Assembly (NCBI GenBank): GCA_037917685.1
Contig: JAVCBU010000006.1
Coordinates: 224,001 to 288,000 of the forward strand
DNA: 64,000 bases
Origin: Thermoproteota archaeon
Lineage (GTDB): Archaea > Korarchaeota > Korarchaeia > Korarchaeales > JAOZGB01
Direction of reading: 5' to 3'
The translations under genes and the position numbers were made by a program. Numbering within the stretch: the first letter of the stretch is position 1; each line of letters begins with the position of its first letter. Below are positions 1-64,000 of this stretch, piece after piece. A model generated the notes under the pieces. That model had not been told where the DNA came from. It searched no databases and was given only the letters and a program-made list of their open reading frames with translations.

Positions 1-1
1 T

Positions 2-1267
2 TTGACAGAGATACCTCTTTACGGTGTTGCCCCCTCAAGGTATGACCGTCTTGCGACATTTAGGATAATATTCGCTGGGTCCCAAGGTTCAATCGTAGAG
101 CTTGGGATAGGGCCTATTGTAACTGCTGGAATAATACTCGAGCTTCTTGTAGGGAGTAAAATAATACCTCTAGACCTTACAGACCCAGATGATCGATCAT
201 TTTTCCAAGCGTCTCAGAAACTAGCCTCGATACTATTCATAGTCGTTACAGCAGCGCTTTACGTTGCAGGCGGCCAATATGGGGTTTTAGATAGGAGGAC
301 ATCGTTCCTAGTTTGGCTTCAACTAGCCGCGGGCTGTTTTATACTGATGTATCTCGATGAAGTAAGCTCCAAATGGGGTATAGCAAGCGGGATAAGTCTC
401 TTCATTCTTGCCGGTATCGCTCAGACTGTTTTTTGGGCTGCCTTCTCACCGTTTACTGCTCCTGACGTTGATAGAGTAGTTGGCGCGATACCAGCTCTTC
501 TCACAGAGGGGGCCATGGCTATTACCCGGGGTGGGCTACCAGACATAGCAAAACTTACAGCAACTTTCATCGTTTTCGTCGCTGTAGCAGTGGCGTACGA
601 CGTTAAAATAGTGTTTCCGCTTTCATTCGCCAGAATAGGTGGGTATAAGGCAAGCTACCCCTTAAGACTGTTATATGTTTCAAATATCCCTATTATATTC
701 ACATCAGCACTTTTCGGGGACATAGCTATCGTTAGTCAAACGTTATGGAGCAGATTTGGATACTCCGACAATGATTATCTAAGAACAATTGTCAGAATTA
801 TAGGTGAATATCAATACGTAGAAGGAAACCTCGTGCCTAAAGGAGGCTTAGCATACTATACCGAACCTCCATCAGGGATGCTCTCATTTTCTGCGGATCC
901 ACTACGTGCAGCCATATATGGAATTATACTAATAACTCTCTGCGTGGTTTTCTCGGTGATCTGGGTCCTTACATCAGGGATGGATGCCGACTCAGTAGCA
1001 GATCAGCTCGTTTCTCAAGAGCTAGTGATGCCCGGTATGAGGGTTTCAAGGAAGATTATAGCCAACAGGCTACGGAGATATATAAATTCGGTAACATTAC
1101 TCGGCGGATTATTTATAGGTGTGATAGCATTACTAGCAGATTTGACAGGAGCCCTTGGATCCGGCTCGGGGATTCTCCTAGGCGTAACTATCACATACTC
1201 CATTTACGAATCCCTGATGAAGGAGCGGCTCCTAGAAATATACCCAATAGCTAAAAGATTCCTATAG
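2..1267 (+). CDS. secY: Preprotein translocase SecY/Sec61-alpha (5' truncated by window edge)
   Basis: ELGIGPIVTAGIILELL, YVSNIPIIF and GSGSGILL motifs; multiple TM segments. Confidence 0.97.
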   Translation: MTEIPLYGVAPSRYDRLATFRIIFAGSQGSIVELGIGPIVTAGIILELLVGSKIIPLDLTDPDDRSFFQASQKLASILFIVVTAALYVAGGQYGVLDRRTSFLVWLQLAAGCFILMYLDEVSSKWGIASGISLFILAGIAQTVFWAAFSPFTAPDVDRVVGAIPALLTEGAMAITRGGLPDIAKLTATFIVFVAVAVAYDVKIVFPLSFARIGGYKASYPLRLLYVSNIPIIFTSALFGDIAIVSQTLWSRFGYSDNDYLRTIVRIIGEYQYVEGNLVPKGGLAYYTEPPSGMLSFSADPLRAAIYGIILITLCVVFSVIWVLTSGMDADSVADQLVSQELVMPGMRVSRKIIANRLRRYINSVTLLGGLFIGVIALLADLTGALGSGSGILLGVTITYSIYESLMKERLLEIYPIAKRFL

Positions 1268-1277
1268 GTGTAACACG

Positions 1278-1778
1278 ATGCCGCCTAATCTGGTAAACCT
1301 AATTTCCTACCCCCCAAATTCAATAATCTTCCTAACAGTGCTCGCCATCATACTTAACTTCGTAATGGCTCTTGTAACCAAGCTTACTGTAGATATCGAA
1401 AAATTGAAAAAATACAGTGAACAGAGAAAAGAGTTCATAAGGCTGAAATATGAGCTGAAACTCAAAGGGAAAAAGGGAGAACTCAAAATCAAAAAACTCG
1501 AGTCAAAAATGAAACCTGTAGAGCAAGAGTTAATGATGATGCAGCTTAAACAATCAATCATAACACCTCTCCCAATGCTTCTTGTGTTTATACTTCTACG
1601 CAAGTTTTACGGGTCAATACCGGTAGCTTCACTACCATTTAAATTACCATTTTCAAGCTTCCTCCACAGAGGCAGCCCTTTAAGCGAATATGAAGTTGGA
1701 TTCATAGGTTTCTACTTCATAGTATCCATCGCTTTCTCCCCAATAATACAAAAAGCCCTGGGTACCTCACCTACCTAA
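1278..1778 (+). CDS. DUF106 / EMC3-TMCO1 (Oxa1 superfamily) membrane insertase
   Basis: TM - Lys-rich coiled coil - TM - GFIGFYF TM architecture; usual position after secY. Confidence 0.85.
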   Translation: MPPNLVNLISYPPNSIIFLTVLAIILNFVMALVTKLTVDIEKLKKYSEQRKEFIRLKYELKLKGKKGELKIKKLESKMKPVEQELMMMQLKQSIITPLPMLLVFILLRKFYGSIPVASLPFKLPFSSFLHRGSPLSEYEVGFIGFYFIVSIAFSPIIQKALGTSPT

Positions 1779-1827
1779 AGTTAAAATTTAAAACACTTCT
1801 CCAGTATTGCATATAACCGGTGTCAAG

Positions 1828-2106
1828 ATGTCACTGTTCGTAGTTGGGAGGGTCTGCACAAAGACTAAAGGTAGAGAGAAAGACAGAAAATGCGTGATTG
1901 TCGATGTAATAGACAAAAACTATGTGTTAATCACCGGACCCAAAAAACTAACAGGGGTAAGGAGGAGACGGTGCAACATAAACCACCTAGATCCGCTTCC
2001 AGTAGTGATAGACATAGATAAGAATGCATCGGACGAAGACGTTATTAAAGCCCTGTCTCAGACCGAGATATATAAAGAATTCACAGGTAAAGGGGGCAAA
2101 TCTTGA
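1828..2106 (+). CDS. rpl14e: 50S ribosomal protein L14e
   Basis: VGRVCTKTKGRE..KCVIVDVID..VLITGP..GVRRRRCNINHL; ATG 1828 after GGTG preferred over TTG 1807. Confidence 0.95.
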   Translation: MSLFVVGRVCTKTKGREKDRKCVIVDVIDKNYVLITGPKKLTGVRRRRCNINHLDPLPVVIDIDKNASDEDVIKALSQTEIYKEFTGKGGKS

Positions 2107-3082
2107 ACCAATTAATAGTAAGGGAAGAGGCAGCAACAAATCCTTCATACGGCTCTTACCCTGAGGAGCGAGCTATAAAAGACTTGCTAAACTCGTCTAT
2201 CATCGTACTCGACAAGCCTCGAGGCCCCTCGTCTCATACTGTTACAAAATGGGTTAGAAGTATCCTAGGAATCAAAAAGATAGGACACTGCGGGACTCTT
2301 GAGGGCAAATAGCCCGGAGAAATCCCAAAGTAAGCGGAGTTCTACCTCTTGTAATCGGTAAATCAACCAGAATAGCTAAGATTATCTCAGGCTTTGATAA
2401 AGAATACGTGGCCCTAATGTACCTTCATGGTGATGTGGGATATGAAAGATTAAATGAGGTAATAGCGAAGTTTCATGGTGACATATTCCAAAGACCTCCC
2501 GTAAGATCATCGGTGAAGAGAAAGTTACGGGTAAGAAAAATCCATAAGATAGATCTCCTTGAGTACGAAGATCGTTACGCCTTAATACGAGTAAAATGTC
2601 AAGCCGGAACCTACATTAGAAAACTGATACATGATATCGGTCAGGTGTTACTTGTTGGGGCAAGCATGTCTGAACTAAGAAGAATAGCCGCTGGGTCTTT
2701 CACTGAGAATGAAGCTGTAACTCTCCAACAATTACTTCAAGCTTATAATACCTGGCGTGAATCAGGAGACGAAGCCCCTCTTAGAAGAATATTTAGGCCC
2801 ATGGAATATGTACTGAGAAAGCTTCCAATGATAATTATTAAGGATACAGCTGTTGACGCAATCTGTCACGGGGCACCTCTCACTGTAAGAGGAATCTCTA
2901 AACTATCACCGAATATTCAGCCCAAAGATATAGTAGTTATAATGACCTTAAAGTCTGAAGCAGTGGCTATAGCTGAAGCATCTATGTCATCTGAGGAGAT
3001 GTTATCTTCATCCCGGGGTATAGCTGCGAAGCCTATGAGAGTTCTAATGGACAGAGGAGTTTATCCTCCTGCTTGGCGTTAA
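2103..3082 (+). CDS. cbf5: H/ACA RNA-guided pseudouridine synthase Cbf5; exons 2103-2301 and 2322-3082, 319 aa after splicing
   Basis: LDKPRGPSSH...GHCGTL in exon 1; removing 2302-2321 restores GTLDPKVSGVLP, in frame with GTYIRKL and the C-terminal PUA domain. Confidence 0.95.
2302..2321 (+). other. 20-nt bulge-helix-bulge (BHB) mRNA intron in cbf5
   Basis: Outer helix GGGA(2292-95)/TCCC(2323-26); 4-bp central helix CTCT/GGAG; 3-nt bulges TG^A and AA^A; inner hairpin GGGC-AAATA-GCCC containing an in-frame TAG. Confidence 0.93.
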
Positions 3083-3083
3083 A

Positions 3084-3091
3084 CTTTAAAT
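3084..3091 (+). promoter_or_regulatory. Probable TATA box for the tRNA-Ser/rps13 unit
   Basis: CTTTAAAT about 25 nt upstream of the tRNA 5' end. Confidence 0.55.
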
Positions 3092-3115
3092 CCGAGCTAA
3101 GTCTTTTAAATTAAC

Positions 3116-3225
3116 GCCGGGGTACCCTAGCCCGGTCAAGGGGCGGGCCTGGAGTTCATGCCCGCGAGCCCGTGGCCCCCTGAGCTTTGGGGACGGCCGC
3201 GTGGGTTCGAATCCCACCCCCGGCG
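3116..3225 (+). tRNA. tRNA-Ser(GGA) with a 37/38 intron (3155-3166) and a probable second intron in the variable arm (3183-3194)
   Basis: Acceptor GCCGGGG/CCCCGGC with G73; anticodon stem CGGGC/GCCCG; CT-GGA-G..A loop; T arm GTGGG-TTCGAAT-CCCAC; long variable arm. Confidence 0.9.
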
Positions 3226-3243
3226 TGTTAACAGGGGATAAAT

Positions 3244-3693
3244 ATGCCAGAAATGGAGAGAAGAGTTATAAGAATAGCTGGTACAACATTGGATGCGGAG
3301 AAGAAAGCACTTGTAAGCCTTACAAAGATACCGGGGATAGGTTTCACTTTATCCAACGCCATACTTAGGAGACTAAACCTCGATCCACAAAAGAAACTTT
3401 CCGAATACACCAACGAAGAAATAGAAAGGCTAGAGGAATTCTTCAAAGACCCCTATAAATACGAGCTGCCTTCGTGGCTTTATAATAGACAGAGAGACCC
3501 TATAACAGGTAAAAATTTGCTTATTCTAGGATCTGATATTAAACTGTACCAGAAGATAGATATAGACCGGCTTAAAAAGATGGGTTCATACAGGGGACTA
3601 AGACATTCCCTAGGTCTCAAGGTTAGAGGGCAAAGGACACGGACAACTGGCAGGAGAGGGCCAACAATAGGATATGTTAGGAAGAAGAAGTAG
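3244..3693 (+). CDS. rps13: 30S ribosomal protein S13
   Basis: [23 protein letters not shown]. Confidence 0.98.
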
Positions 3694-3701
3694 GTGTGAA
3701 A

Positions 3702-4205
3702 ATGGGAGACCCGAAGCAACCGAGGAAGAAATATCGAAGACCAAGAAAGCCCTGGGACAAACAGTACTTAGAATGGTCTATAAAACTGGTTGGAGAGTAT
3801 GGTCTAAGAAATAAAAGAGAACTATTAAGGGCACACCATGAAGCCAGCAGGGTTCGAAGGCTGGCGAGAATTCTACTCTCCCACACCGAGAGTAGGAACA
3901 TCAAGTTGGAAGAGCAGTTGCTGTCAAGGCTTAAAAGATTTGGAATAGTACCTGACGACGCTGTACTTGACGATGTACTCGACGTTACAGCTGAAAACTT
4001 TCTGAGAAGAAGACTCCAAACAGTAGTTTATCTCAAAGGATATGCTAAAACACCCTACCAAGCGAGGCAGCTTGTAGTACACGGACATGTCCGTGTAAAT
4101 GGGAGAATAGTCAAGATTCCTTCGTATCTTGTTAGTGTTGAGGAGGAAAATACCATAGAAGTTGATAAAGAGATACTGAACAAAATAATGGGTGAACAGT
4201 CATGA
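3702..4205 (+). CDS. rps4: 30S ribosomal protein S4
   Basis: [39 protein letters not shown]. Confidence 0.98.
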
Positions 4206-4603
4206 GTTCAAGTAAAAAGAAGGAGCACATTGGTATAGCACACATTTATTCGTCATTCAACGATACCATCGTCCATATCACAGATCAAACCGGAGCTGAG
4301 ACAATAGCAATATCGTCAGGGGGAAGATTTGTAAAAGCCGACAGGATGGAGGGCAGCCCGTATGCCGCTTTTAAAGCAGCAACTGAAGCTGCAAATATAG
4401 CGAAGAAGAAGGGGATAACATCTTTAATAGTCAAAGTCAGAGCCCCAGGAGGTTTAGGTCCTAGAATTCCAGGTCCTGGAGCCGCCGGCGCTGTAAGGGG
4501 ACTTGCAAGGGCTGGAATGAAGCTTATAAGAATAGAAGATGTGACGCCAATACCTCACGATGGAACTAGAAGGCCACATGGAAGGAGAGGTAGAAGAGTT
4601 TAA
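4202..4603 (+). CDS. rps11: 30S ribosomal protein S11
   Basis: [29 protein letters not shown]. Confidence 0.98.
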
Positions 4604-5393
4604 AATCTCATGCTTCTATTTCTCTATAGGAACTTTGGAAAGTATATCCTCAAAGATCAAAGAATACTACATATCAAGAGGATTTAAGATTGTAGGCGTT
4701 TCAAAATTTAGAGGTTTTTACTTAGAAAACCCCAAGGGGAGACTAATACTAGCTCTAATATTTGACCCACTCATAGATAACATAGAAGAGTTAGTCTCTT
4801 CAATAAAACGAAACATTAGTGATGTAAATATTATTCAGATATGGTTACCTGAGGGCGCAGAGGATTATGTCTCTACGTCGGTCTCACGCAATATTGAAAA
4901 AGGGCTTTTAATGAGAAAGGTCTCTCTGGTACCCTTTACACAGGCTGAAATTGAGTGGAAACCATACCCTTTGGAATTAAATGTAGAAATCCATAAGAAT
5001 GATGTTCAATCCGAAAAAGAGGTGATAGCCAAACAGACATATGCCGAATCTCCCATCCAAGAGTCCTCCATTAACTTGTTATTGCAGAAGTACTCTGAAA
5101 CGATCCAAGAACTAATATCCAGATTTGAATCTCTAGAAAAAACCCTAAAAAGACTAGAGGAGACATTAAAACAATCACAACCGCAACAAGTTATAAGCCA
5201 TACAACTGCTCGTGTTCAATACAATCCACCAGCGAAAGACGCGTCTAAAGAGGTAATAATAGAAAAAATCAGCACATCTGATTTACCAAAGGCCAGTCCT
5301 CACAAGGTTGGAAACATAAACGCGCTTGATGAAGCTGTCAAAAACAACCCGTGGTTCTCGATACTGAAAGAGAAAAAGAAAAGACAAAACTAA
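4560..5393 (+). CDS. Uncharacterised protein (alpha/beta N-domain, coiled coil, NPWxxIL tail); possibly arcadin-2-like; start may be ATG 4578
   Basis: 277-aa ORF filling the rps11-rpoD gap; heptad segment [23 protein letters not shown]; tail [12 protein letters not shown]. Confidence 0.8.
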
Positions 5394-5428
5394 AATCATA
5401 GCTCGGTACTATCTATAGAGGTGTCCGA

Positions 5429-6226
5429 GTGGAGATCAAAATTATTGATGCCTCAGAGCATCGGATAATATTTGAACTTTCAGATGCTAACCCGGCAATA
5501 GCCAACGCATTAAGGAGGACAATCATTTCTGAAGTTCCAACGATGGCTATCGACTACATAGTTGTGATAGAAAACAACACAATGTACTTTGACGAGCATA
5601 TAGCACATACACTTGGAATGATCCCCCTTACCACCGATCTTGAAAAGTATAATTTACCTGAGGAATGTGAATGCGGAGGATCCGGCTGCCCCCTCTGTAC
5701 TACTAGGCTTATTTTAGAGGTAGAAGCTAGAGAAGACAATACAATTGTATATTCGGGGGATCTTAAGCCCCAAGACCCGATGATAAAGCCAGTAAGATCC
5801 GATATCCCTCTATTCAAACTGAATAAACAAGACCGCATAGTTCTAGAAGCAATAGCGAGACTCGGTAGAGGAAAACAACATAGCAAATGGCAGCCAGTGG
5901 GGCCAATTGGCTATAAATACTACCCTATTGTTGAGATTGACAACTCCAAATGTAACTTATGCGGAGAGTGCATTAAGGTATGCAATAGGAGAGCCCTAAT
6001 CTTGAAAGATACAGAAATTGTTTTAGATCCATTAAAATGTTCCCTATGCAAGCTATGCGTTGAAGCATGCGACAGGAAAGCGATTTCATTAAAGATGGAC
6101 GATACAAGATTTATATTTCAATTTGAAACTACCGGTGCACTTAATCCTCAACAAATACTTCTAAAAGCCATAGAAATATTAGTCGATAAGCTTGAAAGCT
6201 TTAAAAAACAGGTAGCCGCAACGTAG
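5429..6226 (+). CDS. rpoD: RNA polymerase subunit D (Rpo3) with ferredoxin-like domain
   Basis: ANALRRTIISEVPTMAID, HSKWQP, FQFETTGAL; two CxxCxxCxxxC motifs. Confidence 0.97.
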   Translation: MEIKIIDASEHRIIFELSDANPAIANALRRTIISEVPTMAIDYIVVIENNTMYFDEHIAHTLGMIPLTTDLEKYNLPEECECGGSGCPLCTTRLILEVEAREDNTIVYSGDLKPQDPMIKPVRSDIPLFKLNKQDRIVLEAIARLGRGKQHSKWQPVGPIGYKYYPIVEIDNSKCNLCGECIKVCNRRALILKDTEIVLDPLKCSLCKLCVEACDRKAISLKMDDTRFIFQFETTGALNPQQILLKAIEILVDKLESFKKQVAAT

Positions 6227-6228
6227 CA

Positions 6229-6240
6229 AAATTTATAATA
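6229..6240 (+). promoter_or_regulatory. Probable TATA box for the tRNA-Leu/rpl18e unit
   Basis: AAATTTATAATA about 25 nt upstream of the tRNA. Confidence 0.6.
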
Positions 6241-6262
6241 CCCCCAGAGTATAAAATACCAT

Positions 6263-6359
6263 GCGGAGGTAGCCAAGCCTGGTCAAAGGCGCGGGAATGA
6301 GGAGAAACTTGTAGATCCCGTCCCTGAGGGGTTCGTGGGTTCGAATCCCACCCTCCGCA
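6263..6359 (+). tRNA. tRNA-Leu(GAG) with 12-nt 37/38 intron (6303-6314)
   Basis: Acceptor GCGGAGG/CCTCCGC with A73; stem CGGGA/TCCCG; Leu-type variable arm TCCCTGAGGGGTTC; T arm GTGGG-TTCGAAT-CCCAC; typical rpoD-tRNA-Leu-rpl18e position. Confidence 0.9.
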
Positions 6360-6379
6360 CTTAATAAGGTGTCCACAAC

Positions 6380-6739
6380 ATGGCTCGAAAGAAGATAACG
6401 AAGACGAATCCTCTTCTAATAGAGATCGCTGAGAAACTCGCAGGGAGAAGAAAAGCCGGATTATGGAGGAAAGTTAGAGAAAGGATACTAAAACCCAGAA
6501 GGAAAAGAGCTGAGGTGAACTTGTGGAAGCTAAACAAGCTAACACAGCCCCGAGAAACAGTTGTTGTACCAGGAGTAGTCCTAGGGCACGGAACTCTAGA
6601 TCATCCCATAACAGTTGCTGCACTTAAATTCACAAGGAAAGCAAGAGAGAAAATACTAAAAAGCGGCGGTGAACCTCTTGAAATTCTAGAACTCTATGAT
6701 AAAAATCCTAAAGGTTCAAACATAAAAATAATCGTATAG
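6380..6739 (+). CDS. rpl18e: 50S ribosomal protein L18e
   Basis: KPRRKRAEVNL, VVVPGVVLGHG, NPKGSNIKII. Confidence 0.97.
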   Translation: MARKKITKTNPLLIEIAEKLAGRRKAGLWRKVRERILKPRRKRAEVNLWKLNKLTQPRETVVVPGVVLGHGTLDHPITVAALKFTRKAREKILKSGGEPLEILELYDKNPKGSNIKIIV

Positions 6740-6751
6740 AGTTGAGAAAAT

Positions 6752-7219
6752 ATGGCAACACCACAATTTGATATTATTATAGATGCCTCCGGACTAAAGC
6801 TCGGTAGAATGGCAAGCTATGTAGCCAAAAACCTTCTCTTAGGAAGAAGAATAGCTATAATAAACTGTGAAAAAGCCGTAATTTCCGGTTCGAAACATGA
6901 CATTCTTAAAAAATACCTAAAGAGACTAGAGATAAGAGGACAAAGCCGGCCGGAGAAAGGCCCAAGACACGTTAGAAGACCGGATAGAATAGTGTGGTAC
7001 GCCATTAGAGGCATGCTCCCGATAAAAAAAACTAAGGGGAAGGAAGCGCTTAAAAGACTAAGAGTATATATTGGAACCCCGAGCTGGGTGGATAACGCTA
7101 AAAAAGTCAGTCTCCCCGAATTCCATGTGGACAGACTTAAAGGTAAGTATATACCAAGATATGTAACAGTGGAGTGGATAAGCTACCAACTAGGATATAG
7201 GGGGTTAAAGAATGAGTGA
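6752..7219 (+). CDS. rpl13: 50S ribosomal protein L13
   Basis: IDASGLKLGRMAS, RPDRIV..AIRGMLP, LKRLRVYIGTP. Confidence 0.97.
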   Translation: MATPQFDIIIDASGLKLGRMASYVAKNLLLGRRIAIINCEKAVISGSKHDILKKYLKRLEIRGQSRPEKGPRHVRRPDRIVWYAIRGMLPIKKTKGKEALKRLRVYIGTPSWVDNAKKVSLPEFHVDRLKGKYIPRYVTVEWISYQLGYRGLKNE

Positions 7220-7634
7220 TAACGAGCAGATCAAGACAGCTTTTGCATCTGCTAAAAGAAAAACGTCTAAAGCATTTGTCACAATAACTCCAGGAAGTGG
7301 AAGACTTCTCATAAACAGTATGCCATTAAATGTTTTCTGCACTAACAGGATATCCGTTATGAGAATACAGGAGCCGCTTCTTCTCATAGACGATAAACTG
7401 AGGAACAGCATAGATATCAAGGTTAAAGTGAAAGGGGGGGGATTCATGAGCCAGGCTGATGCAATTAGAACCGCCATAGCTAAAGCTATAGTGAGATACA
7501 CGGGGTCCGAAGAATTAAAGAAAACATTTATAGAGTACGACAGACACCTACTTGTCGAAGACCCGAGGAGGACCGAACCAAAGAAATACGGCGGTCCTTC
7601 AGCTAGGGCTCGTGTTCAAAAATCATACAGGTAG
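7212..7634 (+). CDS. rps9: 30S ribosomal protein S9
   Basis: VKGGG..SQADAIR, DPRRTEPKKYGGPSARARVQKSYR. Confidence 0.98.
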   Translation: MSDNEQIKTAFASAKRKTSKAFVTITPGSGRLLINSMPLNVFCTNRISVMRIQEPLLLIDDKLRNSIDIKVKVKGGGFMSQADAIRTAIAKAIVRYTGSEELKKTFIEYDRHLLVEDPRRTEPKKYGGPSARARVQKSYR

Positions 7635-8033
7635 ATGTACATGTCAATGTATAAGGATGTTGGTTCCCTGAAAAAGGGTGGTTACGTCATTATTGATGGC
7701 GAGCCATGTGAAGTTGTCTCAGTAGAAAAGTCAAAGCCAGGGAAGCACGGGTCAGCTAAGGTTAGACTAGTGGCAGTAGGCCTATTTGACGATGTCAAAA
7801 GAGATATGGTTGCACCAGCCGACAAAAAGGTTGAAGTTCCCATCGTTGAGAAGAAGAAAGCGCAGGTAATATCAACCGCCCCTGATTCCATACAAATAAT
7901 GGATCTAGAAACATACAATACATTTGAAGTTAAACCTCCAACAGATCAGGATCTTCTTTCTAAACTTAAACCAGGAGTTGAAGTAGAATACTGGGAGAGT
8001 ATGGGGAAAGTAAAGATAGTCAGACTGTTATAA
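7635..8033 (+). CDS. eif5a: Translation factor aIF5A
   Basis: Hypusine motif SKPGKHGSAK. Confidence 0.97.
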   Translation: MYMSMYKDVGSLKKGGYVIIDGEPCEVVSVEKSKPGKHGSAKVRLVAVGLFDDVKRDMVAPADKKVEVPIVEKKKAQVISTAPDSIQIMDLETYNTFEVKPPTDQDLLSKLKPGVEVEYWESMGKVKIVRLL

Positions 8034-8044
8034 GGGAAGCATAA

Positions 8045-9376
8045 GTGGTACTTAAGGAAGTAGGGATATCTCTGAATAAAGCTGTAAGGCGGTTCCTAGG
8101 GCTCCCTCTGCCCGATGAGAAAGCAGTCAATGAATTTATTAAAGATGTCCAAAGAATTCTAATCAAAGCAGATGTAAACGTAGAGCTAGTTTACAAGCTA
8201 ACGTCGAAGATAAAAGAAAAATCACTTAAGGCGGAAGTGCCAATTGGATTTAGCCGTAGGGACGTAGCTGTTAAGACATTATATGAGGAATTAATCAATC
8301 TGCTAGGAGAAAGGCAGAGAAAACTACCAATAAAACCCGGAAAAATAAATACCCTCCTATTTGTGGGTATAGAAGGCTCCGGCAAGACCACTGTTGTAGC
8401 CAAACTAGCTAGACTTCTAGATAAACAGTACGGTAGGGTCGGGGTAATCTCTACTGATACGATAAGACCAGCAGCCAACATACAGCTTGAACAAATGCTA
8501 CCTGAAAGTATTCCTGTATATTTTAATCCTAACAAAAAACCTGTAGAGATAGCGATTGATGGTATAAAAAGGTATAAGTCAAAGGGATACAATATCATTC
8601 TCATCGACACCGCCGGCCGACACAGAAATGAGAAAGACCTGATAAATGAAATGGTTGAACTCGAAAAAAAGATTAAACCAGATATAGTTATCCTGGTAGT
8701 CGATGCTACCATAGGCCAAGCAGCATACGCTCAAGCTAAAGCTTTCTCTGGAGCAACGAATGTGGGCGCAGTAATTGTAACAAAACTTGATAGTACAGCT
8801 AAAGGTGGAGGAGCCCTTTCAGCAGTTGCGGCAACAGGAGCTCCAATAGTATATGTTACTTCTGGAGAATCTCTTGATGATATAGAAGAATTTAACCCTC
8901 AGAGGTTTGTGTCAAGACTTCTAGGAATGGGAGACATTGAAGAGCTTGTAAAAAGAATGGAAGAAGCAAGCGTTGAAATAACACCCGAGGATATAAGAAA
9001 AATAGCCTCAGGAAAATTCACACTGCTTGACTTTAAAAACCAGATAGATCAGCTTGGTAAGTTAGGCCCTCTTAGCAAACTCATCGACCTTATCCCAGGA
9101 TTTAGCTTTAATCTACCATCCGAATTTGGATATCAAGCTCAGGACAAGATGAAAAAATGGGGGGTGATACTAAAATCAATGACTAAAGAGGAGTTGGAGA
9201 ATCCGGAGCTTATCAAAAGAACAAGAATCATCCGAATTGCAAGAGGCTCAGGAGTCACTGTAAGAGATGTTAAAGAACTGTTAAAGGCTTATCATACAAT
9301 GAAGAAAACTCTAAGCTCTATGGGACGGCGAGACATGAGAAAACTTATGAAAAAACTTGGGATGAAGGGGATGTAA
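8045..9376 (+). CDS. srp54: Signal recognition particle protein SRP54
   Basis: GSGKTT, DTAGRH, TKLD..AKGGGALS; M domain RIARGSG. Confidence 0.98.
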   Translation: MVLKEVGISLNKAVRRFLGLPLPDEKAVNEFIKDVQRILIKADVNVELVYKLTSKIKEKSLKAEVPIGFSRRDVAVKTLYEELINLLGERQRKLPIKPGKINTLLFVGIEGSGKTTVVAKLARLLDKQYGRVGVISTDTIRPAANIQLEQMLPESIPVYFNPNKKPVEIAIDGIKRYKSKGYNIILIDTAGRHRNEKDLINEMVELEKKIKPDIVILVVDATIGQAAYAQAKAFSGATNVGAVIVTKLDSTAKGGGALSAVAATGAPIVYVTSGESLDDIEEFNPQRFVSRLLGMGDIEELVKRMEEASVEITPEDIRKIASGKFTLLDFKNQIDQLGKLGPLSKLIDLIPGFSFNLPSEFGYQAQDKMKKWGVILKSMTKEELENPELIKRTRIIRIARGSGVTVRDVKELLKAYHTMKKTLSSMGRRDMRKLMKKLGMKGM

Positions 9377-9380
9377 GTAC

Positions 9381-10586
9381 TTGCCTACGATAGAGGATCT
9401 AAAATCACTATTGGCTACATACAAACTTTGTAACAGGTGTCTTGGGAGGCAGTTTTACTACGCATGCCTATGGATTCCAACAGAAATCAAGGGGAAAATC
9501 GTGAAGGAGATAGCTGATTTCACCACGGTTGAGGAGGAGAAAGACTGCTATATCTGTGGGGGGCTTATATACCAGTTGGAAAGCATTGGAGAGAGAATCC
9601 TCGACAAGTTAGGAGAATACGAGTTTGAGAGCTTTAAGATTGGCACCATCTTCCCAGCGGATGTGCTTGAAAGGGAGGACGAGATTAGAAGTTTAATTTA
9701 TCCGATAGATGCTGCCAGTATCAAAGTTGAATTTAACCAGTACCTAGACAGCTTTGTACATAGTAAAACTAAGGCCGTAATAAATAATCGAGATCCGGAC
9801 GTAAAGATAACAGTGAACATACCTTACGATGCAATATATGTCGAAGTTAAACCCATAGTCATTGCTGGCCGCTACCTTAAATATGAAAGAAACATTCCTC
9901 AAACATCATGGGCGTGTAGACACTGCAAGGGAATAGGCTGTGAGGCGTGTAACTGGACTGGTAAAGAGTATGGAACATCAATTGAGGATTTACTAATTAA
10001 CATCATCCTCCCATACTTTGAGGGCGAGAGGGCTATTCTTCATGCGGGAGGAAGGGAAGACGTAGATGTAAGAGTTTTAGGGTCCGGTAGGCCCTTTGCA
10101 TTAGAGATAATTACACCTAAGAAAAGGAATGTCGATCTTGAAAAGGTGGAAAAGGACCTCAATGAAAAATATGAGGGTGTAATAGAGGTTAAAGGGTTAA
10201 GGTACGTCGATAAAAGCTATATTGGCAAAGTTAAGAGTGAAATGGAGAAAGCCGTCAAGACTTATCTTGCTCTAGTAAAATCTGACGATCCAATAGACGA
10301 TGTAGCCATAGGAAAGGTTGTCAAAAGACTTAAAGGGGCGCTGATCCATCAGAGAACACCAAGAAGAGTTGCACATAGAAGGGTTGACAGAGTTAGGCTT
10401 AAAAGGATCTACGATATAAGTATTCAGAGGGTATCGGAAAACATGTTTAAGATGACAGTAAAGTGTGAGGGAGGAACATACGTGAAGGAGCTGATAACAG
10501 GTGATGATGGTAGAACAAAACCAAGTGTCAGTGGCATACTGGGTTTAAAGGTGGAATGCATTCAGCTGGATGTGATAGATATATAG
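9381..10586 (+). CDS. pus10: tRNA pseudouridine(54/55) synthase Pus10
   Basis: LCNRCLGRQF, GRYLKYERNIPQT, HAGGREDVDVR, QRTPRRV, GGTYVKELITGD. Confidence 0.95.
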   Translation: MPTIEDLKSLLATYKLCNRCLGRQFYYACLWIPTEIKGKIVKEIADFTTVEEEKDCYICGGLIYQLESIGERILDKLGEYEFESFKIGTIFPADVLEREDEIRSLIYPIDAASIKVEFNQYLDSFVHSKTKAVINNRDPDVKITVNIPYDAIYVEVKPIVIAGRYLKYERNIPQTSWACRHCKGIGCEACNWTGKEYGTSIEDLLINIILPYFEGERAILHAGGREDVDVRVLGSGRPFALEIITPKKRNVDLEKVEKDLNEKYEGVIEVKGLRYVDKSYIGKVKSEMEKAVKTYLALVKSDDPIDDVAIGKVVKRLKGALIHQRTPRRVAHRRVDRVRLKRIYDISIQRVSENMFKMTVKCEGGTYVKELITGDDGRTKPSVSGILGLKVECIQLDVIDI

Positions 10587-10889
10587 GTGAGCCTAATGGT
10601 GAAAAGGAGTAAAGGTTTTTTGTCGAGATCTAGAAAATTCCTAACGAAAAAGCCAAGGGAAAGAGGGCTTCCCGGAGTCTCGAGATTCCTACAAGAATTC
10701 AAAATCGGTGAGAAAGTGTATATCGACGTAGAACCAGCAGTTAGGAATGCAATGCCGCACAGGAGATACCAGGGTAAAACCGGGATAGTTACAGGCAAAA
10801 GGGGAAGAGCATACCTAGTTGATGTTAAAGTGGGCTCAAAGGTAAAACATCTTATAATTCACCCTGTTCACTTGAAGCCGGTGAGGTAA
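10587..10889 (+). CDS. rpl21e: 50S ribosomal protein L21e
   Basis: MPHRRYQGKTG, HPVHLKP. Confidence 0.97.
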   Translation: MSLMVKRSKGFLSRSRKFLTKKPRERGLPGVSRFLQEFKIGEKVYIDVEPAVRNAMPHRRYQGKTGIVTGKRGRAYLVDVKVGSKVKHLIIHPVHLKPVR

Positions 10890-11228
10890 ATGGAAATAGT
10901 AGAGAAGACATCGGTTCTATCAGCTCCGGAGGTCAGGTCGATACTCCTAAAGTTATGGGAAAATAAGGGTGTAGAGAATCTGACAAAAACACAAAGGATG
11001 ACAATGGAATATCTAAACCAGTTTTCAGATATTAACCCGGATAAGGCACGGGCGGCAGTAAAAAAACTCATGGATCTTGGTTTAAAAGAGGAAGATGCTG
11101 CCATGCTTGTAGGTTTGAAAATTAAAAAGCGAGAGGAAGTTAGGACAGCCCTATTCGTAGCCTATCCCTTGTTGACAGGTAAAACATATGATGAAATTAT
11201 AAAAATACTCTCAGAGATTCGGGATTAG
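10890..11228 (+). CDS. rpoF: RNA polymerase subunit F (Rpo4)
   Basis: Size, QRMTMEYLNQF pattern, and conserved rpl21e-rpoF-DUF655 order. Confidence 0.85.
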   Translation: MEIVEKTSVLSAPEVRSILLKLWENKGVENLTKTQRMTMEYLNQFSDINPDKARAAVKKLMDLGLKEEDAAMLVGLKIKKREEVRTALFVAYPLLTGKTYDEIIKILSEIRD

Positions 11229-11238
11229 GGGGCTTAAA

Positions 11239-11826
11239 GTGGGTAGCAGAACGCCCAAACTTCTTGAAGAGCATGGTATAATACTTAATATTTATAGAAG
11301 GAGGGTTGAGAAACGCATGAGGACTGTTGCTGAAGCGATAGGGACAAAATACTTTACGCTTCTGGAACTTTTGATCCTAGAAGGCGTTAATATTGAAGTT
11401 GGTGAAAAAGTCTACATAGGAAGAGGCTTCCGGCTCAAAGTTGAAGCAGTCCTGAGAGTGTTGAGATACGAAGAATTATCCTCTCTTGCTCGAATGGAAC
11501 TTGAGAATGCCGTTAGAAAAATTGTAGAGGAGAACGAAGAGAGATTTTTGTCATTTTTCAATAAAAGTAAACCTATAAACATACGTATTCATGAACTGAA
11601 TCTTCTTCCAGGTATTGGAAGGAAGACTATGTGGAAGATACTTGATGAACGTTCTAAAAAGCCATTCACCAGTTTTGATGACCTAGAAGAAAGAACGGAC
11701 GTTCGCAACCCAAAGGGGGCGATAATACAGAGGATATTGGAGGAACTTCAAACGAAATGTAGACATTCCCTTTTTGTTGCTAAGCCGCTCGAAAGACAAT
11801 ATCCAAGGTTTATTTATAACTCGTAA
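11239..11826 (+). CDS. DUF655 family nucleic-acid-binding protein
   Basis: FTLLEL, HELNLLPGIGRK (helix-hairpin-helix), PFTSFDDL. Confidence 0.92.
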   Translation: MGSRTPKLLEEHGIILNIYRRRVEKRMRTVAEAIGTKYFTLLELLILEGVNIEVGEKVYIGRGFRLKVEAVLRVLRYEELSSLARMELENAVRKIVEENEERFLSFFNKSKPINIRIHELNLLPGIGRKTMWKILDERSKKPFTSFDDLEERTDVRNPKGAIIQRILEELQTKCRHSLFVAKPLERQYPRFIYNS

Positions 11827-12062
11827 GCTCTTCTTTTCTTAGATCTTGGAAATTCGATCATCATATCTTCTAGTAGCTTCATAACTGCGTCCTCACGATG
11901 TGTAGGTTTAACCTCCCCCTCCTTCGGATTACTTGGATTCCTGACAACATTAAAAAGCCCGGATCCGCAGTTTGGGCATCTGAGCTTACCATCCTTTGTC
12001 CTCAGCTCTTCATCAGTAAAGAGTTTCCCGCATACTCTGCATCTTCTTAAGATGCTTGACAA
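11814..12062 (-). CDS. Small Zn-ribbon protein (Rpo12/RpoP-like N-terminus with C-terminal extension)
   Basis: CRVCGKLFTDEEL...RCPNCGSGLF..VR. Confidence 0.65.
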   Translation of the reverse strand: MSSILRRCRVCGKLFTDEELRTKDGKLRCPNCGSGLFNVVRNPSNPKEGEVKPTHREDAVMKLLEDMMIEFPRSKKRRAYEL

Positions 12063-12130
12063 TGTTATCCACTATATGGAATCTTTACTTTCTTTAAAAG
12101 ATATGTGAACTATCAATTAGGTGAACTACG

Positions 12131-13699
12131 TTGACAGACACCAAACCTATAATTCCAGACTTAAATTCAATATTGTACTCCCTGATACTGAAAGAAGAAG
12201 GGTTAGACCGTATTAGAAATAGAAAAATCATAATTCCCTCATCCTATGTAAGATTGTTTGTCAAAAGGTCAGAGGAAGGAGACAAATGGGCTTTAGATGG
12301 GCTTAAAACCATCCAGAAACTTAGAATCATGTTCAAAAAGGGTATAATAGCCGGTTTAGACATAGTAGACTCCCCTATAATGCCCCAAGACCGTCTTTTA
12401 CCATTGCTTGCATCTAAATATAATGCGGTCATTATCACTGGAGACTACATACTATATCAGATGCTTGTGACACTGGACATAAACACAATCTACATCGGTC
12501 CACCAATAGGTCAGATAGAAGCGTTAAAGTATTTTGATGCTCAGACTTTGAGCATTCATCTAAAAGAAGGCGCGAAGCCCCTGGCAAAGAAGGGTAAGCC
12601 AGGAAGCTTTAACCTAGTGGAGTTATCTAATAAGGTTTTAACAAGAGAAGACATGCTTAGAATGGCGTATGAAGTCATAGAGAGTTCAAATATAGACCCG
12701 AATACAACAATTGAAATTAAAAGACGGGGAGCCTATGTAATACAGAAGGGGGAATACAGGATCTCAGTATCATTCCCACCCTTCTCTGACGGAATCGAAA
12801 TAACTGCTGTTCGACCACTTGTAAGAGTTCTACTGGAGGACTACGACCTCAGCGACAAGTTAAAAAAGAGGATTAGGGAGAGAGCAGCTGGCATAATAAT
12901 AGCCGGTCCGCCAGGATCTGGTAAGACAACCTTTGCAAGTGCTCTCATAGAATTCTACAGAAGAAACAGGAAAATAGTGAAAACCCTTGAATCACCCAGA
13001 GATTTACAGGTAGATCCAGAAGTGACGCAGTATACAAGGCTGGAGGGAAGCTTCGAGAAGACAGCCGATCTACTACTCCTTGTTAGGCCGGATTACGTCT
13101 GCTTTGATGAAATGCGTAAAACTGGAGACTTCAAAATCTATACAGACATGCGTCTTGCAGGTATAGGAATGATAGGTGTAGTTCACTGCGGGTCCCCTAT
13201 CGAAGCAATTCAGAGATTTATAGGTAGAGTCGACCTTGGACTACTCCCTCACATAGTAGACACAATAATATTCATAGAAAATGGGAGGATAAAAGAAGTT
13301 TTGAGCCTTGAGATAACAGTTAAGCTCCCTGAAGGAATGAAGGATAGAGCCTTAGCTAGGCCTGTTATAGTTGTAAGAGATTTTGAATCTGGCAATCCAA
13401 TATATGAAATATACTCGTTTGCAGATGAGGTTATAATATTCCCTGTTGGGAGGAGAAAGCAGCCTATAAAGGGTGAAGTCGTTCCATACCAGTATAGACG
13501 TAGAAAGAAAACGCTTCAGTTGATGTTTCCACCATCATATGCAGGAAAACATATTTCATTGTACTCGAATAAGGTGAGGCTAGGAAGCAGATTAGCTGAC
13601 GACAAAGCTACTATAGTTATACCACTCAGATCTAAGCTTGGAAAAGTATTGCTTAAAGCACTTAGGGAGGGTATTCTCGAAGTTAGGTCTGAGGAGTAA
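12131..13699 (+). CDS. PIN-domain / secretion-type P-loop ATPase (PINA family)
   Basis: GPPGSGKTTFA, KTLESPRDL, LLLVRPDY..FDEMR, DMRLAGIGMIGVVH; degenerate N-terminal PIN domain. Confidence 0.9.
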   Translation: MTDTKPIIPDLNSILYSLILKEEGLDRIRNRKIIIPSSYVRLFVKRSEEGDKWALDGLKTIQKLRIMFKKGIIAGLDIVDSPIMPQDRLLPLLASKYNAVIITGDYILYQMLVTLDINTIYIGPPIGQIEALKYFDAQTLSIHLKEGAKPLAKKGKPGSFNLVELSNKVLTREDMLRMAYEVIESSNIDPNTTIEIKRRGAYVIQKGEYRISVSFPPFSDGIEITAVRPLVRVLLEDYDLSDKLKKRIRERAAGIIIAGPPGSGKTTFASALIEFYRRNRKIVKTLESPRDLQVDPEVTQYTRLEGSFEKTADLLLLVRPDYVCFDEMRKTGDFKIYTDMRLAGIGMIGVVHCGSPIEAIQRFIGRVDLGLLPHIVDTIIFIENGRIKEVLSLEITVKLPEGMKDRALARPVIVVRDFESGNPIYEIYSFADEVIIFPVGRRKQPIKGEVVPYQYRRRKKTLQLMFPPSYAGKHISLYSNKVRLGSRLADDKATIVIPLRSKLGKVLLKALREGILEVRSEE

Positions 13700-14207
13700 G
13701 TGAATAAATAGTCCTGAGCCTCTCAGCAGCGTTTATCTCATTTAAAAACTCTGCTACAGAGGCTGGGACAAGAGGTTCCCACCTCTCGCCGTTTAAAATT
13801 TTCATTCTTATTTTCGTTGCTTCATAAATTTCTCTTTTGTAAAAAGGTATAGGCTCGACTTTTACATTCAAATCCGCAATCTCACGTTTAGTCCATGGGT
13901 CATTAGTAAATACAACATCAAAGCTTGGACACCTAGATTTAACTATCTCAGACCATTTTTCACCTGGTCTCGAATCAGGGATAGCAGTAATACACAACCT
14001 TCCAAAATCAACATTCACCTCTTTTAACGCTAAAACAACCATTGTAAATCTCTCACTGATAGAAAAGGGATTCTTAACCGTATCTTTAAACTGTGAACTA
14101 CCGATCCCTATGATCAAGAAGTTAACTTTTGAAAGGCAATACTCTACAGCCCTAAGATGACCGTAGTGGAAAGGTTGGAATCGGCCGATATACAAGCCTC
14201 TAATCAA
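13683..14207 (-). CDS. nadM: Nicotinamide-nucleotide adenylyltransferase
   Basis: GRFQPFHYGH, IGIGSSQ, NPFSISER, ATKIR. Confidence 0.93.
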   Translation of the reverse strand: MIRGLYIGRFQPFHYGHLRAVEYCLSKVNFLIIGIGSSQFKDTVKNPFSISERFTMVVLALKEVNVDFGRLCITAIPDSRPGEKWSEIVKSRCPSFDVVFTNDPWTKREIADLNVKVEPIPFYKREIYEATKIRMKILNGERWEPLVPASVAEFLNEINAAERLRTIYSLTPQT

Positions 14208-14859
14208 ATCCTAACACCCTCAACCTGTGAAAAATGGTTACCTTTATTATAAGACTTAGAGGGGTAATCACCCCCACAGGCATAGTTAAGCCCTGGCTAA
14301 TACTTTTAAGAATATTATCAAGCTCAAAATCAGCTTCGACTATGGTATAAGCATTTCCAACCTCCCATACTGAGTGGGCGTCGCTACCTCCTACACAGCT
14401 TAATCCAAGAGCCTTACACTTTTTCTCGGCTTTTCGATTCTCAAATCCTCTAGCTCGAGCATTTAAAGTCTCAATACCGTTGAAATCTAACCTTAACATA
14501 TAATCTCCTAAGCTCCCTCTCGAAAGTATAGAATACGGATGGGCGGCGATGGCTAACCCACCTCGTTCATGTATCTCATCCACGACTTCTTCTGGTTCTA
14601 CGTCAGGCCGAATTTCATCGTACACCCCCAGAGCAAGGATGTCTCCTCTTTTGCTTCTGACTTCAATGCCTGGGATAACAATGAAGTTATCAATCTTTTT
14701 GGCTATTTTAATCGCTTCTAAGCTTCCAGCGATAGTGTTATGATCTGTAATAGCAATTCCATCCAGCCCTTTGGATTTTGCAACCTTAATTAAGCTATAT
14801 ACGTCATGTATTCCATCGGAAAAGGTACTATGAACGTGAAGGTCTATTTTAACTTTCAA
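14200..14859 (-). CDS. PHP-domain metal-dependent phosphoesterase
   Basis: DLHVHS..SDG, AITDHN, AAHPY, GGSDAH. Confidence 0.93.
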   Translation of the reverse strand: MKVKIDLHVHSTFSDGIHDVYSLIKVAKSKGLDGIAITDHNTIAGSLEAIKIAKKIDNFIVIPGIEVRSKRGDILALGVYDEIRPDVEPEEVVDEIHERGGLAIAAHPYSILSRGSLGDYMLRLDFNGIETLNARARGFENRKAEKKCKALGLSCVGGSDAHSVWEVGNAYTIVEADFELDNILKSISQGLTMPVGVITPLSLIIKVTIFHRLRVLGFD

Positions 14860-15067
14860 ACCTACATCCCCCGTGTAGATAGTTTTAGTTCAGTTGCCTG
14901 CATAATTTTAAACTTAACAAGCTAAATTCAATCATACACCAATCAGTCTGTGCATGAAAGACAACTCCATGTTGATTTAAAACTCACATAGCGGTTTCCT
15001 AACACAGCTTGATATCGTTCATCCATAACATTAAGATTTTAAGATCGTCCGGCTTAGATGTGTTAAC

Positions 15068-16333
15068 ATGGCAAGAACTTCAAGACTCCCTGGTTTTTAC
15101 AATCTTGCAGTTGATGAAAGACTTAGAATAGTGGCAGACTTCGCGGGTCTCTCGGATGAGGAGGTTGCTCTACTTAAGAATACAGGTTCCTTAGATGTTG
15201 ATTTAGCGAATAGGATGATTGAAAATGTAATTGGTGTAATGCCCGTAACACTTGGTATAGCTACTAACTTCCTGATAAATGGTAAAGACTACTTAATCCC
15301 AATGGCCATAGAAGAACCTTCAGTAGTAGCCGCTGCGAGTCACGCAGCTAAACTTGCTAGGGTGAAAGGTGGATTTTCAACAAGTAGCACAGAACCTGTG
15401 ATGATAGGTCAAATACAAGTTGTAGGTCTCAGCGATCCGTACCGTGCAAAGTTTGATGTGCTTAACGCGAAAAATGAAATCATAGAAAGAGCTAACGAAA
15501 AAGACCCAATCCTAGTCAAGCTTGGTGGTGGGGTCAAAGACGTTCAAGCTAAAGTTATTGAGACATTTATGGGTTCAATGTTAATTGTAGAGTTGCTTGT
15601 TGATGTAAGAGATGCCATGGGGGCTAACGCTGTAAACACTATGTGCGAAGCGGTGGCCCCCCTTGTAGAAGATATTACAGGAGGGCGGGTTAGACTCAGG
15701 ATAATCTCAAATTTAGCCACGCATAGAATTGCAAGGGCTAAGGCTGTTTTTGATAAGGACGCTATAGGGGGGGAAGATGTCGTCGAGGGAATAATGGAAG
15801 CCTACGCATTTGCATGTGAAGACCCATATAGGGCGGCCACCCACAACAAGGGGATAATGAATGGGATTACAGCAGTCGTCTTAGCAACAGGAAATGACAC
15901 AAGGGCTATAGAGGCTGGATGTCACGCTTACGCGTCAAGATTTGGGTGGTATACCTCGCTTTCAACATGGGAAGTGAATGATGATGGAGATCTCGTTGGA
16001 TACCTTGAAATTCCAGCGGCTGTTGGCATCATCGGAGGAGCAACAAAAGTTCACCCAATAGCCAAGATAAACCTTAAAATACTAGGTGTAAAGACTGCAA
16101 GAGAGTTGTCTGAGATTCTTGCAGCTGTAGGGCTTGCTCAAAACTTTGCCGCTCTCAGAGCTCTCGCAACTGAAGGAATTCAAAGGGGTCACATGGAACT
16201 CCACGCTAGAAACGTTGCTATAATGGCTGGAGCAAAGGGAAAGTTAGTTGACCTGGTAGCTGAGAGAATGGTTAAAGAAGGTGTTATACGTATTGACAAA
16301 GCTAAAGAAATATTAAGAGAGCTTAAATCCTAG
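15068..16333 (+). CDS. hmgA: HMG-CoA reductase, class II
   Basis: MIENVIG, EEPSVVAA, DAMGANAVN, THNKGIMNG, EGIQRGHM. Confidence 0.96.
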   Translation: MARTSRLPGFYNLAVDERLRIVADFAGLSDEEVALLKNTGSLDVDLANRMIENVIGVMPVTLGIATNFLINGKDYLIPMAIEEPSVVAAASHAAKLARVKGGFSTSSTEPVMIGQIQVVGLSDPYRAKFDVLNAKNEIIERANEKDPILVKLGGGVKDVQAKVIETFMGSMLIVELLVDVRDAMGANAVNTMCEAVAPLVEDITGGRVRLRIISNLATHRIARAKAVFDKDAIGGEDVVEGIMEAYAFACEDPYRAATHNKGIMNGITAVVLATGNDTRAIEAGCHAYASRFGWYTSLSTWEVNDDGDLVGYLEIPAAVGIIGGATKVHPIAKINLKILGVKTARELSEILAAVGLAQNFAALRALATEGIQRGHMELHARNVAIMAGAKGKLVDLVAERMVKEGVIRIDKAKEILRELKS

Positions 16334-17195
16334 CCTTCAGCCAATATGCAAGCTTAAGGAGGCCGGCGTGGACAAGGTCGAAATTAGACCCCACATAATC
16401 TAAGCCATCTCCCTCTATAGTTGCATTTATTTCCCCGACGCCTGAAAGCCATGCTTTCCTAATATGGGCTACTAGGAGAGGGTTAAAACCCAAAATTCTG
16501 GCGCATACCGAGTCAACAGCGACAATGTCTTTCCCAGCGATAATTAAACCAGTTCTCTTAGGGTACCCATATGTGGGTCCTTTTTCTCCTTCCATCGATA
16601 TTATCCCATCAACTATGGAGAAATCTACCTTCATTGCAATATTTGCATCCACAATAGCATCATCGAGATACTTGTGATATACTATCTTCCTCTTATTTGG
16701 GATTGCTCCGAACATATTTTTCAAGCCACATGTAACCTTTGTCAGAAGATGCGTCTTCAGCTTGGAAAGCGATATTATATAATCTGCTTTACCAATCGTT
16801 CTAGCAATTTTGATCTTTCTCAGCTTCCTCCCATTCAACGTTACTTCATCAGTGACGTCCTTAGTCAAGTTTACAAGTTTAAAACCAAGCTCTTTGGCCA
16901 TATCTTCAAATCCCAGCCATTTAAAGAGAATGTCAGCATTCATGGAGGTAGCATCACTTTCAACAACATACACCTCTCCAGGAGAGTACTTGGCTCTTAT
17001 GTGATTTACGAGGGCTTTTAGGACTCTCGGGTCAGTTGTAGCGCCTGAAGTATAATCTCTAAAATTGCAAAGGTTAATCTTAATAACAACCCTGCCTCCT
17101 TTCTTTATCCCCATACCTCCAGCTATTTCGATGGCACGGCTTACCGCACTATATATATTCTTTGAAACCCTAACTACCGATACTTTAGGTTTCAA
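16323..17195 (-). CDS. DUF362 family protein
   Basis: IKINL, TTDPRV, KLKTH, LKNMFG, VDGIISMEG..GP, DIVAVDSV. Confidence 0.9.
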   Translation of the reverse strand: MKPKVSVVRVSKNIYSAVSRAIEIAGGMGIKKGGRVVIKINLCNFRDYTSGATTDPRVLKALVNHIRAKYSPGEVYVVESDATSMNADILFKWLGFEDMAKELGFKLVNLTKDVTDEVTLNGRKLRKIKIARTIGKADYIISLSKLKTHLLTKVTCGLKNMFGAIPNKRKIVYHKYLDDAIVDANIAMKVDFSIVDGIISMEGEKGPTYGYPKRTGLIIAGKDIVAVDSVCARILGFNPLLVAHIRKAWLSGVGEINATIEGDGLDYVGSNFDLVHAGLLKLAYWLKARI

Positions 17196-17254
17196 TTGCT
17201 AGCTCATTCCCTCGTGAAACATATAATAATAGTTAGACGTTATATCAAAGAAAT

Positions 17255-18295
17255 GTGAGAAAACTAAAAATTGGAATCATCGGATGCGGGTCGGTAGCTT
17301 TAAAGGGGCATATTCCAGCATGGAACTTGTTTAACAATGTTATCCTAGCAGCGGCAGCGGACCCAGATCCAGTTGCAAGGAAAAAATGTAAGAAATATGT
17401 AGATAACCTTTACGATGACTACAGGGAAATGTTAATGAAGGAGGAGCTTGATATCGTTGACATATGCACTCCTCCTCATTTGCATCATGATGTGTGCTTA
17501 CATGCGGTTGAGCGTGGTGTTAATATCCTTGTGGAGAAGCCGATGGCTATATCTAAAAATCAAGCAATCGAAATGGTTGATAAGGCTCATAAATATGGTG
17601 TAAAACTTTGTGTGATGCAAAATCATCGTTATATACCCGTAGTCATGGTTGCTAAGAAGATTGTTGATAGTGGGGGGCTGGGCTCTATTGTTGGAGTTTC
17701 AGGTCAATTGTTTCTTCCTCCCCCGTTTGGCTGGACCTATTCTACGTGGCCCTTTGAAAGAAGTAAGGGGGGAGGTGTTGTCTTTAACGTAGCTATACAT
17801 GTTATTGATCTTGCTTTATGGTTTGCAGGGGACGTTGAAAGTGTTTTTGCTTATGGAGGGGATTTTCTTGGTAGAATGGACATCGAAGGATACTTTTCAG
17901 CTCTGTTAAAGTTTAATAACAAGGCAATCGGTGTAATTGAGTCGTCATGGTACAATGGAGGACTTAGGAGCACCTTCGAGCTCAGGGGAACTGGCGGCGA
18001 AATCAAAATCGACCTAAGAAATAATCATATGTTAAGGTACTCTAGCTATCTAACCCCCTATGAAGAGGTTAAATCGTTGCTGTCCAAATTTTTAAAGGTC
18101 GGATTAGAGGTTGTTAAAAAGAAATATTTTAAAGGGTTCTTAGCATACCAAGCTAGGCTTATAGGCGACTTCATAAATTCGATAGTTAACGATACCCAGC
18201 CCCCTGTGCCCGGTGAGGATGGGTTAAAATCGGTATCTGTTGCTGAGTCTATCTCACTATCTATAATAAAAAATGCTCCGGTCCGGGTTACTTAA
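17255..18295 (+). CDS. Gfo/Idh/MocA family NAD(P)-dependent oxidoreductase
   Basis: GIIGCG, ICTPPHLH, VEKPMA, HVIDL. Confidence 0.93.
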   Translation: MRKLKIGIIGCGSVALKGHIPAWNLFNNVILAAAADPDPVARKKCKKYVDNLYDDYREMLMKEELDIVDICTPPHLHHDVCLHAVERGVNILVEKPMAISKNQAIEMVDKAHKYGVKLCVMQNHRYIPVVMVAKKIVDSGGLGSIVGVSGQLFLPPPFGWTYSTWPFERSKGGGVVFNVAIHVIDLALWFAGDVESVFAYGGDFLGRMDIEGYFSALLKFNNKAIGVIESSWYNGGLRSTFELRGTGGEIKIDLRNNHMLRYSSYLTPYEEVKSLLSKFLKVGLEVVKKKYFKGFLAYQARLIGDFINSIVNDTQPPVPGEDGLKSVSVAESISLSIIKNAPVRVT

Positions 18296-19565
18296 AAAAG
18301 ATCCACCCCTCCATCACGTTCCAGTCCCATCCATAGCTGTCTGGAACGGCAGCGCCATATACGATGGTTCCTCTCCATACTGAATACTTTGGATCTTTAA
18401 CCATTCTTACATTAACATTCTCCAGCCCTAGTTCTTTCATCATTAACTTAACCTTTGTTGGGGCATCTACAGCTATATCCGAAAGCTTCCTGGGAACCTT
18501 CCAGCTGAAACTCCCGCCGGAGAGGATAATCTGCTTATAAAGTTCAGCCTGTATTTCAACCGCGCACAGTTCAACTGCCGTTCTAATCGCTTCAGACAGT
18601 TTTGCCTTACCAGGTACGACCCTATTACCTATAACTGTGTCGTTTGGAGGTGGGAAACCTCTAGTATAATAGCTTTCAAATATCTCATGTGAAGGATTGA
18701 ACATATATTCCCCTATTAGAAATCTCTGCCATGCCTTATCGCCCATGTCTATTTCAACCATTGTTCCAGGAATCCTAAATTTTCCACTTATCCTCTCTGG
18801 GTACATTCTACACCAATCTATGGCTTTATCCAGTGCTACAGGTATTAGGCCGGCTTGTTCTTTGAAGAGAGTGACAAGCTTCTCCTCCCTAGCTAGGTCT
18901 GAATAGCCCAGATCTCTAAGAATCTGTCTTGTAATAGCGTTCGAATCACTTCCTCCACGGTTTAGAGGTATCAGAGCCGTCCTAATTATATCCCTGCTAA
19001 TAGGGGCTATTTGCGTGTTGCCGTGGCCGCCCTCAATTACAATACAAGTTGTAGCCCCCTCAGCTATAGCAACAGATAGAGGCTGAGGGATTATAGTGAA
19101 GGCTTTTATTAGTCCCGTTTCTGCCTCGACTTCCCTATGGATTTCTATAAGCCTTTCATACATATATCGTGGAGCCTGAGCTGCAAGTGCCGCAACTACA
19201 TAGTACCCGTTAAAATCTCTAAATTTTTCATCCTCCATGGGGGGTTTAAACTTCTGTATCCCGTATCTAGTAAGTTCTTTAACAACGAGCCATCCCCTCT
19301 CATCTTTTCTTTCAACTACGCCGTTCCGCATCGGATAATAAAGCCTCACAAGCTCATCTCTAGACTCTATATACTTCGGTACTTCTGGTCCTACGATGAC
19401 CTCCTTTTCCTCGTAGCCTCTTATCTCAGAAATAACACGGGACATCCTCGGGAAATACCCCCTGTTTTCTACAATTTCGGGTTTGTCACCAAGCCAGCCA
19501 GGCCCATACTTATACAACGAAGTGCCGTAGTCTTCTCCGAATACTTGAGCTACACTCCTCCCCAC
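18288..19565 (-). CDS. Crenactin (archaeal actin homolog)
   Basis: DYGTSLYKYGP, YPMRNGV, IPQPLSVAIAE, IEGGHGNTQIAPIS, LNRGG, RFLIGE, IILSGGSFSW, YSVWRG, EGW all match crenactin motifs. Confidence 0.95.
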   Translation of the reverse strand: MGRSVAQVFGEDYGTSLYKYGPGWLGDKPEIVENRGYFPRMSRVISEIRGYEEKEVIVGPEVPKYIESRDELVRLYYPMRNGVVERKDERGWLVVKELTRYGIQKFKPPMEDEKFRDFNGYYVVAALAAQAPRYMYERLIEIHREVEAETGLIKAFTIIPQPLSVAIAEGATTCIVIEGGHGNTQIAPISRDIIRTALIPLNRGGSDSNAITRQILRDLGYSDLAREEKLVTLFKEQAGLIPVALDKAIDWCRMYPERISGKFRIPGTMVEIDMGDKAWQRFLIGEYMFNPSHEIFESYYTRGFPPPNDTVIGNRVVPGKAKLSEAIRTAVELCAVEIQAELYKQIILSGGSFSWKVPRKLSDIAVDAPTKVKLMMKELGLENVNVRMVKDPKYSVWRGTIVYGAAVPDSYGWDWNVMEGWIFFK

Positions 19566-19585
19566 CTAAACCTACCCCCAACTAT

Positions 19586-20122
19586 CTATAAATTCTGGTT
19601 AATAAAGTACTCTCCGCACACCTTTAAACCTTTAAATAGAACACCCTCTCTCTTCAGGATCGCCTTCTTAACCCTTATGCCGTAACTGTACCCTCCAATG
19701 TCACCATTCTTCCTAACCACCCTATGACATGGGTACAATAAGGGGAAGGGGTTTTTTGCTAGGAGTTTCCCTGCAAGTCTCGGTTTTACTCCTATATTCA
19801 ATCCAAGCCAACTGTAGGAAGCCACTTTCCCTCTTGGTATTCTTTTTAGCACTTCTAAAGCCTTTCCTAAAATCCCCTTGGGAATCATTAAGTTTTCTTT
19901 TTCTATTCTTGCATGCCTTCCATAGTAAAGTCGTATTATTTTCGAAGCATATCTTTTCGCGAAATCGTCATCTGTGTGGACCTCTAGTTCACCCCTATAT
20001 TTCGAGGTATGTTTTATAATCAGTTTCAAACTCTTCAAAGGGATAGTATTCCATGTAATAAAGCCTTCTTCGAGGCCTATTCCCACCCATAGGTTATTCA
20101 TCCTTACTGCGAGTTTTCTCAT
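19586..20122 (-). CDS. ogt: Methylated-DNA--protein-cysteine methyltransferase
   Basis: IPRGKVASY, NPFPLLYPCHRVV, GGY. Confidence 0.92.
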   Translation of the reverse strand: MRKLAVRMNNLWVGIGLEEGFITWNTIPLKSLKLIIKHTSKYRGELEVHTDDDFAKRYASKIIRLYYGRHARIEKENLMIPKGILGKALEVLKRIPRGKVASYSWLGLNIGVKPRLAGKLLAKNPFPLLYPCHRVVRKNGDIGGYSYGIRVKKAILKREGVLFKGLKVCGEYFINQNL

Positions 20123-20155
20123 CTGGTTTTAAAGGCATGTCTTATCAATTTATAC

Positions 20156-21217
20156 TTGATGATCGAGATAGATGGTAGTTACGGGGAAGGCGGCGGGGCC
20201 ATATTTAGGAATGCACTTGCGCTTTCTTCTGTTACACTTGAACCAGTAAAGATTTTTAATATTAGAGCTAAAAGACCGACACCCGGCCTTAAACCTCAAC
20301 ATCTTACAGTAGCTAAAGCTCTCGCCCGAATAACTGATGCTGACGTTTCTGGTCTAGAGATAGGCTCGACTTCAGTAACATTTATACCTCGAATGAGAAG
20401 GGCTGGAAACTACTTTTTCGACATAGGAACAGCCGGAAGTGTAACCCTATTCTTGCAAGCCCTGGTTCCAGTTGCAGTATTCTCCAAATCCCCTGTTACA
20501 CTTAAAGTGAAGGGGGGCACAGATGTCAAATGGTCTCCAACAATAGACTACTATAAAAACGTTTTTTTAGCCACTCTTAAAAAGATGGGGGTAAATGCAA
20601 ATATAGAGGTTAGCAGAAGAGGGCACTATCCAAAGGGAGGGGGAATTTGTATTTTTGAGTCGAAGCCTGTCGGTAGACTCAAACCTATACGAATAGTTAA
20701 GCTTGGAGAAATATTAGAGATAAAAGGCGTTGCTCATTCCATAAAACTACCTAAACACGTTGCTGAAAGGATGGCTAAATCTGCAGAACATTACATTAGA
20801 AGGACAGGGTTTAACGTGCCCATCGACATAGAACTTGATGTTAAAGAAAACTCTGAGCACCTCGGACCTGGTGCAGGGATGTCCTTATGGGCTATCTCCA
20901 GCACGGGAGCTATCGTCGGATCAGACTCGCTAGGCGAGCGAGGGAAACCCAGCGAAAAAGTTGGTTTCGAGGCTGCTAAAAAACTTCTTAAAGTGATAGA
21001 AGCAAAATGTCCCGTTGATCCCCACCTCTCCGACATGCTTATATTGTACATGGCTTTAGCGGGAGGCACATCCACCATCGTTACATCCAAACTTACTATG
21101 CACACAAAGTCAAACATATGGGTAGCCGAAAAGATGTTAAATGTTAACTTCAGTATTGAGAAAGATAAAGGCAAATGTATAATATCAGTACAGGGTATTG
21201 GATTATTAACTCAATAA
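20156..21217 (+). CDS. rtcA: RNA 3'-terminal phosphate cyclase
   Basis: IDGSYGEGGG, IRAKRPTPGLKPQH, GGTDVKWSP, RRGHYPKGGG, TMHTKSN. Confidence 0.96.
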   Translation: MMIEIDGSYGEGGGAIFRNALALSSVTLEPVKIFNIRAKRPTPGLKPQHLTVAKALARITDADVSGLEIGSTSVTFIPRMRRAGNYFFDIGTAGSVTLFLQALVPVAVFSKSPVTLKVKGGTDVKWSPTIDYYKNVFLATLKKMGVNANIEVSRRGHYPKGGGICIFESKPVGRLKPIRIVKLGEILEIKGVAHSIKLPKHVAERMAKSAEHYIRRTGFNVPIDIELDVKENSEHLGPGAGMSLWAISSTGAIVGSDSLGERGKPSEKVGFEAAKKLLKVIEAKCPVDPHLSDMLILYMALAGGTSTIVTSKLTMHTKSNIWVAEKMLNVNFSIEKDKGKCIISVQGIGLLTQ

Positions 21218-21232
21218 AGGTGTTTCTCACAA

Positions 21233-22966
21233 TTGGACTTTGAGAAAATCGTATCCTATATAGTTGAGAAGTCTAACCTAACCAGGGAAGAAGTTTATAG
21301 AAGAATAAAGGAGTACCAAGAGGAGTTCAGGGGTTTCCTTAACCCTGAAGGGGCGGCTTACGTGCTCGCATCGGAGCTGGGAATAGAACTTCCCAAACCC
21401 TCAACTTCTGAAGTCATATTGTCAATTAACAAGCTAATTCCAGGAATGAGAAGAATAAGGGTGGCGGGGAGAGTTGTAAGGATTTACCCTGTGACTAGCT
21501 TTACAAGAAAGGACGGTTCAACAGGATTTAGAAGAGAGATTAAAATTGCGGACGAAACAGGCCAGGCATACATCGTAATATGGGCCCCTAAGGAAGCTCT
21601 TGAAAATATAGAGTTTGAGGAGGGAGACGTAATTAAAGTCATCGGTGGAAGGGTAAGAGTTAACAGTAGAAACGAGAAAGCAATCCATATAGACCCTTCT
21701 TCAGGTCGAATAGTTCCCTATGAGGGTGACACCTCTAAATTTCCCAATGTACAGATACCAATGCTAAAAATAAGTGAAATCTCATCAGAGACCGCCGAGG
21801 TAGACGTTACTGGTACCGTCGTATTCGCATCAGGTGTCAAAAACTTTGAAAGACCGGACGGCAGGGAAGGTCGTATGCTATATGCAATCTTAGAAGATAA
21901 TACCCAGCAAGTGAGGGCTGTTTTCTGGAGGAAAGCCGTTGATGAAGCTGTAAACCTCAAAATTGGAGATAGAATAATAATTCGATCTGCCAGGATCAGA
22001 AGATCCGTAGATGGAAACTTTGAAGTCCACGCAGGATCCAGATCAAGCATTAAAGTCATCTCTTATGGTGAAAAAGAAGAATTAGAGTTTAGAAAGCTTT
22101 CCGAGATTAAGGGAGACATGCAATATGTTAATGTAAAAGCCGTCTTACTTAGGAAATTCGAGGTAATACCCTACACTAGGCGGGATGGAAGTACATCAGA
22201 AATGCTGGAAATATTGTTAGGAGACGACACAGCAGTTGTCAGAGGATACGCATGGGGCGAAGCAGCGAAACACATCAAAGAGATGGCCACCCCAACCCTC
22301 CTGGAAATTAAAGGGGCGAAGGCAAGGATCGAAGGAGAAAACATATCGATCCACATAGGAAAGAATGTTAGTATTACAGAGCTTCCATTAGATAAAGATT
22401 ACAAAATAGTAACGGTTAACGAGGATAATTTGTACCCGCGAAAATGGCTTGGCGAACTGTCCGAAGGATTCTACGAAGTTAGAGGTACTGTGGTATACGT
22501 CAGCGACAGCCTCTCTATTACAAGATTCTGTAAAAAATGTGGCGCTCACACAAGTTATGAGTACGGGAGACACATATGCCCAAAATGTGGGGAGGTCGAA
22601 GATGTTGAATTCTTACCCTCATTTTTCATATTCATTGACGACGGCACAGGCTCAATCCAAATTTCATTCTTTAGAGAGGTAGCGGAGGAGATAGTAGGGA
22701 AAACAGTTGAACAGATGCTTACAGAGATTGACCAGCTGGGTTTCCAACCATTCAAGTATCCACTAGACGCTCTAAGAGAGAAACTTTTAGGGAAGGAGGT
22801 AACAGTAAGAGGTAAAATAAGGTTTAAAGGGGATATGCAAGCATTCACCATGAGAGGCAAAGACTTGAAATTCGCATCTCCAATCACCGAAGCTAAAATG
22901 TTAATCTCAGAAATAGAGGAAAAACTCTTACCAGAAATCACAAAGCGGTTTGAGGAAAATGAGTAG
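21233..22966 (+). CDS. rpa: Replication protein A (multiple OB folds plus Zn finger)
   Basis: Repeated F(T/E)RxDG..D(E/D)TG..W OB units; CKKC..CPKC; DDGTGSI in the last OB fold. Confidence 0.9.
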   Translation: MDFEKIVSYIVEKSNLTREEVYRRIKEYQEEFRGFLNPEGAAYVLASELGIELPKPSTSEVILSINKLIPGMRRIRVAGRVVRIYPVTSFTRKDGSTGFRREIKIADETGQAYIVIWAPKEALENIEFEEGDVIKVIGGRVRVNSRNEKAIHIDPSSGRIVPYEGDTSKFPNVQIPMLKISEISSETAEVDVTGTVVFASGVKNFERPDGREGRMLYAILEDNTQQVRAVFWRKAVDEAVNLKIGDRIIIRSARIRRSVDGNFEVHAGSRSSIKVISYGEKEELEFRKLSEIKGDMQYVNVKAVLLRKFEVIPYTRRDGSTSEMLEILLGDDTAVVRGYAWGEAAKHIKEMATPTLLEIKGAKARIEGENISIHIGKNVSITELPLDKDYKIVTVNEDNLYPRKWLGELSEGFYEVRGTVVYVSDSLSITRFCKKCGAHTSYEYGRHICPKCGEVEDVEFLPSFFIFIDDGTGSIQISFFREVAEEIVGKTVEQMLTEIDQLGFQPFKYPLDALREKLLGKEVTVRGKIRFKGDMQAFTMRGKDLKFASPITEAKMLISEIEEKLLPEITKRFEENE

Positions 22967-23840
22967 CCTCCCACCCTACACCCTATTTGGCATCCAGTCT
23001 AAACTGCAAGAGTCAAAATATGTGGTATTACCAGTCCCTTACGATTCCACTTCATCATACATTCCTGGAAGCCGATTCGGCCCTCATAAGGTAATAGAAG
23101 CATCACGGGAAGTAGAACTCTACGATTTCGAAACAAGATTTCATCTTTCAGACGCTAAAATTCATACTTTACACGAGTTGAAACCTTATAGAGGGAATTC
23201 TGAAGAAATGTTGAGGAGAATAGCAGAGTCGGTGGCTAGAATATTCACCGATAGGAAATTCCCAATTGTATTGGGAGGAGAACACACTATAACTATCGGG
23301 GCTGTGGAAGCCGCACTCACACTATTCCCTGATCTGTGGGTAATAATACTCGATGCTCATGCAGACCTAAGGGATAGCTTTGAAGGTACAATGTACAGCC
23401 ACGCCTGTGTAGCTAGAAGGATATTAGATTTAACAGAAAATGTCATGTTATTAGGAGTGAGAAGTCTAAGCTTAGAGGAAGCTGAGCTGATAGAAAAAAC
23501 TAAAATAAGGGTGTTATATTCGGATAGTCTAAAACAGGACCTTGCATCCCAAGCTTTAGCTATAAGTTCAGAAATAGGGCAAAACCCTGTCTATCTATCT
23601 ATAGATATAGATGTCTTCGATCCAGCAGAGGTACCATGCGTTTCAACGCCGGAACCAGGAGGTTTAAATTGGGATATCACGATCCGGCTATTAAAAAGTC
23701 TATGCAAGCTTGACGTGATAGGCTTTGACATCGTGGAGTTTACACCCTGCATAGACGGAGGAAGATCTGCCATCCTAATATCTACTCTTATTAAGAAATT
23801 GATTTCATATATAGAATCAGGTAGTAGTAACCAAATTTAA
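22950..23840 (+). CDS. speB: Agmatinase
   Basis: PGSRFGP, GGEHTIT, DAHADLRD, SIDIDVFDP, TPEPGG. Confidence 0.93.
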   Translation: MRKMSSLPPYTLFGIQSKLQESKYVVLPVPYDSTSSYIPGSRFGPHKVIEASREVELYDFETRFHLSDAKIHTLHELKPYRGNSEEMLRRIAESVARIFTDRKFPIVLGGEHTITIGAVEAALTLFPDLWVIILDAHADLRDSFEGTMYSHACVARRILDLTENVMLLGVRSLSLEEAELIEKTKIRVLYSDSLKQDLASQALAISSEIGQNPVYLSIDIDVFDPAEVPCVSTPEPGGLNWDITIRLLKSLCKLDVIGFDIVEFTPCIDGGRSAILISTLIKKLISYIESGSSNQI

Positions 23841-24341
23841 CCGGCGGCTTAAAAACTCCATTATAATGCTAAGAACCCCAATCTCAAACCAGGCCTTCGC
23901 TAGGATTCCAGCAATCACGGCAAGTGAAAAAACTTCAGCTGCTTCAGGAGGCACAAACAATCTGACTAGGTACCGGAGAGACAAGAATGTAAAGATAAAT
24001 TCAGGAACGTAACCAATAACTACTGAAATCAACGGTCTGAATCTCCTTTTTAAGAATCCAACCATTAAACCAGTTAGCATTTTCCCAGGGAAGAAGAGTA
24101 GGCCGGCAACCGGCCCTAAAAAACCTCGTATTCCAAACCTGAAATAGGGCACGATAGATATCAATACACCTTCTATTCCACCCATGAGTGACCCGTATCT
24201 CAAAGCTATTAGTAAAGTAGCGAAGTGGGATAGGTCAAGGGCTATCTGAGGATGGAAAGATCCCAATTCTGTGGAAAGGAGAGCCAACCCATTCCCTACT
24301 GCACCCCAAATACATAGATCGGTGAGCTTCCTTGAATCCAT
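23817..24341 (-). CDS. Multi-pass membrane protein, possibly an ECF transporter S component
   Basis: 5-6 hydrophobic helices; ALRYGSLMGGIEG pattern. Confidence 0.6.
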   Translation of the reverse strand: MDSRKLTDLCIWGAVGNGLALLSTELGSFHPQIALDLSHFATLLIALRYGSLMGGIEGVLISIVPYFRFGIRGFLGPVAGLLFFPGKMLTGLMVGFLKRRFRPLISVVIGYVPEFIFTFLSLRYLVRLFVPPEAAEVFSLAVIAGILAKAWFEIGVLSIIMEFLSRRLNLVTTT

Positions 24342-24390
24342 ACCTGGTTTTTGACCAGCCTTTATTTTAATATTTGAGACAGTCTCAAAA

Positions 24391-25473
24391 TTAGGACAAA
24401 TCTTTTAGGTGCTTAACAAGCTCACCAAGATTCTTGTTCTCCTTAACAGAAATGTAAAACACTGGTTTATCCCCGATTAAGGCCTCTATTTCCTTGAGTT
24501 CCTTAATTCTCCTTTCTTTAATCTTATCAATCTTGTTGAAGACGAAGGTTATCTTATCATCCGCACCGATTTCTCTATACATCTTTAGAAGCGTGCAGAC
24601 TTTTAATTTTAAAACCTCGCTCCTATCCGAGGCGTCAAACATAACTAAAAGCCTATTTGCGGAACGTATATCCATAAGGTTTAATTCAAATGACTGGATA
24701 AGCCTAGGGTCCTGGTCCAATACGAAGCCTATTGTATCTACAAGGTATAGGTTTCCATTGAAAATCGATGAATACTTGCTTGATAGAGTTGTAAAGGGCA
24801 TATCGCTAACGGGTTTCTTGCAACCGGTAAGTTCGTTGAATAGCGACGTCTTACCAGCATTATAGTAGCCCGAGATACATACTATAGGAGCCCCAAATTC
24901 TCTGATCTTATCGATCTGCATCTTCTTTCTCTTCTTAATCTTTTCTATTTCACCCCTGATTCTCTTAATCCTTTTGTGGAGCGCTGATATAGTCTTATGG
25001 TAGGCATACTCGCCGGGTCCTCTGAACCCGGCTTTATGTCTCAGATATTTCATGGATGCTCTCAGCTTCACATAGGGAAACTCTTTCTCAATTGAGGCCA
25101 ACTCTATCTGCAGTTTTGATAATTTGTCAGTTGCAGCCTCCTTAAATATTTCCAAAACCACATCATATCTATCGTACACAGGCACTTGAAACAATTTTTC
25201 AAGATTATATCTCTGCTTGCTTGTTAGAATGTTATAGAATACAACTATATCTGGTTTGTTCTTATAGACTAAATCCTTGATTTCGTAAGCTTTACCCTTA
25301 CCGACACAGTAGTTCACGGTAGGTTTCAATCTACTCTGTATAACCTTTTTGATCGTACTATATCTAAGGGTTAATAGAAGCTTCTCTAATTCTCTAATCT
25401 TTATCAAGTATGCTAGGTGATCATGTATGTCTGTTTTCACCATACATAGAACGGCTTTCCTCATGCATTGCAC
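24391..25473 (-). CDS. hflX: HflX-family GTPase
   Basis: GKGKAYEI, VYDRYDVVLEIF, KLQIELA, GPGE, GYYNAGKTSLFN, FTTL, DTIGF, NKID. Confidence 0.9.
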   Translation of the reverse strand: MQCMRKAVLCMVKTDIHDHLAYLIKIRELEKLLLTLRYSTIKKVIQSRLKPTVNYCVGKGKAYEIKDLVYKNKPDIVVFYNILTSKQRYNLEKLFQVPVYDRYDVVLEIFKEAATDKLSKLQIELASIEKEFPYVKLRASMKYLRHKAGFRGPGEYAYHKTISALHKRIKRIRGEIEKIKKRKKMQIDKIREFGAPIVCISGYYNAGKTSLFNELTGCKKPVSDMPFTTLSSKYSSIFNGNLYLVDTIGFVLDQDPRLIQSFELNLMDIRSANRLLVMFDASDRSEVLKLKVCTLLKMYREIGADDKITFVFNKIDKIKERRIKELKEIEALIGDKPVFYISVKENKNLGELVKHLKDLS

Positions 25474-26803
25474 CTATGGGAATGGTGGGTTTCTTGAAGA
25501 GTTTCGGGTCACCCTTTATCGTAGCATCTATAATAACCTTACTCCGAGGTGTTTCTATAAACTTTCCCCCCATTCTCCTCATATTGCTGTGATCCAAACT
25601 CGATCCTCTAACGTTTCTTATTATCAAGTAATCTTCAGAGGGATTGGCTCTTTGTATAACAGCGCTCATTACTTCCAAGTAGTTAGTAACATCCACATCA
25701 GGATCCACAATTATCACACTCTTAAGGCTTTTATGCGCGTATATCGCAGATAGCCCTACCAGAAAAGGCTGATCGTCGGTCTCCTTTTCTATGCTTATCG
25801 CAACTTCAAGCCAGCCTTTACCAGCTGGAGTGGTGGCTACAGCCTTAACATTAGCATGCTTCCTCGCCGCCTGAATTACCGCAGCTTCAACAGGGATACC
25901 CATTAGAAGAGAATGTTCCATTCCACCTGGTAGTATAGCTTGGTATACAGGGTTCCGTTTCATGGAGATCGCTTCAACCTTTAAAACAGGCTGCCTTCTA
26001 ACAATATCAACACCAAGAATCTCGTAGAAAGGCCCTTCATCAGCCCTTTCACCAGCTATTAGCCTTCCCTCCAGAACAACCTGACTACACGATGGAACAT
26101 ACGCGTTGACAGATCTAACCCTTGACATTTCAATAGGCTCCCCTGCAATGCCCCCCGCTACCCTAACTTTGTCTTCCATGGTAGGTATCGCTGAGGCGAG
26201 AAGTAAGGGCATAGGCAATCCTATTGCGGTAGCCACCTCCAAATCCTCTCCCTCCATTTCAGCTCTTTTGAACTCTCTGAGAAGTCTCCTTCCAGCGACA
26301 ATTCTCACAGCCAGTTTATTCCTAGCTACGACCATCATCCTGTGAAAAGAAGCTGAAAAAAGCCCTGTGTCCCGTTCCTTAACAAATATGACTCCTGAAG
26401 TTATGTATGGAGAAGGTTCGCAATCGTAATGATGCAGAATAGGGAGTTTTCTTAAGTCTGGGTCTTCCAAGTAGATATCCCAGGCGTAATCTCTTAAAAG
26501 ATAATCTCGCTTCTCCTTAAGCCCTCCTTCAACCTTAGCTGTCAGGCCATTTATACTTGTGTTAAGTAATGTTGCTATATTAAGTCTTGAGGTTGCAATG
26601 TTCGCTGCAACATTCCACAATTCACCAGTCAAACTACGAACATTCTTAAGATAAACAGCGTACCTCCCATCATATCTTGCAATTATACTTGCAGCCTCAA
26701 ATTCGCAGCTAACTTCATCCCTGAAAGTTTTAATTAGTCCTTTGCTCTCGAGTTTATCGAGATCTTTCCTTAGATCCACATCTATTTGACGCCTAGCACA
26801 CAT
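25421..26803 (-). CDS. ubiD: UbiD-family prFMN-dependent decarboxylase (possibly anhydromevalonate phosphate decarboxylase)
   Basis: SFHRM, EGPF, LPGGMEH, IVDPDVD, GSSLD, IDAT. Confidence 0.88.
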   Translation of the reverse strand: MCARRQIDVDLRKDLDKLESKGLIKTFRDEVSCEFEAASIIARYDGRYAVYLKNVRSLTGELWNVAANIATSRLNIATLLNTSINGLTAKVEGGLKEKRDYLLRDYAWDIYLEDPDLRKLPILHHYDCEPSPYITSGVIFVKERDTGLFSASFHRMMVVARNKLAVRIVAGRRLLREFKRAEMEGEDLEVATAIGLPMPLLLASAIPTMEDKVRVAGGIAGEPIEMSRVRSVNAYVPSCSQVVLEGRLIAGERADEGPFYEILGVDIVRRQPVLKVEAISMKRNPVYQAILPGGMEHSLLMGIPVEAAVIQAARKHANVKAVATTPAGKGWLEVAISIEKETDDQPFLVGLSAIYAHKSLKSVIIVDPDVDVTNYLEVMSAVIQRANPSEDYLIIRNVRGSSLDHSNMRRMGGKFIETPRSKVIIDATIKGDPKLFKKPTIPIGAMHEESRSMYGENRHT

Positions 26804-26877
26804 TAAATTTTTTCCTGATAAAGTTTCTTCCTTCGATAGTTTAATTAATTGCTTACTGTGTAATTCATAAGGTTGAA

Positions 26878-28167
26878 TTGGACGCCGAAGAAAGAATCGA
26901 AATTCAGAAGATATGGGATTTACCTCAGGGTTCAGAGGTTAAAATAAGAGGATGGATATACACAAAGAGCCACGTTGGGGGAATGTTATTTATAAATGTG
27001 AGAGATTCCACAGGTATAGTGCAATCAGTATTTAAAGAAGATACGCTAGGCCCTAAGTTACAAGAAATCCTGACGGTAGGAAGAGAATCATCAATTACTA
27101 TAACAGGGACGGTAAACATAGATGAAAGAGCACCATTAGGCAGGGAAATTATCGTAAAAGACTTTAAAATCGTAGGTGAAAGCAAAGACTATCCTATTAG
27201 GCCAGGAATGTCTGTTGAAACCCTATTAGACCTTAGGCACCTCTACCTACGAGGTAGAAAACCATCAGCTGTCATGAAAATAAGGTCTGAGGTTTTAAAA
27301 GCATTGAGAGAATGGTTCAACGCAAACGGATACGTGGAAACAACAGCTCCAACATTTGTAAGTTCAGCGGTTGAAGGTGGGGCAACCCTGTTTCCAGTAA
27401 ACTATTTCGGCAGAGAAGTATATCTAACCCAGAGCTCACAGTTCTATCTAGAAGCCATGATATTCTCTTTGGAGAAAGTTTATACCATTCAACCTAGCTT
27501 TAGAGCCGAAAAATCAAGAACAAGGAGACATCTATGTGAGTACACTCACGCCGAGGCAGAGATAGCATACGCAGACCTAAACGACATAATGGATATATGT
27601 GAGAAACTCGTTAAGCATGTCTGCAAAGTAGTAGTTGAGAGGTGCGAGAGAGAGCTAAGAATACTTAACAGAGAATTTAAGCCCCTAAATGACCGCTTCC
27701 CAAGGATAACATACGATGAAGCCCTCCAAATCTGCGGTGAGGAAGGAGTAAACATTGCATGGGGAGAAGACTTATCCACCGAAGCCGAAAGAGCTATTTG
27801 CAGACATTATGGCAAGCCTGTTTTTGTTTATAAGTTTCCAAAGCAGACAAGAGCTTTCTACCACATGCCAGATCCCAAAAACGAACAAGTAGTGCTATCG
27901 ACAGATCTTTTAGCACCTGAAGACACGGGAGAGCTGATAGGTGGCGGCCAGAGGATATCAGATTACGACCTTCTCAAAACAAGGATACTTGAGGAAATAG
28001 GAACAACAGAGGGATACGAGTGGTACTTAGATCTAAGAAGGTACGGTAGCGTGCCGCATGCTGGTTTCGGTCTAGGTGTAGAAAGACTTGTAAAATGGAT
28101 AGCAGGGCTCTCACACATAAGAGACGCGATACCATTCCCTAGAACTCCGGCAAGGGTATATCCATAA
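26878..28167 (+). CDS. asnS: Asparagine--tRNA ligase
   Basis: LRHLYLR, EGGATLF, YLTQSSQFYLE, SFRAEKSRTRRHL, LDLRRYGSVPHAGFGLG. Confidence 0.92.
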   Translation: MDAEERIEIQKIWDLPQGSEVKIRGWIYTKSHVGGMLFINVRDSTGIVQSVFKEDTLGPKLQEILTVGRESSITITGTVNIDERAPLGREIIVKDFKIVGESKDYPIRPGMSVETLLDLRHLYLRGRKPSAVMKIRSEVLKALREWFNANGYVETTAPTFVSSAVEGGATLFPVNYFGREVYLTQSSQFYLEAMIFSLEKVYTIQPSFRAEKSRTRRHLCEYTHAEAEIAYADLNDIMDICEKLVKHVCKVVVERCERELRILNREFKPLNDRFPRITYDEALQICGEEGVNIAWGEDLSTEAERAICRHYGKPVFVYKFPKQTRAFYHMPDPKNEQVVLSTDLLAPEDTGELIGGGQRISDYDLLKTRILEEIGTTEGYEWYLDLRRYGSVPHAGFGLGVERLVKWIAGLSHIRDAIPFPRTPARVYP

Positions 28168-28200
28168 ACTTTAAATGTAGACGCTGGCTCAACCGGTAGG

Positions 28201-28446
28201 GTGACAAGGATGGGAATGCGTGTAGGTGTACCAATGACCGATGTTATCCTTGAAGAACTCAAAAAGAGAGCTGTAGATGCAGTGGTTTGGAGAATATACT
28301 ATCCCATGAGAAAAGAAGACCCGATAGAGGTGACCGTAGAACCCGGCACAGCCACGCTACCACTTGAGTTCACGGTCAACAATAGAAAAGTTGTGGTGAA
28401 AGAGGGAACAAGGCCTCCAAGGGCTGCCGCGAGAAGAACAGAGTAA
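28201..28446 (+). CDS. Small hypothetical protein, probably leaderless
   Basis: Fills the gap between genes; TTTAAAT about 25 nt upstream; no recognised family. Confidence 0.7.
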   Translation: MTRMGMRVGVPMTDVILEELKKRAVDAVVWRIYYPMRKEDPIEVTVEPGTATLPLEFTVNNRKVVVKEGTRPPRAAARRTE

Positions 28447-28447
28447 G

Positions 28448-29479
28448 TCATATCCGCACACTATATATAGCATCCGGGAGGGGAAATTCATACTTGACCT
28501 TCCTCCCTCTTCTATACACCCTTAGTGAACACCTCCCACTTTTTAAAACTCTCCCGATAACTGAATATTCTACACCGACTTTTTCAAATTCGTATTTTAG
28601 AGCTTGAAACTTATCAATTGGAATCGAAATAAGTAGGGCCCCTGATCCCAACAGCCTATATGGGTCGATTCCCACAGCCTTGCATATTATAACTGTCTCC
28701 TCTCTTAGAGGAATCTTTTCAAGCTCAACTTCTATCTCTACGTTTGAGGCTACACAAAGCTCGTAAAGACCCGTGATTACCCCTCCCTCTGTAGGATCAT
28801 GCATGGCTGAGGCGCCGTACTTATAGGCAGCAATAGCCTCCCTTACAACACTAATCTCATCCATAAGGCTCATAGCTCTCAAAAGCACCCACTCCTCTAC
28901 TATCTTACGAAGTTTATCAGAATATTCGTGGGCTATGACAGCAGTTCCCTCAAGACCAGCATACTTTGTCATAACTATAATATCACCCTCCTGGCATCCG
29001 GAGGAAAGTACAGGTTTACTTCCAAGCCCCAAACCTACCATTGCCCCAGCAATCATAGGTTGGCGGACTGACGGAGTAACTTCCGTGTGGCCGGCCACAA
29101 TAGAAACTTCAAGCTCCCTCGCAGCGAGATCCATATCATTCATGATCTTCTTAAGTTCTACCTGTCTACTTCCTTCCGGGAGCAGTATCGTAGGCATGAA
29201 ATACTTGGGTTTTGCCCCTACACATGCAATATCATTAGCATTGATGTGGACCGAAAGCCATCCAGCCTTTTTCACCGCCGCAGTGATGGGATCACAAGCT
29301 AAGGCTATAAAACCATCTTTCCATCTGATTACAGATGCATCTATGCCGATTCCAGGCTTTACGATTACATCCTCATTTTGAAAACCAAGTCGGCTGTAAA
29401 CGATTTTCTCAAGTACATCGTACGGGACTTTTCCTATGCTAAACGAGTTATTCAAGGATCTCTCACCAGAACGTACCAC
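28448..29479 (-). CDS. AIR synthase-related (HypE/PurM-like) protein; start may be TTG 29455
   Basis: GIDASV, DPIT, NANDIA, AGHTEVT, MHDPTEGG, IDPYRLLGSG. Confidence 0.9.
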   Translation of the reverse strand: MVRSGERSLNNSFSIGKVPYDVLEKIVYSRLGFQNEDVIVKPGIGIDASVIRWKDGFIALACDPITAAVKKAGWLSVHINANDIACVGAKPKYFMPTILLPEGSRQVELKKIMNDMDLAARELEVSIVAGHTEVTPSVRQPMIAGAMVGLGLGSKPVLSSGCQEGDIIVMTKYAGLEGTAVIAHEYSDKLRKIVEEWVLLRAMSLMDEISVVREAIAAYKYGASAMHDPTEGGVITGLYELCVASNVEIEVELEKIPLREETVIICKAVGIDPYRLLGSGALLISIPIDKFQALKYEFEKVGVEYSVIGRVLKSGRCSLRVYRRGRKVKYEFPLPDAIYSVRI

Positions 29480-29509
29480 TTTAATAATACCCTCAAACTT
29501 CTATTACCG

Positions 29510-30109
29510 TTGACTATAGAAATCGAAGTTAAACTTAAAATGTCCCATAGAGCCTTTCTCGAAAAACTAAGAGAAGCAGAAATAGAATTTAGAATCACCC
29601 ACACGACAGAGATGATGGATGAGTATTATGACACCGCCGATATGAAACTTTACAAAGACGATAAGGCCCTAAGGATAAGGAAAATAGACGATAAAGTTTT
29701 TCTAACTTTCAAAGGACGTAGATTTACACGCAAACCTAAGTATAGGGTTGAAAGGGAGGCCGAGTTATCAGATAAGAACGAGATAGCCAAAATATTAAAG
29801 GAAGTCGGCATAAAAGTACCCAGCCAAGAGCTAACGATAGGCCGACTAAGGAGAATACTCATTCAAAATGGGTTTACAAAGATCCTTAAAATATCCAAGA
29901 AAAGGTCAATAGTTCAAATTCCAAGATCCAGCAACCTTAAAATATACCTAGATAGTGTAAGACGTCTTGGAGAATACGTAGAAGTCGAAGGTAAATCCTC
30001 ACTTGAATTTATCTCAAGTCTTAACCTCACTGATAAGATAGAACATAGAACTTACCCTGAGATTATGATGGAAACTGTTAAAACGAAGGAAGCAGATATT
30101 AATAAATGA
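29510..30109 (+). CDS. cyaB: CYTH-domain protein (class IV adenylate cyclase/triphosphatase family)
   Basis: EIEVK, DEYYD, ALRIR, LTFKG, KKR, LDSV..LGEYVEVE; TTG 29510 lies about 25 nt after TTTAATAA. Confidence 0.88.
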   Translation: MTIEIEVKLKMSHRAFLEKLREAEIEFRITHTTEMMDEYYDTADMKLYKDDKALRIRKIDDKVFLTFKGRRFTRKPKYRVEREAELSDKNEIAKILKEVGIKVPSQELTIGRLRRILIQNGFTKILKISKKRSIVQIPRSSNLKIYLDSVRRLGEYVEVEGKSSLEFISSLNLTDKIEHRTYPEIMMETVKTKEADINK

Positions 30110-30110
30110 A

Positions 30111-31517
30111 ATGAAAAGAAGCACTACCCTGCTTATACTCCTAATCCTTCTTCCTTTTACAAGCGTTAAATGCGCATCTGGAAAGCCGACTTATCAGTAC
30201 ACCTATTTCGTCTCCAGAGAAGGCTACATAAATGTTTCAATAACTTTTACGGCGGAAAATGAAGGATATTCATGGCTTCTTGTGCCAAGATATGAGCCGT
30301 GGAATCTTATCATTTCACAGGGGGAAATCAGGAAGGTTGAAAATGAGCCTATCACTATATTCTACAACAACTACAGCTTCTACTACTCTGGCAACCCCGT
30401 AACATTCGAACTATCCTTTTCGTACAGGTTTGGTGCATTAATTGTAGAGCCCAACGGTGCATTCTTTTCTACGTGGATCGCTGTATCCCCAAGCTCTTCC
30501 GGAAGTGTCATTGTGATTATGCCAGAAGATTTCAAGGCTAAGGGAAGCGAACCTAGGTGGGAAAAGAAATGGGCTGAGGCTGGATATATATACTACAAGT
30601 ATGGACTGCCTCCAAACGGGAGAATCCTAATTTCTTTTGAAGTAGAAGGAAGAGGAGATTTTATAGAGATAAATGGCGATGGAATTACAATACATACCCC
30701 AAAGCGATATACCGACGTAGCAAGTAACCTCACGCAGATATATGATAGAGTTAGGTCACAAATAATAAAAACCACTGCTACAAGCATAGAACACATCCAC
30801 GTATATTTTTACGTGCCTAAAGACATGAATGAGATACTTGAACTCGGATACACCCCCTTTTCAAATGTAAACAATAAGCTAGGAAACGTCTATATAAACC
30901 TAATAACAGTAAGAATGATAAGTGGCGCCTCAGAACAGGCAATGCTTCATGAAATAATTCACCACTACCTGTGGAAGGCAGGTATAGACGTAAACCTGCT
31001 ATGGGTTCACGAAGGATTGGCAAACTATCTTAGTACTGAATTCCTAAAGAACAGGGGATACCCTGTTGAAAACCTGACATATGAAGACTTAGAGAAAGTC
31101 CCTCAAACTACAGGAGGGAAGTACGGCTTCCTCCAGGACTGGAGGCCGGGGGATCGCGTCCTAAACATTGGATTATACTATGCTGCGAGCCTATACATTA
31201 TAAAGACTATAGGAGACCAATATGGAGGCCTTCAGCTTTATTCGAAACTGTTTAAACTGATAGTAGACAGCAAGACAACTATATCCAGCACTGGACAATT
31301 TGTGGACTATCTTAGCAAAGCAGCAGGTAGAGATCTATCGCCAATGTTCGAAAGCTGGGGTTTCACAATGGAAAAGCCCGGGGTTCAAATAGAGAAGGAG
31401 AAGAACTACCTCCTATACGTTATAGCTGGCTTAATCATAATCCTCCTAATAGTCCTCGCTAAAGAAGTTCTTAAACCATCCTACTATGCAAGTGAAGAAT
31501 ACTACTATATAGTCTGA
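30111..31517 (+). CDS. Exported, membrane-anchored gluzincin-type metallopeptidase
   Basis: Signal peptide; HEIIH followed by HEGLANY; C-terminal TM helix. Confidence 0.8.
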   Translation: MKRSTTLLILLILLPFTSVKCASGKPTYQYTYFVSREGYINVSITFTAENEGYSWLLVPRYEPWNLIISQGEIRKVENEPITIFYNNYSFYYSGNPVTFELSFSYRFGALIVEPNGAFFSTWIAVSPSSSGSVIVIMPEDFKAKGSEPRWEKKWAEAGYIYYKYGLPPNGRILISFEVEGRGDFIEINGDGITIHTPKRYTDVASNLTQIYDRVRSQIIKTTATSIEHIHVYFYVPKDMNEILELGYTPFSNVNNKLGNVYINLITVRMISGASEQAMLHEIIHHYLWKAGIDVNLLWVHEGLANYLSTEFLKNRGYPVENLTYEDLEKVPQTTGGKYGFLQDWRPGDRVLNIGLYYAASLYIIKTIGDQYGGLQLYSKLFKLIVDSKTTISSTGQFVDYLSKAAGRDLSPMFESWGFTMEKPGVQIEKEKNYLLYVIAGLIIILLIVLAKEVLKPSYYASEEYYYIV

Positions 31518-32411
31518 CTAGAATACTATTCCAGACTCCTCCATTTTCAATAACATTTCAAACCTCCTAACAACCTCATCTTCCATGAGCTTAATTTCTT
31601 CATCAGTCAAACGTTTAAACCTTCCCTGTAATGAGATATACTCCTTAAGAGGCTTTCTTCTAGGCTTAACTGTCACTCTAACCTTTCCATTTTCAACTTC
31701 GTATAGGGGCCATACCCATGTATCTACTGCAAGCTTGGCTATCCTTACAGTGTGCGCTGAGTCGTGCCTCCACCCAACCGGGCATGGTGAGAATAGATGT
31801 ATATACCGGGGACCTCTGGCTTCTTTTGCCTTCCTCAGCTTTCCTATCATGTCCGCAAGGTAGCCCATTGAGGCAGTGGCCACATAGGGTATCCTGTGCG
31901 CTGCCATTATTAATGGTAAATCTTTTGGAAACTGCTTCTTTCCTACAATAGGAGTAGTAGTTGTCCATGCACCATAGGGGGTGCTTCCAGACCTCTGAAT
32001 TCCCGTATTCATGTAGGCCTGGTTATCATAGCAGATGTAAAGGATGTTTTCACCCCTTTCAGCTGCTCCCGACAAGGCTTGGATCCCTATATCAACGGTT
32101 CCCCCGTCTCCAGCCCAGCCGACGACAAGTACATCTTTGACACCTCTTATCTTCAGCGCTCTTGAAACGCCTGAGATGGCTGCACCTGTGGAAGCGAATG
32201 CGATATTCATGGTAGGAGCGTTAAAGGCCACCTTGGGGTATGGACCCTGGATTACAGAGGAGCAGCAGGCGGGAATTACAAGTATAGTCTTTTTCCCTAA
32301 GACTTTCAAAACTATTTTGAAGTTTATGGCGAGACCGCATCCGTGGCATGCAGCATGTCCTGGTAGGAGGAACCTCTCCCTTGTTAAACCTAGATTCTTA
32401 GCTACCGACAC
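31518..32411 (-). CDS. porB: 2-oxoacid (pyruvate-type):ferredoxin oxidoreductase beta subunit
   Basis: GHAACHGCG, AGDGGTVDIG, YDNQAYMNTG, SPCPVGW. Confidence 0.95.
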   Translation of the reverse strand: MSVAKNLGLTRERFLLPGHAACHGCGLAINFKIVLKVLGKKTILVIPACCSSVIQGPYPKVAFNAPTMNIAFASTGAAISGVSRALKIRGVKDVLVVGWAGDGGTVDIGIQALSGAAERGENILYICYDNQAYMNTGIQRSGSTPYGAWTTTTPIVGKKQFPKDLPLIMAAHRIPYVATASMGYLADMIGKLRKAKEARGPRYIHLFSPCPVGWRHDSAHTVRIAKLAVDTWVWPLYEVENGKVRVTVKPRRKPLKEYISLQGRFKRLTDEEIKLMEDEVVRRFEMLLKMEESGIVF

Positions 32412-32415
32412 AGCA

Positions 32416-33588
32416 TCACCTCACCCTTAATTTATACCACATGTAATTGTCCCTCGGCTTTCCAGCTTTGATTGAGTGCTTAACCATTTTAGCCAGATCT
32501 AAGTATGTAATATCCCGCCCCCCGAGTCCAGTGACATAGTTAAATATGGGAACATCGGTTTTCCCGTAGAGTAGTGCCTTAAGCTCTACCCCTAAGGCGC
32601 CACCTATTCCTCCCAGGGATATATGCCTTTCTACCACTATAACCGCCTTTCTACCAGGGACAATATCAAATAATTGTGTGGGGAAAGGCCTAAAAACTCT
32701 GACTCTCACAGCTCCAGCCCTAATACCTTCCCCTCGTAACCTGTCAACCGCCACTTTAGCCTCTTCTCCGAGGGTTCCCATGCTAATCAGTAGGTAGTCA
32801 GCATCCTCCACCTTGTAGAGTTCAAGAAGCCCACCATGATCTCTGCCGAACATCTCTCTGTATTCTTTTGAGTACTCCAATATCAGGTTTCTTGCGGCCT
32901 CCAGAGATCTCTGGATGTCATATCTCATCTCCATGTAATGCTCTGGCAGGGTCAAGCTGCCGTAGGTCAAGGGTTCATCTGGATCTAGGAGGAATCCTTT
33001 AGGCTCGTATGGCGGTAAGAATGAGTCTACATCCTCCTGGTCAGGTATTTCAACGGGCATATACGTGTGGCTAAGAATAAAACCATCAAGGCATACCATC
33101 GCGGGCAGCAAAACCCTTTCATTTTCAGCGACTTTATACATTAGAATAATCGTATCAAGAACCTCTTGATTATCTCTTGCGTAAAACTGTATAAAACCAC
33201 TATCACGTTGGGAATGGGAATCCGTATGTTCAACATGAATATTCCATGGCGGGGCTAACGCCCTGTTAACGACGGCCATACCTATCGGTAGACGAGCTCC
33301 TGCAGCCCAGAAAACCATTTCGGCCATGAGTAACAAGCCGTGGCTTGATGTTGCAGTGAAGGCTCTCACACCCCCCGCTGCGGCGCCAATACACGCGGCC
33401 ATAGCGCTATGTTCAGACTCAACCCTTATGAACTCGGCTTTTAGTTCTCCGCGCTCGACAAATTTCGATAAGTACTCTACAATGGTGGTCTGTGGAGTTA
33501 TAGGATATGCTGGGATGACCTGGACGCGCGCAAGCTTTGCCCCCACAGCGGCGGCTTTATTTCCAGTCATCATTTCCCATTTAGGCAA
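32416..33588 (-). CDS. porA: 2-oxoacid:ferredoxin oxidoreductase alpha subunit
   Basis: AYPITPQT, VESEHSAM, TATSSHGL, GLGGRD. Confidence 0.95.
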   Translation of the reverse strand: MPKWEMMTGNKAAAVGAKLARVQVIPAYPITPQTTIVEYLSKFVERGELKAEFIRVESEHSAMAACIGAAAGGVRAFTATSSHGLLLMAEMVFWAAGARLPIGMAVVNRALAPPWNIHVEHTDSHSQRDSGFIQFYARDNQEVLDTIILMYKVAENERVLLPAMVCLDGFILSHTYMPVEIPDQEDVDSFLPPYEPKGFLLDPDEPLTYGSLTLPEHYMEMRYDIQRSLEAARNLILEYSKEYREMFGRDHGGLLELYKVEDADYLLISMGTLGEEAKVAVDRLRGEGIRAGAVRVRVFRPFPTQLFDIVPGRKAVIVVERHISLGGIGGALGVELKALLYGKTDVPIFNYVTGLGGRDITYLDLAKMVKHSIKAGKPRDNYMWYKLRVR

Positions 33589-33856
33589 TTTCCTCCGCCT
33601 CCATACTTATGGCTTTGACTGGGCAGACGTCGGAGCATATGCCGCAACCCTTGCAGTAGTCATAGTTTATTTCAGGGGTGTCGCCTTCCTGAAGTTCTAT
33701 AGACTCATCTGGGCAATAAATCCAGCATAAACCGCATCTAGTGCATTTTTCATGGTCTATAACAGGTTTAAAAACCCTCCAAGCCCCGGTTTTACCTACA
33801 GCCCCTGCTGAGGGCTTAGAAACTGGCATAATGTGAAAGAGACTGGCCATTTCCAT
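33581..33856 (-). CDS. porD: 2-oxoacid:ferredoxin oxidoreductase delta subunit
   Basis: KTGAWRVFKP, CTRCGLCWIYCP, YCKGCGICSDVCP. Confidence 0.95.
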   Translation of the reverse strand: MEMASLFHIMPVSKPSAGAVGKTGAWRVFKPVIDHEKCTRCGLCWIYCPDESIELQEGDTPEINYDYCKGCGICSDVCPVKAISMEAEEIA

Positions 33857-33926
33857 TTCTTAAATCCTTGGGAAAATTAAAAATATTGATTAAGTAGGGG
33901 GTGGTTAAGTATCAGGTGTTCTATAA

Positions 33927-35291
33927 ATGGTTAAGATACTTCTGTTCATGGGGACCAGACCTGAAATTATCAAAATGGCTCCAGTAATCTACGGTTTGGC
34001 TGGGAAGCCGGAGGCTGAATTTATAATATGTGATACATCGCAACATTACGATGAGGAGTTAAGTAGGGTTTTCTATGAGGAGCTGAAGCTTCCTGAGCCT
34101 GAAGTTAAGCTTGAAGTTGGATCTGGAAGCCATGGGTATCAGGTTTCTACTGTAATAAAAAAGGCGGAGGAGGTAGTTGTAGAATATAATCCAGACGTAA
34201 CCATGGCTGAGGGGGACACTAATTCGGTTGTTGGGGCGGCCCTCTCGTCTGTTAAACTTAAAGTTCCCTTTGCACATGTCGAGTCTGGGTTGAGATCCTA
34301 CGATATGACGATGCCTGAGGAGATAAATAGGAAAATAGCAGACTCTATAAGCTCGGCACTGTTTGCCCCCACAGAAAGGGCCGCGTTAAACCTTCTGTAT
34401 GAGGGGGTTAACCCAAGTTATATCTGGGTTACAGGCAACACTATAGCCGATATACTTCATCTCTACGTAGATAGGGCGAAGATTGAGTCAACAATAATCC
34501 AAGACTTAGAACTAGAATCTGTGGATTTCTTGTTAATTTTAACGGTTCACAGGCCCGAGAATACGGATAATCCGGAAAGACTGAAATCTATATTTGAAGC
34601 TGTTAGGGAGCTTGAGGAGTGTACTGTACTTTTTCCTGTGCACCCAAGGACAAAAGCTAAACTAGAGGAATATGGCATGATGAAGAGGCTTAGAAGCCGG
34701 AAATTCAAAAACTTAGTTCTATTGAAGCCGCTTGGATATGTTGACTTTGTAAGACTCTTAGTTGAAGCAGACGCGATTCTTACAGACTCTGGTGGAGTCC
34801 AGGAGGAAGCAGCTATTCTGGGCAAACCCTGTATCACTCTAAGGGACAATACTGAGAGACCTGAAACCGTCGAGCTAGGGTTTAACATGATAGCTGGAAC
34901 CAGTAAAAATAGGATAGTAGATTTAACAAGAAAGGTTATTTATGATCCTTCCTACATAGACCGTCTAAGCAAGATTAAGCATCCGTTTGGCGACGGCCAC
35001 GCTGGGGAGAGGATAGCAAATATAATAGTTGAAAACTATGAAGACTTTAGGATTAAACCTCCCAAGTACCATCTCTCCGGTGCTCCGTCCTTCAGAGTAT
35101 ACAAAGTAAACGAAAAACTTTCTGGTAAAACCGTTGATAGTCTTAAGCCTCTGATTGTAACATTAGTATACCGTAATGGCCAGCCTGTAATCCCTATGCC
35201 AGACATGGTTTTAGAGGAAGGTATGCTTATTAGATGCCTTGCTGAAAAGCCAATTCTAGAGGACTTGGAGAACAGGTTCAATTTGGCGTAA
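33927..35291 (+). CDS. wecB: UDP-GlcNAc 2-epimerase (non-hydrolysing) with C-terminal TrkA-C-like domain
   Basis: GTRPEIIK, HVESGLRS, PEEINR, TDSGGVQEE, TERPE, FGDGHAG; ~67-aa C-terminal extension. Confidence 0.93.
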   Translation: MVKILLFMGTRPEIIKMAPVIYGLAGKPEAEFIICDTSQHYDEELSRVFYEELKLPEPEVKLEVGSGSHGYQVSTVIKKAEEVVVEYNPDVTMAEGDTNSVVGAALSSVKLKVPFAHVESGLRSYDMTMPEEINRKIADSISSALFAPTERAALNLLYEGVNPSYIWVTGNTIADILHLYVDRAKIESTIIQDLELESVDFLLILTVHRPENTDNPERLKSIFEAVRELEECTVLFPVHPRTKAKLEEYGMMKRLRSRKFKNLVLLKPLGYVDFVRLLVEADAILTDSGGVQEEAAILGKPCITLRDNTERPETVELGFNMIAGTSKNRIVDLTRKVIYDPSYIDRLSKIKHPFGDGHAGERIANIIVENYEDFRIKPPKYHLSGAPSFRVYKVNEKLSGKTVDSLKPLIVTLVYRNGQPVIPMPDMVLEEGMLIRCLAEKPILEDLENRFNLA

Positions 35292-35321
35292 CCATATAAT
35301 CCTAGCACAGACTATATATCT

Positions 35322-35570
35322 ATGGGGGAGGCTGGGTTGAGTGTTCTACTACTCGGTGTTATAATTCTTATAGTAGGTATCATACTGATTTTGCTATCTC
35401 TGATAGGGTTTGAGAGACACGTTAGCAAAGGAAAGACCTCGTTATTTGGATTTATACTTATAGGCCCTATTCCAATCGTTTTCGGGAAGAATGTTAGTAG
35501 AGAGACAGTAATCATCCTCGTCGCCATAGGGCTCTTGCTCACATTACTAGCTATAGGTGTTATAAGATGA
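35322..35570 (+). CDS. DUF131 family small membrane protein
   Basis: GFILIGPIPIVFG. Confidence 0.85.
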   Translation: MGEAGLSVLLLGVIILIVGIILILLSLIGFERHVSKGKTSLFGFILIGPIPIVFGKNVSRETVIILVAIGLLLTLLAIGVIR

Positions 35571-35821
35571 GAAAAGCCTTCAACATGCCTATCTTATTTG
35601 CCGGCATAGCGCTCGTAATGCTTGGAATAGCCCTCATAATAGCACATACACAAGGAGAGTGGGGCTTCATCATAATAATAGGTCCTATCCCCTTCTTCGT
35701 AGGGTCAAACATAAAAGCCCTACTTGCAGCGTTAATACTTCTAATAGCTGTTTTGCCGATAATATTGTACTTTATCTGGTCCTACGGACTAATCAAAAGC
35801 CGCGAGGAAGTGGTGGTATAG
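35567..35821 (+). CDS. DUF131 family small membrane protein (second copy)
   Basis: GFIIIIGPIPFFVG. Confidence 0.8.
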   Translation: MRKAFNMPILFAGIALVMLGIALIIAHTQGEWGFIIIIGPIPFFVGSNIKALLAALILLIAVLPIILYFIWSYGLIKSREEVVV

Positions 35822-35822
35822 C

Positions 35823-36449
35823 TTGGATATCTATGTATCTCTTGATTTTACGGATTTGAAAAGGGCCTTGGAGGTCGCCTCTAAGGTTGTCCAGGCAGGG
35901 ATAAAACATTTGGAAGTAGGCACCCCATTGATAAAATCTCAGGGGATATCTGCTATCCGGACAATAAAGGACAGGTTTCCAGAGATAACTGTCTTTGCCG
36001 ACATGAAAACAGTAGACACCGGCAGGCTTGAAGCGACATTGGCATTCAATGCTGGAGCTGACATCGTCAGCGTTCTCGGGGTTGCCCCAGACAATACAAT
36101 CCTAGGAGCTCTAGAGGCGGCAAGAGACCAAGATAAAGCTGTCCTTGTAGATATGATAGGTTCAAGGGAGCCCTTAAAGCGGGCTATAGAGGTTAAAAAA
36201 CTAGGTGCTAGAATGATATGCTTCCATACAGGAATCGACGAAGGTACAATCGCAGAAAACGTGGAGTTTCTTAAAAATGTGAAGAGCAAGCTTGCAAATA
36301 TACGCATAGGGGCAGCTGGGGGTATAACGGTCGATACAATTCTTCATATTAAGCCGTATGTTGACTTCGTACATATAGGTAGGGCTATCGCAAAGGCGGA
36401 AGACCCATACAGCTCAGCTATCAGATTTATTAAGACTGTGGAGGGCTGA
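35823..36449 (+). CDS. hps: 3-hexulose-6-phosphate synthase (HUMPS/OMPDC family)
   Basis: EVGTPLIK, ADMKTVDTG, HTGID, AGGI, GRAI. Confidence 0.88.
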   Translation: MDIYVSLDFTDLKRALEVASKVVQAGIKHLEVGTPLIKSQGISAIRTIKDRFPEITVFADMKTVDTGRLEATLAFNAGADIVSVLGVAPDNTILGALEAARDQDKAVLVDMIGSREPLKRAIEVKKLGARMICFHTGIDEGTIAENVEFLKNVKSKLANIRIGAAGGITVDTILHIKPYVDFVHIGRAIAKAEDPYSSAIRFIKTVEG

Positions 36450-36451
36450 TT

Positions 36452-37333
36452 ATGAAGCTAATAAAGAAAACCTACAAGTTTTACTCCAGTAATAAAAAGT
36501 ATAGACTTACATTTTACAGGTTTGAGGGCGAAAGGAAGCCTTCATATCTATTTGTAGCCGGCATCCATGGAAATGAATCTAACGCGATCTATACCGCTTT
36601 CCTGCTAATAACCAAACTCATTAAACTCAATAAAATACACAGTACTGTTACAATACTCCCAAGAGCTAATCCCCCCGCTATCAAGGGGAAGTTGAGGTTA
36701 AGCCCGGAAGACGGGAAAGACATGGCAAGATCGTTTCCAGGCAACCCTAACGGTACCCTAACAGAAAAGGTAGCTCACGTAGTATTTCAAGAAGCTGTAA
36801 AACATGACTACGTAATAGATATCCATAATATGTCACTACCCTCTATCTCGTTCTGCTCTACGTATTTCTCAAATATGAATTTAAGCCTAGCGATGAAAAC
36901 CGGGGTAAACTATATTGTAGAGTCTAAAAGAATTCCCGGAACTTTAAGTACCACAGCGTCTACAGAGGGAATCCCAGCAGTTGAAATAGAAGTTGGGGGA
37001 ACCGGAAAAGACATTAAGGAGTCGGACGCCAAAAAGGTTTCAAATAAGCTCCTAAGAATGCTACTGGATGAAGGCACACCCGACAGCCCGAAGTTCCTGG
37101 GGATAAGAGAGACAGTAAAATCTCCTGTAACGGGCTTTTTCTACCCTATGGTTAAGCCAGGCGCTAACCTGACCGTGGCGAGTAAAATAGGTGTCATAAA
37201 AAACGTTTTTAGACGAGAAGTAGAGGTTCTCTCAGGCTTTTCAGGGGTATGCATTACTATCTCACACGCAAATTTTGTAACTAGAGGTCAAAGAATAGCA
37301 TCCATCTCACGATATCTTAAAATGAAACTATAA
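36452..37333 (+). CDS. Succinylglutamate desuccinylase/aspartoacylase (M14-like) protein
   Basis: AGIHGNE, ANP, DMARSFPG, IDIH, EVGG; barrel-sandwich C-domain. Confidence 0.88.
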   Translation: MKLIKKTYKFYSSNKKYRLTFYRFEGERKPSYLFVAGIHGNESNAIYTAFLLITKLIKLNKIHSTVTILPRANPPAIKGKLRLSPEDGKDMARSFPGNPNGTLTEKVAHVVFQEAVKHDYVIDIHNMSLPSISFCSTYFSNMNLSLAMKTGVNYIVESKRIPGTLSTTASTEGIPAVEIEVGGTGKDIKESDAKKVSNKLLRMLLDEGTPDSPKFLGIRETVKSPVTGFFYPMVKPGANLTVASKIGVIKNVFRREVEVLSGFSGVCITISHANFVTRGQRIASISRYLKMKL

Positions 37334-37361
37334 CCCCTTATAGAGATGGTGGTTCTCGCCG

Positions 37362-38807
37362 ATGAAAAGCATATTATGCATGCTTATTTTGCTGACCGCA
37401 TTATCATTATTTTCACCTCGAATAGTGACAAGTCAACTGTATAATGTAGAGATCTTCCTTGATAAAACCGAATACTTCCAAGGTGAGAAGTTAAGGATCT
37501 TGGTTTGTGCCTACCAGAATGGTGCCCCCGTTGGGAACGTCTACTTAAAGGTTTTTATCTTTAATCCCAACGGCGAGCTTATGGATGAGATTTCAGTCTT
37601 CCTCTCTAAGGGATGCGGGTCAGCCCTGTATGCAATCCCATCTTCTGCTTTACCAGGAGTGTGGACCGTAGAGGTGAGAGATTTAGAGGGTAGGTTCCTA
37701 GCGGTTAAAAGGTTTACACTGAAAAGAAAACTAATTTCTGTAACAAAGATCTGGTACCCTTCCAAAATCTATACCACTGTGGATAAGCTTGATATATCCC
37801 TTTACTTATTACTACTGACGAACGAGACATTCAATGGAACTATAGATATCGTAGTAAGCAATTCTAATACGTCTGTCGCACTTTCTGGTGTCTTAAATAT
37901 AAGCGGAACACCTGGTGAGAGGATTGTAATAAAACTGTCATCAATAGGGATCGAGATCCCTATATCCGCTCTTAAACCCGGGAACTACAGCCTTAACATA
38001 AGGATCTCCCACAATAAGAATTTGATACTAGACCACACAGGCTCTATTACGATAACTTCTCCTGAAATACTGGTAGATATTCCCACACAGAAAATTGTGC
38101 AAGAATACGGTTCACAAGCTACAACGACACTTCTGATAAAAAACAATCTTTCATATAAGTTCAATCTCAACATATCATGGGAAATAGTAAAGAACAGCAA
38201 GCAAATTATAAGTGGAGAAATCTCTGAGGACGTACCTGCCCGGAAATCTAAAAATGTAACGATAAAAATTCCACCATTAGAAGATGTAGGAGGCTATATC
38301 ATGGTAATTAACGTGTTTGGAGACAACACCATGGTGTACTCTGGTATAGTGACAGTTGAAAACATTGGAGCCGTTCAAATAGTTAATATTCCCGAAAAAG
38401 CTTACATAGGGGAAAAGTACACTATGCAAGTGTTAGATCAAAACGGCAACCCGGTAGCTGTAAACATCTCTATAAAAAGACCTGATGGGACTATTGAATT
38501 CAAAGAAGCAACTGATACAGGGGAATTTCAGTTTATCCCTGTGACACCTGGAGATTATAAAATCACAGCTTTTGGAGACTACTATAAAGAAACATCGGTC
38601 ACAGTAGAGGTTTCAGAAAAGCCGGTTCAAACAACCTCCTCTCCGCCTCCAACATCAACCCCACCCCCAGAAGGTAAAAAGATAAGTAAGCTCTTATTCC
38701 TAATCCCGATAGCCATCGTAGTTGTCATAATAGTTATTTTCATTTACACAAAAAAGTTGAAAGAGGAGAAAATAGAAGAAGTATTAGAAGAAGTAGCTAA
38801 AGTCTAA
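37362..38807 (+). CDS. Cell-surface protein with Ig-like/MG2-like domains and C-terminal TM anchor
   Basis: Signal peptide; LDKTEYFQGE..NPNG..PGVWTVEV; many NxS/T sequons; Pro/Thr linker; TM helix. Confidence 0.75.
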   Translation: MKSILCMLILLTALSLFSPRIVTSQLYNVEIFLDKTEYFQGEKLRILVCAYQNGAPVGNVYLKVFIFNPNGELMDEISVFLSKGCGSALYAIPSSALPGVWTVEVRDLEGRFLAVKRFTLKRKLISVTKIWYPSKIYTTVDKLDISLYLLLLTNETFNGTIDIVVSNSNTSVALSGVLNISGTPGERIVIKLSSIGIEIPISALKPGNYSLNIRISHNKNLILDHTGSITITSPEILVDIPTQKIVQEYGSQATTTLLIKNNLSYKFNLNISWEIVKNSKQIISGEISEDVPARKSKNVTIKIPPLEDVGGYIMVINVFGDNTMVYSGIVTVENIGAVQIVNIPEKAYIGEKYTMQVLDQNGNPVAVNISIKRPDGTIEFKEATDTGEFQFIPVTPGDYKITAFGDYYKETSVTVEVSEKPVQTTSSPPPTSTPPPEGKKISKLLFLIPIAIVVVIIVIFIYTKKLKEEKIEEVLEEVAKV

Positions 38808-41592
38808 GTTTTCTCCTATAATACTCTCTCTCAGCTAGCCAAAGCTCTTTTAAAAGATGCCTGTTAATCTCTTTAAACCTCTCAGCTAGCATCTCAGCTC
38901 TTTCTATATTTAAACCATCAACGGCTGCAAGCAAATACACAATGTTTTTGCTCCTGTCATAAATCCTTCTCCACCTGAGTAGTTCTTTCTTTAACTCAGC
39001 ACTTTCTATTTTCATGAGACGTGAATAGCTCTCATCCTTTACACCTATAACGCCCTCTAACCCGCAAAACTTACATTTCAGCTTTCGACCAACTATTCTA
39101 CTTAATCTACTATAACCATTATACTTCCAACAGTTAGTACAAACAAGATGCAGGATTTCATCATATAATCTTTGTTTGAAAGCCTCCACAAGAAAATATT
39201 CGTAATTCTCCGGCTGGACAATTTCATACCTGCCTCTGGTTATATTTCTCGCTATGGGCGAGAGTTGTCTGACATCATAGGCCTCTACAATGATGCCCCT
39301 CCCAATTAAAGACAGGAACTTTGAAAGTCCTTCAAGATCCATATCCTGTGTTAGGGTTTCGTTTAAAGCCTCATCATATACTGGGGTTCCCTCAAAGATC
39401 TCGGTAAGCTTTGAAAACCCAATATCTCCACGGATCTTCTCTCTAGGTATAGCCCCAAATCTTCTACCCACGTTAAGCAATCTTATCCTAAACCTAAACG
39501 TGTTAGGAGCAACCTTCCTTATCATTTTCGCTAGATCAACGTGTTTTAGCTCTACGAGCTTATCAGCAATGTATGCTGATGACAATGGAACTTGAGATGT
39601 AAGTGTTATGCCGTACTGGCTTTCTCTTGTTAAAACGGGAATACCAATTTCATCAACTATAATCTTAGAAAGAATTATGGATAGAGTTCTGTTTACCAAT
39701 GTTCCAACTGGGCATAAAATCGCTACATTCAGACCGTTGGATTCGATAACTATACGCTTACCACCCCCTGGTGGAACCCCATAAGAAAACTGTTCTCTAA
39801 ACAGCTTTAATGCTCTCCTTATGGAAGCAATATCTGTATAAGGATAGCTTTCTATTATCTTGGTTGCTATTGCTATCTCATCTAGGCCCCTCATCATCAT
39901 CTCCCAAATTAAACTCCATAGTTCTCCAACCTCCATGGCTATCTCGAAGGGCACTGGAAGTTCTTCGCCTGTCCAACTAGGAATCGCACCTTCAGCGCTT
40001 TCGGATAATAACCCGTACACAGCATTCTCCTTAAGTTCCTGGATCTCCCATGGTACTCCCTTGAAAATTACTTTCCTTCCTGGAGCGCAGTACTCTAAAA
40101 CAAATGCTTCATTTAACACGCCTACAGGTAAACCGTCTTTTGCATCTATGAACGGTATGACATTCTCCTCAGGGATGGTTGATACATTTTTAAAATAGTA
40201 TTCGTAGCTTACCTTCCCACCTTTTCTAATAATTCCCCCTCTTACTTTAAGAATGGGAGGCCACATATTGGATAAATATTCTATGACCCTCACGAGCTCA
40301 GTTATATCAAGATTCCTGTACGGAAAGCATTTTCTAAAGATGCCTAGAACTTCTGAAACGTCGATATAGCCCTCGGTGAGAGTTAAACCTACTATCTGAT
40401 GGGCTAAAACATCTAAAGGCTTATTAAAAATCCTCTGGACTTCAATATGTCCAGAAATAGCTCTTCTAGCAACCACCAAACTTTCGAACAAGTCAAGTTC
40501 GTCGATAGCAACGATTATACCTTGTGCCACTAGGCCAGGCTTATGGCTAGCCCTTCCCACCCTTTGTATTAGCCTACATGCCTGTCGGGGGGACATATAC
40601 TGGATAACACGGTCAACCTCACCTATGTCTATCCCAAGCTCAAGGGAGCTCGTACATACGATAGCCTTTATGAGACCTTTTCTAAGGCCTATTTCAGCTG
40701 ATCTTCTGACATATCCGGATAGTGAGCTATGGTGCACGGTTAGTATGCTTTCTAAACCCATAAGCCTAAGCCTAACCCCCAGAATCTCAGCTAATGACCT
40801 TGTATTTACAAATACAAGGCTAGATTTCGCTTTTGTTATTTCTTGGGAGATGTAGTTTAAATCGTCAACATTCCCTCCAGAAACACCACTTCGAAGGGGG
40901 GACTTCCTTCTCCGCCTTAAAAATTCAACTTTTACCCTAAAAGGCCTTTCCTCCATGGCATTCACTATCTCTAGCTTTCCGGGGTAGCCGTAGAATCTTG
41001 CAACTTCATCTGGATTACCAATGGTAGCTGATAAAGCTATGAGCTGGAAATCATCAACTAACATTCTTAGTCTTTCAAGTCCAACCACAAGCTGTGTCCC
41101 CCTCTTGTTACCAACGAGTTCATGAGCTTCATCAATAATAACATATCCGACATTTGAGAGGTGTTCCCTTAATCTTCTTCCGAGAAGAAGAATCTGCAAT
41201 GTTTCTGGTGTAGTAATCAGAATCATAGGTGGTGTCATCGCTTGTCTTCTCCTTACCGATGTAGAGGTGTCCCCATGTCTTACTTCCACATCTAGACCTA
41301 CAGCCTGCGAATATTCAACAAGCCTCCTAAGTAAATCCCTGTTTAGAGCTCTAAGCGGTGTAATGTACAATATTCGAAATCCTGAAGTCTTCTTTTCGGT
41401 ATAAACATTTGTAAGAACCGGCAGCAAAGCTCCTTCTGTTTTTCCAGAAGCTGTTGGGGCGATAGCTAAAACATTGGCCCCAGATAGCACTCTAGGTATT
41501 AACATCTCTTGTATCTTAGTAGGACTAATATATCCCTTTGCCTCTAACAATTTTTTAAGGGGTTCTGCTAACAGTCCAAAAACATCTTTCAA
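38797..41592 (-). CDS. lhr: Lhr-family ATP-dependent helicase
   Basis: APTASGKTE, YITPLRALNRD, DEAHE, SAT, HHSSLS, TSSLELGID, QRVGR, PSWTGE. Confidence 0.95.
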   Translation of the reverse strand: MKDVFGLLAEPLKKLLEAKGYISPTKIQEMLIPRVLSGANVLAIAPTASGKTEGALLPVLTNVYTEKKTSGFRILYITPLRALNRDLLRRLVEYSQAVGLDVEVRHGDTSTSVRRRQAMTPPMILITTPETLQILLLGRRLREHLSNVGYVIIDEAHELVGNKRGTQLVVGLERLRMLVDDFQLIALSATIGNPDEVARFYGYPGKLEIVNAMEERPFRVKVEFLRRRRKSPLRSGVSGGNVDDLNYISQEITKAKSSLVFVNTRSLAEILGVRLRLMGLESILTVHHSSLSGYVRRSAEIGLRKGLIKAIVCTSSLELGIDIGEVDRVIQYMSPRQACRLIQRVGRASHKPGLVAQGIIVAIDELDLFESLVVARRAISGHIEVQRIFNKPLDVLAHQIVGLTLTEGYIDVSEVLGIFRKCFPYRNLDITELVRVIEYLSNMWPPILKVRGGIIRKGGKVSYEYYFKNVSTIPEENVIPFIDAKDGLPVGVLNEAFVLEYCAPGRKVIFKGVPWEIQELKENAVYGLLSESAEGAIPSWTGEELPVPFEIAMEVGELWSLIWEMMMRGLDEIAIATKIIESYPYTDIASIRRALKLFREQFSYGVPPGGGKRIVIESNGLNVAILCPVGTLVNRTLSIILSKIIVDEIGIPVLTRESQYGITLTSQVPLSSAYIADKLVELKHVDLAKMIRKVAPNTFRFRIRLLNVGRRFGAIPREKIRGDIGFSKLTEIFEGTPVYDEALNETLTQDMDLEGLSKFLSLIGRGIIVEAYDVRQLSPIARNITRGRYEIVQPENYEYFLVEAFKQRLYDEILHLVCTNCWKYNGYSRLSRIVGRKLKCKFCGLEGVIGVKDESYSRLMKIESAELKKELLRWRRIYDRSKNIVYLLAAVDGLNIERAEMLAERFKEINRHLLKELWLAEREYYRRKLRL

Positions 41593-41728
41593 TCTAAATA
41601 GTTCATTATAAGCGTTTTAACCTAAAAATAATAGCATTTTATCCTTGTCAAAGTTTTTAATTTCCCTTAGGCATTTAATAATGTATAGAGAAAACACTTT
41701 GAAATACTGTTTTATGAGGTGATGAGCA

Positions 41729-43333
41729 ATGGCTGAGTCGAAAGCAAAGGAAGTGCCAGCGGGAATACCGGTTCTCGTTTTGAAGGAGGGAACTCGAAGG
41801 ACAACGGGTAGAGAAGCAATGTTGCAAAATATAACTGTGGCTAAAACCCTATCGGAAGTTTTGAGAACAACTCTTGGTCCCAAAGGGATGCAAAAGATGC
41901 TTGTCGATTCCTTTGGAGATGTTGTAATAACCAATGACGGAGCAACTGTCATGAAGGAGATAGAGGTTGAGCATCCAACTGCAAAGATGTTGGTTGAAGT
42001 TGCTAAAACACAGGACCAAGAGGCGGGAGACGGAACCACTACCTCAGTTATCCTAGCTGGAGAGCTTCTAGGGAATGCTCAGGAGCTTCTAGAGCTAAAC
42101 ATACATCCAACCATAATAGTTAAAGGTTACAAGCTTGCAGCAGCAAAGGCGCTTGAGATTATAAGGGACTCCGCCGTCGAGGTAAAATGGGACGACAGAA
42201 ATGTTTTGAAGAAGGTTGCAATGATAGCATTAGGGTCCAAAACAAGCGGTATCCACAAAGAGTACCTGTCTGATCTGGCAGCTGAAGCAGCACTTAGAGT
42301 TGTACAGGAAAGGGATGGTAAAAGAATAGTTGATCTTGATGATATTAAAATCGAAAAGAAGGAGGGAGGTACGCTCACCGATACCAAACTTATCAACGGC
42401 ATAGTCATAGACAAGGAGATAGTTCATCCAGGCATGAAGAAGAGAGTACAAAATGCTAAGATAGCTCTTATAGAAAGTGCATTAGAAATTAAAAAGCTGG
42501 AATTCGACTCCAAGCTAAGCATAACATCTCCTGAGAAGATGAGGGCTTTCATGGAGCAGGAGAGAGAGCTCCTGAGAGAAATGGTTGAAAAAATAAAGAG
42601 CGTCGGTGCAAACTTTGTTTTCTGTCAGAAAGGAATCGATGACGTAGCACAGCATTACCTTGCGAAATATGGTATATCAGCGGTGAGACGTGTTAGAAAG
42701 TCCGACATGGAAAAGCTTGCAAAGGCAACAGGAGGAAAGGTAGTGGCAAATCTTAGAGACTTATCCATAGAAGATCTTGGAGTAGCAGAACTTGTGGAAG
42801 AGAGGAGAGTAGGAGAAGACAAGATGGTGTTCGTTGAAGGCTGCAAAAACCCCAAGGCCGTAACGATTCTAGTAAGAGGAGGCTCCAAACAAGTAATAGA
42901 TGAAGCGGAAAGATCGGTTCATGATGCACTATCGGTAATAAAGGATGTAATAGAAGATGCAACCATTGTTCCAGGAGGAGGCGCAATAGAAGCCGAAATT
43001 TCAATGAAACTAAGAGATTACGCCGAATCCGTTGGGGGTAAAGAGCAGAAGGCTATCGAAAGATTCGCAGACGCGGTAGAAGTCATACCAAGAACTCTCA
43101 TCGAGAATTCGGGATTTGACACGGTTACGAAAATGGCTGAACTTGTGAAGAAGCACCACGAAGGAATGAAAAATGCAGGGATAAACATATTTACAGGTGA
43201 TGTTGCGGACATGGTCGATCTCGGAGTCATAGAACCTGCGAGAGTGAAACTGCAAGCGATAAAGTCCGCGGCTGAAGCGGCAGAAACAATATTAAGAATA
43301 GACGACATAATAGCATCATCAAAAATAGAGTAG
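41729..43333 (+). CDS. ths: Thermosome (group II chaperonin) subunit
   Basis: TLGPKGM, TNDGAT, GDGTTT, VPGGGA, ILRIDD; SD GAGGTGA. Confidence 0.98.
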
Positions 43334-43339
43334 ATCCAA

Positions 43340-43603
43340 ATGGTGAAAGAAAAGAAATCCGGGGGGGACTTAGGCCCTCCTTACCTCACAATTTATGAAA
43401 GAACAAGGATAATAGGGATCAGAACGGAACAGCTAGAAGCGGGAGCTAAACCTCTCTTGAAAGATATACCTGAAAATATTAAAGACCCTAAAAAAATAGC
43501 TGAACTTGAACTTGAGGCAGGTGTTCTCCCAATTTTAATAGAGAGGGTATCCTTATCTGGTAGGAGAAAAATAGTTCCCCTTAAGAAACTACTTGGGAAG
43601 TAA
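43340..43603 (+). CDS. rpoK: RNA polymerase subunit K (Rpo6)
   Basis: LTIYERTRIIGIR.EQL..GA, IAELEL..GVLPI. Confidence 0.93.
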   Translation: MVKEKKSGGDLGPPYLTIYERTRIIGIRTEQLEAGAKPLLKDIPENIKDPKKIAELELEAGVLPILIERVSLSGRRKIVPLKKLLGK

Positions 43604-43666
43604 AACATTTAAAAAAAGCCAGTATGGATATGAAGCCAAGAACCTACAACAAACAAGGTGACATGA

Positions 43667-43954
43667 ATGTCCGCAGAAGTAGGAACTGTATACATAGGAA
43701 ATAAGCCAGCCATCAACTACGTGATGGCTACGATTCTCCAAATAAACCAGGGAATAAACAGAATAGTTCTAAAAGCACGTGGAAGAGCTATCTCAAGAGC
43801 TGTTGATGTTGCAGAAATCGCCAGGCAGAAGTACCTTCCAGGCCGTCTGGAGGTAAGGGATATAAGAATAGGAACAGAGGAAATCCTAGCGGAGAACGGA
43901 ACAAGAAGAGACGTTAGCGTAATAGAGATCGAACTAGAGTACAAGCCAGAGTAA
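43667..43954 (+). CDS. albA: DNA/RNA-binding protein Alba
   Basis: IGNKP..NYV, KARGRAISRAVDVAE, VSVIEI. Confidence 0.97.
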   Translation: MSAEVGTVYIGNKPAINYVMATILQINQGINRIVLKARGRAISRAVDVAEIARQKYLPGRLEVRDIRIGTEEILAENGTRRDVSVIEIELEYKPE

Positions 43955-43995
43955 TAGACTTCCTTCACCCTTTCTTTACATTTTGGTGGTAAATC

Positions 43996-44145
43996 ATGGG
44001 CGTAAGAGTTGAGGTTAGAGGAAGCAAGGGGGAATTAGAAGAAAAAACATGTCAAAATTGTTCATCGATCTTTTATATAAACCCACGCAAGAAGAGAACA
44101 GTTGCCTATTGTCCAGTTTGCGGATTCAAAATAAAGCTTAAGTAA
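43996..44145 (+). CDS. 49-aa Zn-ribbon protein, absent from the ORF track
   Basis: MGVRVEVRGSKGELEEKTCQNCSSIFYINPRKKRTVAYCPVCGFKIKLK*; SD GGTGG upstream; fills the albA-rps26e gap. Confidence 0.75.
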   Translation: MGVRVEVRGSKGELEEKTCQNCSSIFYINPRKKRTVAYCPVCGFKIKLK

Positions 44146-44185
44146 AGAAAAATTTATGATTAAGGGTTAAGCTTTCAATAGTGAA

Positions 44186-44521
44186 ATGGCTAAAAAGAGG
44201 AAGAACAGAGGTAGAAAGCTTAGCGGAGCTGGTCATCAAAGGACAGTTCAGTGTTACCAATGTAACAAAGTAATTCCAGCCGATAAAGCAGTTAAAGTCA
44301 CAAGGCGATACCTCGTCCTAGATAGCTCATTAGCAAGAGAGTTAAAAAAACAGGGAACCTTTATATCCAGTAGGAAAGAGACTAAATATTACTGTGTAAG
44401 TTGCGCCGTATACCTTGGAATTGTAAAGGTACGTAGCAGAGAGGAGAGGAAGATTAGGGTACCACTTCAAGTAGGGGAAAGAAAGGTAAAGCAGGGCCCC
44501 CCGCCGCGCATTAAAATCTAA
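44186..44521 (+). CDS. rps26e: 30S ribosomal protein S26e
   Basis: KKRKNRGR, VQCYQC..IPADKA, YCVSCAV..IVKVRS. Confidence 0.95.
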   Translation: MAKKRKNRGRKLSGAGHQRTVQCYQCNKVIPADKAVKVTRRYLVLDSSLARELKKQGTFISSRKETKYYCVSCAVYLGIVKVRSREERKIRVPLQVGERKVKQGPPPRIKI

Positions 44522-44913
44522 AATTTCGATATTATCAATGAGATTGCGATGATTATAAAGACCTCCGCAATTAAGATGTAGAGGAGGAGACGTTTAATTC
44601 CTTCTATCTTTACGCGATATATTTCATCCCGTAAGATGTCATATTCTGAGATAGCCTGCTCAATACTAATTTCTCCGGAGATCAGACGGTGTTCTAGTGA
44701 ATTTATTCTTTCTAAGTAGTGCGATACGTCTATACCAGTTATTTTAGGAATTCTGAGATCCTGCCTAAGACTATTCAGATCTTCTAATAATCTTAATTTT
44801 ACACTTAATTCTCCAGTTGAGTTCTGACATGGATAGGTAATAAAATAACCCCTCTCCAGTTGCAGCAAAGCCAATATGCTTAACACTACAAGAAGAGTAT
44901 ACGTCTTGTTCAA
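44518..44913 (-). CDS. Hypothetical membrane protein
   Basis: N-terminal signal/TM, helical middle, C-terminal TM. Confidence 0.6.
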   Translation of the reverse strand: MNKTYTLLVVLSILALLQLERGYFITYPCQNSTGELSVKLRLLEDLNSLRQDLRIPKITGIDVSHYLERINSLEHRLISGEISIEQAISEYDILRDEIYRVKIEGIKRLLLYILIAEVFIIIAISLIISKF

Positions 44914-44947
44914 TCTATATATTGATTATCATACATGCTTTAAAATT

Positions 44948-46486
44948 CTATTCCAGTATAAACTTATCTCTAACTACTTTTAGAATCATTCCCTCAACAG
45001 CTATAGGCTTCCTACTCAAAGCAACTTTGATAGCTTCCTCAAGTCGAGCCTCACTACTGCTATAAATATCGTAAAGGGTATCCCCAATACTAACTTTATC
45101 TCCTCTTTTCACATAGAGATAAATGCCAGCGCCACTATCCCTAGGAGCCCCTGCTGCTCTTGCTATTTCCACAAAAGCCCTGTTCGACACCGCTGTGACA
45201 AATCCCTCAACTTGACTTTTAACTGAGTATTTATATTGGCCGATCTCGATATCCTCTGGTTTAATGTCAGGGTTACCTCCTTGCTCTCTAATTATCATCT
45301 TCATCCTTTCATAAGCTTTCCCAGTCTCTAAAATATGCCACGCAGCAGCCTCACCTTTACCCGGTGCGGCTGCACCTCCCATTTCTAATAGCAGGCCAGC
45401 TATAGAGACTGCTTTTTCGACAATGCTTCTTGAACATTTCCCGCCTGTCATCAAACATATTAACGCCTCCTTTGCCTCCAGAGCAGGACCGATGGCCCTA
45501 CCTACAGGCTGACCACCATATGAGATTGCTACCTCAATATTTATTCCAAGTCTTGACCCTATTTCCCTGAATTTATTAGCCATTTCAGTAGCTTCCTTCA
45601 CGGTCTCTACCTTCGCCTCTTCTCCAGTAGGTATATCTAAAACAAGGTTCTTCACTGATGCCGCCAGCTTTTTTGAAAGGATAGATGCGAACATTAAGGG
45701 TTCAGGATCTAGTGAAAGGGGAAACTCAACGCGGGAAATAAGGATGTCATCTACAGGCGAGATGTTCGCAGTTTTAGTCCATGCTATGGTCCCCCTAACC
45801 TTTAAACAAGCTTCAACTATCTCCTCTGCAGTCAAATCTACAGGGGCTAGAACCTCCATCGTATCCACAGTTCCTGATGGGCTTGTTATGGCTCTAGTGC
45901 TGGTTTTAGGAATGTGTAAACCAGCCTCAGCAACTATGGGAACAATTATAAGGGTATCCTTACTTGTGCCAGGTACTCCTCCGATGCCGTGCTTGTCGAA
46001 AACTGTTATATCACCAAATTCCAGCTTGTTTCCAGCTTCAGCCATAGCCTTGGTAAGGCTAACAATCTCATCAGTAGACATGCCATGAAATTCAAGGGCT
46101 GTTACAAACGCGGCAAGTTCAGCGTCGCTTACAAGCCCCTCTTTAATATCATTTATGAGATCAAATATCTCTTCTTCGGAAAGTTCTTCTCCCCTTAGCT
46201 TGTTCTTCAAATACTTTACAGTGGAGGGTGCTTCCACTCCTTTAACGTAAACATAGGAGCCATCATCCACCTCTAGGCTCCTAGAAGCCTCGGAGAAAAG
46301 ACCTATCTCACCTCTCTTGATTATATCTCCACTGGTTATACTAACTATCGCGACTATAGACTTGTGATCCGTTGAGACCCTAACCCTACTGTTCGTCCAT
46401 ATGCCATATTTTTCTGCGTCTTCAGCATTCATTAAGATTCTTACATCGCCTAAAGCCATGTCTAAGATTCTAACTCTGAACTTCAT
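44948..46486 (-). CDS. deoA: AMP phosphorylase (paralog 1)
   Basis: N-terminal beta-barrel; DKHGIGGVPG, KTSTRAITS, SLDP..ASILSKK, QPVGRAIGPALEA, ARAAGAP. Confidence 0.92.
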   Translation of the reverse strand: MKFRVRILDMALGDVRILMNAEDAEKYGIWTNSRVRVSTDHKSIVAIVSITSGDIIKRGEIGLFSEASRSLEVDDGSYVYVKGVEAPSTVKYLKNKLRGEELSEEEIFDLINDIKEGLVSDAELAAFVTALEFHGMSTDEIVSLTKAMAEAGNKLEFGDITVFDKHGIGGVPGTSKDTLIIVPIVAEAGLHIPKTSTRAITSPSGTVDTMEVLAPVDLTAEEIVEACLKVRGTIAWTKTANISPVDDILISRVEFPLSLDPEPLMFASILSKKLAASVKNLVLDIPTGEEAKVETVKEATEMANKFREIGSRLGINIEVAISYGGQPVGRAIGPALEAKEALICLMTGGKCSRSIVEKAVSIAGLLLEMGGAAAPGKGEAAAWHILETGKAYERMKMIIREQGGNPDIKPEDIEIGQYKYSVKSQVEGFVTAVSNRAFVEIARAAGAPRDSGAGIYLYVKRGDKVSIGDTLYDIYSSSEARLEEAIKVALSRKPIAVEGMILKVVRDKFILE

Positions 46487-46501
46487 AATTCATCAACCTT
46501 A

Positions 46502-47833
46502 TTGTGGGAAAATATCATAATGCAGAATGGCCTTAATAAAATTACCGGTATGGATGCAGTCAAATACTATATAATAAGCTTTGGTTGTGCAATGAACAAG
46601 GCTGACGGAATGATAATGGAAGGTATACTTCTAAAATCCGGGTTTGCAAAAGTCAAATCTCCAGAGGAAGCCGATGTTATAATTCTTAATACATGTAATG
46701 TTAAAGGCCCGACAGAAAGCAGAATGGTTCACTACGCTAGAAAACTTTCATCTACTGGGAAACCCTTAGTAGTAACCGGGTGCATGGCTGTCACCCAGAA
46801 GAATCTCCTTAAAAGGTACTCAAAGGTATTCCTAGGACCTAGGGCAATAGATAAGATTGTAAATGCTTGTAGTTACGCGTTGAGAGGAATCGAATTTTCA
46901 TGTTATCACGGAGAACCCATCAAAACGTGCCTTCCAACACCACAGTACACTGGCATCACAGCCATTGTTCCCGTTGAGGAAGGATGCTTAGGCTCCTGTA
47001 CATATTGCATCACAAGATTTGCAAGGGGGAAACTGAAAAGCTACCCATTGAACAGTATAATAGAGAGAATAAAGCTCTATATCCGAAAAGGCGCCAAAGA
47101 AATCTTCTTAACAGGCCAAGATATTTCAGCGTATGGAAAAGACATCGGATTGACAATCATCGACTTATTAGAAGCAGTAACACGAATAGAGGGAAGTTTC
47201 AGAGTGAGAGTAGGCATGCTTAATCCACTACATGTAGTAGATAGGGTAGAAGAGCTGGTTAAAGTCTACCGGGATGAAAAAATTTACAAGTTTTTCCACA
47301 TACCTGTACAAAGTGGGAGCGATAAAATATTATCGTTAATGGGTAGAAACTACAGCGTAAAAGATTTTCTAAAGATCATCGAAACTGTAAGAAAGGCCTA
47401 TCCTTATGGGACCCTCTCCACCGATGTAATCGTTGGATTCCCCTCTGAGACCGAGCAGGACTTTATGGACACAGTTAAGCTGATAGAAACCGTTAAACCA
47501 GAAATAGTTAACATATCTCGTTTTTCGCCGAGACCCGGAACTAAAGCAGCCAATATGGAGCAACTTCCCAAACACATAGTTAAGAATAGAAGTAGGAGGC
47601 TTACAGAAATATCCCGGAGAATCAAGTATAAGAGGAACAAACAGCTCTTGGGAAAAGAGTTCGCCGCGCTGGTTGTTAAAAATATTGGTAGCTGGTTTAT
47701 GGCTAGAACAGATGTATATAGGCCAGTTATAATTAGCAAAGCTAAGCTAGGCGCTTTCATAAGGGTAAAGGTGGTAGATGCAACTTCAAGAGGCCTAATT
47801 GGAGTAGTCCTAAACAATATAAGTAGTAGGTGA
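46502..47833 (+). CDS. mtaB: tRNA t6A37 methylthiotransferase (radical SAM, MtaB type); start may be ATG 46550
   Basis: SFGCAMN, NTCNVK, GCLGSCTYC, HIPVQSGS, DVIVGFP; TRAM-like C-terminus. Confidence 0.92.
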   Translation: MWENIIMQNGLNKITGMDAVKYYIISFGCAMNKADGMIMEGILLKSGFAKVKSPEEADVIILNTCNVKGPTESRMVHYARKLSSTGKPLVVTGCMAVTQKNLLKRYSKVFLGPRAIDKIVNACSYALRGIEFSCYHGEPIKTCLPTPQYTGITAIVPVEEGCLGSCTYCITRFARGKLKSYPLNSIIERIKLYIRKGAKEIFLTGQDISAYGKDIGLTIIDLLEAVTRIEGSFRVRVGMLNPLHVVDRVEELVKVYRDEKIYKFFHIPVQSGSDKILSLMGRNYSVKDFLKIIETVRKAYPYGTLSTDVIVGFPSETEQDFMDTVKLIETVKPEIVNISRFSPRPGTKAANMEQLPKHIVKNRSRRLTEISRRIKYKRNKQLLGKEFAALVVKNIGSWFMARTDVYRPVIISKAKLGAFIRVKVVDATSRGLIGVVLNNISSR

Positions 47834-47839
47834 AAGGAA

Positions 47840-49090
47840 GTGATGATGCCTGTAGATTACTATATGGCTACCAGGAGATGTAGACTTGTAAACTTAGCAT
47901 CCCAGCTCCAAAATCCTACTCTCGTGAGGATAGATATTAATGTCCCTTTAAAGAACGGTAGAATTATAGAGAACAGCTTGCGACTTGACGTATACGCTCA
48001 CGTGCTAGAGCTACTCTCTGAATACACTGGACTTGTAGTGCTAGCACATCAAGGGAGGCCTGGCGAGCCAGAGCTAATACCGCTTAGGCAGCACTGGATC
48101 ATATTGAGAAAGTTACTTCCATCCGAAATAGATATAGAGTATATCCCAGCAGATAAAATGTTAACAAAAGAAACCAAGGAGAAAATTTTGAAACTAGAGG
48201 TCAGGCAGATCATCTTAATGGACAATGTAAGACTTTTAAGAGATGAATACAACTTCGGTCCTGAAGCAGCGCTCTACCGGTTTTTCAAAGGGACAATAAA
48301 GACATGTGTAAATGATGCAATACCTGTATGGCATAGAAACCACACGAGCTTAATGATGCTCCCTTACATAGGAAAGACCTACGTTGGGATAAGATCGACC
48401 TACGAGCTAAAAGCTATATGGGATATAAACCATTCTTCCGAGACGTGCGGGATAATTATAGGTGGAAGCAAGTTTGAAAAGGCAGACTACATGTTCAGGC
48501 TACTTAAAAGGATGGACGCGTTTACAGGGGGCATCCCAGCCCAACTTGTTCTTATAGCAAAGGGATACGACATAGGAAGTAGAAACGAAGAATACGTGAA
48601 GGCTCATCTTAAACCAGAGCAGCTTCAGATCGCCAGGGAAATAGTCAGAAGATTTGACGTTAAACACCCGATAGATTTCGTTGTGTTAGAAAATAAAGTA
48701 CCAAAAGTGGTCCCACTTGAGAATTTAGGAGATTCAAAGGGATTGATAGTTGACATTGGCCCTGAAACCGTATATCTCTATGCAGACATGCTTCAGGAGA
48801 AGGAGATTAGAATAAGAGCTGGACCTCTTGGAATGTATGAATTAGGGTTTGGAAACGGGCTTAAACTTACTAAGATGATAGCGGGGAACGGATTGATATT
48901 TGTTGGAGGAGATACTACTCAAGAGCTAGTGATGTACAACATGGAGGAGGTGATTTCAAGAACAGGTGGCCTAGTGCTTATAAGTGGCAATGCTTTCCTT
49001 CACGGGCTCTCTGGTTTTAATTATCCATCAGTAGACTTGATAATAAAACAAGCGGAGGACAAGCTTCCCCCTATTCAATCTTTATCTTAG
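47840..49090 (+). CDS. pgk: Divergent phosphoglycerate kinase-like protein
   Basis: RIDINVP, HQGRPG, NVR, NDA..HR, GGSK, DIGPET, GPLGMYE; C-terminal Gly motifs altered. Confidence 0.8.
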   Translation: MMMPVDYYMATRRCRLVNLASQLQNPTLVRIDINVPLKNGRIIENSLRLDVYAHVLELLSEYTGLVVLAHQGRPGEPELIPLRQHWIILRKLLPSEIDIEYIPADKMLTKETKEKILKLEVRQIILMDNVRLLRDEYNFGPEAALYRFFKGTIKTCVNDAIPVWHRNHTSLMMLPYIGKTYVGIRSTYELKAIWDINHSSETCGIIIGGSKFEKADYMFRLLKRMDAFTGGIPAQLVLIAKGYDIGSRNEEYVKAHLKPEQLQIAREIVRRFDVKHPIDFVVLENKVPKVVPLENLGDSKGLIVDIGPETVYLYADMLQEKEIRIRAGPLGMYELGFGNGLKLTKMIAGNGLIFVGGDTTQELVMYNMEEVISRTGGLVLISGNAFLHGLSGFNYPSVDLIIKQAEDKLPPIQSLS

Positions 49091-49631
49091 TCCCCTTTCT
49101 AGCCTCCTTCTTTTTAACTCTTACCTCTAATATACCATTATTAAATGAGGCTTTTGATGTTTTTGGATCTACAGGTACTGGTATCGACTTCACGGTTTCA
49201 TATTTTCTATCTTTCCTCTCAGCTTTTATGTAGATGCTATCCTCCCTCATCTCAAGCTCTATATCCTCCTTGTTCACCCCAGGAAGCTCGGCTATAATCA
49301 CTATTTCATCATCCTCCTCCATTATGTCTATTAACGGTTCCCTCTTATCACTCACCACCGGCCTCCCAGCGATTCCTGGCCTTACATTTCCAAACTCCCT
49401 GAACACAGGTTTACCATCAGGTCCAATGCTGTACGAAAATCCGTAGACTATAGGACCTACCTCTCTAATGGTTCCATATGGGGTCTTACGTTCTCTCACG
49501 AGCTCCTCAGGAAATGAAATCATATCCTCAAACATTTCCTCCATCATTTCCCTAAAATACTCAAAAATGTCCATTTCTCCCTCGAAATCCTCCGGAAATC
49601 TTCTTTTACGTCTCCACCAAGACAAGTTCAT
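49071..49631 (-). CDS. hsp20: Archaeal small heat-shock protein Hsp20
   Basis: GPIVYGFSYSIGPDGKP.FREFGNV, REPLID, AELPGV, ASFNNGILEV; SD GGTGA near 49631. Confidence 0.95.
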   Translation of the reverse strand: MNLSWWRRKRRFPEDFEGEMDIFEYFREMMEEMFEDMISFPEELVRERKTPYGTIREVGPIVYGFSYSIGPDGKPVFREFGNVRPGIAGRPVVSDKREPLIDIMEEDDEIVIIAELPGVNKEDIELEMREDSIYIKAERKDRKYETVKSIPVPVDPKTSKASFNNGILEVRVKKKEARKGTKIKIE

Positions 49632-49742
49632 CACCTTAACTATAATAGCTCCTGCTTCCAATATTAAAATTTCAACAGACAACAATTAGGAGGATAATCT
49701 TCGACGTTCAATTTCAACCTTTAAATTTTAGAGTTACCCTTC

Positions 49743-50252
49743 TTGATTATAGTGGAAGAGAACCTGAAAAACCTGTTTATTTCCATAATCGCCAGATCTG
49801 GCAGAGTTGAAGGAATAAAATACTCAACTTTGAAGAAAATATTTGGTCAAGATATTGATAATATGCTTGAAAAACTAAATGAGAGGATCAAAGACCTTGG
49901 ACTTAAAGTGGAGAGAATAAAGAGAGGCAACAGAGTAACTATTAAACCTCTAAGCCCGGTATCAAGTATTAAATTAACTCCCTTAGATAGCAACGCACTT
50001 GCAGCATTGGCTATCATCCTTGCCTTAATTGTTCTAAAGCAAGAGGCTGTCGACAAAGAAGATTACTTTAAAATAATGGAAAGGAAGGTTGGCCGAACTG
50101 AAGCCAAGATCTGTCTTGGAGAGCTTATCAGGGACGGATATATTGAGGAAAGAGGTGGGAAACTGTTTGCTGGTTGGAGATCTGAAGTTGAAGTTGACAT
50201 GGAAAAGCTGAGAGATAAAATTGTTAAGACAATAGAGGAGATGTCAAAATGA
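49743..50252 (+). CDS. Hypothetical tandem winged-helix (kite/ScpB/Nse-like) protein
   Basis: LEKLNERIKDLGLKV, ALAALAIIL, LGELIRDGYIEE..GWRSEVE. Confidence 0.6.
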   Translation: MIIVEENLKNLFISIIARSGRVEGIKYSTLKKIFGQDIDNMLEKLNERIKDLGLKVERIKRGNRVTIKPLSPVSSIKLTPLDSNALAALAIILALIVLKQEAVDKEDYFKIMERKVGRTEAKICLGELIRDGYIEERGGKLFAGWRSEVEVDMEKLRDKIVKTIEEMSK

Positions 50253-50611
50253 AATACAGGGATCTCAATGTTTTAGTATGCCCTGAATGCAAAAGTTTTC
50301 CTCTAAAAATGTGGATAATCGAGAGAGAGAAGGGTGATAAACGATTCTTGAGTAGTAGATGCGAAAGATACTGTGCATTCCGAGGCTTAAGTGATCAACT
50401 ATCAGAAATTAACATCTCTACGTGTGAAGAATGCCAGATGTACGAAATAAGAGCAGGACTCCTCTTATGCAATAAATGTAAAAGGTGGTATCCAATATTT
50501 GAGGGGGTACCTGTATTATTCAAAGCTGCACAGAGAAACAGGGAAGTGGAAAAAGAGTTCCTCAAAAAATATGGAAGCAGGTTGCCTAAAGAGATTAAAG
50601 TTGAAGAATAA
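50249..50611 (+). CDS. trm112: Trm112-family methyltransferase activator
   Basis: LVCPECKSFPL...GLLLCNKCKRWYPIFEGVPVL. Confidence 0.88.
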   Translation: MKYRDLNVLVCPECKSFPLKMWIIEREKGDKRFLSSRCERYCAFRGLSDQLSEINISTCEECQMYEIRAGLLLCNKCKRWYPIFEGVPVLFKAAQRNREVEKEFLKKYGSRLPKEIKVEE

Positions 50612-51107
50612 ACCTCCTCTGAAGCTCGATTACCTCAGAACTGTTTTCAGCTTGGGAGTAGGCCTCTAAGTAATCCTTGTTCATATTGACAAAAACAATA
50701 CCCCATTTAAATATCGAAGCAAGCTTCAAAGCTAGTGCTTTAAAATCCATTATATACAAAGCTGCTACTGTAGCCTCTAAACTAGAAAGTTTAGCAGGTT
50801 TACCGAAATTGATGGGATTAGCAGCGATAAGGAAAGGCAGTGATCTCTGAGTACCCATAGGAAACTTTCCATATTTTAGCTTTGCCCAGGATGCATCCAC
50901 AACGATTAAACCCCGTTTAACAGCTACTTCCCTATCTGCTTTGCTAAGGGCAATCTTGGAGAATGGATTGAGAACGACACCTCGTGGAACCTGTTTAAAG
51001 TCTCGAACAATGGTTCCGAAACCCATCCTCTTCATCTTTTTCCCTGTGCACTTCTTAGGATCGCACTCTCCATAATGGAGAATATAAATTCTAACAGCAT
51101 TCTTCAT
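50595..51107 (-). CDS. tsr3: rRNA aminocarboxypropyltransferase Tsr3 (DUF367)
   Basis: CDPKKCTG, DASW, RSLPFLIAANPINFG, LSSLEA, FKWG. Confidence 0.95.
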   Translation of the reverse strand: MKNAVRIYILHYGECDPKKCTGKKMKRMGFGTIVRDFKQVPRGVVLNPFSKIALSKADREVAVKRGLIVVDASWAKLKYGKFPMGTQRSLPFLIAANPINFGKPAKLSSLEATVAALYIMDFKALALKLASIFKWGIVFVNMNKDYLEAYSQAENSSEVIELQRRFILQL

Positions 51108-51525
51108 TCTTCACCATCATGTTAAACCTTTCAATGTCACAGAAATTCCTTTCAATCCAATGCACAACTCCCTGTATTTGCCTTGGAAAACCTTCAATAA
51201 GGGCTAACATATTTCTTACTGTTTCATCGACATGCCCTCCATACTGTACTATCAAATTCTTAATAGTAGAATAAAGCCTTCCTCCTTCATGATCAAAGTC
51301 TGTTAGAATAATAAATGATCTCCGGGACCCTATAGCTCTCTCTCCATCATTCATAACTCTACTAATGAATATGGACGCATATGCGTATTTTCCATTCACT
51401 CCAAGGCTTTCCAAAGCGCTTTTGTCCTTAACCCCCTCTACTATCACAAGAGAACCCGTTCTGGCGAGAAATCTAAGCCTTCTAAAGGCTTCTAACAGTT
51501 TTAACTGTCTCTCAGATGGCTTCAT
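51091..51525 (-). CDS. Small TOPRIM-domain protein
   Basis: IVEGVKD..AL..LG, ILTDFDHEG. Confidence 0.88.
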   Translation of the reverse strand: MKPSERQLKLLEAFRRLRFLARTGSLVIVEGVKDKSALESLGVNGKYAYASIFISRVMNDGERAIGSRRSFIILTDFDHEGGRLYSTIKNLIVQYGGHVDETVRNMLALIEGFPRQIQGVVHWIERNFCDIERFNMMVKNEECC

Positions 51526-51584
51526 CTTACTCTTCTATAATTGTAGATCATGATTTAAAATTATAACCACCCCCTAGAATACCA

Positions 51585-54443
51585 ATGAACGTTAGGGTCG
51601 CCCTAATTCTAATCTTAATTTTAGGCTTCAGCGAATCAGCAACGAGATCCCAGAGCATACAGACAATATCCGGAAGGACTATAGACTTTTACTCGGGGAA
51701 ACCAGTGCCCAATGTCACTGTAATTCTCCTAAATTCTAAGAGTCTAAGAAAATTCCAAGGCCTTTCCGATGGGGAAGGAAACTTTGAAATCCCTGTGGAG
51801 CCAGGCGAGTACTACATATACTCATATTACGACTCACCTTCAACACTTGGATTTGACTCTCCGCTTATCAGGTCTAAAAATACCTACAAGCCTGGCTCCA
51901 TAAACATTACAATACCAATAACACCAGGCGGCTCGATAGTTTTAGAGGGGGTTCTCTGGGATGTTGGATTAGGATATCCAGACTTCTACGCCTTCACGTT
52001 AAATATCTCAATGGATTTAGGTGAATTTTACACGGTTAAAACGTTTGGTAACCCGCCTTACAAGTATAAGGAGGGAGATGAGATACGATACATCGATTTC
52101 GACAAGAGGACGGTGTTAGTTCCATGCAGAACCGTCGAATTAATGTTAAGCCTCTTGTACCTAAACATATCTGTCGGCAGTCTCTTCTCCTCCTTTGAGA
52201 TAAAAATTTGCGATAAAACCGGGGAGGGTTTCAGTATAAAACAAGGAGAAAGTCTAACGATAAACTTAGAACACGTCATGATTCCTTGGAATGTAAAAAG
52301 GGCGGAGAAATCCATCTCTAAAACTAGATCCCTGATTTCCTCAATGGAAAACACAGGTTTTTACCTGGCTGTCGAAAAAGAACGGCTGAATGAGGCTGAA
52401 AGGCTTCTATCAGAACTGGTAACGTCGTCTAACCTGTCATTTCTCGAGTATAAGGAACCCATATATGAAGCATACCATATCGCAAGCTGGGAGGTACCAA
52501 GAAGGATAGAGCTGATGAGGATAAAAGCTAGGTCTAGTGCATTAGTTCTACCGCTATATGTATCCTTATTCTCAATTCTATTATCATATTTTATTTACGA
52601 TGAGAGAAGGAGGAAGCTTACTCAAGCATATGTACTACTGTCTATTTCGTCGTCGGCCTTGTTGTATTTCATCTTTCCTGGCGCTAAGTTTTTAGTGCCG
52701 CATTTATACATACTATCATCGCTGTCATCTATATTGGTTGTTTACTTCCTTCTCTTCAAGCTTCCTAACAAACTTACGAAAGAACTTAAGGTAGAAGGGC
52801 TGGTTTCCTTTAAGGATTTAATAACCGTTTTTTCATCGCTAGCCGTACGAAACCTTAAAAGGAGAAAGATTAGGGCTTTCTTTACAGTACTAAGCATAGC
52901 AATATTGGCAGCTGCATTTACCGATATGACATCATTCTCCGTTGTCTACGGGGTTAAAACGGAAAACTTAAACATACAATACTTAGATAACATGGCATAC
53001 CTCGTTATACCTTCGCAGAGATTCGATTCAGCTCCCATACCATTAGAAGAAGTAAACTGGTTGATCGAGTATTATAAAACCTCGGAATTCCACGTTAAAA
53101 TGGAGACATTTCCAACCTACCCAGTCGAGTTCGCGAAAATAGGATCTGGCGAAAGAATCATCGGCATACATGGCGTTATAGGACTAGCAGACAATATCAC
53201 AGAGCAAATCTTCCATTTGAGACCAAGAAGTGAAGATTGGATCATTATCTCTGAAAGATTAAGCATAGCAATGGGGCTAAGTGTGGGCGACACCGTCCAG
53301 ATTTATGCGCAGGAGCCTAGTGGGTACGTATCAGCGTTAAACCTGACCGTTATAAATGTCATAAGCGACAACGAAGTAGAAACAGTGGTAGATCCAGATG
53401 GAACCTCGTTCTTACCAGTTAAAGATCCGAATACGGGGGAAAGATGCAAGCCAGAGGAAACCATAATAATTGGGCTTCAATCATGTAAGGCGCTTGCTAG
53501 ATCCATCCCGCTGAAGACCTCAGGCATATACGTTTTCTCGGAGCCTGAGATGTTATCAAGACTAGCCTACAAGTTCGCCTCGATGAGAATGTATAACGTT
53601 TACTTACATCACAATGGCAGGGTTAAGCTTTACCATATTGGCGAAAAACTTGAAATTAGAGGATTAGGTCCTCTTTTAATTCCCATGTTAATAGTAATAT
53701 CAAATGTTGCCGCTGTGACCCTTAATACCGTGTATGAAAGGATGAATGAAGCTAGATTACTATCAAACCTAGGGCTGAATCCTAAGTATATCTCGACGGT
53801 ATTCATGATGGAGTCAATAGTGACAAGTATGATAGGCGGATTTCTTGGCTACTTTACTGGTCTTCTAATCTATAGAGGCATGGTGTTTTTCAGTTCATCT
53901 TTACTAGTTAGGGAGAAAGTTGAGTGGTACTGGCCTATAATAGCTGTATTCCTCTCACTGGCTGTTTCTACACTAGCTTCTGCCAAGTTCGCTGTCACGG
54001 CGTCTCTTAAAATAGTTCCATCCAGGATGCGGAAAAAAGTGAAAACCGATGCTAGAGCGAGATTTAAAGCATATGGGGTTAGGACATACTCTATGCCGGT
54101 TAGAGTACCTATAATCGATGAAGAGTTTTTCCTGGGATTTATAGAATCGGAACTGTCAAGCTATAGGGGTTACACCCAAAGTGTAAGCGAAGTTAGGAGG
54201 GAAAAGCATGTTGAAGACGGTAAAGTTATAGTAACACTTTCATATAAGTATAAAAGACTCTATGGAGCTAAACACCATGAGATTGTGGTTAAACTTCGCC
54301 TCATCAAGTATCCTGACCGCGATTACTATCTTATAAATGCTGAGGCATCTCCAGTTATACCTGGGACCCCTGAGAAAGCTTTAGATGATGCAATATCATT
54401 TCTTAGAGATATCTTAATGTATTGGTGTAGAAGTAGGGCATGA
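51585..54443 (+). CDS. Large FtsX/MacB-like permease-domain membrane protein with extracellular N-terminal domain
   Basis: Signal peptide; GRTIDFYSGKPV carboxypeptidase-regulatory-like domain; RNLKRRKIRA..T; VYERMNE..LGLNP..F..E. Confidence 0.82.
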   Translation: MNVRVALILILILGFSESATRSQSIQTISGRTIDFYSGKPVPNVTVILLNSKSLRKFQGLSDGEGNFEIPVEPGEYYIYSYYDSPSTLGFDSPLIRSKNTYKPGSINITIPITPGGSIVLEGVLWDVGLGYPDFYAFTLNISMDLGEFYTVKTFGNPPYKYKEGDEIRYIDFDKRTVLVPCRTVELMLSLLYLNISVGSLFSSFEIKICDKTGEGFSIKQGESLTINLEHVMIPWNVKRAEKSISKTRSLISSMENTGFYLAVEKERLNEAERLLSELVTSSNLSFLEYKEPIYEAYHIASWEVPRRIELMRIKARSSALVLPLYVSLFSILLSYFIYDERRRKLTQAYVLLSISSSALLYFIFPGAKFLVPHLYILSSLSSILVVYFLLFKLPNKLTKELKVEGLVSFKDLITVFSSLAVRNLKRRKIRAFFTVLSIAILAAAFTDMTSFSVVYGVKTENLNIQYLDNMAYLVIPSQRFDSAPIPLEEVNWLIEYYKTSEFHVKMETFPTYPVEFAKIGSGERIIGIHGVIGLADNITEQIFHLRPRSEDWIIISERLSIAMGLSVGDTVQIYAQEPSGYVSALNLTVINVISDNEVETVVDPDGTSFLPVKDPNTGERCKPEETIIIGLQSCKALARSIPLKTSGIYVFSEPEMLSRLAYKFASMRMYNVYLHHNGRVKLYHIGEKLEIRGLGPLLIPMLIVISNVAAVTLNTVYERMNEARLLSNLGLNPKYISTVFMMESIVTSMIGGFLGYFTGLLIYRGMVFFSSSLLVREKVEWYWPIIAVFLSLAVSTLASAKFAVTASLKIVPSRMRKKVKTDARARFKAYGVRTYSMPVRVPIIDEEFFLGFIESELSSYRGYTQSVSEVRREKHVEDGKVIVTLSYKYKRLYGAKHHEIVVKLRLIKYPDRDYYLINAEASPVIPGTPEKALDDAISFLRDILMYWCRSRA

Positions 54444-54487
54444 CGTAATAGTTTTAAGCATTAACCTAGCTATAAGGATGACCAGAG

Positions 54488-55288
54488 TTGGACCTCATAA
54501 CAAGGTTGATAGTAGGAACAATAGTGTGCCTAGTAATAGGGCTCCTGAGTTATAGAAAGAAGCTAGTTGACATGTCCGGCTTAATAGCTGGAATGATAGT
54601 TGGCGTAGGGATTTTCGCTATGGGAGGGTGGGAGCTGTATGTTCTCATCTTATCATTCCATCTTACGGCAGGCTTTTTCACCCATTACAAGTATGGGGAG
54701 AAATTGAAGAAGGGAGTTGCAGAGTTCAAGGGAGGCGCTAGAAGATGGAGTAATGTGTTTGCCAACGGCTTGGTACCGCTTGCCGCAGCATTTCTTGAGT
54801 TTGCTTCGAAAAAGGAGATATACCTGCTAGCCTATATGGGTTCTGTCTCAGCAGGCCTATCAGATACCTTAAGTAATGAAATAGGTGTCCTCAACCCCTC
54901 GCCTCCTCGGTTGATAACTAAACTTAAGGATAAAGTACCTCCAGGTACACCAGGTGGAGTCTCCCCGCTGGGTATACTAACTTCTTTCCTAAGCCCATTA
55001 CTGATAGGAATCCTTGCTGTCTTTTTGAATGTAGCGAGGCCGGAACACATACCCATTATAATGTCAGCTGGGGCAGCCGGAAGCATAATTGATAGTATCG
55101 TTGGAGCAAGCATACAGGCAATGTACCGTTGCAGTAGGTGTGGAAAACTAACTGAGAGAGAGTACCACTGTGGTAAAAAGGCGGTCCTCGTCAGAGGATC
55201 AACAAAGGTTAACAATCATGTAGTCAACCTTATAATGAGCGTTACCGGAGCTTGTGTTTCAATTCTGCTCTGGCAGCTCTTTTCATAG
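54488..55288 (+). CDS. DUF92 / TMEM19 family membrane protein
   Basis: R.WSNVFANG, SDTLSNEIG, PPGTPGGVSPLG, DSIVGASIQ, NNHVVN. Confidence 0.92.
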   Translation: MDLITRLIVGTIVCLVIGLLSYRKKLVDMSGLIAGMIVGVGIFAMGGWELYVLILSFHLTAGFFTHYKYGEKLKKGVAEFKGGARRWSNVFANGLVPLAAAFLEFASKKEIYLLAYMGSVSAGLSDTLSNEIGVLNPSPPRLITKLKDKVPPGTPGGVSPLGILTSFLSPLLIGILAVFLNVARPEHIPIIMSAGAAGSIIDSIVGASIQAMYRCSRCGKLTEREYHCGKKAVLVRGSTKVNNHVVNLIMSVTGACVSILLWQLFS

Positions 55289-55297
55289 AGCCACGGT

Positions 55298-55339
55298 AAA
55301 ATTTAAGTAAGGGTTTTAATTCTATTCTAGCTGGAGGTG
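55298..55339 (+). promoter_or_regulatory. TATA-like box and strong Shine-Dalgarno upstream of tfb
   Basis: AAAATTTAAG (~55298-55307) and GGAGGTG (55333-55339). Confidence 0.6.
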
Positions 55340-55347
55340 TTATTAAA

Positions 55348-56250
55348 TTAGTCGAAAACCTTAAAAAGCATATTCGCTGCCCCACCTGCGGGAGCAGCGA
55401 TATAGCAAGCGATCCTGACACCGGAGAACTCGTATGTGTAGAGTGCGGCCGGATAATAAGTGAAAGAATGGTTGACGTCGGCAAAGACTGGAGGGCATTT
55501 AGCAACGAGGAATACCAGTCAAGAGCCCATGTAGGAATAGCGATAACACCTACCCGGATAAACTACGGACTTGACACTTCCATAGTTTCAGGCGGGGAGT
55601 CGAGGAAGATAACGGAAAAGCTTAAGAGGGCTCAGAGAAGGGTTACAAGCGGCGTTTCACGGGAAAAAGCCCTTAGAATAGCCCTTAAGAAACTTAGAAG
55701 AGCAGCTGTAAAGCTTAATCTCCCCCCTGCGGTGTACCAGGATGCAGCAATCCTGTATAGGAAAGCATCCGCGAAGGGCCTCGTAAAAGGCCGTAGCATG
55801 GATTCAATGTTGGCAGCCGTTGTCTACGCAGCCTGTAGAAGGACGCACACTCCCCGAAACCTTAGAGAAGTCGCGGAACATTTTAAGATGAAGGAGAAAG
55901 AGGTTGGAAGAAGCCTAAGGTTCCTATTTAAGGAAATAGGGATCCAGATACCGCCGCCAAGACCAACAGATTACGTGTCTAGAATAGCTTCAAAGCTTGA
56001 ACTTCCCGATAAACTAGTTGCTAGAAGCCTCCAAATCCTAAAAGTTGCTAAGGAAGTCGGAGTAACAATGGGTAAGGAACCCTGCGGTGTAGCCACCGCG
56101 GCGGTATACCTAGCATGCCAAGAGGCTGGAATTCATAAAACTCAAAGGGAGCTAGCTGAAGTTGCAGGCGTAACTGAGGTAACTGTTAGAAACAGGTTCA
56201 AGGAGCTACTAGAAAAAGTTAAACCTGTACTTGATCAGAGAAGGAGATAG
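55348..56250 (+). CDS. tfb: Transcription initiation factor TFB; start uncertain and apparently non-canonical
   Basis: In-frame Zn ribbon CPTCGS..D..TGELVCVECG upstream of ATG 55468; DWRAF B-reader; two cyclin repeats; TQRELAEVAGVTEVTVRNR. Confidence 0.93.
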   Translation, partial: LVENLKKHIRCPTCGSSDIASDPDTGELVCVECGRIISERMVDVGKDWRAFSNEEYQSRAHVGIAITPTRINYGLDTSIVSGGESRKITEKLKRAQRRVTSGVSREKALRIALKKLRRAAVKLNLPPAVYQDAAILYRKASAKGLVKGRSMDSMLAAVVYAACRRTHTPRNLREVAEHFKMKEKEVGRSLRFLFKEIGIQIPPPRPTDYVSRIASKLELPDKLVARSLQILKVAKEVGVTMGKEPCGVATAAVYLACQEAGIHKTQRELAEVAGVTEVTVRNRFKELLEKVKPVLDQRRR

Positions 56251-56254
56251 AGGA

Positions 56255-56569
56255 TTACTCTAGCTCAATACTGTCCTCCGGAATCCCCCATTCAACCAGC
56301 AACTTCTTAACCCTTGCTTTGTGGTTACCCTGAAGTATGATAACGCCGTCCTTAAATGAGCCGCCGCAGGCAAGTTTAGTTTTTAAGTCCGTGATAAATT
56401 TCTTAAGATCCAATCCTGAAGGATTTAGACCTTCGATCAATGTGACCTCTTTCCCCCATCTTCTTCTCTCGGTTCTGATCCTAACTATTTGCTGCTCCTT
56501 AGTTATCTCACCACATATACACAAGTCTTTGGGAAGCCCACAAACCGGACATCTCTCAGCCATACCCAC
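56255..56569 (-). CDS. sui1: Translation initiation factor aIF1 (SUI1)
   Basis: CPVCGLPKDLCIC, RRWGKEVTLIEG, LKTKLACGGS, LQGNH. Confidence 0.96.
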   Translation of the reverse strand: MGMAERCPVCGLPKDLCICGEITKEQQIVRIRTERRRWGKEVTLIEGLNPSGLDLKKFITDLKTKLACGGSFKDGVIILQGNHKARVKKLLVEWGIPEDSIELE

Positions 56570-56835
56570 TGCTCCTAACCCTTTCTACCTTAAACATCTT
56601 CAGCCTTATATAAAAATTAACAGGAACTATAGCAAATCTCGGTATTACAATAACTGTTATAAGTGTTACTATAAATTAAGCCTGATAAACCCTCTGTTTC
56701 TTTTAAAATAATACGTGAAACATAAACTACCCATAAAAGCTTGTTCCAAGAAAGAACTGGAGAAATAAAAGATTCGTGAAATGTTGCAAAACAAAACAGC
56801 TTTAAAAATACGCATATTACACATTGAGAGGTAAA

Positions 56836-59130
56836 ATGAAAAATAGAAAGATAGTATCTATCCTGCTGCTAGCCCTGCTCATCCTCCTAGTAAGAGTACC
56901 AAGCGTAGAAGCCTTCCCACGACTCACGGACTTCCCAGCTCCATTCGTACAAGACGGAAAGATCGACTACGACCTAGACGGAGAAAACGAGATTGCAATA
57001 ATCCTTGGGGAGACAGCGGCGGCATCCGACGTCCTAGGTGCAGGTATGATAGGTCTAAAAATAGGATCCCATCTCTACCTTAGCCATGCTGCATACCCAC
57101 CTGAGCCATTCCAGTTGCACGAGGTAGACCTAAATATTACACTCTACGAGTACGACTTCAGCGAATACTACACTGAATATGCTCCAGTATTTGACTATAC
57201 AAGCTACTACGCTACATGGGACGGGTCATATCCGCCGCCGGTGTTCGAGCTTAACTCAACATTCTACCTTCCAAGCATATATGGCGAGCCGGGCTGGACA
57301 ATCTGGGTGAACGAGTATGGTGTAACCCCAGTCGACCCATGCCTATGCCCAATACCCTACATAGAATACTTCACCTACAGACTTGGATGCAGAGGCTACT
57401 ACACATACGAGAACGTTGACTACCCGAGGCCAGACCTATACACATACTTCTACCAGTGGGGATACTATTATGACCCTACTCCAAGGCCATATCCACACTA
57501 CACGTTCAACATAGAACATCACCTAGTCTCATTTGAGTTCTACAATGAACTATCCGTGTGGATAGTCGGCGAACCTGTAGTTATACCATGGGCATGGAAC
57601 GTGATGCTTGAGGTAACCGCAATACACATTGCTCCGTGGGACTTTACGAACCTAACATCCAGAAATCACACGGTAGCTTTCGCGCTCAAAGATCAGGCGG
57701 GAAACATCATAGATTGTTGGATACAAAATGTAAGCCAGATATACAATGTAACATTCACCTACGTCTCATCATGCGGACTTACATTCCCATCGCTACTGCA
57801 CATACACGTTAGCAAGGTTTGCCCTGACTCAAACTGCGCCTATGTGGAGGTATGGAGTGCCCCAATACCGAAGCATGTTACAGTATATCAGGTTGACGGG
57901 ATTGACTTCATATGGGGCGTGAACGAGACCCCTGTATATGGTAGGCCGCCATGGTGGTACACACCTCTAACAGACCTAGAATGGGCGTATACCATACCGC
58001 CAGACTGGATATGCGGCGGAGATGTTGCAAGAATCGACACGTTTATGCCGGTGCATCCTCCATGGACTGGAAGAGCCTACCGGTTCATATGGATATCTCC
58101 ATATGAACTAACGGAAATCTGGAGATGCTACTATGTTAAGGTCATGGGGTGGGACACATGGCTTGAAAACGGGACAAAGATAATAGGCGGAGAGAAGTTC
58201 GTCTTTAAGAAATTCGTATGGACCGATAGCTATGGTAACATTCACGACATGACAAAGGCCGTCTACAGGATAAGGACGGTAGACCTACCATGGATGTTTG
58301 TAGAATACCTAGATATATACCAGACTGATTTCGACTGGGATGAGAACGTATGGGACAACGTACTATACCTAGGCGATTATCCGATGGTTACAGAATACTT
58401 CGAGCTTTCAAGCATCATCGGAGCTGACGTTACAGGTGTCTTCGGCGGCATATTTGACAGATTCATTGAAAGCGAGGAATATACAGGTACTACGAAGTAT
58501 GATATGACGACGATGCAGGACATAACCCCAGCAGAGGAGAAGGACTCAATATTCGACGGAGAAGACGTATTCAGCTACGTTAAGGCACCAGCATTCTACA
58601 TAGCAGGTAGTCCTGATGCTGAGCGTGCAAAGAGCGAGAAGAACCTAATCCTGATCGGAGGGCCACTGGTCAACAGTTATGTTAAGGAGCTTAATGATAC
58701 AGGCCTGCTGCCAATAAGCTTCATAGGAAACGACAAGCTTATGGACTGGAACAACCAGATATGGACCCTGGAAAACGTAACAGGCGTATACGGCTGGCCA
58801 CCAGAACTAGTACCAAGGATAACCTCAGGCCTAGGCGTAGTACAATATGCAAAGGAAAACCCATGGAACCCAGACAAACACATCCTAGTAGTAGCAGGAA
58901 CAGACAGATTCGGAACCTACGCAGCCTCAGTAGCCCTAGCAGACCCAACAAAGATAATCCGTGAGACCGCTGAGAACTGGTGCAAGGCTGGTGTTGAGAC
59001 TCCGTTCGCAGCCGTCATAGTGCTTGGCGTAACACCGGGAGTTGGAGTGCCAGGCGTGCAGCCGCCGCCGGGCGTCGTCTACGTATCAGTAGGCGAGCAG
59101 CAAGGAGAGACTCCAATAGCTGGAGGCTAA
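56836..59130 (+). CDS. S-layer protein (S-layer N/C domains flanking a large aromatic-rich insert)
   Basis: Signal peptide; FPAPFVQDG..IILGETAAASDV; NLILIGGPLVN..NPW..LVVAGTDRFGT; many sequons. Confidence 0.85.
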   Translation: MKNRKIVSILLLALLILLVRVPSVEAFPRLTDFPAPFVQDGKIDYDLDGENEIAIILGETAAASDVLGAGMIGLKIGSHLYLSHAAYPPEPFQLHEVDLNITLYEYDFSEYYTEYAPVFDYTSYYATWDGSYPPPVFELNSTFYLPSIYGEPGWTIWVNEYGVTPVDPCLCPIPYIEYFTYRLGCRGYYTYENVDYPRPDLYTYFYQWGYYYDPTPRPYPHYTFNIEHHLVSFEFYNELSVWIVGEPVVIPWAWNVMLEVTAIHIAPWDFTNLTSRNHTVAFALKDQAGNIIDCWIQNVSQIYNVTFTYVSSCGLTFPSLLHIHVSKVCPDSNCAYVEVWSAPIPKHVTVYQVDGIDFIWGVNETPVYGRPPWWYTPLTDLEWAYTIPPDWICGGDVARIDTFMPVHPPWTGRAYRFIWISPYELTEIWRCYYVKVMGWDTWLENGTKIIGGEKFVFKKFVWTDSYGNIHDMTKAVYRIRTVDLPWMFVEYLDIYQTDFDWDENVWDNVLYLGDYPMVTEYFELSSIIGADVTGVFGGIFDRFIESEEYTGTTKYDMTTMQDITPAEEKDSIFDGEDVFSYVKAPAFYIAGSPDAERAKSEKNLILIGGPLVNSYVKELNDTGLLPISFIGNDKLMDWNNQIWTLENVTGVYGWPPELVPRITSGLGVVQYAKENPWNPDKHILVVAGTDRFGTYAASVALADPTKIIRETAENWCKAGVETPFAAVIVLGVTPGVGVPGVQPPPGVVYVSVGEQQGETPIAGG

Positions 59131-59143
59131 CCCCCTCCTTTTT
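59131..59143 (+). terminator. Probable pyrimidine/oligo-T terminator after the S-layer gene
   Basis: CCCCCTCCTTTTT directly after the stop codon, abutting a convergent gene. Confidence 0.5.
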
Positions 59144-60657
59144 TACATATAGTAGCTTATCCTCTTTATCAAAGTACTTTCCACTGATACTGGCGGATTT
59201 GTTCTTGCAATTGTGCATGCTTCTTCGAGCTTTGTATGTTTCTCAGCATAAATTTCAAATAGGGGTTGGCCTTCTCGAACTCTTTCACCTTGCTTCCCAA
59301 ATAGTAATATACCCGCCCCTTTGTCGACCGGGGCTCCTGCAGCTCTTGCTACCCTCTTAATGATTTCATTACTTACTTTGGCGACGTATCCATCCGCTGG
59401 ACTGTAAAATGTTTCCTTTAATGGCCCAACTGGAATATCATCTGGTTTAATATCCGGATCCCCGCCTTGTGCCTCTATAATTTCACGCATTTTCTCATAA
59501 GCCTTTCCACTACGCAGTATTTCTTTAGCTCGTTTTCTCCCGTTTCCATAGGTTGCTTTTCCTCCCATTTCAAGAAGAATACCGGCTAAAGCTGTAGACT
59601 TCTCTACTAGAGAGCCGGGTCCTCCACCCATGAGAGTTTCTAAGGCTTCCTTTGCCTCTAGGGCTGGTCCTACAGCATGGCCGACAGGTTGCGAGCCATA
59701 TGTTATACCGCATTCAACCCTAATTCCAAGCTTCTCCCCCAGTTCAACAAACATTCTAGAAAGCCTTACAGCAGATTCTAAGTCGCGGACTTTGCTACCT
59801 TCCCCATATGGGACATCCATAACTAGAAAGTTTACGCCTAAAGCTGCTTTCTTCGCCATTATAGAAGCAACCATCTGGCTTTCAGGATTTAGGGATATTT
59901 TATAGCCAACTTCAGCGAAAACGTCGTCTGCCGGAGCCAAGCCTAAAGCCTTACCCCATACAATTGCTCCACCAATCTTTTCAACAATCCTTTTGAACTC
60001 GTCGATTTCAAGCTTTACATTTGCAAGGACTTCCATAGTATCAGCGGTTCCAGCGGGGCTTGTTATAGCCTTACTACTAGTCTTAGGTATTAGGAGCCCG
60101 TCAGCTGCCACTATGGGGACTATAAGCAACGAAACCTTATTACCCGGTACTCCCCCTATCGAGTGTTTAGAATAGACAGGCCTACTGAAGCTAATCTTTT
60201 CTCCGGATTCAACCATGGCTCTACTCAAGTAGAGTATCTCCTCAGAATCTAAACCCTTTACATATTCAGCTATTAGAAAGGAAGCTATTTCAGTTCTACC
60301 CAGTCTTCCCTCAATCACATCATTTACTATCTCTTGGATTTCCTCCTTCGTCAGTTTCGAACCATCAAGCTTCTTCCTAATATACTCCATCGAGCTAGAA
60401 GGCGGGCAAGTTTCTACATTTACATAGTCTCCAGGACTTGTGTGCAACTCTTCAATAATGAATCTTGGAAGCATAATACAGCTACCCTCAAACTTATCTA
60501 TCGTCCCCACTATTTCCACAACAGCCCTCCTCTCTTTATATATAAGGGTTATCCGCTCCCCAACCTTAAAATTGAACTTTTCTAAGCAATCTTTTGATAG
60601 AATCGCGATCTCCCTGTCGGTATCTATATTCAGATTAACTATTTTAAGTTCAGGCAA
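59143..60657 (-). CDS. AMP phosphorylase-like protein (paralog 2; Asn at the catalytic Asp position)
   Basis: KHSIGGVPGNK, KTSSKAITSPAGTAD, SLNP..ASIMAKK, QPVGHAVGPALEA, ARAAGAP. Confidence 0.9.
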   Translation of the reverse strand: MPELKIVNLNIDTDREIAILSKDCLEKFNFKVGERITLIYKERRAVVEIVGTIDKFEGSCIMLPRFIIEELHTSPGDYVNVETCPPSSSMEYIRKKLDGSKLTKEEIQEIVNDVIEGRLGRTEIASFLIAEYVKGLDSEEILYLSRAMVESGEKISFSRPVYSKHSIGGVPGNKVSLLIVPIVAADGLLIPKTSSKAITSPAGTADTMEVLANVKLEIDEFKRIVEKIGGAIVWGKALGLAPADDVFAEVGYKISLNPESQMVASIMAKKAALGVNFLVMDVPYGEGSKVRDLESAVRLSRMFVELGEKLGIRVECGITYGSQPVGHAVGPALEAKEALETLMGGGPGSLVEKSTALAGILLEMGGKATYGNGRKRAKEILRSGKAYEKMREIIEAQGGDPDIKPDDIPVGPLKETFYSPADGYVAKVSNEIIKRVARAAGAPVDKGAGILLFGKQGERVREGQPLFEIYAEKHTKLEEACTIARTNPPVSVESTLIKRISYYM

Positions 60658-60707
60658 GCAATCCCAGAACCATCTAAAGTAATTATCTATATAAAAATCT
60701 GTGCCGT

Positions 60708-61877
60708 ATGGATGGTATGGACAACCTTGCCAGATGGGTTGAAGATGTCTTCTATAACCTCACTGATAATATTGGACCGAGGATGGCAGGTACAAACGAA
60801 AACGTGCTTGCAGGAAGCCTTCTATCCAGCTACGTCCAAGATATAGTAGGACTTGTAGATAAATTCAAGTTCAAGGTTACAAAGTGGATACCTAAAACCT
60901 GGAAAATCCGAATTGATGGGGTAGAGTATAAATCCCTGCCTCTAGGTTTTTCGCCTTCTGGAAATGTTTGCTCAGATCCAGCCTACGTTTACAAAGCATC
61001 AAAATACGAGTTTGAAAGTCGGGATGTATACGGTAAAATAGCAATTGCCACTCGAGGTGGGGATCTAAGATGCGAGCAGAAATATCGGAATATAACAGAA
61101 GCCGGGGCCATAGGCTTCGTTCAAATAATGGATACCCCAAACGGCATATTAAGAGCTGAAAAGATAGCGTCAGATAAGATAGGTCCCATTCCAGCAGTCG
61201 AAATAACCTATGAAGACGGTATGAGACTGCTCAGAAAAATGAAAAAGGGTGTAAATGTAAACATTTCAATAGAAACCAAGGTTGAAGACGGACGTATAGA
61301 AGTGTCCAATATAATCGGTGGAGATATAGATAGGAGCCCAATAATATTGACAGCGCATTTTGACAGTTGGTTTAATACCCCTGGAGCATTTGACAACGCC
61401 TCAGGAGTTATATCGGCCCTTTTAGCAGCTAAAATATCAAAGCTAAAAAACATAGCAGTGATCCTTTTTAACGCCGAAGAATTTGGTTTGCTAGGATCTA
61501 AAAGCTATTCCCGGGAGAAAGCATGCGAGCTCTCCGAAAAACTAATCCTAAACCTAGATGTTTGTGCATGTAAAAATAGCATTTCATACACGCTACAAAC
61601 CAACAGCCGCAGGCTTGCCAAGGCCGCTGTAGAAGCCTCAGACCAGACGGGAATAGATATATCTATTACCTCCAAACTCTCACAACACAGTGATCACTGG
61701 CCCTTTGCCAAAGAAGGTCTTAAAGTAGGATTTCTATTTCAAAATTCCTGTAGCATCCATACCCATACCTCCTACGATACCCCTGAGAAAGTTGGAGTTA
61801 AATCTATAATCAGAACAGCCAAGCTTGTAGGCAAAATTATTGAAAACTTCATCAATAAAACAAGCAAAGACTATTAA
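60708..61877 (+). CDS. M28-family aminopeptidase with PA domain
   Basis: IGPRMAGT, TAHFDSW, GAFDNASG, AEEFGLLGS, SDHWPF, HTSYDT. Confidence 0.92.
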   Translation: MDGMDNLARWVEDVFYNLTDNIGPRMAGTNENVLAGSLLSSYVQDIVGLVDKFKFKVTKWIPKTWKIRIDGVEYKSLPLGFSPSGNVCSDPAYVYKASKYEFESRDVYGKIAIATRGGDLRCEQKYRNITEAGAIGFVQIMDTPNGILRAEKIASDKIGPIPAVEITYEDGMRLLRKMKKGVNVNISIETKVEDGRIEVSNIIGGDIDRSPIILTAHFDSWFNTPGAFDNASGVISALLAAKISKLKNIAVILFNAEEFGLLGSKSYSREKACELSEKLILNLDVCACKNSISYTLQTNSRRLAKAAVEASDQTGIDISITSKLSQHSDHWPFAKEGLKVGFLFQNSCSIHTHTSYDTPEKVGVKSIIRTAKLVGKIIENFINKTSKDY

Positions 61878-61884
61878 TATGTAG

Positions 61885-62997
61885 ATGGTCTCATTGAGAA
61901 ACATACTGCTGATCAAGTACGGAGAACTGTTTTTGAAGAGCCCACCGATTAGAAAAATATTTATTAAGAAACTACTTGAAAACATAAAAGCCTCTTTAGA
62001 TGTAAAACTAATACCTTACAATATTCTAATAGTCAGGCATGATAGCATAATCATGGAAGCTGATAGAAAAGCCTTCAAGCATCTATCAAAAATCCCAGGC
62101 ATCGCAAGCGTCGCCTACGCCTATGAAACTAAAGCAGTATATCACGAAATACTGCAATGTATACTTAAGAGCCTTAAACCAACGTTTCAAAGCATTTACA
62201 TCAGGGCGAAAAGAGTTACAAAAACCTTCCCTTTAAAGTCAATGGAGCTTTCTCAAAAACTCTCATACGACGTAGCATCTAAGCTTAACGTAGAGGTCAA
62301 CCCTAAAGAGCCAGAAGTTACGGTATATGTGGAGATAATAGGCGATAAAGCGTACATCTATACGGAGAAAATTAGAGGAATAGGCGGCCTTCCCGTTGGT
62401 ACGGCTGGGAAGGCCGTAGCACTATTGTCAGGAGGAATAGACAGCCCTGTCGCACTATGGCTCATGTTGAAAAGAGGAGTAACGGTCACCCCCATATACA
62501 TGAGAAGGTCTGAACAAGAACTCTCAAAGGTTAATAAAATAATATCAAAACTCCAAGAATATGTATACCCTTCAAAATTAAACCTAAAAATCGTAGAATG
62601 GACAAGGTATATGCTTAACGTCCAAAGTAAACTTAAAGCTGTTAGAAAAGAGCCGTGGATATGCATCTTCTGCAAGAGATACATGTTAAAACAAGCTGAA
62701 AAAGTAGCGTTGTCGATTAACGCAAACGCCATAATAACAGGCGAGTCGATAGGACAAGTAGCCTCCCAGACTCTCTCAAACATGAGGGTAATATCAAAAG
62801 GGATAAAACTACCAATATTAAGACCGCTCATAGGCTTCGACAAGGCTGAAATAGTACAGCTTGCTCGGTCAATCGGCACATATGAGATTTCAATAGAGCA
62901 TACGGTAAAATGCCCATTCATGCCGAGACACCCTGTTACAAGGGCTAGTTGGGGACACTATGAAAAAATAGCCGAAAAAGCTGGTTTAGAACCTTAA
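61885..62997 (+). CDS. thiI: tRNA 4-thiouridine synthase ThiI (CxxC...C type)
   Basis: KYGELFLKS, THUMP domain, GGLPVG, LSGGIDSPVA, CIFCKR, GESIGQVASQTL, RPLIGFDK. Confidence 0.95.
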   Translation: MVSLRNILLIKYGELFLKSPPIRKIFIKKLLENIKASLDVKLIPYNILIVRHDSIIMEADRKAFKHLSKIPGIASVAYAYETKAVYHEILQCILKSLKPTFQSIYIRAKRVTKTFPLKSMELSQKLSYDVASKLNVEVNPKEPEVTVYVEIIGDKAYIYTEKIRGIGGLPVGTAGKAVALLSGGIDSPVALWLMLKRGVTVTPIYMRRSEQELSKVNKIISKLQEYVYPSKLNLKIVEWTRYMLNVQSKLKAVRKEPWICIFCKRYMLKQAEKVALSINANAIITGESIGQVASQTLSNMRVISKGIKLPILRPLIGFDKAEIVQLARSIGTYEISIEHTVKCPFMPRHPVTRASWGHYEKIAEKAGLEP

Positions 62998-63028
62998 CAT
63001 TTAATCAATCCGATGACATATTATAGCT

Positions 63029-64000
63029 GTGAGAATTAAGAACTTTGATGAGTTAGCCCTCGGCCAGACAGATGCCGATACCAAGGCAAGGACTATAGCG
63101 TTAGAATGTATAGAAAAGGCGATAGAAGCCGCTGATCCTCAGATTGCGGTGCAAAGAAACGTTAAATTATCAGGAGAGGAACTTAGAATAGGTTCATACA
63201 AGATAAACCTTAAGAAAGCTGATAGAATAATCGTGGTTGGGGGGGGAAAGGCCTCTGGACGCATGGCTGAAACATTAGAGTCGATATTAGGTGACAAAAT
63301 AGAATCCGGAGTAGTCAATGTACTTAAAGGGACGGAATCCCTCTTTAAAACAAGAAGAATAGTACTTAACCCTGCTGGTCATCCGATTCCGACTACTGAG
63401 GGAGTAAAAGGTGTAAAAGCTATGCTTAGCCTATTAAAAGGGCTAACATCCCGGGATATTGTCATAACACTCATATCAGGTGGGGGCTCGGCCTTAATGC
63501 CTTACCCTATCGAGAAGATATCTATAGAAGACTACGTGGAGGTCAACAAACTACTGCTGAAGTCGGGAGCGGACATAAATGAGATAAACGCGGTAAGAAA
63601 GCATCTCTCTAGAATAAAGGGGGGATGGCTTGCAAAATACGCCTATCCAGCAACCGTTTTCAGCCTAATAATATCCGATGTAGTAGGCGACCCACTCGAA
63701 ACTATAGCCTCCGGTCCAACATCGCCAGACCCCTATACTTTCACTGACGCATATAACGTGTTAAAGAAGTATGACTTGCTAGATAAGGTACCCAGTAACG
63801 TTCTAGACACGCTTCGGGCAGGTTTATCAGGCTATCTTCCAGAGACCCCTAAGCCAGGAGATAAAATCTTCGAGAAAGTAAGAAATATTATAGTGGCAAG
63901 TAATAGTATTGCAGTAAACGAAATGGTCAAATACGGGAAACATATGGGATATAAATGCCTTAACCTGTCGTCATATATTGAGGGCGAGGCGAGGGAGGTA
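63029..64000 (+). CDS. gck: Glycerate 2-kinase (MOFRL family), 3' truncated; absent from the ORF track
   Basis: Translated from GTG 63029: MRIKNFDEL..AADP..VGGGKASGRMA..AGHPIP..LISGGGSAL..INAVRKHLS.IKGG..SDVVGD..IASGPT..ETPK. Confidence 0.93.
   Translation, partial: MRIKNFDELALGQTDADTKARTIALECIEKAIEAADPQIAVQRNVKLSGEELRIGSYKINLKKADRIIVVGGGKASGRMAETLESILGDKIESGVVNVLKGTESLFKTRRIVLNPAGHPIPTTEGVKGVKAMLSLLKGLTSRDIVITLISGGGSALMPYPIEKISIEDYVEVNKLLLKSGADINEINAVRKHLSRIKGGWLAKYAYPATVFSLIISDVVGDPLETIASGPTSPDPYTFTDAYNVLKKYDLLDKVPSNVLDTLRAGLSGYLPETPKPGDKIFEKVRNIIVASNSIAVNEMVKYGKHMGYKCLNLSSYIEGEAREV

Follow-up and report, generated by a model that had tools for sequence, protein, structure and literature searches.

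A probable korarchaeal counterpart of the crenactin regulator arcadin-2, encoded between rps11 and rpoD

We found that the gene lying between rps11 and rpoD in a korarchaeal genome, within a window of 64,000 nucleotides (the window being the whole stretch of DNA that was analysed), encodes a protein that probably, with a probability of about 0.8, corresponds in Korarchaeota to arcadin-2, which regulates crenactin. Crenactin counts among the prokaryotic proteins most closely related to eukaryotic actin. Judged by sequence, the tail of the encoded protein (hereafter the ORF) is the same conserved C-terminal module as that of Thermoproteales arcadin-2, and structure models indicate that this tail most likely plugs the crenactin groove.

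Within the parts of the literature open to our search, arcadin-2 is the only crenactin regulator for which a mechanism has been worked out. The accessible text of Izore et al. 2016 (PMC5173319) divides it into a core, a linker that is not conserved and a short, conserved helix at the C-terminus, the tryptophan of which occupies the hydrophobic crenactin groove, and reports a Kd of 31 nM, the peptide used running from R187 to R203. Groove insertion and competition with the D-loop, by which monomers are sequestered or filaments disassembled, is the mechanism shown for the Pyrobaculum arcadin-2.

The preliminary description of this DNA had pointed to a 277-aa frame that overlaps rps11 and breaks the rps13-rps4-rps11-rpoD order, and both the coordinates and the Pfam assignments of the neighbouring genes agree with it (Table 1). 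The full gene order at the locus is Cbf5, S13, S4, S11, the ORF, RpoD, L18e, L13, S9 and aIF5A. From the overlap of 44 nt on one side, the gap of 35 nt on the other and the common strand, we infer that the ORF is probably co-transcribed with rps13-rps4-rps11 and rpoD. A search for sequencing runs over positions 3200-6300 found two DNA runs containing the region, which may be its source, and listed no RNA run. A scan for promoters and terminators gave counts at the level of shuffled sequence (8 versus 9.2 and 5 versus 5.5) and is uninformative here, because its patterns follow the bacterial consensus and the host is an archaeon.

Crenactin had been placed about 13 kb away. The distance (12.9 kb) and the identity of the 18288-19565 product as crenactin both hold, with the strand to be read as minus, opposite to that of the ORF. 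Crenactin is single-copy in the 1.81-Mb source genome, and in the window it is flanked by the genes for Ogt and for a GFO-type oxidoreductase; no arcadin gene adjoins it. Unlike arcadin-2, the ORF is encoded outside the arcade cluster, within the rps13-rps4-rps11-rpoD cluster, and the neighbours of crenactin are unrelated.

Table 1. Features of the locus in the window, with the predicted elements of the ORF set beside those of the arcadin-2 of locus L101 (H, helix; E, strand).
Feature	Window position	Strand	ORF residues	L101 arcadin-2 residues	Basis and remarks
rps13	3244-3693	+			Pfam Ribosomal_S13; upstream, same cluster as the ORF
rps4	3696-4205	+			Pfam S4; upstream, same cluster as the ORF
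rps11	4202-4603	+			Pfam Ribosomal_S11, 139 bits; 44-nt overlap with ORF start
Arcadin-2-like gene, 277 aa, ATG start	4560-5393	+			ORF translation; sits between rps11 and rpoD
N-terminal alpha/beta domain, order a-b-b-b-a-b-a-a-b, predicted restriction-endonuclease-like fold	4626-4919	+	23-120		AlphaFold
First helix			H23-39	H3-15	AlphaFold models
Three strands			E43-48, E52-56, E62-67	E19-24, E27-32, E35-42	AlphaFold
Second helix			H75-85	H49-60	AlphaFold
Fourth strand			E91-96	E66-71	AlphaFold
Helix pair			H100-103, H106-110	H73-78, H81-87	AlphaFold
Last N-domain strand			E116-120	E89-94	AlphaFold
Extra elements before the long helix			none	H96-102, E103-107	AlphaFold
Long helix, probable coiled coil	5061-5174	+	H168-205	H121-171	AlphaFold; L192 and L199 invariant in alignment A2
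Linker, poorly conserved	5181-5312	+	208-251, low confidence	disordered	AlphaFold; length and sequence variable in A2
C-terminal amphipathic helices, core N263-P-W265-F-S-I-L269 (5346-5366), proposed crenactin-groove peptide	5316-5384	+	253-275 (H253-261, H264-275)	H194-201	Conservation, docking; helices from AlphaFold
rpoD (RNA polymerase subunit D, 4Fe-4S insert)	5429-6226	+			Pfam RNA_pol_L, RNA_pol_A_bac, Fer4; starts 35 nt past ORF stop
Crenactin, proposed partner	18288-19565	-			NCBIfam crenactin, 579 bits, below the cut-off of 630

The position of the ORF is conserved in the phylum. Our sample comprised 43 genomes of Korarchaeota, 41 of them with crenactin and 40 with S11; 30 S11 loci were fetched first and 10 further loci later. 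RpoD lies 829-1192 nt downstream of S11 in 29 of the first 30 loci, the remaining one ending at a contig edge, and each of the 29 gaps is filled by one ORF of 255-369 aa. All but one of these gap ORFs (28/29) terminate in NPW[AVF]x[IV]L followed by charged or basic residues; in the exception, G030, the tail is encoded in a separate short frame, so that the gap ORF looks frameshifted. The same arrangement was found in 7 of the 10 further loci, including the single-contig genome G013 and one class-level relative; one of the other three is incomplete, and two, from another class, are without RpoD after S11. The S11-ORF-RpoD arrangement is kept through the class, in at least 35 genomes, and is not a one-off insertion.

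The gap proteins are only 15-24% identical to the window ORF, with one close relative at 73%. Seven residues (N263, P264, W265, L269, E258, L192 and L199) are invariant in the 28 korarchaeal sequences that form alignment A2, and the N-domain columns listed as near or fully invariant are W95 in this alignment and G17, G90, K66 and A70 in alignment A4. A profile of the full-length ORF matches 39 of the 43 genomes and a tail-only profile 40; the three genomes missed by the latter are two in which S11 was not detected and one in which the S11 locus is cut. Korarchaeal crenactin loci were scanned as well, and in none was a tail-bearing ORF found near crenactin.

Family searches with the ORF returned little. 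Pfam and NCBIfam gave no family, only coiled-coil noise below threshold, and a sequence search of the PDB gave nothing below E 0.1, the 17-residue arcadin-2 peptide chain being too short for the library. A word-index search for homologues found two relatives at 74-76% identity, and a three-sequence HMMER profile run against 1.84 billion representative proteins recovered the ORF protein itself and no other match. These null results indicate that the family is highly divergent, yet it does not follow that the family is isolated.

The link to arcadin-2 comes from the tail. A tblastn search of the ORF on crenactin loci gave tail-only matches, which fell in genes that immediately follow crenactin in Nitrososphaeria genome bins. 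In Thermoproteales loci, drawn from the 40 sampled Thermoproteota genomes with crenactin above the curated cut-off, the gene adjoining crenactin encodes 193-249 aa, and its product closes with [DEN]N[EP]W[VIL]x[ILV]L and basic residues. The gene at L101:2805-3416, which adjoins crenactin, encodes 203 aa with arginine at positions 187 and 203 and fits the published arcadin-2, given that the available text of that work defines the peptide as "R187 to R203" (PMC5173319); the arcadin-2 peptide that the preliminary description had given agrees with the tail of this gene. Comparison of A2 with a 25-row alignment of Thermoproteales arcadin-2 by hhalign scored 93.9% (E 1.5e-7) over 23 C-terminal columns. 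Furthermore, an HMM built from the 25 Thermoproteales sequences ranked the window ORF first of 4823 six-frame ORFs in the genome (E 6.3e-7), the runner-up standing at 0.14. Both profile comparisons bear out the previously claimed match of an N-x-W-x-x-I-L-basic pattern to the arcadin-2 peptide. The terminal helix had been located at 5328-5393, a span that indeed covers residue 259 (5334), the core N263-L269 and the stop codon (5391-5393).

Among the 4835 six-frame ORFs of 60 aa or more in this genome, 2 contain the bare motif N[PE]Wxx[ILVF]L, with 1.2 expected from composition; the second match is internal, in an ORF of 109 aa. The source genome has a single match to the tail profile and no second tail-bearing gene, and the N, W and L of the core are invariant in 48 tails from three lineages. 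On these sequence comparisons the tail motif of the window ORF is more than chance. As in arcadin-2, its core reads N-[P/E]-W-x-x-[I/V/L]-L and is followed by basic residues; it differs from the Pyrobaculum type in having Pro, not Glu, before the Trp, an NPW form that is also found in many Thermoproteales.

The distribution of the tail follows that of crenactin. We sampled 401 Thermoproteota genomes in a search centred on G043, 40 of them with crenactin above the curated cut-off, and found the tail profile in 137 and crenactin in 140. Of the 401 genomes, 136 have both, 4 have crenactin without the tail, 1 has the tail without crenactin (E 6.5e-4) and 260 have neither. Accordingly the tail occurs in 1 of the 261 genomes without a crenactin match versus 136 of the 140 with one, counts that overstate independence and carry no formal test because the sampled genomes are kin. 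Homologues that are common in crenactin-lacking archaea, which had been named as evidence against the proposal, are thus not what these genomes contain: like arcadin-2, the tail is limited to crenactin-encoding lineages, with 1 of the 137 tail genomes lacking a crenactin match.

Structure modelling of the tail with the 18288-19565 product, which had been suggested as a check, is consistent with binding in the cleft. Docking of crenactin with ORF residues 236-277 scored 0.89, 0.89 and 0.88, the best of three controls reached 0.01, and the control in which chain 1 was replaced gave 0.00; for comparison, 58 of 80 solved complexes and 2 of 110 mismatched pairs attain the docking mark, counts that apply only roughly here, since our own alignment was used. 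Contacts agree between the runs to at least 81%, with a partner pLDDT of 69-70. The predicted interface comprises ORF residues 248-275, of which W265 and L269 touch crenactin residues 166-172 and 401-408. Within these crenactin segments, A166, I167 and Y403 do not vary among the 30 korarchaeal and 30 Thermoproteales crenactins compared, and G404 is found in all 30 of the former and 29 of the latter. The model places the ORF tail in the same crenactin groove as arcadin-2. This result may reflect the model's memory of the solved complex of crenactin with the arcadin-2 peptide, and since a like complex has already been solved, the docking is to be read as likeness and is no proof of binding.

Upstream of the tail, the AlphaFold elements agree with the architecture first read from the sequence, namely an alpha/beta N-domain, a coiled coil (here probable), a linker and a terminal amphipathic helix. 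The predicted order resembles that of the arcadin-2 from Pyrobaculum calidifontis and other Thermoproteales, which likewise has an alpha/beta core, a long helix, a non-conserved linker and a conserved terminal helix with a tryptophan. The ORF model has a mean pLDDT of 63.5, with 76-89 over residues 21-100, a fall to 65 and 71 in the last two blocks of the N-domain, and values below 50 in the linker at residues 208-221 and 225-251; the model of the L101 arcadin-2 has a mean of 82. Element order in the two models is identical except for an extra helix-strand pair in L101, at offsets of 20-27 residues. Foldseek with the ORF model found no match at or below E 1e-3, the best being a weak one to the restriction-endonuclease-like 2zyz (E 0.025), and with the L101 model it found five matches at or below 1e-3 (to XisH, AF2093 and SPO1766, PDB 3dnx) as well as 2zyz_A. 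The ORF element order fits the a-b-b-b-a-b core of PD-(D/E)XK proteins, with the best Foldseek match at that E of 0.025 only.

We then compared the N-domains in sequence. Profiles restricted to the N-domain of the ORF and of arcadin-2 gave E 0.14 and a score of 14.3, against 12.3-12.6 for reversed controls and at most 12.4 for 20 column shuffles, and a tail-less HMM of Thermoproteales arcadin-2 found no match in the source genome. An apparent N-domain homology by hhalign (93.9%, E 1.6e-7) was rejected, as reruns place its score on the tail and leave the N-domain alone at control level. The core domain of the ORF is without detectable sequence similarity to that of arcadin-2, and at 277 aa the ORF is longer than arcadin-2 (about 200 aa). 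Of the claim that the protein is arcadin-2-like, the tail module and the element order are supported, and the sequence similarity of the N-domain is not significant (E 0.14). The tail-less Thermoproteales N-domain HMM recognises, at E 6.9e-9, a tail-bearing protein of genome G003, which belongs to another class of the phylum; the gene of this protein is located after L3-L4-L2-S19 and before S25e, which points to a canonical arcadin-2 likewise embedded among ribosomal genes. Orthology of the ORF N-domain with that of arcadin-2 is likely, if unproven.

We weighed this reading against three others. The most serious of them holds that only the tail is common, the ORF being a lineage-specific korarchaeal invention or a chimera that acquired a crenactin-docking peptide; it would then be a crenactin binder that is not orthologous to arcadin-2, with an N-domain that might do something different. 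The control-level similarity of the N-domain sequence speaks for this, as does the presence elsewhere of the same tail on unrelated N-domains (membrane-spanning, RHH, C2H2 zinc-finger and HTH), which makes the tail demonstrably modular. However, the order and lengths of the predicted secondary-structure elements match arcadin-2 across the N-domain, both models draw restriction-endonuclease-like Foldseek matches (weak ones for the ORF), G003 in the same phylum carries a canonical arcadin-2 N-domain on a tail protein among ribosomal genes, and the tail profile picks out no other gene in the genome as a candidate for the "real" arcadin-2. We consider this alternative unlikely.

Much less probable still is that the ORF is an accessory factor of transcription or translation whose crenactin-like tail is coincidental or meant for another partner. 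Such a role would suit a position between rps11 and rpoD that is conserved across the class, and Foldseek listed weak similarities (E 0.1-0.9) to the Rpb5 N-terminal domain as it occurs in structures of Pol I, II, IV and V. These similarities are insignificant and do not leave the general fold class of the other matches, and an Rpb5-like reading of the N-domain was set aside for their weakness. Against an accessory factor, moreover, the tail tracks crenactin in the Thermoproteota sample, most tail genes in Thermoproteota adjoin crenactin outside ribosomal operons, and the predicted docking is specific to crenactin, as judged from the replaced-chain control. That the ORF is no real gene, or a decaying remnant, we regard as scarcely credible: the want of a Pfam or NCBIfam family and the mere two close relatives found by word index might suggest it, but in 35 genomes the site retains an open frame of 255-369 aa whose tail is invariant, and a single copy (G030) looks frameshifted.

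If the ORF is the counterpart of arcadin-2, its amphipathic C-terminal helix would insert W265 and L269, together with F266 and I268, into the hydrophobic groove between crenactin subdomains IA and IIA and so enter into competition with the D-loop of the adjoining crenactin subunit. By analogy with the Pyrobaculum arcadin-2, this competition would sequester crenactin monomers or disassemble filaments. The N-domain and the coiled coil presumably dimerise or localise the protein, and the linker is presumably disordered as well as fast-evolving. That the placement in the operon ties cytoskeleton control to growth rate is speculation.

Comparable helices are known from other actin-like systems. 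According to the accessible text of PMC5173319, ParR docks its C-terminal helix in the corresponding groove of ParM, oriented as in arcadin-2 (ParM:ParR, PDB 4A62), and thymosin beta-4 and WH2 place a short helix in the groove between actin subdomains 1 and 3, the thymosin peptide with its orientation reversed. The ORF is like ParR of ParMRC systems in that its C-terminal helix is predicted to dock in the hydrophobic groove of an actin-like protein; unlike ParR, an RHH DNA-binding adaptor joining DNA to filaments, it has no recognised DNA-binding domain. With the eukaryotic thymosin beta-4/WH2 sequesterers it would share a short groove-binding helix that blocks longitudinal contacts, and it has no sequence relation to them.

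The same tail was observed on other proteins. Membrane-spanning proteins bearing it adjoin crenactin in Nitrososphaeria genome bins, RHH_1 proteins bearing it occur in two korarchaeal genomes, one of these proteins being encoded next to an integrase gene, and C2H2 zinc-finger and HTH proteins bearing it occur in several Thermoproteota genomes. These RHH, zinc-finger and HTH proteins belong to related genomes, and none is encoded in the window. We found no description of DNA-binding proteins with an arcadin-2 tail in the searchable part of the literature. Such proteins would be natural candidates for adaptors in crenactin-based DNA segregation.

A wider hypothesis, which we put forward tentatively and think somewhat doubtful, is that NPWxx[IV]L is a portable crenactin-docking peptide used by several proteins, of which the ORF is one. 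Under this hypothesis, the korarchaeal arcadin-2-type sequesterer would be hard-wired into ribosomal and RNA polymerase operons, so that its amount would vary with growth rate and determine how much crenactin is free, and the DNA-binding proteins that carry the tail in related archaea would be ParR-like adaptors attaching chromosomes or mobile elements to the crenactin filaments of the host.

In the searchable portions of the literature (including PMC5173319, 10.1101/2022.04.06.487207, PMC10936438, PMC7613921, PMC12222021, PMC8970359 and PMC7203096) no description of a korarchaeal arcadin-2 or of the rps11-rpoD position was found; Ettema et al. 2011 and supplementary tables may already list one.

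Taken together, these results suggest that the putative crenactin-binding module reaches well beyond the Thermoproteales arcade cluster and is near-universal in a second phylum, with 40 of 43 genomes. The location of the ORF inside a ribosomal protein and RNA polymerase operon offers a testable route for coupling the cytoskeleton to growth. The tail signature, which goes almost one to one with crenactin over the 401 genomes, can be used to find further crenactin partners, and through the DNA-binding proteins that carry it an archaeal system for segregating DNA by means of actin might come to light.

In three genomes from other classes of the window's phylum (G001, G002 and G003), the gene carrying the tail, the conserved C-terminal NPWxx[IV]L motif with its basic residues, lies outside the gap between the S11 and RpoD genes. 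A likely RpoD, recognised by eye, lies 2.7 kb downstream in the G001 tail locus, and S11 is followed by a PspA/IM30 gene in G002. Among the genera sampled, the window and its genus-level relative (L050) were alone in showing the 44-nt overlap between the ORF and rps11 (window 4560-4603). For the remaining genera, the listed ORF starts fall beyond the end of the S11 match, for example 65 nt past the S11 stop in the single-contig genome G013, and the true start of the window ORF could therefore be 3′ of its first ATG. One further S11-RpoD copy, L077 in G030, is split across two frames: the body ends at profile position 265 and the tail sits in another frame of 47 aa, pointing to either a frameshift or a misassembly.

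With the AlphaFold model of arcadin-2 from L101, the Thermoproteales gene adjoining crenactin, Foldseek matched XisH and AF2093 (E 1e-4), and further matches included BamHI, FokI and splicing endonucleases. The model predicts a restriction-endonuclease-like fold for the arcadin-2 core, an assignment that we did not encounter in the literature consulted. The model of the window ORF weakly matched the Rpb5 N-terminal domain (E 0.1-0.9).

We also found that many crenactin-bearing Thermoproteota encode 2-5 ORFs with the tail per genome (loci L137-L152, from G128, G136, G198, G219, G253, G337, G361, G379, G385, G391, G409 and G414). In the small ORFs among them (113-184 aa), a DNA-binding domain is joined to a coiled coil and to a tail with the consensus LP[SD][FY]xxxNPWxx[IV]L. 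L139 and L145 carry a C2H2 zinc finger and L140 and L152 carry HTH_23, each scoring above its Pfam cut-off; weak MazE/AbrB-like matches were also observed. Furthermore, in Nitrososphaeria genome bins (loci L015-L018) the gene directly 3′ of crenactin encodes a protein whose N-terminal half is strongly hydrophobic and, judged by eye, putatively membrane-spanning. A coiled coil and then the NPW tail come after it, and beyond the tail L016 and L018 carry a long basic or proline-rich extension. Such a product would be a membrane-anchored partner of crenactin.

Coordinates of tail-bearing genes and sites
Feature	Coordinates	Strand	Genome	Details
S11-RpoD copy, split	G030:C33:16259-17129		G030	L077
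Tail gene	L129:3648-4382		G003	preceded by L3-L4-L2-S19, then S25e
Tail gene	L130:2-385		G001	5′ of an ORF sharing N-terminal sequence with G003 S25e (by eye)
Tail site	G002:C9:403239-403301		G002	not between S11 and RpoD
Tail gene 3′ of crenactin	L015:3997-4863		Nitrososphaeria bin	
Tail gene 3′ of crenactin	L016:11572-12636		Nitrososphaeria bin	
Tail gene 3′ of crenactin	L017:8355-9017		Nitrososphaeria bin	
Tail gene 3′ of crenactin	L018:2275-3540		Nitrososphaeria bin	
RHH_1 + tail protein	L131:3285-3737		G007	150 aa; RHH_1 30.7 bits (Pfam cut-off 20.5)
RHH_1 + tail protein	L134:3100-3528	minus	G039	142 aa; RHH_1 25.7 bits (Pfam cut-off 20.5)

Within the window's own phylum, two RHH proteins end in tails nearly identical to that of each host's own arcadin-2-like protein. 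A radical-SAM gene adjoins the RHH-tail gene in both genomes, as does a phage-integrase-family gene in G007. These loci look like a mobile element with a putative adaptor for the host crenactin, similar to ParR, the DNA-binding RHH protein whose C-terminal helix docks in the actin-like ParM.
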